Part shown: one piece after another, positions 1 to 33,987 of the stretch | Layout: each line of letters starts with the position of its first letter | Position numbering within the stretch: the first letter of the stretch is position 1 | Source of the DNA: a virus | IMG/VR virus record: IMGVR_UViG_3300045988_139943 | Location: 1-33,987 of that record | Length of the DNA stretch: 33,987 nt | Reading direction: 5' to 3' (one strand) | Program-made: the position numbers and the translations under genes | The notes under the pieces: model-generated | Database searches by the model: none | What the model was told of the DNA's origin: nothing | What the model saw: the letters and a program-made list of their open reading frames with translations, nothing else

Positions 1-120
1 AAACGCCTACTCCTAAAAATTCTGTGTTCGAACTTTTTATATGACGGCTCAAACCTAGTTATAAAGCTAAAAAGCACCGTTGAGCCAATGCTCTTAGGTG
101 CTAATTTTAATAATGGTGGA
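1..120. repeat. Terminal direct repeat. 1-120 recurs at 33868-33987, identical except one extra C at 33901 relative to window position 33/34. It marks the window as one circularly closed or circularly permuted genome unit of about 33,867 bp.
   Basis: Direct comparison of the first and last ~120 nt. The repeat lies inside the recombinase coding sequence, so it is not an att site. Confidence 0.85.
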
Positions 121-228
121 CTCAAAGAGGAGACGTTAGAACTTTTAGCAAGAAAACTATACGACTCTGTCCGAGATAAAAATAATGTTATCTTTTTTGA
201 GCGTCTTAAATTTTTAAAAATTGCATAG
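1..228 (+). CDS. Large serine recombinase, C-terminal segment. It continues the ORF that starts at 32516 across the circular junction. Window position 1 is codon position 1 and the stop TAG is at 226-228.
   Basis: Translation is KRLLLKILCSNFLYDGSNLVIKLKSTVEPMLLGANFNNGGLKEETLELLARKLYDSVRDKNNVIFFERLKFLKIA*. The KRLLL-KIL...VIKLK tail is the characteristic C-terminal motif of large serine recombinases. Confidence 0.7.
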   Translation, partial: KRLLLKILCSNFLYDGSNLVIKLKSTVEPMLLGANFNNGGLKEETLELLARKLYDSVRDKNNVIFFERLKFLKIA

Positions 229-271
229 TTAATTTTTCAGCCGTAAATATTCCTTAAAAATATTCCAATAC

Positions 272-305
272 TAAAAAACCCCTAGCCGTAAAGCGTAGGG
301 GTTTT
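272..305. terminator. Bidirectional Rho-independent terminator between the convergent recombinase (+) and endolysin (-) genes.
   Basis: aaaaaaCCCCTAGCcgtaaaGCGTAGGGGtttta. A GC-rich 8-9 bp stem with one bulge, flanked by an A-run on one side and a T-run on the other. Confidence 0.55.
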
Positions 306-328
306 AGATAGATAAGGAGTATATGACA

Positions 329-787
329 TTAAATCTTTTTAATAAAAATTTTTAAATCATTGAGTCTGTTTAGCCAGCCTTTTAAAAATATTTTCTGATT
401 GCCGTATTTTGCAAACTCTCTATATTTTTCCTCTCTGGCTTTTATAAATTTCTCTGGGTCTTTCCATTGAGCGGCCTTTAAAAATTCTTGCACTCGTCCG
501 ACTCCCATATTTACAGCCGTATCAAAAGCTAATACAGCGAAAATTTTAGACATTTTCTGACAGCCAGCTTTTAGCCAGTAGTTTTTATAGTAAATGTCCT
601 CAACTTCTTTCTGGGAGATAAATTTTACATCTTTACGCTGTAATCCTTTTGATACTAGCCAGCTGTTATAAGTGCTTTGTGTAATACCTTTATTAGTAGC
701 TCCTCCTTTGTCGTTAGGGTTATTGACGTAGCCTCCCTCCCACTTTAAAACAAAATTTAGAGCTTTCTTAAATAATTCGTCTGACAT
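329..787 (-). CDS. Endolysin: glycoside hydrolase family 108 lysozyme domain plus a PG_binding_3-like C-terminal tail.
   Basis: The N-terminal ALNFVLKWEGGYVNNPNDKGGATNKGIT motif is typical of GH108. The C-terminal ...KGWLNRL is typical of PG_binding_3. It is the last gene of the late operon. Confidence 0.8.
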   Translation of the reverse strand: MSDELFKKALNFVLKWEGGYVNNPNDKGGATNKGITQSTYNSWLVSKGLQRKDVKFISQKEVEDIYYKNYWLKAGCQKMSKIFAVLAFDTAVNMGVGRVQEFLKAAQWKDPEKFIKAREEKYREFAKYGNQKIFLKGWLNRLNDLKIFIKKI

Positions 788-802
788 TATTTACATCTCC
801 TT

Positions 803-1039
803 TTATTTTTTTTCGATAATGTAGTCATAAATTTTATCAATTTTGACAAAAATATCGTCTAACTGTTTTTGCTGTCTACTTACTTCCAACTTTGTAGCGT
901 AGGTCTGCTCTATTTTCTGGTCGTATTCGTTCAATCTTTTTTCTAATACTGCAGGGGTTACAAAGACATTGTAGGTAAGTAAAAACCCCAGTATAACTAT
1001 AATTACTGGGGCGTATTGTACAAATTTATCTTTATCCAT
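803..1039 (-). CDS. Holin-like small membrane protein: one N-terminal TM helix plus a charged coiled-coil tail.
   Basis: 78 aa. Hydrophobic segment YAPVIIVILGFLLTYNVFV, then a K/E/D-rich C-terminus. Sits directly upstream of the endolysin. Confidence 0.45.
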   Translation of the reverse strand: MDKDKFVQYAPVIIVILGFLLTYNVFVTPAVLEKRLNEYDQKIEQTYATKLEVSRQQKQLDDIFVKIDKIYDYIIEKK

Positions 1040-1045
1040 TTACTC

Positions 1046-1339
1046 CTACTCCTTTGTAATCCCCTCGATTTTTGCTCTGAGTTTGTCGTAGATTTTTTGA
1101 GTTGTTTTAGGGACTCTGGCTATGAAAAAGTCTAGCAAAATATCTAACAAGACATTTTTACCTTTTAATAGCGTTAATTCTTTAACTAAAAAAGCGTCTA
1201 CTATTTCTTTTTTCTCATATCCCTGTAAATTTTCTTTAGCCAAGTTAATAATTTTATCTTTGACCTGGTCTTTTAAATCAGAGTATTTGTCCAAAACTTC
1301 TCCGAGTTTTGCTTTAAAAGTGTTTTTGTTGATAAACAT
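1046..1339 (-). CDS. Hypothetical protein of the lysis cassette (97 aa, no TM).
   Basis: ORF in the operon with good coding periodicity. No recognisable motif. Confidence 0.4.
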   Translation of the reverse strand: MFINKNTFKAKLGEVLDKYSDLKDQVKDKIINLAKENLQGYEKKEIVDAFLVKELTLLKGKNVLLDILLDFFIARVPKTTQKIYDKLRAKIEGITKE

Positions 1340-1369
1340 AGTTTAAATCTCCTCTTTTTCCGATACTAA

Positions 1370-1495
1370 CTACTGTACGATATAGTCGTACTCTTCACGA
1401 GTAATTAAACCTGACTCGTAACGGTCGATTAGCTGGTCTTTTGTAATTCTCCCAGCATTGTAAAGCCTTTTTAAGCTTTCTATTAAAATTCTCAT
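1370..1495 (-). CDS. XkdX-family small phage protein (41 aa).
   Basis: Below the size cutoff of the supplied ORF track. MRILIESLKRLYNAGRITKDQLIDRYESGLITREEYDYIVQ. The ATG overlaps the TAA of the upstream gene (TAATG). The xITxEQYxxI motif and the position after tail fibre/XkdW match XkdX. Confidence 0.55.
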   Translation of the reverse strand: MRILIESLKRLYNAGRITKDQLIDRYESGLITREEYDYIVQ

Positions 1496-1803
1496 TAGAT
1501 AACACCCTCCTCTATAAGCTGTAAAGTGTACTCGTCGATAATTTCAGACTCACGACGTAGAGTCAGAGAGTTTAGAGCCTCTGAGACTGTGTTTCTATAT
1601 TGAGAAGTCTTATAGAGTTCATACTCTCCCTGAGTTAAAAAAGCCTCGTCATAAGTGTATTTAACGATATGCTCTCCTAACTCCGTCTCAACTTCTACAG
1701 CCTCGATTTTTTCCCTAATAAAAACGCCGTCTGGTGATGATGTTGTATCAATCTCAGACGGACGTATTAAGCTCTCAGCTTTTCTGTAGCATAATTCAGC
1801 CAT
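1495..1803 (-). CDS. XkdW-like or hypothetical acidic protein (102 aa) directly downstream of the DGR RT. Not Avd-like.
   Basis: Size and position immediately before the XkdX-like ORF. Very acidic, whereas Avd proteins are basic four-helix bundles. Confidence 0.35.
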   Translation of the reverse strand: MAELCYRKAESLIRPSEIDTTSSPDGVFIREKIEAVEVETELGEHIVKYTYDEAFLTQGEYELYKTSQYRNTVSEALNSLTLRRESEIIDEYTLQLIEEGVI

Positions 1804-1808
1804 TTTAA

Positions 1809-2912
1809 TTACTCCTTTCTCTTTTTAAAATGGTTACTTATCAATTTTTTACAAAGTTTGATTTTTACATTAGGCTCTATATATTTCTTAAAAGCCTTAT
1901 AAGTATTTGTAGCCTTAAACCAACCCATATAGCTTAAAAGCTGGCATGAGTCATACCAAGTAATCTGTTTTTTACTCCCCATTCTTCTAGCTTTACGGAT
2001 TGCTCTTAGAAAAATTTTAGCTCTTATAGTTGTTTTATCTCTGTAGAACTTAAACCCCATAAAGTCGATAGGACGTCCTCTACGATTGCCGTTTTTGTCT
2101 ATGTAATCAAACCTAAAAATCTGATAATTAGATTTAACCTCTAAATCAATAGAGGCTAAATAGTCTTTAATTCTTTCAAAATTCTTATGTAATTCTTTTT
2201 TATTTCGTCCAAAAATTACAATATCGTCCATATACCTAACGTAGCATTTCGCTTTTAATTCCTCTTTTACAAAGTGGTCAAAGTCTTGTAAAAACCAATT
2301 TGCAAACCATTGAGACGTATAAAAGCCGATAGGTAAACCCTCTCTAAATTCTTCTCCTCTGAGTTCTGCAGAGTTAGAGTCCAGTACAAAAAATATCAGC
2401 TTTAACATCTTCTCATCATGTATAGTTTTTCTGAGTTTGTCTTTTAAAATATCAATATTGATACTTTGATAAAAATGTTTAATATCCAATTTTAAAACAT
2501 ATTTAATCTCAGCTTTATTTTTTTTGATAAATTTCTCTATATACTTTTTACCATAATGGACACCTCGTCCCGGAATAGACCCACAGGAATATTCATACAT
2601 ACCTTTATAAAATATCGGCTGTAAGGTTTTAACTACGACGTGCTGAGTCCATTGTTCAGGATAAAAATAAGGCTGTATTACAACTCTCTTTTTAAGTAAA
2701 AAGCCGTCGTTAATCTCTACTGCATTATGTTTTATGGGGGTATATTCCCCTTTAATAAGCCAATCCCTATATTTTTTAACGTATTTATCTAAGTTTTTAA
2801 AAATTTTGTCGACTTCTGGTCTGTTTCTCTTACCTTTGCTTGCACCACTCAGCGACGATAAAATAATATCGTCGCTTATCGCAATTTCAAAGAGGTGATT
2901 ATATGATTTCAT
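1809..2912 (-). CDS. DGR-type reverse transcriptase.
   Basis: 367 aa. RT motif 5 YMDD (VRYMDDIVIFG). Motif 4 LPIGFYTSQWFANWFL resembles the DGR-specific IGNLTSQ signature. It sits 120 bp from TR1 on the same strand. Confidence 0.85.
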   Translation of the reverse strand: MKSYNHLFEIAISDDIILSSLSGASKGKRNRPEVDKIFKNLDKYVKKYRDWLIKGEYTPIKHNAVEINDGFLLKKRVVIQPYFYPEQWTQHVVVKTLQPIFYKGMYEYSCGSIPGRGVHYGKKYIEKFIKKNKAEIKYVLKLDIKHFYQSINIDILKDKLRKTIHDEKMLKLIFFVLDSNSAELRGEEFREGLPIGFYTSQWFANWFLQDFDHFVKEELKAKCYVRYMDDIVIFGRNKKELHKNFERIKDYLASIDLEVKSNYQIFRFDYIDKNGNRRGRPIDFMGFKFYRDKTTIRAKIFLRAIRKARRMGSKKQITWYDSCQLLSYMGWFKATNTYKAFKKYIEPNVKIKLCKKLISNHFKKRKE

Positions 2913-3032
2913 TCTCTTACTAAAACCTCACGAGCTTTCTACAAGTTACTGGCCCATGCCTCTTTGTCGGTTAATTTTTACCGAGTGGTATGGATAATAA
3001 ACCACATTGTAAGTATTGTATCTTTAGTAATT
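2913..3032 (-). other. DGR spacer between TR1 and the RT start codon. No ORF. Expected part of the TR-containing non-coding RNA that primes cDNA synthesis.
   Basis: No open frame on the - strand. Analogous position to the TR-brt spacer of characterised DGRs. Confidence 0.45.
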
Positions 3033-3143
3033 GAGCGACACGCCATAGTTCCAATTCGAAATAGAAGAGGCGTTGTTGACATTGAACGCAAAAGCACCAA
3101 CCAACAAGCCGTCATTCGGATTGCTACCAAAGCGAGCGAAACC
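3033..3143 (-). repeat. DGR template repeat TR1 (111 bp).
   Basis: 104/111 identical to 3488-3598. All 7 mismatches are T on the + strand of TR, which is A on the coding strand. On the - strand it reads open as GFARFGSNPNDGLLVGAFAFNVNNASSISNWNYGVSL with seven AAY codons. Confidence 0.85.
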
Positions 3144-3174
3144 CTGAATTATTACCCATAATTTTTTAGTATGC

Positions 3175-3284
3175 GAGCGACACGCCATAGTTCCAAACTG
3201 TATGAGAGCTGGGGTTATTCACAGTAAGAGCAAAACAACCAGCTAAAAAGCTCTCCAGCGAACTCGAACCAAAGCGAGCGAAAC
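3175..3284 (-). repeat. Second, divergent TR-like cassette (TR2) in tandem with TR1.
   Basis: It shares the 22-nt 3' end gagcgacacgccatagttccaa and the 16-nt 5' end ccaaagcgagcgaaac with TR1. The central ~70 nt are divergent. It is open in the equivalent frame: SFARFGSSSLESFLAGCFALTVNNPSSHTVWNYGVSL. It is intergenic. Confidence 0.65.
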
Positions 3285-3417
3285 TCGTAGTATATTATCC
3301 AAATTTTAAAAGTGCAAAACACCTAGTACGCTATGGAAAATATACCATAAATAAAAAATCTACAAGCGATTTTAACCGTAAAATCATTTACTTAGTGTAG
3401 AAAAAAAATATTTTCAT

Positions 3418-3433
3418 GAGCCTAAAGGCTCAA
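3418..3433 (-). terminator. Second hairpin downstream of the tail-fibre gene, tgagcc-taaa-ggctca, followed on the - strand by a T-rich tract. Possible terminator.
   Basis: Perfect 6-bp stem with a 4-nt loop, then ...tgaaaatattttttttc on the - strand. Confidence 0.35.
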
Positions 3434-3443
3434 TAGATTAAAT

Positions 3444-3459
3444 GGGGGATAGCTCCCCC
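3444..3459 (-). other. GC-rich hairpin immediately 3' of the tail-fibre stop and VR. Candidate DGR target-recognition hairpin/cruciform.
   Basis: On the - strand: TAG-ggggtttGGGGGAgctaTCCCCC. A 6-bp G/C stem with a 4-nt loop, about 30 nt past the end of VR/TR homology, in a ~35% GC genome. Confidence 0.6.
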
Positions 3460-3466
3460 AAACCCC

Positions 3467-5119
3467 CTAAAGAGGCTTAGAGTAAGAGAGCGACACGCCA
3501 TAGAGCCAATACGAAATAGAAGAGGCGTAGTAGACATTGAACGCAAAAGCACCAACCAACAAGCCGTCATACGGATAGCTACCAAAGCGAGCGAAACCGA
3601 CAACAGAGGAATTAGACCAGAAACCGTCGCAATAATAAGTAGAGGAAGAACCCCCAGCGTCGGACGTTGGTACAAGTCCCAATTTTGGTACTAACTTCAT
3701 ATTTTTTATGTAGCATTGAGAGACCGTCCCAGCATTTGTTACGCCAGAGTCTATATATCCGTCTCCTGTAACATTATAATCATCTACAGTAGAGCCGTCA
3801 GCCTGTCCCTCACACATTTTATATAAAAGTTTTCCGTTTTTCTGGATAAGTCCGTTAGTAAATTTCCAAATATTCCCCCACCAGTTCTCAATATGGAATA
3901 CTTTAACAGCTCCGTTGTTATTATCACCGTAAAACATACCCTTATTGTCTAAAGTCCCTGTATTAAGTTGGTTATTTGAGTTATTAGAGCCTCCAGAGTA
4001 GCGGCCTGTACCATAAACAGACTGAGTGTCTAAGGATTTACCAACCAGAATTAGTAAATAGTTGATTAAGCGTCTTAAATTGTATGGGTCTACATTCCAG
4101 CCGTTACCGTTAGCCTTAGCGTAAGCCATTTGAGTATCACCAGCGACATTTTTACAAATTGCTTGACCTGATAAAGAACGGATTTTATTACTGATATTTG
4201 AGCCGTCGTAAATAGCTCGATATACATTTTTATTGTATGTACCGTCCTTACGGATATGAGTAAAACAGTCGTAGGAGTCGTCTATTTGCTTGTTTGCGAT
4301 ATAGATATGTTTACGTCCGTTTATTTCCTCCTCTTTAATCCAGATTTGTCCTATTTCTACCATAGCGTTACCACCATAAGAACTATTAGCAACATCTGAG
4401 GCTGGGCCGTTAAGTTTTTTGCTGTAATTGTTAGGGTCTAAATAATAGTCTACTGTGCCGTCATACTTTAACATACAAGGCTTAAACAAATTCATAAAAA
4501 AGGCGTCTCCCCAAGAGCCATAGTTGAAAACTCCACTATTATAATCCATGCCAGCTGGCGTAAATTTTTCGTTTTTACTCCCTGCAGGGTAAGATACAGC
4601 ACCACTAGGCAAAGCGTTATTAGGGTCGATTACAAACTCGTAAATCTCAGCACTCCCAAACCTGTTAGAGTCGTTTAAGTTTACGACATTGTTTTTAGAG
4701 ACTGGAAATACGCTATAAAAATACTCGTTATCCTCATCAGGTAGAGTATCAACCAACGCTACTGTGTCGTAAGCGTTTCTGGTAGTATTTTCGACGATTA
4801 TATCTCCGTCTTTTTCATTCTCTGGATAACTTCCAGCTTTTCTTACTACTATTGTTTTTTTCCAAGAGCATAGTGTTAAATCTTCTATAACCGTATCGCT
4901 AGGGTCTTTCCAGTTCAAAGATACTGTAGTCCCCTCTTTTTCTATTCTAAGATTTTTACAATTTGACGGAGGTATGCCAGCTCGTAAAGCAATATCGCCT
5001 ACAGCTGAGTCTATTGTATCAAAGTTATTATTTAAAGCCTTTGTAATATTAAATTTTTCTTTTTTGTCAGCCTCTGCGTCATATTTAAAAAGTTTTAGAT
5101 TTTCTGTAGTATTTGACAT
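3467..5119 (-). CDS. Tail fibre / receptor-binding protein, DGR target (550 aa) with a C-terminal C-type-lectin-fold-like variable region.
   Basis: Last large structural gene after the baseplate genes. The C-terminus carries the VR. N/G/S/Y-rich beta-type composition. Confidence 0.75.
   Translation of the reverse strand: MSNTTENLKLFKYDAEADKKEKFNITKALNNNFDTIDSAVGDIALRAGIPPSNCKNLRIEKEGTTVSLNWKDPSDTVIEDLTLCSWKKTIVVRKAGSYPENEKDGDIIVENTTRNAYDTVALVDTLPDEDNEYFYSVFPVSKNNVVNLNDSNRFGSAEIYEFVIDPNNALPSGAVSYPAGSKNEKFTPAGMDYNSGVFNYGSWGDAFFMNLFKPCMLKYDGTVDYYLDPNNYSKKLNGPASDVANSSYGGNAMVEIGQIWIKEEEINGRKHIYIANKQIDDSYDCFTHIRKDGTYNKNVYRAIYDGSNISNKIRSLSGQAICKNVAGDTQMAYAKANGNGWNVDPYNLRRLINYLLILVGKSLDTQSVYGTGRYSGGSNNSNNQLNTGTLDNKGMFYGDNNNGAVKVFHIENWWGNIWKFTNGLIQKNGKLLYKMCEGQADGSTVDDYNVTGDGYIDSGVTNAGTVSQCYIKNMKLVPKLGLVPTSDAGGSSSTYYCDGFWSNSSVVGFARFGSYPYDGLLVGAFAFNVYYASSISYWLYGVSLSYSKPL
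3488..3598 (-). repeat. DGR variable repeat VR: the last 37 codons before the final 7 codons of the tail-fibre gene.
   Basis: Cognate of TR1. Encodes ...GFARFGSYPYDGLLVGAFAFNVYYASSISYWLYGVSL. The 3' end ggcgtgtcgctc is identical to TR (IMH-like GC element) and the sequence diverges after it. Confidence 0.85.
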
Positions 5120-5136
5120 ATTTTTTACTCCTTTTC

Positions 5137-5670
5137 TTAAAATTCAAACATATCTATAGTCAGCTCTTCCATTTCTTCAATCGTCTTAACTTCGTGTATT
5201 GTTTCGATAATGAGGTAACTAAACAAAGTCAAAACAGGGATATGAGCTGGCTTTACAATTCCGATAGCCTCTAAAAGACTGTTAAGATTTGCTGGAGTGC
5301 CTATCGTTTTAAATTTGAGCTGGATTTTTCCGTTAATAAAATCAGCCTCAGCCTCTCCGTCATTCCAAGAGCGACATATAGCCTGAATTAAACTAAGCGT
5401 GTTATGATTGTTACTCAACCAACGAGCCTGTATTTTTGCTCGTCTATTCTCGATAGAGTCTCCCTCCTCTGGTGAAATTTTTAAAAGATTTTCAAAATAG
5501 TTACAGCCGTCCTCATTGAGCGAGTCAAAGAAGAAATTACAGTAAAGTTCATCTATTTTAGTCTTTAAAAAGGTTAATTTATTTGATACTGGAGTTAAAA
5601 TCACATTTGTAAAAATATCCGTCCAGTATCGCTTATTTAAAAGTTTTGTTATTTTTTCTAAATAGCTCAT
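5137..5670 (-). CDS. XkdU/YmfQ-like (DUF2313-type) tail/baseplate protein.
   Basis: 177 aa. Position between the baseplate J-like gene and the tail fibre. Confidence 0.45.
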   Translation of the reverse strand: MSYLEKITKLLNKRYWTDIFTNVILTPVSNKLTFLKTKIDELYCNFFFDSLNEDGCNYFENLLKISPEEGDSIENRRAKIQARWLSNNHNTLSLIQAICRSWNDGEAEADFINGKIQLKFKTIGTPANLNSLLEAIGIVKPAHIPVLTLFSYLIIETIHEVKTIEEMEELTIDMFEF

Positions 5671-6798
5671 TTATATCACCTCAAAATCAATAGACTCTAA
5701 TACAGCGACCTCTCTATCTGTTTTACTGTTTAATATAGGGATATTGTCTGTCCCTCCATTTACGAGTAAATCTTTATAGTCAGAGATACCGTCAGAGCTT
5801 AAAATCCTAGAGCCGATTTGTGCATAAGATACATAAGTCTCATTATCATCAAAAGCTATTGAGTGTAGGTATTTCAAAATAGACTCTGTTACGGATTTCT
5901 CTACAAGTTCCTCAGTAGCTCCAGTTTTTAATTTTGCTTTATAGGATATAGCCAAATTTAAACCAGTAGCACTAACAACAGTACAGTAAGCACCTATCGG
6001 AGCTTGACCGTTTCCACACCCCCAGCCTTTTTTAACTCCGTCCTCTAAAGTGTATGGATCTATATAATCCTGAACTTTTTTAACGAGTGTACTATCGGCT
6101 GTCTCCATATTTGCGTCTACGATAATTACTTTTACAGTATTATCACCGTCCCAGAGTGGTTTTACGTCAGCCTCTCCAACTCCTGTAACTTCTTTGGCCC
6201 ATTTTTTATAGTGGTAAATATTCCCAGATGTTATAGGGTTTTGTAAATCCTCCTCGTACCTTTGGATAATGGACTCTTTGGACTCTTTCTCGTACCCTCC
6301 AGACATAGGCTCTGGATTTGTTACTTTTACAACTCCCTGAATAGTTTTAGGGATAATATTTACGCTATTCGCTGGGACGTTTCCGTCTGGGCCAGCTGTC
6401 AAACATTGAATTTTAAAGAGTTCTCCCTCAGCGACTTCTACTGTATCTACTGCCTCAAATTGTAAGCCGTCTGGAGTCTCAAAAATATCACCTGTTTTAA
6501 TAGTTCCACCGTCTCCAGTAACAAGCTGTAAATACCCTGTAGCGTAGCTCTCCTCTTTTGCTATAATTCCTCTACGTTGCTTAACAAACCTGACTAAATC
6601 GTCATAACTAAAATTTGTTAAATCGTCTAAACCTCCTATGTATAGTAAAGAGTCCCATAATTCAATAAGTGTAATACTTATAGCTCTGAGTAAATCCCAA
6701 ATATAAAAGCCTACTGTTTTCTGGTATTTGTCCGGGACTTCGGCTAACATTTCAGCCGTCAACTCCTCACTTGTTTTACTGACGTTAATAATGCTCAT
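5671..6798 (-). CDS. Baseplate J-like protein (XkdT-like).
   Basis: 375 aa. Position and size. Conserved N-terminal region typical of Baseplate_J. Confidence 0.6.
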   Translation of the reverse strand: MSIINVSKTSEELTAEMLAEVPDKYQKTVGFYIWDLLRAISITLIELWDSLLYIGGLDDLTNFSYDDLVRFVKQRRGIIAKEESYATGYLQLVTGDGGTIKTGDIFETPDGLQFEAVDTVEVAEGELFKIQCLTAGPDGNVPANSVNIIPKTIQGVVKVTNPEPMSGGYEKESKESIIQRYEEDLQNPITSGNIYHYKKWAKEVTGVGEADVKPLWDGDNTVKVIIVDANMETADSTLVKKVQDYIDPYTLEDGVKKGWGCGNGQAPIGAYCTVVSATGLNLAISYKAKLKTGATEELVEKSVTESILKYLHSIAFDDNETYVSYAQIGSRILSSDGISDYKDLLVNGGTDNIPILNSKTDREVAVLESIDFEVI

Positions 6799-6810
6799 TT
6801 TTTATACTCC

Positions 6811-7290
6811 TTATTTGATTGTGTACGCTTTTTCTACGAACGTATCTAAAAGCTCTCCGTTGTATAATTCAACTTGTATATTGAGGTTTAAATATTTGCC
6901 GTTTTTTGACATCTCTACGTTAGTAACCTCTTTTATGGCTGGGTTTAGAGGTAAACCCTCTATAATTTCTCGCTCTAGTTCTGACTCCTCAAAACCAGTA
7001 TTTACTGTTTTTTGTCCGAGTAATTTACGGTAAGATGTCCCAAAATTTGTCCCTTTATAAATGCTGTAAACATCTTTAGGGGTCAAAACAAAAAGTATAA
7101 TCCATTGTTGGATAGCCTCTATATCAGTAACAAGTTTAGGGCCTCCATTTGTAATGATTATCTGTGATTTTTCATAATTGTAAGCTGGGGTTTTACCCAG
7201 TTGAGTAGACTGAGATTTTACAGAGTCTTTATAATTTTGTATTTGTTCTCTTAAAGTATTTTCAGGAAACATTTTATAACACCTTATCAA
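6811..7290 (-). CDS. XkdS-like (DUF2634) baseplate protein.
   Basis: 159 aa. Gene order as in PBSX-like tail modules. Confidence 0.45.
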   Translation of the reverse strand: MIRCYKMFPENTLREQIQNYKDSVKSQSTQLGKTPAYNYEKSQIIITNGGPKLVTDIEAIQQWIILFVLTPKDVYSIYKGTNFGTSYRKLLGQKTVNTGFEESELEREIIEGLPLNPAIKEVTNVEMSKNGKYLNLNIQVELYNGELLDTFVEKAYTIK

Positions 7291-7720
7291 TTAAAATATA
7301 TTTGTCTGTCTGTTCTAAGCTGGCTAACTCGACCATATCACCTAAAGCCAGCTCGCATTTAAGAGCTAAAAGCTCCGTATTTATTGAGGTAATAGCGTCA
7401 GCCAGATAGCTTATAGCGTCTGGCATACTGCAGGGACTTCCACTCTGAGAGTGAGTCTCTGTAACACCTTTAGCACTCTCTAAACTAGAGGGGACATCAG
7501 AGCTTAACGCTCCAGATTTGTCGATATTACATCTAAATCTAAACCACTCAGAGACAAGTAACTCTATCCCCTCTGTTAGTAAGATAGCTCCGTCCTCCAG
7601 AGCAACTACTACAGGCTCTAACTGTTTAACTACACCAACAAGAGACGGTTTTAAATCCGTAGGGTTTTGACAATCTTTAAATTTTTTAGCTAAAAGCTGG
7701 GTTAAATCAGGTTTTGACAT
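7274..7720 (-). CDS. XkdR-like (DUF2577) tail protein.
   Basis: 148 aa. Gene order. Confidence 0.4.
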   Translation of the reverse strand: MSKPDLTQLLAKKFKDCQNPTDLKPSLVGVVKQLEPVVVALEDGAILLTEGIELLVSEWFRFRCNIDKSGALSSDVPSSLESAKGVTETHSQSGSPCSMPDAISYLADAITSINTELLALKCELALGDMVELASLEQTDKYILIDKVL

Positions 7721-8688
7721 TATAACTTACTCCTGTCATATTTAATCAGACTGACAGATACAGTCTCTTTTATTCCGTCGAGAGTATGACGGCTGGATTT
7801 TATTAAAAAATCTCCAGATAAAGACAATCTCTCGTTAATTACAGGCATGATTACGCCTTTGTGCATTTCATAATTCCCCAACGTTGTTAAATCTATTGTA
7901 GTTGTAAGCTGGTTAAGTTCAGCGAGCTTGCTTTTTGCTACTTTGCTCAGATTGTTTGTTTTGTCTGTGTCGACTTGTTCTATATGCTGGAGTAATCCGT
8001 ATTTTGAAATACTGCCAGAGTTACTAGCTATGATTTGTTTAGAAATTTTATCAGAGCCGTTATCCGTAACGATAACTCTATTTTTTAAATCTTCCATACT
8101 AACAGATATAGACGGAGATGTAATAGAGTCTATAGATTTGATAGCGGCCACGTCGTTTACAATTCCCCTCAGGTTTTCGTTTAGCTCGTATTTTTTTACG
8201 CTAAAACGACCGTCTTTACAGGTAAAATAATAGTAATTTTGTCCTGTTTTTGCTCTGTGTAGTTCTAAAAATTCTCTAAAAACATCAGCTAGTATTACAT
8301 TTTTATAGATTTTTTTAACAGTTGCACCCATTGAGGGGATAGAGCCTACAGGGATATTAAAATCTCTGCAAAGTGTTTTAAATGCGTCTGAGATTTGCAT
8401 ACCGTTAAACTGTTTAATGATAGAATTTTTATTTAAGTAAAATCCAAAATCATAACCAGCATACTGGAATTTGTTAGGCTCGTTCTGGGTATATTGAGAG
8501 ACAATACCTTTTAAAACTTCATTCTCTCCGTCGAGTAAAGCAAACGTAGAGCCTACTTTTATCTGTTCATCAGTTGTAAAACTTATGGTATTAGCGACAT
8601 TATCTAAATCGTCCGACCACTCAACAGGGCCGACGTGTGGTAATTTTTCGCCATTGATTAGTAGAGCTTTCATCTTATAATAATCCAT
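7720..8688 (-). CDS. XkdQ-like late control D / baseplate hub protein.
   Basis: The track ORF starts at 8727 but lies inside the upstream gene. The likely start is MDYYKMKALLING at 8688 (or MKAL at 8673), just past the upstream stop at 8675-8677. Confidence 0.5.
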   Translation of the reverse strand: MDYYKMKALLINGEKLPHVGPVEWSDDLDNVANTISFTTDEQIKVGSTFALLDGENEVLKGIVSQYTQNEPNKFQYAGYDFGFYLNKNSIIKQFNGMQISDAFKTLCRDFNIPVGSIPSMGATVKKIYKNVILADVFREFLELHRAKTGQNYYYFTCKDGRFSVKKYELNENLRGIVNDVAAIKSIDSITSPSISVSMEDLKNRVIVTDNGSDKISKQIIASNSGSISKYGLLQHIEQVDTDKTNNLSKVAKSKLAELNQLTTTIDLTTLGNYEMHKGVIMPVINERLSLSGDFLIKSSRHTLDGIKETVSVSLIKYDRSKL

Positions 8689-9187
8689 GTTTTTGTAGAG
8701 CTTTTTTAGCCTCCGACCTTTCGGCAAGCTCAGCGTAATAGTTTATGTTTCTTAATTTGTCGTTTAAAAATTCCCATTTGTCGTCTGGGTATTCCGTTAG
8801 CTCAATCGTGTAAGTATAGTCCCTCGCTCTGTCTTTTTTATAGACAAAAGAGTCTATAGACATAAGAGCGTTTAAATGAGTCTTAAATAATCTATCGGTT
8901 ATAACTACTCTTATTGGAAGTTTATTTTTTTTCATAGTTTCGTAAAATTTGATATAGTCGTAACCGTTAGCGAGACTCCCTATTTTTTGCCATGAATAAG
9001 ATTTAAAGACAGGAAAAATAGCCGTCCAACTGACTTTTTTTAATCCCTCCTCTCCGATTATTCTTATCGGCCCTGACATAGTCTCCATTGTCTCATTGTT
9101 CGCCTCTCCTCCGTATTCAATCTCAGAGGGGACATGGGGGAGTATATAAACCAACTCCCCTTTAATATCTGTAGTTACAATATTCAT
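8675..9187 (-). CDS. Tail protein in the XkdP position, function unknown.
   Basis: 170 aa. Sits between the tape measure gene and the baseplate hub gene. No clear LysM motif. Confidence 0.4.
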   Translation of the reverse strand: MNIVTTDIKGELVYILPHVPSEIEYGGEANNETMETMSGPIRIIGEEGLKKVSWTAIFPVFKSYSWQKIGSLANGYDYIKFYETMKKNKLPIRVVITDRLFKTHLNALMSIDSFVYKKDRARDYTYTIELTEYPDDKWEFLNDKLRNINYYAELAERSEAKKALQKHGLL

Positions 9188-9196
9188 AATTTAACC

Positions 9197-10837
9197 TCAT
9201 ACAGTAGCCAGAGCTGTACTTAATTCAAGAGCCAATTTTGTTTTAACTTGTTCTACAAAGTCGTCTATTCCAAAAATGTTCCCATGTATATGTAGCTCTA
9301 GTTTTATGTCTTTATTGTTGTTTAAAATTTGCTGTGTCTTAGGAGCTGGAGTAACCGAGTCCCCTTTTTTTAGGTTTATCAATTCTGGACCATATTCTCC
9401 GACAATAGCTGGGCCGCCTGTTGAGTAGCTAGTCCCTAAAGCGTGTTTTTTAGGTTTTTCAGAGTTTTTAGCCTCCAGATTAGCTCTTTTATCGTCTGCC
9501 CAATTTTTTACTTTGTCTCCGATACCTCTTAAACCTCCAGCCAACTGGACGGCTTTACCTACCCACTTACAGAGAGCCGTTAAACCTCTTATAACCAGTC
9601 CTATAGGAGTTATCCAACTTAGTAAAGTTGCTCCAAATTTTACAAAAGGGCCGATTTTATCCCAGACAGCTTTACTTACTGTTACTATAACCGTCCCCAG
9701 TAATTTTACGCACGCCCAGACGGCCTGTACACAGTTTCTAAATCCCTCAAATTTTTTATAAGCAAAGACAACCCCAGCGACAAGTACACCGATAGCTACG
9801 GCTATAGCTCCAATAGGGTTCATAAGCATTACAGCGTTCCATATTCCCTGAGCGGCCGTTACAAATTCTATAGCTTTCTGCAGGGTTGAGATTGTCTTAA
9901 CAACTCCTGTAATGATGTTAAAACTGGCAAAAGTTGAGACTAAACCAGAGGCTACACTAATAACCAGCTCCATATTTTCTGATAAAAATTTAAAAACACC
10001 TACAAGAGAGTCAAATATAGGAGTAACCGTAGCTTTAATTTTAGGGATATTCTCCGTAAATTTATCTGCGAAAGTTTGAATTACAGGCAAGAACTTTGAG
10101 CCGACATAAAGTCCTAAGCCATTCATAGACCTTTGTATCGTATCAAAAGTATCTTTCATTTTTACGGAGGCGTCTATAGCCTCGTCAGACATTACCATGC
10201 CTAAATCATTAGCTTTTTTACGGAGTCCGTCTACAGAGTCGGCTGACTGATTTAAAAGAGGTTTAAGCTCGATAGCTGATTTACCAAATAGCTTATTAGC
10301 CATAATAGCCTTTTCTGTAGGATTTTTCATACGCTGTAAAGCTCTTATCGTATCGTTAAATACGTCCTCTTGACCTCTCAGCTGTCCTCTGTTATTTTTT
10401 ACACTTACTCCGAGCTGTCTAAATAGTTTGACGCTTTCCTTAGAGCCTTTTTTAACTCCGTCCATTTGAGACGCTAATTTTTTATAACCCATTTGTAAAA
10501 CGTCGACATTACTACCATTCTGAGACATGATATAGTCCCACTCTTGATATGCTTTTCTTGACATACCGATTTTTTGAGACATTTTGTCGACATTGTCTCC
10601 AGCCTCAATAGTTCTATTGACAAGCTGTTGAGTCGCAAGAGCTACAGCACCTATAGCGGCCGTACATACGACAGAGGCTTTTTTTATACCCTCTCCGAGT
10701 TCCTTAGATAATTTTTTAGCTTGCGTATGTAATTTTTTAGCCTCTTTCTCTGTTATTCCCATTTTTTCGGCAACTTTAGAGAGTTGAGGACTGCATTTAT
10801 CTTTTAAGGCGAGTACGACGCCGATAGTTTTTCCCAT
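9197..10837 (-). CDS. Tail tape measure protein.
   Basis: 546 aa. Alpha-helical N-terminus with a long central hydrophobic/Gly-Ala-Val-rich segment. Follows the chaperone gene whose frameshift extension overlaps its start. Confidence 0.75.
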   Translation of the reverse strand: MGKTIGVVLALKDKCSPQLSKVAEKMGITEKEAKKLHTQAKKLSKELGEGIKKASVVCTAAIGAVALATQQLVNRTIEAGDNVDKMSQKIGMSRKAYQEWDYIMSQNGSNVDVLQMGYKKLASQMDGVKKGSKESVKLFRQLGVSVKNNRGQLRGQEDVFNDTIRALQRMKNPTEKAIMANKLFGKSAIELKPLLNQSADSVDGLRKKANDLGMVMSDEAIDASVKMKDTFDTIQRSMNGLGLYVGSKFLPVIQTFADKFTENIPKIKATVTPIFDSLVGVFKFLSENMELVISVASGLVSTFASFNIITGVVKTISTLQKAIEFVTAAQGIWNAVMLMNPIGAIAVAIGVLVAGVVFAYKKFEGFRNCVQAVWACVKLLGTVIVTVSKAVWDKIGPFVKFGATLLSWITPIGLVIRGLTALCKWVGKAVQLAGGLRGIGDKVKNWADDKRANLEAKNSEKPKKHALGTSYSTGGPAIVGEYGPELINLKKGDSVTPAPKTQQILNNNKDIKLELHIHGNIFGIDDFVEQVKTKLALELSTALATV

Positions 10838-10989
10838 TGTTTCGCTTGCTCCTCTTTTTCTGCTAAAAGAGAGGCCGCCATAAACAGCCTCTCATCTTCT
10901 GTCAGATTTAAAAGTTTTCTTAAATCGTGTCCTTTTTGTAGGTAATAATGAATAAAATAAAATTCATCATCACTCAAAATTACTTTTTT
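10804..10989 (-). CDS. -1 frame extension of the tail assembly chaperone (G/GT-like long isoform), 59 codons from the slippery site to the stop.
   Basis: The chaperone ORF ends ...gta aaa aag TAA. The heptamer A_AAA_AAG (+ strand 10983-10989) is a canonical -1 slippery site. The -1 frame is open from there: VILSDDEFYFIHYYLQKGHDLRKLLNLTEDERLFMAASLLAEKEEQAKQWEKLSASYSP*. It ends 30 nt inside the tape measure gene and has no start codon of its own. Confidence 0.6.
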   Translation of the reverse strand, partial: KKVILSDDEFYFIHYYLQKGHDLRKLLNLTEDERLFMAASLLAEKEEQAKQWEKLSASYSP

Positions 10990-11360
10990 ACTTTTTCTAG
11001 CCTATCTTGTGTAAATCCGTACTTTTTCAGGATTAAATTACCAAACTCAAAAATTTCAGCGTAATTATCCTCTAAAAGTTCACTAACCACGTCGTACGGT
11101 ATCTCACAGTCAAACTCTTTTAAAAGTTCTTTTTGTCTGAAAAAAGAGCAAGAGTTATATATCAACTGTTTATATTTTTCGTACTCTTCGTCGTCAGTTT
11201 TCATAATGTCCGTAATTACGCTAGGCTTAATTTTGTCGATTTTAAAATCTTTATCAAATATTTGAGAGTGAAATACAGAGTAATCCTCTTTTAATCCTTT
11301 TCTAGCCATAACATCTGACATAGTGATTAAATTGTCGTTTGCTTTTTCTTTTTTTGTCAT
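10980..11360 (-). CDS. Tail assembly chaperone (XkdN-like), short isoform.
   Basis: 126 aa, acidic. Lies between the tube gene and the tape measure gene. Slippery heptamer at its last two sense codons. Confidence 0.6.
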   Translation of the reverse strand: MTKKEKANDNLITMSDVMARKGLKEDYSVFHSQIFDKDFKIDKIKPSVITDIMKTDDEEYEKYKQLIYNSCSFFRQKELLKEFDCEIPYDVVSELLEDNYAEIFEFGNLILKKYGFTQDRLEKVKK

Positions 11361-11389
11361 AATAAAATACTCCTTATCTTAAAAATTTA

Positions 11390-11818
11390 TTATACTTTAG
11401 CTATCCACTTATAATCTTCGGCCGCATACGGTATCTCTTCCTTAGTAGTAGTCTTTTGTTCTAAGTTCATAAGGTCAGCCTCATTAAAAGTTACGCCTAT
11501 AACTTTGATAACTTCCATACGTTTAGTATTTTTGTTATAAGCCTTACCCATAAAGCTAATCTCTGGAGTATTTCCGTTTTTGTATTCCTCCATTATGTCG
11601 ATAATAGCGTGGTCTACTTTGAATTTTGTAAGAGTTCCTGTTAGTTCATACCCTACTACTCGCTTTTTCTTGCCTAAAAATTCAGCCTCGTCAATGTCCT
11701 CTATCTGGTTTGTTTGATGTAAGTTAAAGGTTTGAACACTACCTATAGGCGTCTCCTCGTTATCTGTAGACAACCATACTGAGCCATTAGTACCGTTAAA
11801 AATATCTGTACCTTTCAT
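11390..11818 (-). CDS. Tail tube protein (XkdM-like).
   Basis: 142 aa. Immediately downstream of the sheath gene. Confidence 0.6.
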   Translation of the reverse strand: MKGTDIFNGTNGSVWLSTDNEETPIGSVQTFNLHQTNQIEDIDEAEFLGKKKRVVGYELTGTLTKFKVDHAIIDIMEEYKNGNTPEISFMGKAYNKNTKRMEVIKVIGVTFNEADLMNLEQKTTTKEEIPYAAEDYKWIAKV

Positions 11819-11870
11819 AATTTTTTATCTCCTTTTGATTTTTAGTAATATCCAAAAAGTAGAGATGTTA

Positions 11871-12932
11871 TTAAAACATCTCTACAGTCATTTCCATACC
11901 CTCAATAGCGTCTAAAAATTTGACGTTTAATAAAGGATAAAACATATTTTTATATGTCGTTTCTTTGACGGTCTGGTCGTCCCAGCTGTCTACATCTTTT
12001 CCCTGAGCTTTCCATAATGCACGCTGTTTTGATACATTTATATCAACAGTATTATCATATCCGGGGTCAAATACTCCCAACTCTTCCAACTGCGTAATGT
12101 AATACTCAGCGGCCGCTAAAAATAAACATTGGTGGTTATAATCATTTTTGTATTTACCTTTGTAGCCAGTTCTAAAAGCGTAAATCATGTCCTCTTCGAC
12201 TCTTTTCATACCCTCTACAATCGCTATAGACTTCATATCCTCTGTGTATTCGTCGTCTGTAGAGGTTAGAGTATTTACAGGACTGGCAACTCTAACGCCC
12301 TCATCTTCATTGTATAGAGTAATTTGTCCGTATTCGATTGTATCTGGCAATACAACTGAGTCTAATTCCTTAAAAATTTTAAACGAGATAGACTTAGTAT
12401 AAGGACAGCCAGCTATTACGCCAACGACAATAGGTAATAAGTCCATGCCTGTAATCTCTGTTTTATTTTCATCAGACAAAGTCGCTGACGGATTATTTAC
12501 AGAGGCTACCCAGATACTATCGGTTTTTTGATTATAAACAAGTCCAAATTTTTTAGCCTCTTTACAATAGCTCGCTACTGTTGCCTGGTCTCCAGTTTCT
12601 AAGCTGATTAGCCAGTTCCAATTTATACGAGTCTTGATAATATCTTGAATACTCGCAAAAGTGTCTTTATATTCCAAAGTAATAACCTTAGACGCCCCAC
12701 CGTTAAAAATTTGTTTAATTTTCTTCTCTAATTCTGGCTGGTCAGGTAAGTCAAAGACAGCTGATTTATAAGTCGTTAGCCTATAAGTTGCGGCCTCTTC
12801 CAATTTTTCATTTTTTAGCGTAACCAATACAGCACCCTTAGAGCCTATCTTTATAAGAGTAGCGACTCTCTGCTTAAAAGCGACTGTAATAGACGCCATG
12901 ATGTCCTTTAATTCTAGCTCACTTTTCGCCAT
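11871..12932 (-). CDS. Contractile tail sheath protein (XkdK-like).
   Basis: 353 aa. Position before the tube gene. Sequence character matches sheath proteins. Confidence 0.65.
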   Translation of the reverse strand: MAKSELELKDIMASITVAFKQRVATLIKIGSKGAVLVTLKNEKLEEAATYRLTTYKSAVFDLPDQPELEKKIKQIFNGGASKVITLEYKDTFASIQDIIKTRINWNWLISLETGDQATVASYCKEAKKFGLVYNQKTDSIWVASVNNPSATLSDENKTEITGMDLLPIVVGVIAGCPYTKSISFKIFKELDSVVLPDTIEYGQITLYNEDEGVRVASPVNTLTSTDDEYTEDMKSIAIVEGMKRVEEDMIYAFRTGYKGKYKNDYNHQCLFLAAAEYYITQLEELGVFDPGYDNTVDINVSKQRALWKAQGKDVDSWDDQTVKETTYKNMFYPLLNVKFLDAIEGMEMTVEMF

Positions 12933-12957
12933 GATTTGTTCTCCTTTTTATTTGTAG

Positions 12958-13425
12958 TTAATTTACTGACTCTATATCCAGCTCCATATTTTCCATAATT
13001 TCGTTATTTTCACTTTCAAAGCGTTCAACGCCGAGAGGTTGGGTATGCTCAATATTAAGAGTTACCGTTAATATGTAGCTGTCCTCGTCCAGATTTGTAT
13101 TTATGCTATTGATTTCGACGTAGTTAATGTCCTCTTTATCGTCAAAAGCTACTACCGTTAGAGGCTTTTTAAAAATCTTTTTCAGTCCCTCTTTTACGGT
13201 TAATAAATCCTCCAGAGTCTCTTTTTTTGAGAAATAAATAACAGCGTAAGAGTATGTAGTAGTCTCATATTCCGACGCTGTTTGGTTTCCGTTATCCGTA
13301 ATAAGTTTTATGTAAAAACAGGGAGGACGTGGATTTTTAATATCTTTTGTCTGTACTTTTATCCCTTTAAAATTTTTAGATAAAATTTCTCTAATAGCTC
13401 TGTATATATCCATTGAGTCAATCAT
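12958..13425 (-). CDS. Tail completion / head-tail joining protein.
   Basis: 155 aa. Gene order between the HK97 gp10-like gene and the sheath gene. Confidence 0.35.
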   Translation of the reverse strand: MIDSMDIYRAIREILSKNFKGIKVQTKDIKNPRPPCFYIKLITDNGNQTASEYETTTYSYAVIYFSKKETLEDLLTVKEGLKKIFKKPLTVVAFDDKEDINYVEINSINTNLDEDSYILTVTLNIEHTQPLGVERFESENNEIMENMELDIESVN

Positions 13426-13426
13426 T

Positions 13427-13942
13427 TTAAAATTTTCCTCTTATCGTGTCGTCGACGTATTTAACCATGAATAATTCACAATCAGTTTTAAACTGAGGCT
13501 CAAACTCGACAGAGGCTATGTCATAGACATAAGCTCCCTGAGTGTAACTCGTAGCTTTTCTCTTGTCGTTTTTACGTCCCTCTCTTGTTGTAGGGCGTTT
13601 CTGTGTCTTAGGTATATTCAAGTGTCCGTATTCTACTAGGTGAGCGTGTGGGGAGCTGTTGTAGGCTCTACAGCAAGTATCACCGTCGTAATTGTATTTT
13701 TTACCGACTTTAAATTTTTTATGATAACTTTTCTCTGCTACCCAATTTTTCTTTTTGCCTTTAGACGTTCCGACTTCTTTACGAGCAACTTTTTTAGCAA
13801 CTTTGGACAAGCTCTGAGCCTCTTGTTTTACAAATTTCCCAGCCTCATTAGGGTAAACCTTAGCTATAGAGCGTAAAATATTTTTTTTAGCGTCGGAGAG
13901 TTGGTCGAACAAAAAACCCTCCTCAAACATTCCACTACCCAT
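13427..13942 (-). CDS. HK97 gp10-family head-tail joining protein.
   Basis: 171 aa. The ...PHAHLVEYGH... motif is typical of the HK97 gp10 family. Confidence 0.5.
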   Translation of the reverse strand: MGSGMFEEGFLFDQLSDAKKNILRSIAKVYPNEAGKFVKQEAQSLSKVAKKVARKEVGTSKGKKKNWVAEKSYHKKFKVGKKYNYDGDTCCRAYNSSPHAHLVEYGHLNIPKTQKRPTTREGRKNDKRKATSYTQGAYVYDIASVEFEPQFKTDCELFMVKYVDDTIRGKF

Positions 13943-13945
13943 ACG

Positions 13946-14287
13946 TTAATAGTCCTTTTCATTAGTAAATACTTGTAATGTCTCGTGCCTGTTCCCCTCG
14001 TCCAGAGTATATAATACGTTGTATTTTTTACCGTCGTATTCTATCCAGTTTTTATCTGGGACCAGGTCTGGAAAATCAAAATAGGGATATGTAAATTTTT
14101 GAGTTGTTTGAGCGAGAACACTATCAGCTTGACGACCTGTTAAGAGTCCTCCTCCTCTAAATTCAAGTTTTGCGAAAACTCCAGCAACTTTTACGGCTTT
14201 TTCTGGAGTGTCTCCCATACGGTTAGTCTCCTCAGCCTCTTTGTTTTCCCATATTTCGATAAAATGTCTGTATTCGCCTCTATTCAT
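13946..14287 (-). CDS. Head closure / head-tail adaptor protein.
   Basis: 113 aa. Position after the gp6-like connector gene. Confidence 0.45.
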   Translation of the reverse strand: MNRGEYRHFIEIWENKEAEETNRMGDTPEKAVKVAGVFAKLEFRGGGLLTGRQADSVLAQTTQKFTYPYFDFPDLVPDKNWIEYDGKKYNVLYTLDEGNRHETLQVFTNEKDY

Positions 14288-14564
14288 TTTTTACGGCCCT
14301 CATTCCAATATGTTTAATTAAGCCGTCCAACGTATAAGGGACTGTAACGGCTGATTTTTCACTAAACGACTCTCTTTTATCGTAAAAATGAGCTACTGCC
14401 TGTAAAATTGCCATTTTATAGACTTTGTCCTCATCAGAGTATTTTACTCCTGTCTGTTCTTCTATAAGTTGCTCAGACATTTTTACAAGCTCATTGATAT
14501 AAGTGTCGTCCTGAGTGTGCGAAATTCTTAAATATTGCTTAACCTCTGATAATTCTATAGTCAT
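14280..14564 (-). CDS. gp6-like head-tail connector (DNA packaging) protein.
   Basis: 94 aa. N-terminal LSEVKQYLRI...D..I..L character typical of Phage_connect_1. Confidence 0.55.
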   Translation of the reverse strand: MTIELSEVKQYLRISHTQDDTYINELVKMSEQLIEEQTGVKYSDEDKVYKMAILQAVAHFYDKRESFSEKSAVTVPYTLDGLIKHIGMRAVKNE

Positions 14565-14582
14565 TTTTTAAAATCCTTTATG

Positions 14583-14629
14583 TTTTAAAAAGAGGCTAAA
14601 AACAGGATTATAAAACCCTGTCTAGCCTC
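14583..14629 (-). terminator. Rho-independent terminator/attenuator downstream of the capsid gene region.
   Basis: On the - strand: GAGGCTAgaCAGGGttttataatCCTGttttTAGCCTC followed by tttttaaaaca. Confidence 0.5.
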
Positions 14630-14645
14630 TCCTCTTATCATTCAA

Positions 14646-14908
14646 TTAGGCTGTAATCTTTTCCAGCATTTCAGCCACTATATCAGCTTTAACAGTTGCC
14701 TCTAAAGTTAGTCCGTAGACCTCAGACGCTACGGCTTGCAACTGAGCTACGGTCAACTTATTAAGTAAGGTTTCTGTCATAGTTTGATTTTTAATAAGTT
14801 GTTTTAAATCATCAGTTGTAGCCGTTTCCTCGTAGCTGATACCTAAACGAGTACATACGTCTTTATAGTCTGTGGTCGAACTAACTACGCTGACTTTTTT
14901 TTTACAGC
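14646..14908 (-). CDS. -1 frame C-terminal extension of the major capsid protein: 81 aa with two HeH/Rho-N-like motifs and no start codon of its own.
   Basis: The capsid ORF ends ...gct gta aaa aaa aag tca gcg TAG. This contains an A9 run (+ strand T9 at 14895-14903). The -1 frame is open from inside the A-run to TAA at 14646-14648: ...KKKVSVVSSTTDYKDVCTRLGISYEETATTDDLKQLIKNQTMTETLLNKLTVAQLQAVASEVYGLTLEATVKADIVAEMLEKITA*. Confidence 0.55.
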
Positions 14909-16033
14909 AAAAGCCTCATTTAAAGCTGGTTTACCGTCGCATAGTGCTAAAGCTCTATAGCAAGTTTTAGCCGATTTAAAGCCGACAGAGGTATCTTTAG
15001 CAATTTCAAACGCTTTAACAAAGTTAAAGTAGTAATATTCAAAATCACCAAAAATAATAGCACCGTCTGGGACATTATCGTAAACTACGACAGGCTTACC
15101 AGATAAAGTAGGTACGTTTTTGTCGGACTCATCTTTAAAAATTGGTTTACCATTGTTGTCTTTAATTTTTTCAACTGTACCAAGAGTATTAGTTGACATT
15201 ACAAAACGAGCATTTTGGTAATATCCACTTTTTAATCCTCTCTTTAAATCGATAATATCGTCATACGTCCAATTTTCGCCAGCTGTTGTCGTAATTTCAT
15301 TTTTCAACGCTGTCAAGATACCTAAACCCTGTTTAGTGCCTGTACCGTTGATAATTGAGTAGTCAATCGCTCTACGAGCTTTACGAGCTAACATAGCAAC
15401 GATAAAAGACTCAAAAGCGTCAATAGACATAGCCTCTAAATGAGCTGTAATCTCAATATTTTTGATAAGCTCCATAGCTGTAAGTGATACTGAGCCGATT
15501 TTATCGTCAGAGTCGTTACCACTAGCACCCTCATCTACCCAGTTAAAGTCCTCTGTTTCACCCTCTACAGGAATTTTTACATTAGACGGAATAGCAAAAG
15601 AGAATACTAAAGGATAAATAACGCCTTGCTGTTCTAATTTTTCTACAATTTTATTCATAGTCAAAGTAGGAATAACAGCACCTACAGAACTCTCAGCCGT
15701 TGTCATAGCTCTTTTTTCTACGTCGCTTAAAATTTTTCCCTGTAAGTTTCTTAAAAAGGCTGTCCTATACTCTTCTGAGTCGATTACGTTCTCTGGGGTA
15801 AACTGTTTTTCTTTACCTCTTTCCTCTGTACCTGCAGGGGTAACGATAGCGTGTCCTCTTTCCTCTACTTCGTCAGCTAGTTTCATTCGCTTATTGATGT
15901 CGTCCTCTTCTGTTTTAAGAGCGTCCACCTCTGCGATAGCTTTGTCTAGCTCATCTCCAGAAAGTGTGTTGAGGGAGTTTCTTAACTCAGCCTTACGTTT
16001 TTGAATTTCTAACAATCTTTTAAGTGGGTCCAT
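14885..16033 (-). CDS. Major capsid protein (HK97 fold) with an N-terminal coiled-coil delta/scaffold domain.
   Basis: 382 aa. N-terminal coiled coil, then a typical Phage_capsid-like body. Follows the prohead protease gene. Confidence 0.75.
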   Translation of the reverse strand: MDPLKRLLEIQKRKAELRNSLNTLSGDELDKAIAEVDALKTEEDDINKRMKLADEVEERGHAIVTPAGTEERGKEKQFTPENVIDSEEYRTAFLRNLQGKILSDVEKRAMTTAESSVGAVIPTLTMNKIVEKLEQQGVIYPLVFSFAIPSNVKIPVEGETEDFNWVDEGASGNDSDDKIGSVSLTAMELIKNIEITAHLEAMSIDAFESFIVAMLARKARRAIDYSIINGTGTKQGLGILTALKNEITTTAGENWTYDDIIDLKRGLKSGYYQNARFVMSTNTLGTVEKIKDNNGKPIFKDESDKNVPTLSGKPVVVYDNVPDGAIIFGDFEYYYFNFVKAFEIAKDTSVGFKSAKTCYRALALCDGKPALNEAFAVKKKSA

Positions 16034-16080
16034 GATTTTTTCTCCTTTTTAAATTAAGTAATACAATTTTTTGTTTATTT

Positions 16081-16671
16081 TTATAGCGACAGTTTGAGTA
16101 TTGCTCTCTTACGCTGGTTTTCTCTCTCCAGAGTTTTATATTTCTCGTCCTCCGACTTAAAATAATTCCTAGCCGATACGTCCGTATCGTCGTAAGCTGG
16201 TATGTCAACTATAGAAACGTCAAATAGCTTGCCGATTTTTTTAATCGTTCTGGTATGAGTTGAGCTGTCGTATTCCTCCTCCTCAACAGTAAAAGCAAAG
16301 GAGCATTTATCGAGTCCCCCACCTTTAACCAGAGCGTAAACATCACGAGCCACGCTCGTATCAAATAAATTAGCGTCCCATTTTAGACCTATATCATCAA
16401 GAGAGAGGATTAAACTACCTCCTCTATATCTCGCTAAGATTGGTATATCGTTAGAGTGATTGTATTTTAGACAACAGTCTTTCATATCCGTATTGTCAAA
16501 AGCTCCTCTAGCTATAACCTCTTTGTATTCGACTCCGTTATATTCCCAGAGAACAGTAGGACTGTCATAAACGGCCGCATGCCCTGATAATTTCATAGAG
16601 TCGTTGTCTGTATTTGCTGTCAGGTCTCTTAATTCGACCTGTCTTACTTGTTTAGGTTTTAATTTGCTCAT
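16081..16671 (-). CDS. Prohead protease (HK97 family).
   Basis: The likely start is MSKLKPKQVRQVEL at 16671, preceded by GGAGA. The track ORF begins earlier, inside the portal gene. HAAVYDSP...-type body. Confidence 0.6.
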   Translation of the reverse strand: MSKLKPKQVRQVELRDLTANTDNDSMKLSGHAAVYDSPTVLWEYNGVEYKEVIARGAFDNTDMKDCCLKYNHSNDIPILARYRGGSLILSLDDIGLKWDANLFDTSVARDVYALVKGGGLDKCSFAFTVEEEEYDSSTHTRTIKKIGKLFDVSIVDIPAYDDTDVSARNYFKSEDEKYKTLERENQRKRAILKLSL

Positions 16672-17917
16672 TATTTTTATCTCCTTTTTGTTCGGATTTT
16701 TTGTCTGGATCTGTTTTGTTTTTATCGTTACCGACTCCCTGATATTCGTTAGCCTTATCAGCGTCGACATAGTTTAGAGATACGATACGCTTATCGCCTC
16801 CCTCGACTGGCTCAAACTCAAAAACCTCTCTACATTCGTTAAATGTAAACATACCGAGAGTTAATCCCTCTTTACAGATATTCATTTTTGTAGAGTTGTT
16901 GGCAAAGGTTAGACGAGACGCACTCATTACGATTTTACGACCGAGTTCTAGCTCTCTCTCTGTGAAAATTTTTCTACTAAATTCCTCTGCTATCTGTATT
17001 GCTAAAGGCTCAATAGTATTAGAGTAAAAAGCGTTAAATTTATCCTCGTTAAAAGTTCCTTTGATAATATCCTCAGAGACTCCATAATAGAGATACACTT
17101 GATTATTCGCTATGAGTTGATTACGGCTGTCTACTGTGTAAGGTTCTATTTTTGTCTCGACAAAATCACATTTACCGTCTAACGCTCCGATACCGTCTCC
17201 ATTTTGCATATAGGACTTAACAAAATTTTCTTTATAGACTTTTAAATCTTCGCCTTTTAAATTCCCAGCATATTTTAAATAACCTCTGAGCATTGATGAG
17301 GCGTTGACAGCATTTACAAAACCCTCAACAAAAGACTTAAACAGCTTTAAAACAGGGTTTACTATTATTGATTGTCCTGAGCCAAATAAATCGTTGTCGT
17401 TATAATGCCGTCTTAAATGTATCAGCTCTGAGTACGGTAATATCACCTTATAGAGTCCAGAGGATTTAAAATAAAATTTGCAATAAATTTTATTATCTTT
17501 TTCTAAAAATTCTATAGAGCTGTAAGGGACTGGGTAAAGTCCCTCTATGGTATTATCATCAGCATAATTGATATAAACAAAAGCGTTATTATTGGTTAAT
17601 AGTTGAGATGTTACCTTATAAAAAAAATCGTATCTGCTGTCTATAACATTCGGACTGTTTGTCAACAAATACTCTAAACGCTTAGAAAATTTTGTTTTAT
17701 ATCCAATAACCTTAGGCATGAGTTTTGCCGTATGCTTTGCTATTGTGTCTATACAGGCTCTCATTAGTAAATTGTCATAGACTTTGTTATTATCTGCTAA
17801 CAAGTACGGAGAGTAGCTATTAAGCATTTTTAAACTCTCATAACCTCCAGAGTCTGTACTCCTGTCTTTAAAAATATTCTTAAAAAAATTCCTTAATTCT
17901 ATTTTCATAGTTTTCAC
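16652..17917 (-). CDS. Portal protein.
   Basis: 421 aa. Lies between the large terminase and prohead protease genes. Confidence 0.6.
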   Translation of the reverse strand: MKTMKIELRNFFKNIFKDRSTDSGGYESLKMLNSYSPYLLADNNKVYDNLLMRACIDTIAKHTAKLMPKVIGYKTKFSKRLEYLLTNSPNVIDSRYDFFYKVTSQLLTNNNAFVYINYADDNTIEGLYPVPYSSIEFLEKDNKIYCKFYFKSSGLYKVILPYSELIHLRRHYNDNDLFGSGQSIIVNPVLKLFKSFVEGFVNAVNASSMLRGYLKYAGNLKGEDLKVYKENFVKSYMQNGDGIGALDGKCDFVETKIEPYTVDSRNQLIANNQVYLYYGVSEDIIKGTFNEDKFNAFYSNTIEPLAIQIAEEFSRKIFTERELELGRKIVMSASRLTFANNSTKMNICKEGLTLGMFTFNECREVFEFEPVEGGDKRIVSLNYVDADKANEYQGVGNDKNKTDPDKKSEQKGDKNNEQIKT

Positions 17918-19587
17918 CTTTTAATAAGTCGTAAGTATTCGTCTCGCTCGTCCAAATAAAAGACATAAGCGTTTAACATGCCAGCAAAACCGTCTATACG
18001 TCTACGAGGGTTAGAGGTTTTAGCTGGTTGTATGTTCTCGTTTTTGTCAATATCAGCTCTTACGTTGGTTAAGCACCATTTCGTAATGGGGTTATTATTG
18101 TAATTTACCTTTTTGCTCATAAATTCAGCTTTTAAGGCTTTCATGGGGCCTGACAGAGTTTTTTTACCCTGAATTATCGGACGCCCAATATCCCCAAAAC
18201 TATCACGCATATTTTTGACGTAAGCCTGAGCCGACCAACTATCGTAGCCATGTCCATAGATATAGAGTCCGTAATCGTTCTGTATCTCTTCAAACCAGCT
18301 GACTACGTCGTCGTAATCGACTTTATTACCGTTCGAGACTCTAAGTAAGCCTAAATCATACCAGACGTCATAAGGTATTTTATCCTCTTTTTTTCGCCTA
18401 TCCAGTAAGTCATACGGCAACCAATACATAGTATGGAAGTACAACAAGTCGCTTGTAGGAATTTGAAATAAAATACTAGCTGAGGTCAAGTCAGTAGTTG
18501 AGGATAAGTCTGTCCCTCCTATACCGTAATCAGGTTTTAGCTCTGATAAATCAAAAGTTATAGGATTGTAAATATCGTCATAGTCAAAATAAACCTCTGA
18601 GCTAGTCTCTGGGATATTAAACTCTTTTGTAAGTACGTTTTTACGGTTTATCGGATTTCCGATAGCGACATCTACTTTACGTCTCAGATAATCGTACTTT
18701 TTAGAGACTCCCAAATTAGGATTAGCCTTAGGCCAGCTTTTTTCGTCTGTCCATTCGTTCCTATCGTCCAGCTCGTATATAATTGGTAAAAAAGCGTCGT
18801 CTTTATAGCCGTTATCATCAAATAAGCCGTTAATTAAATTCTCAGCCTCAGCGTATTTTACGTCATACGCTCCCTCTCTAATAAATCCAGCTGTAGTAGT
18901 TATCAGGATTAGTGGCTCGTCTCTGGCTGAAATACCGTCAGCTACAATGTTATAAAGCTCTACACCTTTCCAAGCGTGTATCTCGTCGCACTCTGCAAGA
19001 TAAATATTTAAACCGTCCTCTGTATTGCTATCACTAGACAAAGGCTTAAAAGTTGAATTTGTTTTATCATAAGCCAGTTGACTGGTTAAACATCTTACAC
19101 GTCTATTTAAATCTGGACTTTTTTCAGTCATATTTTTTGACTCTTGCCAGATAATTTTAGCTTGTTCTTTTTTAGTAGCGACAGAATAACACTCAGCTCC
19201 ACCCTCTCCGTCGGCTATCAGCATATATAAAGCAATTCCAGAGGCTAATAAAGATTTACCATTTTTTTTAGCGACAACTAACAAAGCCTCCCGGAAACGT
19301 CTAAACTCTGTCTCTTTATCAATAATCCCAAAAACAGCACCTATAAAAGCCTTTTGCCAAAGTTCTAAAATTACAGGCTTATTCGCCCAGCGTCCTTTAG
19401 AGTGTTTACAGTAACGCTCGATAAAATCTATTGCGTGATTTGCTCTGATTTCATTATAGTAGTATTTTGATTTAATTTTACCTGTTACGAGTTCGTATAG
19501 ATATTTATAAACCTTAGCAACTTTTTTAGAAACGACCTCTTTACCAGACTCTATTAAATTGTAATACTCTATAATTGGGTTACTCAT
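17914..19587 (-). CDS. Terminase large subunit.
   Basis: 557 aa. P-loop-like VVAKKNGKSLLASGIAL. The C-terminal nuclease region matches Terminase_1-type proteins. Confidence 0.7.
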   Translation of the reverse strand: MSNPIIEYYNLIESGKEVVSKKVAKVYKYLYELVTGKIKSKYYYNEIRANHAIDFIERYCKHSKGRWANKPVILELWQKAFIGAVFGIIDKETEFRRFREALLVVAKKNGKSLLASGIALYMLIADGEGGAECYSVATKKEQAKIIWQESKNMTEKSPDLNRRVRCLTSQLAYDKTNSTFKPLSSDSNTEDGLNIYLAECDEIHAWKGVELYNIVADGISARDEPLILITTTAGFIREGAYDVKYAEAENLINGLFDDNGYKDDAFLPIIYELDDRNEWTDEKSWPKANPNLGVSKKYDYLRRKVDVAIGNPINRKNVLTKEFNIPETSSEVYFDYDDIYNPITFDLSELKPDYGIGGTDLSSTTDLTSASILFQIPTSDLLYFHTMYWLPYDLLDRRKKEDKIPYDVWYDLGLLRVSNGNKVDYDDVVSWFEEIQNDYGLYIYGHGYDSWSAQAYVKNMRDSFGDIGRPIIQGKKTLSGPMKALKAEFMSKKVNYNNNPITKWCLTNVRADIDKNENIQPAKTSNPRRRIDGFAGMLNAYVFYLDERDEYLRLIKR

Positions 19588-20065
19588 TCTTTCTACTTCT
19601 AACCTCTAAAAATTTGTCAAACTCGTCCTTATAATCTGCAGGAGTAGTAGGCTTGTAATTTTCATCTACTGGGAGTAAGTCCGTCAGCTGTTTTATTAGG
19701 GCCGCTTTTTGCTTTGTTGTGTTCAAATACGCTTTATAGTAGGTAGAGTCTTTGAGTCCTTTTTGATTTGCTCCATTCTGATACTCTTCTACTATTCCGT
19801 AAGTGTCTACGTCTTTTCTTAATTCAGCTGTTTTAACAGTCATGTAAGCTATATCTTTTATCAGGTCTAAGGCTATGTTTAATTTATCCTCGTCAATAGC
19901 TTTATTTTTCAGGTAAGTTATAAGCCTTTTTTCTTCTGATTTTATAAGTTTCTCAGACGGACTCATTTTAGAGCGTTTAACAGTCTTTTTAGCTGTTTTA
20001 GGCTCTTTAGTCTCTGTTTTAGCCTTTTTTGTAGTCTTTTTAGTAGCTGTTTTTGTTGTAGCCAT
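19580..20065 (-). CDS. Terminase small subunit (P27-like).
   Basis: The track ORF uses GTG at 20092. The better start is ATG at 20065 (MATTKTATKK...), preceded by AAAGAGGA with a 9-nt spacer. K/T-rich N-terminal DNA-binding arm. Confidence 0.5.
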   Translation of the reverse strand: MATTKTATKKTTKKAKTETKEPKTAKKTVKRSKMSPSEKLIKSEEKRLITYLKNKAIDEDKLNIALDLIKDIAYMTVKTAELRKDVDTYGIVEEYQNGANQKGLKDSTYYKAYLNTTKQKAALIKQLTDLLPVDENYKPTTPADYKDEFDKFLEVRSRKNE

Positions 20066-20092
20066 AGTCAAAAATCCTCTTTTATACCCCAC

Positions 20093-20188
20093 CCCCTCAT
20101 GTGTGCGAGACTTGTATTTTTTGAAGCTGGGGGTGCGGTCTTTTGTAAAAAAAATTTTAAAAATTTCAGGTGGGGGGAGTAAAAATCT
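20093..20188. other. Candidate cos/packaging-site region between the HNH and terS genes.
   Basis: G/C runs that stand out in an AT-rich genome: ccccaccccc, gctgggggtgcgg, caggtgggggga. Position typical of cos sites in HNH-terS-terL phages. Confidence 0.3.
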
Positions 20189-20512
20189 TTAAAACCTTTG
20201 TCCCTCTTGCGTTTCATCTCTTCTGATTAAATCTCCTGACTCATCAAAACATAAACCCCACTCAGTCGGTGAGTATTTTTCGTTGTGTTCTCTCTGGTGG
20301 CAAACATCACAAAGCAATTCAAAGTTATTAAAGTCTAATGTTATCTCTGGATTGTTTACATTCTCTGGAGTCAAATAAATTTTATGATGTACTTGTTTAC
20401 TGTTAGGCTTTCCACATCTCTCACAAATACCAAACTTTGACGCTATGTATGCTTTTCTTGCTCTCTTCCATTCAAGAGAATTATAAAAACTTTTAGAAAA
20501 TTCACGAGCCAT
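20189..20512 (-). CDS. HNH endonuclease (terminase-associated).
   Basis: 107 aa. CxxC...HH...CxxCH zinc-finger/HNH pattern: CERCGK...VHHKIYL...CDVCHQREH. Confidence 0.75.
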   Translation of the reverse strand: MAREFSKSFYNSLEWKRARKAYIASKFGICERCGKPNSKQVHHKIYLTPENVNNPEITLDFNNFELLCDVCHQREHNEKYSPTEWGLCFDESGDLIRRDETQEGQRF

Positions 20513-20647
20513 AAAAACCTTAAAGAAATACAGAGCAATAAATCAGCTTATCACTCTGTAAATGTTGTGTGTGTTTTGCTTGAAACAACTGAAAAATAAA
20601 AGACTCTAAAGCGAGCCGTAATCTGTTAATAGATAAATAGGAGGGAA

Positions 20648-21097
20648 TTAAATTTTATAAGTCTTACAAACGCTTACTATCTTTTTATCACTCGCCCAGT
20701 CGGACTCGTTTAAATATCTAGCACGCTGAGTTTTAGAGTCTATAACTTTTCCGTATTTGAAATCAATATGCTTGCTAAAAGGTACGCTCTGAATAGGACA
20801 CGATAAAGGCTGTCTCTCTCTTACTTTTGCTGTAGCCTCTAAATATTCCCAAGCCTCCGAGCTTGATAGTCTCTCTCGTTCTAACAATTTTCTACGGCCT
20901 CTAAGAGTTCCGTATCTGGTTACAGTTACAATAAGACAGCCACACTTTTTACAAGTATAGCTGTCTACGACTTCTTTTACGACTCTGTCAGAGCCTACAA
21001 ATTTCTTTTGTATAGGTTTGTTAATATCGGTATCAATGCACCAATACGTCTCTGGGTCATTCTTACTATATTTAACACCACAACATACTATAGACAT
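20648..21097 (-). CDS. Cys-rich hypothetical protein in the late-regulator position.
   Basis: 149 aa. CCGVKY...YWC...CKKCGC... Sits upstream of the packaging genes. Confidence 0.35.
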   Translation of the reverse strand: MSIVCCGVKYSKNDPETYWCIDTDINKPIQKKFVGSDRVVKEVVDSYTCKKCGCLIVTVTRYGTLRGRRKLLERERLSSSEAWEYLEATAKVRERQPLSCPIQSVPFSKHIDFKYGKVIDSKTQRARYLNESDWASDKKIVSVCKTYKI

Positions 21098-21193
21098 AGT
21101 TCTCCCAATTTCTGACGAGGTAGTCTTTTGGGTTAAAAGGCTCTCGACATTTGCAATAATACCATATTTTTTAGTAACCAGTTGGTTACTCTT

Positions 21194-21397
21194 TTATCTG
21201 TTAAGGTCGTAATGTAGTAATAGTAAGTATTCTCTAACGAGTCCGACTCTGTCTTTAACTTTGAAATATTTAAAACAAATTCTTAAATTTTTCTTAACAT
21301 TTTCTACGGAATATCCGAGAATATCGGCTATCTCTTTGTTAGATTTTCCGTCTACAACTAGCTCAGTTATTTTCTTTTGAATTTCATTCAGTCTCAT
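21194..21397 (-). CDS. Small sigma-70 region-4 / LuxR-type HTH protein. Possible late transcription regulator.
   Basis: 67 aa. ITELVVDGKSNKEIADILGYSVENVKKNL matches the region-4 / LuxR HTH pattern. Confidence 0.45.
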   Translation of the reverse strand: MRLNEIQKKITELVVDGKSNKEIADILGYSVENVKKNLRICFKYFKVKDRVGLVREYLLLLHYDLNR

Positions 21398-21681
21398 TAT
21401 TTTAGCCTCCTCCCTAGTTCTATAACCCAGACTCTATCAAGTCCTAAATCGTTCGACTCTGTAGACCGATAAATACGCTTTATTTCAAACTCCATTCTCT
21501 CAGGGTTCTTTTTATAGCCTTTTTGAAAAATTACGGACTTATAAAATCCGTCTGGTCTTGTTAGTCTATTGTTCCAGTAATGCTTAATTTCCCTGTATTC
21601 CTTAGTCTTTTTGCCAGATTTGATTTTATCAAACCACTCATATTTAAGGACTAAATTAAGAGATTTTTTGGTTTTGTTCAT
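21397..21681 (-). CDS. ASCH/DUF3850-like small protein.
   Basis: 94 aa. LKYEWFDKIKSGKKTKEYREIK...FEIKRI resembles ASCH-type domains. Confidence 0.3.
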   Translation of the reverse strand: MNKTKKSLNLVLKYEWFDKIKSGKKTKEYREIKHYWNNRLTRPDGFYKSVIFQKGYKKNPERMEFEIKRIYRSTESNDLGLDRVWVIELGRRLK

Positions 21682-21869
21682 TCCTTTGACTCCTTTAGCT
21701 CTTTGTACTTTTTGTCTAATTCAGGCTGGATTTTTTCTCTATACCAGCTAATAAATTCATCTTGATGTTTGTCAGTCAAATATACAGCGTCAACACAACA
21801 GCGATAATTACTTTTTACGTTACCTTTGCACTTATAACCTACAAACAGTAAGGATTTATCTTTTTTCAT
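21678..21869 (-). CDS. Hypothetical small Cys-containing protein.
   Basis: 63 aa ORF in an operon. Confidence 0.3.
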   Translation of the reverse strand: MKKDKSLLFVGYKCKGNVKSNYRCCVDAVYLTDKHQDEFISWYREKIQPELDKKYKELKESKE

Positions 21870-22132
21870 TAGTAAAAATTCCTCTCTTGCTTTTTGTAAA
21901 GCTCTGTATTAAATAGAGCTTGCTGTACCTCTGCTGGAGCTTTACCGTCGTAAATTTTTTGTAAACATCTCTGGACTGCATACATAAGCCTTTTTTCTTT
22001 TTCTGCCTGTTCTTTTGTCATTTTTCCAGAGGTAATAAGTTTAGGATAAACAGCATAGCGTAAGCCGACCTCTCTTTTTACACAGTCTATCATTTCTCCC
22101 AAAAGCTCATAATCTATTACTTTATCTGGCAT
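21869..22132 (-). CDS. Hypothetical protein.
   Basis: 87 aa ORF in an operon. Confidence 0.3.
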   Translation of the reverse strand: MPDKVIDYELLGEMIDCVKREVGLRYAVYPKLITSGKMTKEQAEKEKRLMYAVQRCLQKIYDGKAPAEVQQALFNTELYKKQERNFY

Positions 22133-23352
22133 GGTTGTGTCTCCTCTGTTAAATGTCTGAAAATATGAGCTATAACGTCGACAGTCCAGCCGTTACCTAT
22201 CGCCTTATATCGTTGAGTATTGCTGACGTGAGCCGTATAATTATCAGGTAGAGTCTGCAAGCGTTCACATTCTATAGGCGTAAGTTTTCTGACGATATAG
22301 TCTCCGTCTGGTAAATCTATAGGATAAACAACTCCGTTTTTAGTTGTTACAGTTTTATTTTTAACGGTTATTATCGTTCCTTTTTTCTCTGTTGTAGCTG
22401 GCTCTAATACTTGCGACTGCTGTACGTTCTGCCCTAAAGCGTTAGCCTTACCGTCTGAGCGTATTTCAACTCTCAAAACTCTTTCTAATACCATTGAGTC
22501 TGTATCTCTCAGAGTCAAACTATTAGCTTTACCGTCTGTTTTTATTTCAACCCTTTTTACTCTAGGTCGTCCGTCTTTTTTTCTGGGCCAAGTTCTCGAC
22601 GCACAGGGTACAGGCTCTAAAACTACGTTATTATGTTCCCAAGAGTTAGCCGTAAGTGTTGTAGACTTTTCTAAGTGGATATTTCCGTTATTTTTTCCTC
22701 GAGGACGCTGGTATAAAATAGGCTCTCCTATAAAGCTCGCTCTACTCTTTGGAAAATCTGAGTTAAAAGTCTTTTTTGCGTAATTTGCTGTTATAGGATA
22801 AGATTTACTGTCGTAAGTTTCTCCAGACTCTACAATATCTTTCAAAAAAATATTTAAGTTTTCAGGCTGTCCAATCTGTCCTATGTTCGTCCAATACAAT
22901 CGTTTACGACTCTGAGCCGACACTAAATCTGAGTTTATTAAAACAGGCTCTACACCTAAAATCTGGGTTATAATGTCTTTATTTTCTTTCGTCATACTGG
23001 CTACATTTTCCAGTAAAAAGTATTTTGGTTTACATTGTCTAAGTGCGTCTACAAACCTAAAAAAGAGGCCGCTACGCTCTCCACTTAGTCCCTTACGGTT
23101 TTCTTTTGCTATACTTAAATCCTGACAGGGACTCCCACCGATAAGCAAGTCGACATTTTCAAATTTTGTAAAATCTAAAAATCTAACGTCTCCAAGCTGT
23201 ACAGTTTTTGGATAATTCGCCTGAGTGATTTTTATAGCGTTCGCCTCAATCTCAGAGGCGTAGTAGTTCTCGTATTCAATCCCAGCTCTATTTAAAGCAA
23301 GCTGGCCGCATGATATTCCGTCAAATAATGATAAGATGTTTTTAAGTTTCAT
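22117..23352 (-). CDS. DNA (cytosine-5) methyltransferase with an internally duplicated target-recognition region.
   Basis: The likely start is MKLKNILSLFDGIS at 23352. Motif I is LFDGISCG, motif IV is GSPCQDLS and ENV is present. The C-terminal RYKAIGNGWTVDVI matches motif X. The variable region contains VEIKTDGKANSL / VEIRSDGKANAL repeats. Confidence 0.8.
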   Translation of the reverse strand: MKLKNILSLFDGISCGQLALNRAGIEYENYYASEIEANAIKITQANYPKTVQLGDVRFLDFTKFENVDLLIGGSPCQDLSIAKENRKGLSGERSGLFFRFVDALRQCKPKYFLLENVASMTKENKDIITQILGVEPVLINSDLVSAQSRKRLYWTNIGQIGQPENLNIFLKDIVESGETYDSKSYPITANYAKKTFNSDFPKSRASFIGEPILYQRPRGKNNGNIHLEKSTTLTANSWEHNNVVLEPVPCASRTWPRKKDGRPRVKRVEIKTDGKANSLTLRDTDSMVLERVLRVEIRSDGKANALGQNVQQSQVLEPATTEKKGTIITVKNKTVTTKNGVVYPIDLPDGDYIVRKLTPIECERLQTLPDNYTAHVSNTQRYKAIGNGWTVDVIAHIFRHLTEETQPCQIK

Positions 23353-23554
23353 TGATAAAGTCCCTTTTATGTTTTGTTTCTGGTTTTCCAAATTTTCTAA
23401 CCAGCTCCATTACTACAGTTTTCATCTGGCATGGGGTTTCCATAATCAAAGGAAGATAGCACCGAGAACACATACAGCCTATCTCGTAACACTCTACGGC
23501 TGACCGAGTCCAGCGTCTCGCTACGTCTCCTTTTATAAGACGCTTTTTCCTCAT
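23342..23554 (-). CDS. Small Cys-rich hypothetical protein.
   Basis: 70 aa. ECYEIGCMCSRC. Confidence 0.3.
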   Translation of the reverse strand: MRKKRLIKGDVARRWTRSAVECYEIGCMCSRCYLPLIMETPCQMKTVVMELVRKFGKPETKHKRDFINET

Positions 23555-23994
23555 AGATAACGTCTCCCTGTTAGCGTTACGTCTACATAGTCGTATTTTG
23601 AGTAATACTTATGAACTGAGCCGTCTACAATAGCCTTATCGTCTGTGTAAGCGAGTCCGTTAAGAGCGTCGCATATATTTTTAGAGATATTGTCCCAGTC
23701 AGGTTTTACAGTTGGTCTTAAAATTTTGTCCTCTGCAAGTTTTAATTTTTTAGAGCTTTTTTCGATATAAGCTGGATATTTAAAATAAACATCTAGCTTT
23801 ATTTCCAAATTAAAGCCGTCTAGCTCGTGGGGTAAGTGTTCTGGGTATTCCTTTTTAAAAGCAAGTTTTACCCAGTTGGCATAATTTACCATATCGTCTG
23901 GAGTGTACTTAACTCCATTACGTCCAAATTTGACAGACTGTTTAGCCTTAACTTTTCCCATTATTCTAAACTTATACTCTTTTAATTCGCTCAT
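23551..23994 (-). CDS. rusA: RusA-family Holliday junction resolvase.
   Basis: 147 aa. ...KPDWDNISKNICDALNGLAYTDDKAIVDG... is the RusA catalytic Asp pattern. Confidence 0.65.
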   Translation of the reverse strand: MSELKEYKFRIMGKVKAKQSVKFGRNGVKYTPDDMVNYANWVKLAFKKEYPEHLPHELDGFNLEIKLDVYFKYPAYIEKSSKKLKLAEDKILRPTVKPDWDNISKNICDALNGLAYTDDKAIVDGSVHKYYSKYDYVDVTLTGRRYL

Positions 23995-24066
23995 TTTTTA
24001 AATCTCCTTTAATTCCCTCGAAATTGAGGGAGATAAAATCCCCCTCTTATCGAGTTTTTAACGGTT

Positions 24067-25326
24067 TTACTCCTCTGGAGTTTCAGTATCTCCGTCTTTT
24101 TCTGTTGTTTCCTCAGTAGAGTCAGTCTCTGGAGTCTCAGCCTTTGGCTCTTCTGTAGTTTCTGCTGGTTGTTCGTTTTCAGTTGTTTCTGTATCTTTAG
24201 AATTATCCTCAGACTCTGAGTCAGTTTCAGTCTGTTTAGCTACAGTATCAGCGTCGAAAAGTTTTGTTTGAAAATTCGTTAATTTACTGTTAATTTCAGT
24301 AATTTTAATCTCGTAATCGTCAATCTCTTTTTCTGTAAGCTCGATATTTTGTCTATTTTTATCTGCAAGCTCTTTATACTCTTTTAGTAAATCCTCCATA
24401 GAGTCTATAGCCTCGTAATTTTTCAAGTGTTTTTTACACTCTTTAATATCTTGCTTTTTAGCGTTGTCCTGTACTGCATTTGAGACAATCATTTTAAGCT
24501 CAACAAAAGGCTCAAAGGTTAGCGTACTCGCTAGATTTTCATATCTTACAGCCTCTGTCTCTAGCTCATCAATTTTACGTTTTAAATTTTCTATACTTTT
24601 AGTATAGTCGTTGCGTCTTTCCAGTAGTCTTTTTTCTTCCTTACTGTTTGCTATGACTTCTGGTACAGGCTTGTTAGATTTTTCCTGATTTTCGTTATTT
24701 TCTTCTGTTTTTTGTGATTTTTCGTCCGTTTCTGCGTTGTTTTCTACAGTTTCTGTCGTTTCTTTTTTTTCTGGAGAGTCTATAGGGCCTGTTGTAGCGT
24801 CAGGAGTTACTACAGCGTCGGTATCGTCTGGAGTTTTAACCTCCGAGCTACTCTCGTTAGTTGCCTTTTCAATTTCTTTGGCTTGTCTTTCCAGCTCCTC
24901 AGCCTCAGCCTGAGAGATTATCTCTGTACCCTCTGGGAGCTTGTCAGTTTCACCGTTTAAAAATTCTTTGACATCTGCAGGGGCGTCCTCCGGGATTGAC
25001 TCGTCTTTAACTTCTGTATTTTCTACTGTAGTTTCCGACTCAGCTTTTACTACGTCTTTTCCTCTGGTTAATTCGTCCCAGTCTGGAGTATCGTAAATGT
25101 TACCCAGATAAGTTTTTTTAACGAGGTTTTTAGCGTCATTTTTTAGTAAAAATTTCTCAGTTGTTCCGACGTGTTCAACCATAAAGCCTTTTTCGTCGTC
25201 CTTAATTACTTTGTGATAAGGTATCATAGCTCCTTGCTCTTTATAGACATCACCTACAAAAATAGGACTTTGTCTATTTGCGTCAAAGTAACCAGCTGAT
25301 ACCTTTTCTGTTAATGTTTTTGTCAT
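24067..25326 (-). CDS. Highly acidic, low-complexity/coiled-coil protein (419 aa) with a ~120-aa globular N-terminal domain. Function unknown.
   Basis: E/D/T-rich tails (ETTETVENNAETDEKSQKTEENNENQEKS...DGDTETPEE) and central heptad-like repeats. Confidence 0.5.
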   Translation of the reverse strand: MTKTLTEKVSAGYFDANRQSPIFVGDVYKEQGAMIPYHKVIKDDEKGFMVEHVGTTEKFLLKNDAKNLVKKTYLGNIYDTPDWDELTRGKDVVKAESETTVENTEVKDESIPEDAPADVKEFLNGETDKLPEGTEIISQAEAEELERQAKEIEKATNESSSEVKTPDDTDAVVTPDATTGPIDSPEKKETTETVENNAETDEKSQKTEENNENQEKSNKPVPEVIANSKEEKRLLERRNDYTKSIENLKRKIDELETEAVRYENLASTLTFEPFVELKMIVSNAVQDNAKKQDIKECKKHLKNYEAIDSMEDLLKEYKELADKNRQNIELTEKEIDDYEIKITEINSKLTNFQTKLFDADTVAKQTETDSESEDNSKDTETTENEQPAETTEEPKAETPETDSTEETTEKDGDTETPEE

Positions 25327-25343
25327 GATATTCTCCTTATTTT

Positions 25344-26069
25344 TTAAAATAATGTTTGCTGAGTAACTATCTCAGCGTTAGTTACTGGTAGAGCTGTCGT
25401 GGCCTCCAGTCGCTCTATACTGGGTTTAAAATATTTTTCCTCTTTTTCTATGGCTATACAGCGACGTTTTAGCTGTTTACACGCTACAGCCGTAGTCCCT
25501 GAGCCTGAAAAAGTGTCTAAGACTAAATCTCCCTCTTTAGTGGAGTTAATTATAAAATTTCTGATTATGTCTAACGGTTTTGGCGTAGGGTGAGAGTAGA
25601 GCCGTTTATCCTTTACGTTTGTGTGTGTAACGTACCATGTACGCTTAGTTTTAAAAGTTCCGTAGAGTTTTACTCCTGTCTCTCTAAAGAATAAACATAT
25701 CTCTTTATCTGAGGCGTAACGGTTATTACAAGCTGGGACTACGTTATCTTTACACCAGTCTATCTGTGTCCAGTTACAGCCTTTATCTTCTACAAAATAT
25801 TTCAAGAGTGGTAAAACTTGACTCTGACTACAAAAAATATAGATGTTTATTTTTTTTAGGACTCTTACAAACTCGTCTAAGATTGAAAAATCAAAACTCT
25901 CAGAGATAGACTCCAGCTGTTTATAGTTGAGTTTCTTTTTTACTCCAAACGCTCCAGACCCCTGTTTTACTTTAATGTCATACGGAGGGTCAACTAAGAC
26001 CAGGTCTACAGAATTTGCCTCAATCTCTTTTATTAGTTTGTAAGAATTTCCTAAAATTATTTTTTGCAT
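25344..26069 (-). CDS. Orphan beta-class N6-adenine (or N4-cytosine) DNA methyltransferase.
   Basis: DPPY (motif IV) is near the N-terminus and FSGSGTT (motif I) near the C-terminus, with HPTPKP. No adjacent restriction endonuclease. Confidence 0.8.
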   Translation of the reverse strand: MQKIILGNSYKLIKEIEANSVDLVLVDPPYDIKVKQGSGAFGVKKKLNYKQLESISESFDFSILDEFVRVLKKINIYIFCSQSQVLPLLKYFVEDKGCNWTQIDWCKDNVVPACNNRYASDKEICLFFRETGVKLYGTFKTKRTWYVTHTNVKDKRLYSHPTPKPLDIIRNFIINSTKEGDLVLDTFSGSGTTAVACKQLKRRCIAIEKEEKYFKPSIERLEATTALPVTNAEIVTQQTLF

Positions 26070-26072
26070 TTT

Positions 26073-26627
26073 TTAAATCTCTGAATTGTAAATTGTTTTA
26101 ATTTGACGCTCTAAATCTCTCTGGATTTTAGCTGTAGCCATTTCTAACTCTAAATCTGTCATTTTTTTTGAGTTAGGGACAGTAATATTCCAGAAAACTT
26201 TATCACCCAGTAATACAGCCTCTTTAGGATAACGTACGATAGTTTTTATCTCGCTGTATTTTCTTCCTGTTTCGTCGATTTTTTCAAAGTCTCTTATGAT
26301 ACTCCCTACAGAGGTTTTACACTCAGTATCTACAACGGTAAAATCTATGCTACGACCTCCGTAAAGATTTACTCTTATTGTGCAACCAGAATATAAACCC
26401 TCTTTTGTTGCCTCAACTTTTTTATAAGCTGGTAACATATCAGCAAAATACTTAGGGACTGGGAGAGTTCTTGTCTCAGCCGTTTTAAGGATTTTTGTAT
26501 ATAATCTGTCCCAGTCTACTGGATATTTTGTCGATAAAGCTAAGTCATAAGCTCTTATCAGAGTTCCAGAGTCGTCGTGTACTCGATAAAAAGTAAATAT
26601 TTTTTCTAAAAATTCTAATCTTTTCAT
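26073..26627 (-). CDS. Hypothetical replication-module protein.
   Basis: 184 aa ORF downstream of the replisome organiser gene. Confidence 0.3.
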   Translation of the reverse strand: MKRLEFLEKIFTFYRVHDDSGTLIRAYDLALSTKYPVDWDRLYTKILKTAETRTLPVPKYFADMLPAYKKVEATKEGLYSGCTIRVNLYGGRSIDFTVVDTECKTSVGSIIRDFEKIDETGRKYSEIKTIVRYPKEAVLLGDKVFWNITVPNSKKMTDLELEMATAKIQRDLERQIKTIYNSEI

Positions 26628-26642
26628 TTTTAATAACCCTTT

Positions 26643-27521
26643 TTAATTTCCGTACTCGTCTACACCTCTCTCGTCAGCGTATGTCTCAAAGTCATTTTTC
26701 TTTTTGTCATACGTCCCAGATAAGACCTTAATATAGTTATCATCAGAGAGTAGCCAGATGTAATTAGGCGTAAAGTTCGGTAAATCAAACTCAATACTTT
26801 TTAATTTTTCTAAAACTATAGGGACAGTCTCTTTAAAATTTTCTATCTCTGTAGCAAGTTCTATGAGCTTATTTCTTTGATTTATCATTAGATAAGGCTT
26901 ACTGTTTAAAATTTTTTGATATTCCCTAGAGAAAAAATCATTTATTGGATTTATATATGGGTCAGGTTTCTTTTTTTCTTCAAAATTTTCTTTTTTTTCA
27001 GAATTTTCTATAAATAAATCTATATCTTTATCTAGTTCTTTATCTATATCTTTATCTACTGCGTTACTTTGCGTTACTGTAACGTTACCTGTAACGTTAC
27101 TTTCTGCGTTACACTCTAGTAATTTTGCCTCGTTCTTTTGATTTTCTCTGAATTTTTTAACTCTTTTTCTGGTTTGTTCTTTTATTAAATCCAGTTTGTC
27201 TACGCTCTGGTGCTTTTCCCAATTTTTTATAAGAATTGCGTTAGAGTCTAAAATTTCAATCATTCCAAACTTTTGGAAAGTTGAAAGAGCCAGCCTGATA
27301 TGGTTCACAGGTCTGTTAAACACGATAGCTAAGGTCTCATCTGTATATGGGATATTTTCTTTAAAATAAACTAATCCTCTATCGTTTAACTTGCCAGCTG
27401 TAATCAATAGTTTTAACCAGATTACTATTAAAGCGTCTCCCTCTGGCATTTGCTCTATGATTTTTATAGCGTCGTCGTCAAAAATATCAGTAGTAATTTT
27501 AATCCATTTAATATCAGCCAT
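26643..27521 (-). CDS. Phage replisome organiser (N-terminal domain family).
   Basis: MADIKWIKITTDIFDDDAIKIIEQMPEGDALIVIWLKLLITAGKLNDRGLVYF matches the replisome organiser N-terminal signature. Confidence 0.65.
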   Translation of the reverse strand: MADIKWIKITTDIFDDDAIKIIEQMPEGDALIVIWLKLLITAGKLNDRGLVYFKENIPYTDETLAIVFNRPVNHIRLALSTFQKFGMIEILDSNAILIKNWEKHQSVDKLDLIKEQTRKRVKKFRENQKNEAKLLECNAESNVTGNVTVTQSNAVDKDIDKELDKDIDLFIENSEKKENFEEKKKPDPYINPINDFFSREYQKILNSKPYLMINQRNKLIELATEIENFKETVPIVLEKLKSIEFDLPNFTPNYIWLLSDDNYIKVLSGTYDKKKNDFETYADERGVDEYGN

Positions 27522-28661
27522 TTACTTACCCTCCTCAATCTGTTTAATGTCAAAAGACAAATACTCAGAGGTTTTAGTTTTACGCTTTTTAGTCTGGATT
27601 ATGTACTTATCCGTCATATATAAAGCGTCCTCTAACGGAAATAGAGCTTTAAGATTTGCTAGTGCTGATTTGTAAGTTTTATCAGCCTCTTTAAATTGCT
27701 CCTGATTTTTCTTAGCGTCGACATAATCATCTACAGCCTCTAATACGCTCTCATTTTCAACGATATTACCAATAGCCGTAGACAGGTCAGTAATACAGAT
27801 ATGCTCGTATTTACAGCCTCTACAAGTTTTTAAATCGTATTTGATACGGTCTGGGTAACAGAATTGAGATTGTAAATCTGCTATATCTTGCTTAATAGAC
27901 TCATTTTCTGGGTCGTCTTTTAGCTTAGACTCTAACTCAGCAATAGCCATTTTTAAGCGTTTGTTTATAAATACAGCATTATTTACGCCTTTAGCTCTTT
28001 TTACTAACTCATTCCAGTAAGGCTCGTTAAATTTGATAGCATTTGAGCCGTCAAAGTCCTTAATAAGTTTAATTTCTCCAGTAGATTTATTCTTAGCGAG
28101 AAAATATCCGTAAGGATAAAAGCCAGAGTCATTTTTTAGGTAACATTGAATTTGAGCGTAATACTTACGAGTCCAGCTGTACTTTTTAAAGTCCTCTACT
28201 GTATTTACAGCGTCAAACACATTAGGAGACATAGACTTAATCTCACATGGGAGATATGCTGGCTCTCCTTTTTGGTTTTCCTCGAGGACAACACAGTCCA
28301 ACTTACCTGTAATATTTGCCTCTGATATGCTTATATGGATTTGCAAGTCTTTTACTTTTATTCCAGCCTTTTGGAGTTCTAAAAGTAACTGGTCCTCTTG
28401 TAAATTTCCCTCGTTAAAGATAAAGAGTAATTTATCCTCTACCTCTTTACCCTTTTCCCAGTCGCATTGTTGATACACTAAGTATCTGCTACAATCATGC
28501 CCAGCCTCTGAGGCCCAGACAGAATTACACGAGATTTTTTTACTGCGTTCTGAGACTATTTTATTACGGATTTTTTCGGCTATATCTGGATAGTCAATCT
28601 CTCTAGCCTTAAACTCCTCAGCTGGTTTAATTATTTCCATTGTCTCCCCCTCCGTTTTCAA
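27522..28661 (-). CDS. Cas4-like / RecB-family PD-(D/E)xK exonuclease with a Cys cluster.
   Basis: LDCVVL...CEIKS (D...ExK). Cys residues at CNSVW...HDCSRY and C-terminal CRGCKYEHIC. Confidence 0.5.
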   Translation of the reverse strand: MKTEGETMEIIKPAEEFKAREIDYPDIAEKIRNKIVSERSKKISCNSVWASEAGHDCSRYLVYQQCDWEKGKEVEDKLLFIFNEGNLQEDQLLLELQKAGIKVKDLQIHISISEANITGKLDCVVLEENQKGEPAYLPCEIKSMSPNVFDAVNTVEDFKKYSWTRKYYAQIQCYLKNDSGFYPYGYFLAKNKSTGEIKLIKDFDGSNAIKFNEPYWNELVKRAKGVNNAVFINKRLKMAIAELESKLKDDPENESIKQDIADLQSQFCYPDRIKYDLKTCRGCKYEHICITDLSTAIGNIVENESVLEAVDDYVDAKKNQEQFKEADKTYKSALANLKALFPLEDALYMTDKYIIQTKKRKTKTSEYLSFDIKQIEEGK

Positions 28662-29559
28662 GAGCTTTGATATGCTCTGCGTAAGCCTTATCTACTTTTT
28701 TGGCTAGATATTCAAGTGGTTTTTCTTTGACTTTGTTTATGTCTGAATATCCCTCAAAAGTAGAGCCGTCTTGTTTTGTAAAGCTGGTATGTTTTCTAAG
28801 AGTCTTTTTCGCTAACTCTAAATCACCGTTACAAATTTCTACGATTTTCTCCCAGACAGCTTTTTTCTTTTCTGCAAGTTCAGAGGAGTCAGGCTCTCCA
28901 GTTCCGTTAAAGTTAAAGCCTCTAACTTTAGACATATCAAAGCCGTAAGCCTCCAGCTCCTCTTTTGCGAACTGTAAACCGAGTTTCTTTTTAATAGCTC
29001 TTTGTAAAAGATTTGCTGTCGCTTTTTCTTGAACTTTTGAAATAGGTAGAGTCTGAGCCGATACTACGACGTTTTTAGTCTTGCCGTTTACTTCTCTCTC
29101 TTCTTTTAGTTGATATTGACTAAACCAGTCGTCAAAAGAGTCAGCCGTACCCTCGTAAATCTCGTAATTTTCTGGACTTGATTTATGCCATACTTTGCCT
29201 GAGATATGAATAATGTAGTGGTTAGTAGCCTCGTCGATAACTTCTTTTTGATAGTTAATGCGTCCTCCTACTTCGTCCTGTCTTACAATAAGTCCAAAGA
29301 GGTTAGCCAATTTTTTACAGCCGTAATGGTCTATGTAAGGTTTCCCACCCTGTAATGTGATGTCTGAATAACTAAGAACACCACAAGCGGCCGCTAACAT
29401 CTTTTTACTTTGTTCTGCTCTTCTTGCGACTTCGGCTGGGTCTGGTAAATCAAAGACACCCACGTCCATAAGCTCGCTTTTTTGTCTAACTGCAGGGGTA
29501 TTTGAGCTGTTACCCTCTGTAGCTACGATATAATCTGTAATTTGTTCGTTGTCTAACAT
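28627..29559 (-). CDS. Hypothetical protein, possible recombination partner of the nuclease.
   Basis: 310 aa. The ATG at 29559 is preceded by AGGAGA. No P-loop. Confidence 0.3.
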   Translation of the reverse strand: MLDNEQITDYIVATEGNSSNTPAVRQKSELMDVGVFDLPDPAEVARRAEQSKKMLAAACGVLSYSDITLQGGKPYIDHYGCKKLANLFGLIVRQDEVGGRINYQKEVIDEATNHYIIHISGKVWHKSSPENYEIYEGTADSFDDWFSQYQLKEEREVNGKTKNVVVSAQTLPISKVQEKATANLLQRAIKKKLGLQFAKEELEAYGFDMSKVRGFNFNGTGEPDSSELAEKKKAVWEKIVEICNGDLELAKKTLRKHTSFTKQDGSTFEGYSDINKVKEKPLEYLAKKVDKAYAEHIKALENGGGDNGNN

Positions 29560-29570
29560 TTTTGAGTCTC

Positions 29571-29944
29571 CTATTTTGTCATTTCCAACAAAGTTTTAAA
29601 CATTTCAGCTGGTGATAATGCCATTGTTTTAAAATTGCTAGTCCCGGATTGGAGCTGTAATAATCCAAGTTTGTCGTTTTGTTGCAATTCCTTATAACAA
29701 AACTCTCTTACTCTTTCGTGCATTAGTTGAGTCAATGCGTTTATGTCAGCTTTCTCCTTATTAGTCCAAAGTCTTTCTTTAGTCTTATAGTCTAGCTTTT
29801 CGATAAACTCTATATTGATTTTATGGAGGATAAATACCCCCCCTCGTTATCTTCTACAGCCTCTGTCTGTAGGCTTTTTGCTCGTTCAGTTACTAAGTCT
29901 GAGTGTAAATATTTTTCTGCCTCTGTCATTTCTGCTGTTGTCAT
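29571..29944 (-). pseudogene. Early ORF interrupted at a G7 (C7 on +) homopolymer. Reads as 44 aa up to the tract and about 90 aa in the -1 frame after it.
   Basis: ATG at 29944, preceded by GGAGA. MTTAEMTEAEKYLHSDLVTERAKSLQTEAVEDNEGG then stop. The -1 frame continues VFILHKINIEFIEKLDYKTKERLWTNKEKADINALTQLMHERVREFCYKELQQNDKLGLLQLQSGTSNFKTMALSPAEMFKTLLEMTK*. An 8-G tract or a -1 slip would fuse the two. Confidence 0.45.
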
Positions 29945-29975
29945 GATTTATTCTCCTTTTCTTTTTTTGTGTGTT

Positions 29976-30221
29976 TTACTTTTTTCTTGATTTTTTGACG
30001 TACCTATCGTAGTAGTGGTCTAACATTTTACGAGTTTTTATTTTTTTCATTTCTTCCTTAACTCGACACCAGACAGGGAGATTTACTCCGTCTGACCTCA
30101 TGTCGTCAGCTGTAAATTTTCTGGTTAATGCCTCTTTTACAGCGTCCCACTTCCTCTGAGCCTCGTACTGTCTTTCTTTTGTAATTTTTGCTTTTAGATT
30201 TTCGATAAAGTTTTTAAACAT
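29976..30221 (-). CDS. Hypothetical basic early protein.
   Basis: 81 aa ORF. Confidence 0.35.
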   Translation of the reverse strand: MFKNFIENLKAKITKERQYEAQRKWDAVKEALTRKFTADDMRSDGVNLPVWCRVKEEMKKIKTRKMLDHYYDRYVKKSRKK

Positions 30222-30606
30222 TTTTCTTTTTCTCCTGTTTAAATCGGTTTTAAGGCTTGTTAAATTTTCCAGATGATAAAATATACCTATAAGGGGTTAA
30301 AAATTCATTCTGGCTTATCCTACCTATCCAGAATTTAATTTTTTGTTTAGTTACTTACATAGATTTTTGAGTCTTTAAACTTTTCTCGTAAATTTGACTC
30401 ATTTTATACAACTGGGCCGAGTAACTAGCCAGACAGTCGAGAAAATCAGCACGAGAGTAAGGCTTATCCTCTATCTCGATTATCAAATTAGGTTTATTTC
30501 TCTCTTTAATCTCCTGTCTCATTCCTCGATTTTTCCTGTTTTTGGGTACACAAACTAAGCCCTGTAGACAGAGTCTAGTAGCTTGTTTAGTTTTTGATGT
30601 AAACGA

Positions 30607-31215
30607 CTAAATAGCGATAGCTTTTTCAAAAGGCCAGTTTAATTTTTTAAGTCTAGCCCATAGTACAGACTTCTTGATTTTGTATATTTCAGCCCATTCA
30701 GCTATACTATGTTTTACGCCTTTAAATTCTATCAGCTCATTACTTCGCCTATTATTACATTGGGTTTTCATATCAACCCACCTGCAATTATTAGGCTCAT
30801 AATTTCCGTTTACGTCTATTCTGTCAATAGATAAAGTGTCATTATAGCCATTTTCCATAGCCCAGCTATAAAAAACTTTAAAATCTTTCAGCCATTCTTT
30901 ACAGATTTTTATACCTCGCCCCCCATAGGATTTATATGCTGGGTTTTTAGGATTTAAACATCTTATTTTCATCTGGCTATAGATTTTATATAATCTGGTT
31001 TTTGATAATCCATGAGTCGTCGCTTTTTGAATTTGTAGACAACCACAAGATTTTACATCTCCAGCAAGTAAATGAGAACATCTAGCGATTTTAGTATTTC
31101 CACATTCACATTCACAAAGCCAGTAATACTGGTTTCCTCTTTTTTCTATTGGTTTTATAGCTGTTAATTTTCCAAATTTTTCACCAGATATATTTTTAGC
31201 TTTAATCATAAGCAC
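30607..31215 (-). CDS. AP2-domain / HNH-type putative DNA-binding (homing-endonuclease-like) protein.
   Basis: THGLSKTRLYKIYSQMKIRCLNPKNPAYKSYGGRGIKICKEW is an AP2-like segment. ...LSIDRIDVNGNYEPNNCRWV resembles HNH_3. The N-terminus has a Cys4 cluster. Confidence 0.55.
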   Translation of the reverse strand: MLMIKAKNISGEKFGKLTAIKPIEKRGNQYYWLCECECGNTKIARCSHLLAGDVKSCGCLQIQKATTHGLSKTRLYKIYSQMKIRCLNPKNPAYKSYGGRGIKICKEWLKDFKVFYSWAMENGYNDTLSIDRIDVNGNYEPNNCRWVDMKTQCNNRRSNELIEFKGVKHSIAEWAEIYKIKKSVLWARLKKLNWPFEKAIAI

Positions 31216-31217
31216 CT

Positions 31218-31406
31218 CTAAAAATTAAACTCTTTCTTAAAAGTGTTAAAATCTTCTCTAGTTACATAAAGTTTGTTACGTATTTTTTCGGCTTTTAGTC
31301 TGCCGTCTTTGATGTACACTCTCAACTGCTTATAACCTATAGGCAATTCAGAGAGCATATCATTAGTAGTTAGTTTAGGCTCTGTAACATTCTTAACATT
31401 TACCAT
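31218..31406 (-). CDS. Excisionase-family HTH (HTH_17) DNA-binding protein. First gene of the leftward early operon. Functionally Cro-like, or possibly a recombination directionality factor.
   Basis: 62 aa. MLSELPIGYKQLRVYIKDGRLKAEKIRNKLYVTREDF fits the excisionase/MerR-type HTH. Confidence 0.55.
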   Translation of the reverse strand: MVNVKNVTEPKLTTNDMLSELPIGYKQLRVYIKDGRLKAEKIRNKLYVTREDFNTFKKEFNF

Positions 31407-31444
31407 GACTTTTTTCTCCTTTCGTGTTATATAGTTATAATAAA

Positions 31445-31499
31445 TTACATACAGTTTAATTCACAGAATTAAACTGCCTTTCTCTGTATGTAAACATAC
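31445..31499. promoter_or_regulatory. Operator-like nested palindromes in the divergent cI / early-operon intergenic region.
   Basis: ttacatacag (31445-54) pairs with ctgtatgtaa (31484-93). The inner perfect palindrome is agtttaattc-aca-gaattaaact (31453-75). GTATGTaaACATAC sits at 31486-99. The ACATAC half-site occurs three times. Confidence 0.45.
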
Positions 31500-31586
31500 T
31501 ACAACGAACTATAAATTATGTCAACAAAAACTATAAAAATATACAACAGATAGGCTACAATAAACTATAATAAAGGGGTTGAAATA

Positions 31587-32516
31587 ATGTATTTTAAAGA
31601 TATTCAGACAACTTTACAAAACTTAAAAGACGATAGAATTACATACAAAAAAATAGCTACTGCTCTAGGCGTAACTATCGGAGCTGTCTCTCAAAGGCTA
31701 AAAAAACCTAACAGCATGCTTAGGCTTGATGAGATTAAAAAACTTGAAAATTATTTTATGGTAAATCTGCAAAACCCAGACGAGGTCTATAACTACAATA
31801 GAGCTTTACAGCGTTCAGCTGATATGATGAAAACAGTCGGAGAGCGTTTACAGGCTGTCCGTAAGTACCTAAACTATAAAGCTGAGGACGTAGCTAACGA
31901 GTTAGGAATAAAGCTAAGAACTTTGGGAGCTTATGAGCGTAACGAGAATTATCCACCAGCTGAATTTTTTACAAAGTTTTTTGATAAATACGGAGTCAAC
32001 CCAGATTACATTTTAGAGGGTTATTTACCTATGTTTAAATCTGAGCTGGAAAATAACAAAACAGAAAACACCATGCCAGAACCTGACGACGACATTATCG
32101 AGATTGAGCGTATTGAGGGTATGCGTCCTGAGTGTGGTAACGGCTCTGAGTGTTTTGTCGAGCCACTTATCGAACCTTTTAGGATTAGCCGTCGCTCTAT
32201 TACGGAGTATTTACGCTGTAGCTCTCCAGATAATTTAAAAACTTTTAGAGCCTCTGGAGACAGTATGGAGGACAAAATATCTGACGGAGACTGGCTACTC
32301 GTGGACTTAGGACGTAGGGACGCCTCTGTAAGTGGAGTTTATATATTCCTAGCCAATGGTTTATGTAGATGTAAACGCTTAAATATCACTCTTGACGGAC
32401 GCTTAGAGGTTAAATCTGACAACCCTAAATATGATATGGAGATTGTAGGCCCTAACGACAACATAGAGATAAACATTATCGGTAGAGTTATCAACAATTT
32501 AAGTAGAGGTTTATAA
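31587..32516 (+). CDS. cI/LexA-like repressor: two XRE-type HTH domains plus a C-terminal S24 peptidase domain.
   Basis: HTH at ITYKKIATALGVTIGAVSQRL and KAEDVANELGIKLRTLGAYE. S24 Ser (ASGDSME) and Lys (CRCKRL). It shares a transcript direction with the recombinase gene, whose ATG overlaps the repressor stop (ATAATG at 32513-32518). Confidence 0.8.
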   Translation: MYFKDIQTTLQNLKDDRITYKKIATALGVTIGAVSQRLKKPNSMLRLDEIKKLENYFMVNLQNPDEVYNYNRALQRSADMMKTVGERLQAVRKYLNYKAEDVANELGIKLRTLGAYERNENYPPAEFFTKFFDKYGVNPDYILEGYLPMFKSELENNKTENTMPEPDDDIIEIERIEGMRPECGNGSECFVEPLIEPFRISRRSITEYLRCSSPDNLKTFRASGDSMEDKISDGDWLLVDLGRRDASVSGVYIFLANGLCRCKRLNITLDGRLEVKSDNPKYDMEIVGPNDNIEINIIGRVINNLSRGL

Positions 32517-33883
32517 TGTCTGATATTGCTGTTATATATGCCAGAGTCTCTAGTAAAGAACAGGAGACAGGGGGTTACTCTCTCCCAGCACAACTCGACT
32601 TTTTAAAAGAGTATGCAAAATCTAAAGGTCTGGAAGTTGTTAAGGTATTTACTGAAAGTATGACAGCTAAAGAGGCTGGACGTATTGAATTTAATAACAT
32701 GCTCAAATTTGCTAAAAAACAGCGTTACGGCTGTCATGTTATTGTTGAAAAAAACGACAGACTTTTAAGAAACGAGGACGACGAGGCTTTAATCATCAAT
32801 CTAACAGTAAGACAGGGTCTCATAGATTTACACTTAGTAAAAGACCATTTAATTTTAAATCGTTATTCTACACCTCATGAAATTTTTATGTTTCACATGA
32901 TGTGTGGTATGTCCTCTATGTACCCTCGTAACCTCTCCGGGGAGATTAAAAAAGGCTTAGATAAAAAAGCCGACTTAGGGGACTACCCAGCAAAAGCACC
33001 TATCGGATATAAAAATGTCCGTTCTTCTAAAAAGAGAAGTACGATAGAGATAGACCCTACTAATGCTGGATATGTAAGTAAAATTTTTGAGTTATACGCT
33101 ACTGGTATGTATTCCTATAAAACTCTGGCTGAGCGTATATCTTTGGACGGATTTTATCCAAAAAACAAGCCATGCTCTCCTAAATTAGTTGAAAAAATTA
33201 TCATAAATCCGTTTTATATGGGAGAGTTTGAATTTAACGGCAAACGCTACCACGAGGCAAACCATACACCGATAATTACAAAAGAGTTATTTTATACTTG
33301 TAAAAAAATCAGGGAGAGACACGACAACCCTAGAAAAATAACGCATGACTTTTTGTATTCAGGTTTAATTACTTGCTCTCATTGTGGCTGTCAGCTAACA
33401 GCTGAAATTAAAAAAGGTAAGTACATCTATTATCATTGTACAGGCAATAAGGGAGGGACTTGTAAAAGAAACAAGTATCTAAAAGAGGAATATATAGACG
33501 AGCATATCAGGACTCTTTTAGAGAAAATCCAACCGTCAAAAGAGGACGCTAAAGCTATTGTCGAAAAATTTAAAGAAATTGTAAACGTTAATTTTGACTA
33601 TGATAAAAAATCAATGGAAGAAATAGGCAAAAAAATAAGCCTGTTAAAAAACAGGCTTAACAAACTTTATATTGACCGATTAGACGGTATGATTACAGAT
33701 GAATTTTATAGAGAAAAAAAGAACGAGTTTCAGGGCGAACTAGATGAGCTTGAATTAAAGCATGACAATTTTTTAGCTGAGACTGATACTTTAGTAGATA
33801 TGGCTACTCAAATAATCGAACTCTGCAAAAACGCTTATAATCACTATTTACGCTCCGATAATGAAAATAAACGCCTACTCCTA
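32516..33883 (+). CDS. Large serine recombinase (integrase), N-terminal 455 codons in frame 0. The frame breaks near 33839-33841 and the C-terminal domain continues in the -1 frame, ending at 1-228.
   Basis: MSDIAVIYARVSSKEQETGGYSLPAQLDFLKEYAKSKGLEVV is the resolvase catalytic domain with the Ser in RVSS. The recombinase domain, CSHCGC...CTGNKGGTC zinc ribbon and coiled coil follow. Frame 0 reaches TAA at 33881. The -1 frame from 33841 reads HYLRSDNENKRLLLKILCSN... Confidence 0.75.
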
Positions 33884-33987
33884 AAAATTCTGTGTTCGAA
33901 CTTTTTATATGACGGCTCAAACCTAGTTATAAAGCTAAAAAGCACCGTTGAGCCAATGCTCTTAGGTGCTAATTTTAATAATGGTGG
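33868..33987. repeat. Second copy of the terminal direct repeat (= 1-120).
   Basis: See feature 1-120. Carries one extra C at 33901. Confidence 0.85.

Follow-up and report, generated by a model that had tools for sequence, protein, structure and literature searches.

The DNA analysed here, a viral sequence of 33,987 nucleotides (IMG/VR record IMGVR_UViG_3300045988_139943; hereafter the window), carries on its minus strand a tail-fibre gene with a VR at its 3' end, two template repeats (TR2 and TR1), a structured spacer RNA and a reverse transcriptase (RT) gene (Table 1). The tail-fibre gene lies directly after baseplate J and Mu gp48-like genes. Our evidence is computational throughout.

Table 1. 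Features of the locus, listed from the reverse transcriptase gene to the tail-fibre gene.
Feature	Positions	Strand	Remarks
RT gene, 367 aa, DGR type	1809-2912	-	IGFYTSQ at aa 195-201, YMDD at aa 227-230
Spacer 3' tail TTTTAGTAAGAG	2914-2925	-	just before RT start codon; pairs with 3' flank of each TR
Structured spacer RNA, single copy	2916-2990	-	Rfam RT-18 (RF03021); between TR1 and RT
Spacer strand TGTGGTTTATTATCC	2992-3006	-	pairs with arm directly 5' of each TR
Conserved non-covarying motif CTTACAATG	3005-3013	-	just 5' of spacer arm
TR1 3' flank docking strand TTACTAAA	3023-3030	-	
TR1, RT-proximal template repeat	3026-3143	-	cognate of VR in the window
TR1 5' arm GGGTAATAATTCAGG	3143-3157	-	complementary to spacer strand 2992-3006
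TR2 3' flank docking strand TACTAAAA	3164-3171	-	
TR2, distal template repeat	3168-3285	-	between VR and TR1; third repeat copy
TR2 5' arm GGATAATATACTACG	3286-3300	-	complementary to spacer strand 2992-3006
Two hairpins directly 3' of VR	3443-3475	-	CCTCTTTAGGGG at 3464-3475; TGGGGGA-GCTA-TCCCCCA at 3443-3460
Target gene, 550-aa tail fibre/tail protein	3467-5119	-	phrog_5302 tail protein, 3e-79
VR	3481-3598	-	3' end of tail-fibre gene, aa about 508-546 of 550

TR1 and the VR differ in the manner of a diversity-generating retroelement (DGR). An ungapped comparison of 3033-3143 with 3488-3598 bears out the preliminary description, which had reported exactly 7 mismatches in 111 positions (3049, 3050, 3056, 3074, 3077, 3116 and 3122), all at template adenines: each is a T on the plus strand of TR1, and hence an A on the coding strand, and tabulation by template base finds only TR1 adenines hit (P = 9.4e-7 for 7/7 mismatches falling on 18 adenines among 111 positions). 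The repeat lengthens to 118 nt (3026-3143 and 3481-3598), adding two differences at 3031 and 3032, which are likewise TR1 adenines and bring the count to 9/9 (P = 3.3e-8). The placing of every mismatch at the first or second base of an AAY codon, and the translations given with it, agree with the open reading frame, and the GC-rich 3' end GGCGTGTCGCTC said to be common to VR and TR1 is present, with divergence after it. At sequence level the candidate directionality features are present: this common end, flanks that diverge in the IMH/IMH* manner and, 3' of the VR, a hairpin. Of the two hairpins in that position, CCTCTTTAGGGG overlaps the stop codon of the tail-fibre gene and is kept after the VR in relatives; TR1 and TR2 both lack the pair downstream, and the hairpins are candidate target-site markers and/or a terminator. 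The element is a genuine DGR that rewrites the tail-fibre tip.

The RT open reading frame has the YMDD box and the DGR-like motif, IGFYTSQ, that had been noted for it, and matches RVT_1 in Pfam (3e-20) and phrog_1423 in PHROGs (9e-97). Its top match among solved structures in the PDB is 8ub7, a 328-aa RT (E 6e-20) labelled just 'Reverse transcriptase' in the database, which on our reading is bRT, the enzyme of the Bordetella DGR; IGFYTSQ, of the IGxxxSQ type, aligns with IGSLTSQ of that protein. Judged by search scores, 8ub7 outranks both the group II intron RT GsI-IIC (1e-13) and a retron-type RT (6e-8), and the NCBIfam group II, retron and Drt models all score far under their cut-offs, so that the assignment to DGR enzymes stands against the other RT clades. 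No open reading frame in the window matches an Avd family in Pfam, NCBIfam or PHROGs, and an acidic 102-aa open reading frame after the RT (phrog_20201) was rejected as an accessory gene, not being kept beside the RT in the L067 lineage. Avd is typical of Architecture B and not universal among DGRs; the lack of a recognisable Avd is consistent with Architecture A, the TR-RT core without accessory genes that makes up 29% of 372 curated DGRs (Wu et al., 2018, PMC5758913). The locus had been called a complete DGR, which is right only in the sense of Architecture A, because no avd is detectable.

The target protein has a helix at its N-terminus, then an FN3-like domain, and at its C-terminus a domain of DGR variable-protein (C-type-lectin) type. 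A Foldseek search with its AF2 model (pLDDT 91, pTM 0.80) gave TaqVP of Thermus aquaticus (5vf4) as top match (E 7e-9), with Mtd entries weak at about 1e-2; the predicted fold, which had been put forward for checking, thus resembles DGR variable proteins in TaqVP and more weakly in Mtd. The likeness to these C-type-lectin proteins is one of fold and of a VR at the C-terminus, at a sequence identity of 11-14%, and the target, unlike them, also contains an FN3-like domain and, in the middle, a large domain characteristic of the tail protein of its phage group (phrog_5302). Residues 514-542 are hypervariable among members of its protein cluster.

The third copy of the repeat, TR2, has the exact length of TR1, with a 17-nt 5' end and a 22-nt 3' end identical to those of TR1 and an interior about 70% identical. 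It retains an open frame and both docking strands described below, and codes for an alternative scaffold, SSSLESFLAGCFALTVNNPSSHTVWNY, that differs from the TR1 scaffold at 14/27 residues; the number of adenines is 18 in TR1 and 16 in TR2, that of AAY codons 7 and 3. Both TRs sit in one contig, there is no further VR anywhere in the 33.9-kb genome, and a sigma-70 promoter scan of 2800-3700 returned 2 sites against 1.8 expected, no sign of separate TR promoters. The window VR matches TR1 only; because it is TR1-derived, we infer the use of TR2 from sibling genomes.

Between TR1 and the RT, the spacer gives a full-length match to the RT-18 covariance model (44.2 bits, above the gathering score of 41.3; E 1e-5 to 1e-6) that stops about 4 nt ahead of the RT start codon. 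Weak Rfam matches to CRISPR-DR66, RT-17 and C0299 fall under their gathering scores and were set aside as chance or overlap with RT-18. RT-n motifs have been described beside RT genes, with RT-10 at the equivalent position in phage BPP-1 (PMC5737381). Spacer strand 2992-3006, which is followed by a hairpin, ACCACTCGGT (2980-2989), and then an A-run (AAAAA), pairs with the TR1 arm at 13/15 positions and with the TR2 arm at 14/15; the 5' arms of the distal TRs in L003 are likewise complementary to the spacer strand. The arm:spacer duplex, of 10-15 bp, is 97% paired with 66 double changes in 23 lineages (0/500 shuffles), and the flank:tail duplex has 98% of cells paired with 28 double changes (0/500 shuffles), the percentages, though not the compensatory changes, being inflated because the loci were chosen for good pairing (23/44) or curated (13 pair types). 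Every array TR copy inspected by eye has both docking strands, as do those of the window and L003 in a scripted check. Just 5' of the spacer arm, the motif CTTACAATG is found in almost every related locus, in the form CTTA(C/T)AATG or TTCTTAATG; we rejected a helix between this motif and either the TR 3' end or the tail for want of covariation.

The covariation partner of the TR 3' flank is the end of the spacer that lies 3' of the putative stop strand, at a distance of about 65 nt, and the arm:spacer and flank:tail duplexes would cross, as a pseudoknot, if formed at once. The spacer 3' tail is a candidate primer strand; it is uncertain that the flank:tail pairing is a template:primer duplex, because the two duplexes cross, against the nested order in BPP-1. 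The covarying pairings of both TRs with a single-copy spacer suggest that the template is chosen by alternative RNA docking.

We examined siblings, that is, related genomes from other metagenomes. Over five of them, 32/34 VR nucleotide differences from the cognate TR are at TR adenines (binomial P about 4e-23), the two others being G>T in L060 and C>T in L064. TR1 is identical in 6/7 sibling loci; TR2 carries a few between-genome polymorphisms, mostly at adenines, but more than TR1. The prediction of a VR hypervariable only at the adenines of an invariant TR was therefore largely right about the VR, whereas the TRs are not strictly invariant. Among the members listed of the 90% cluster of the target protein, eight have a TR1-type VR and two (P0128 and P0131) a TR2-type VR with normal VR flanks. 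TR2-type VRs occur at nucleotide level in L060 and L061, where the TR2-TR1 order is that of the window, and their differences from their own TR2 are at adenines in 3/4 and 5/5 cases, respectively. The spacer has two variants, distinguished by a 1-nt indel, and since either VR type is found on each, switching is recurrent. Read from these sequences, TR2 also works as a template for this VR in sibling genomes; the one-TR/one-VR element of the preliminary description keeps its real TR1/VR pair but gains the neighbouring copy at 3168-3285.

Other lineages extend the picture. Distal-TR use was examined at nucleotide level in four cases; in L071 and L072 the distal TR is the A-only cognate of the VR. 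Groups with 2-3 TRs (L004, L005, L008, L067) have 2-3 VR scaffold types, and lineages assembled with a single TR have one VR scaffold in 3/4 (L002, L016, L020). Comparison of L069 with L070 reveals tandem TRs collapsed by the metagenome assembler, and because assemblers do this, neither the sizes of arrays nor some of the 'non-cognate' VRs (L001, L006, L011) can be relied on. The only genuine mosaic VR is that of L066, in which a TR2-type segment gives way on the 3' side to one of TR1 type, both of them A-mutated; P0182 and P0164, mosaic candidates at protein level, were rejected, their nucleotides being A-only copies of the own-genome TR. A distant blastn search of 1500-5400 against a phage GenBank collection gave no match, and exact-pattern scans for close relatives found none in IMG/VR or GTDB genomes (two patterns) and one in JGI metagenomes (L068). 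An RT-based look-up with P0139 revealed the L067 lineage; it merged similar places into one and was of little use for VR sampling.

Could the switch between VR types instead take place in DNA, through recombination or gene conversion of the VR with TR2 or among co-infecting phages, with only one TR reverse-transcribed per genome? That VR-TR joints arise, in DNA or in assemblies, is clear from VR/TR fusions that carry a TR flank (L062/L063, P0127, P0132 and proteins like them from other lineages), and the adenine polymorphisms of TR2 could be back-conversion from the VR. Pure conversion would nevertheless leave a VR equal to TR2, and the actual TR2-type VRs depart at adenines from the TR2 of their own genome, so that mutagenic copying of TR2 is required. 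Later homing from TR1 would overwrite the VR with TR1 sequence, and TR1 with its flanks is identical in genomes of either VR type; we regard this explanation as unlikely.

Slightly less likely again is a canonical one-template DGR, running from TR1 to the VR, in which TR2 is a decaying functionless duplicate. Such decay would fit a window VR that matches TR1 only, the fewer AAY codons of TR2 (3 against 7) and its higher between-genome polymorphism, but it sits badly with sibling TR2-type VRs whose differences from TR2 are adenine-specific, with the state of TR2, whose frame is open, whose length and ends are exactly those of TR1 and which has kept both docking strands, and with distal TRs that are cognate templates in other lineages. 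That TR2-type VRs and multi-TR arrays are metagenome assembly artefacts of near-identical repeats is highly improbable: tandem-TR collapse is demonstrable (L069 against L070), the L061 array contains an N-gap, and P0215 and P0266 are among proteins that end in unmutated TR and its flank, as from assembler jumps, but the TR2-type VRs are not paths through a TR, because VR sequence flanks them on both sides and their interiors are unlike every TR copy at adenines, and they recur across independent samples and assemblers, while in the window both TRs share one contig.

We therefore think it very probable that the window holds an active, Avd-less DGR whose tandem TR2 and TR1 cassettes serve one tail-fibre-tip VR in a temperate contractile-tailed phage, which probably infects a member of the Gastranaerophilales in the gut. 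The TR2-TR1-spacer-RT region would probably form one RNA, in which a cassette comprises a 5' arm, a template and a 3' flank. As the covariation shows, the 5' arm docks on spacer strand 2992-3006 and the 3' flank on the spacer 3' tail (2917-2925); by analogy with the BPP-1 RNP, the first may be the stop duplex and the second the template:primer duplex. A single spacer/RT-18 RNA and RT may be able to engage either cassette, because both bear both docking strands. The RT would copy whichever template was chosen, inserting nucleotides at random opposite its adenines, as seen in the mismatch spectrum, and the cDNA would replace the VR, an outcome visible in the VRs themselves, presumably by integrating via the ends common to VR, TR1 and TR2. 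The receptor-binding domain would in this way switch between two scaffolds, each with its own randomisable codon set. On balance we also favour a broader proposal, that tandem self-contained cassettes (5' stop-arm, template and 3' primer-docking flank), two or three of them chosen by alternative long-range RNA pairing with one RT and spacer RNA, represent a natural and previously undescribed DGR mode, which joins scaffold switching to adenine hypermutation at one site and is Avd-less and pseudoknotted, not nested.

In the usual description of a DGR, a single invariant template sets the scaffold of the variable site. In the window that scaffold appears to be switchable, which would widen receptor-binding space beyond adenine mutagenesis and supply one tail-fibre tip from two different 'libraries'. 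As a natural experiment, the locus also bears on template selection, its cassettes duplicating exactly the spacer-pairing RNA strands; it points to minimal cis-elements for an Avd-less DGR RT, which would be useful in engineering multiplexed DGR mutagenesis. Pipelines and assemblers that expect one TR would mis-score multi-TR loci as 'non-cognate' or inactive.

The element resembles that of BPP-1 (mtd-avd-TR-brt) in diversifying a tail-fibre tip, in its order of target/VR, TR, spacer RNA and RT, in adenine-specific mutagenesis, in its homologous RT with IGxxxSQ, in the VR 3' hairpin, and in a GC-rich 3' end common to VR and TR followed by divergence; it differs in being without avd, in having two templates per VR, and in a spacer RNA that is RT-18, not RT-10. 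In the BPP-1 RNP, a duplex between spacer and the region upstream of TR ('cPRT Stop') precedes a short stem-loop and then adenosines that are unpaired, and a template:primer duplex joins the TR 3' end to a spacer strand 2 nt 5' of the stop strand, nested (bioRxiv 10.1101/2023.10.23.563531). The window likewise has a TR-upstream:spacer duplex, then the hairpin and AAAAA, but its long-range duplexes are crossed, with the flank-pairing strand at the far 3' end of the spacer. With Architecture A it shares target, TR and RT on one strand and the lack of any avd, HRDC, MSL or CH1 gene; elements in that survey have one TR each, and multiplicity there is of targets, not templates (PMC5758913). More than one TR near one RT is found in Stenotrophomonas sp. 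SKA14 (PMC6642488) and the zeta crAss-like phages Lera/ct1yV3 (PMC12386605), where the VRs lie in different ORFs and each TR serves one or more of its own (TR1-VR1, TR2-VR2 and so on). The TRs of the window, in contrast, are tandem, have both ends in common and compete for a single VR. Silent-cassette antigenic variation (Neisseria pilS to pilE, Borrelia vls) proceeds by DNA gene conversion without programmed mutagenesis; there too one expressed site is rewritten from several unexpressed donors with conserved ends, but transfer in the window bears an adenine-specific reverse-transcription signature. In the literature we found no published case of several TRs feeding one VR, only TRn-VRn pairs with different targets: the element is of a known kind, and its architecture, several TRs for one VR, is new.

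We compared positions 3033-3143, in the template repeat proximal to the reverse transcriptase (RT) gene (TR1), with 3488-3598, in the variable repeat (VR) at the 3′ end of the tail-fibre gene. The ungapped alignment reproduced exactly the seven mismatches from which the preliminary description had proposed a diversity-generating retroelement (DGR). At all seven the + strand of the RT-proximal copy has T, so that the coding strand has a template adenine; 18 of the 111 positions are adenines, which gives a probability of 9.4e-7 for 7/7 by chance. The repeat is longer than had been described, at 118 nt, and its two extra differences are also at template adenines (9/9, P 3.3e-8). The mismatches fall in AAY codons, the peptides quoted agree with the ORF, and the minus strand carries all genes near the TR/VR region. 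The DGR interpretation is correct.

A third copy of the repeat, TR2, was overlooked in that description and lies between VR and TR1. TR2 aligns to TR1 without gaps and at the same length; the two are identical over 17 nt at the 5′ end and over a GC-rich 22 nt at the 3′ end, and only about 70% identical in the interior. It is open in the VR frame and encodes SSSLESFLAGCFALTVNNPSSHTVWNY, the TR1 counterpart being SNPNDGLLVGAFAFNVNNASSISNWNY. No additional copy of either TR end is found elsewhere in the genome, and TR2 is therefore without a VR of its own.

Features of the element, its phage genome and related loci (window positions unless a locus, L, is named)
Feature	Position	Strand	Description
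Terminal direct repeat	1-119 and 33869-33987		exact, 119 bp
Acidic ORF	1495-1803	-	102 aa; directly after RT; phrog_20201, unknown function
RT gene	1809-2912	-	367 aa; Pfam RVT_1 match
Spacer tail, VR-flank register	2914-2921		GTAAGAGA
Spacer 3′ tail	2917-2925		TTTTAGTAA; pairs with both TR 3′ flanks
Spacer strand	2992-3006		pairs with both 5′ arms
TR1 3′ flank docking strand	3023-3030		TTACTAAA; just 3′ of GC-rich TR end
TR1	3026-3143		RT-proximal template repeat
TR1 5′ arm	3143-3157		15 nt directly 5′ of TR1
TR2 3′ flank docking strand	3164-3171		TACTAAAA; just 3′ of GC-rich TR end
TR2	3168-3285		distal template repeat
TR2 5′ arm	3286-3300		15 nt directly 5′ of TR2
Hairpins	3443-3475		just 3′ of VR; candidate marks of the recipient site
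Target tail-fibre gene	3467-5119	-	follows baseplate J and Mu gp48-like genes; matches PHROG tail protein
VR 3′ flank	3479-3486		TCTCTTAC
VR	3481-3598		3′ end of target gene
Phage genes	8000-33987		TerL, portal, S78 protease, capsid, sheath, tube, tape-measure-like protein; S24 repressor, RusA, replisome organiser; two DNA methyltransferases (C5 and N6/N4), HNH endonuclease
TR2/TR1 copies with changes	L068 2093-2201; L060 5837-5945; L061 5837-5945 and 6134-6242
VR passing into TR flank	L062 5524-5641; L063 2004-2121
Frameshifted VR	L066 about 5515-5600		mosaic interior
VR matching neither TR	L011 5303-5426

Sibling genomes carry VRs of both template types. Among the protein cluster members listed, eight full-length sequences have TR1-type VRs, and two (P0128, P0131) have TR2-type VRs followed by the usual VR tail SYSKPL; P0127 and P0132 run into the TR2 flank, and P0130 and P0133 are frameshifted. 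Compared with its own cognate TR, the VR is of TR1 type in the window (7 differences, 7 at adenines), L064 (10, of which 9 at adenines) and L068 (8, all at adenines), and of TR2 type in L060 (4: 3 at adenines and 1 G>T) and L061 (5, all at adenines). Pooled over these five loci, 32/34 VR differences coincide with adenines in the cognate TR. Both L060 and L061 retain intact VR flanks and the TR2/TR1 order of the window; the L061 scaffold, at 431 kb, indicates a prophage. Each variant of a 1-nt indel in the spacer (the RNA between TR1 and RT) is found with both VR types, indicating that template switching was repeated.

The VR of another sibling, L066, combines both types: a 49-nt 5′ deletion is followed by an A-mutated TR2-type segment, which meets an A-mutated TR1-type 3′ segment at a CTCT microhomology. 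Such a structure is expected if TR1 cDNA, anchored at the 3′ end, had replaced part of a TR2-type VR. Since no TR copy has the sequence of this VR or of those at the five loci, they cannot be assembly paths through a TR. The frameshifted L066 VR resembles the outcome of faulty cDNA integration, one that leaves the fibre C-terminus inactive.

The TRs themselves are not strictly invariant between siblings, with changes mostly at adenines: in TR2, A>G in L060, A>G, A>G and A>T in L068, and C>A in L061; in TR1, A>T in L061. Retrohoming or back-conversion may therefore occasionally hit the templates themselves, a process that would deplete their mutable positions. In L062, L063 and proteins P0127, P0132, P0210, P0215, P0219, P0234, P0240, P0266 and P0268, the target passes from VR straight into a TR flank; such genes stop four codons early (e.g. 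...GVSLAY*), as a result of either a 313-bp deletion joining VR to TR2 or a jump by the assembler. Cases with unmutated TR sequence are likely artefacts; others carry A changes.

In the reference DGR of Bordetella phage BPP-1, cDNA synthesis requires two duplexes: one between the TR 3′ end and the spacer, providing template and primer, and one between the spacer and sequence just upstream of the TR, followed by a short stem-loop and adenosines, the “cPRT Stop” (bioRxiv 10.1101/2023.10.23.563531). In the window, a single spacer strand pairs with the 5′ arms of both TR1 (13/15) and TR2 (14/15), and downstream of it are a hairpin, ACCACTCGGT, and an A-run. Among loci picked for good pairing, or curated, the arm/spacer helix is 97% paired over 23 lineages with 66 double-sided changes (0/500 shuffles as high), and the flank/tail duplex also covaries (98% paired, 28 double changes, 0/500 shuffles). 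By eye, all TR copies in the arrays of the window, L003, L004, L005, L008, L011 and L017 keep both docking strands, with a scripted check covering the window and L003; sequence upstream of VR has no pairing with the spacer arm. Either cassette could dock on the single spacer/RT-18 RNA, and docking would select the template. The arm and flank duplexes cross if formed simultaneously; the BPP-1 arrangement is nested. The primer would come either from the tail AGUAA (about 2917-2921) or from the CTTACAATG region.

The VR-specific 3′ flank is perfectly complementary to the spacer tail in a register 3 nt further 3′ than that of the TR flanks, with the same offset in the distant lineages L041 and L029. 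This complementarity might help RNA-linked cDNA to find VR rather than TR, or might reflect only the common ancestry of VR and TR flanks.

Scanning IMG/VR with the RT yielded 59 loci, most with the order VR-TR-RT and A-only differences, and tandem TRs in L003, L004, L005 (three copies), L008, L011, L017 and L029. The protein clusters of L004, L005, L008 and L067 contain two or three VR scaffold types matching their different TRs; those of the single-TR assemblies L002, L016 and L020 contain one type, with 12-15 members each. L010 is an exception, with one TR assembled and two scaffold types, probably due to array collapse during assembly. In L071 and L072 nucleotide comparison identifies the distal TR as the A-only cognate of VR; in L070 and L067 the cognate is the proximal one. 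The same VR is accompanied by one TR in L069 and by two in L070, indicating that tandem TRs collapse in assemblies, or recombine; this probably also lies behind the “non-cognate” VRs of L001, L006 and L011. The L011 VR resembles the window TR1 type and has an in-frame TAG (GGC TAG TTG); it could be a pseudogene, recombinant or recoded. Two candidate mosaics, P0182 and P0164, were rejected: each is an ordinary TR copy, and the TRs vary from genome to genome.

The RT scores far under the cut-offs of NCBIfam group II intron, retron and Drt models. Its closest solved-structure relative is 8ub7 (328-aa RT, E 6e-20; group II intron RT, 1e-13), labelled only “Reverse transcriptase” in the database, which we take to be the Bordetella phage enzyme bRT; IGFYTSQ of the RT aligns onto its IGSLTSQ. 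Between TR1 and the RT start codon is a full-length match to Rfam RT-18 (44.2 bits versus a gathering score of 41.3), and the element has the defining features of RT-18 and of DGRs. RT-10, from the same group of RT-associated RNA families, has the same position in BPP-1 (PMC5737381). In L007 an extra insertion of ~200 nt separates the RT-18-like RNA tail from the RT start codon, so closeness of the spacer tail to that codon is not obligatory. Searches of the window's ORFs in Pfam, NCBIfam and PHROGs detected no homologue of the accessory protein Avd; this corresponds to Architecture A, the accessory-less class to which 29% of curated DGRs belong (PMC5758913). The acidic ORF is kept in sibling prophages and missing after the RT of L067, and is thus probably not a DGR accessory gene.

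The AlphaFold model of the target is confident (pLDDT 91, pTM 0.80). In the PDB it is closest to TaqVP (E 7e-9), a DGR variable protein; another such protein, Mtd, matches at about 1e-2, and FN3 domains match the N-terminal part of the model. The protein sits in a 90%-identity cluster of 54 sequences, with variation among the members listed concentrated at residues 514-542. From the terminal repeat, the assembly is circular, with a genome of about 33.87 kb and typical contractile-tailed temperate phage genes. The same element occurs inside 200-430 kb contigs beside cellular genes, indicating a prophage; judging by the names that related proteins carry, its host may be Candidatus Gastranaerophilales or “Cyanobacteria bacterium SIG32”.

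Judged from sequence, the tandem two-template array is a new architectural variant of a known element type; its support comes from RNA covariation and from populations sampled in several independent metagenomes. Large DGR surveys make no mention of one VR being fed by more than one TR, and the full-text literature searched holds no description of it, an absence that is no proof of novelty. Published multi-TR DGRs have, for each TR, one or more separate VRs located in different ORFs (PMC6642488, PMC12386605). Unlike BPP-1, the element lacks Avd and serves one VR from several templates; its RNA topology also differs.
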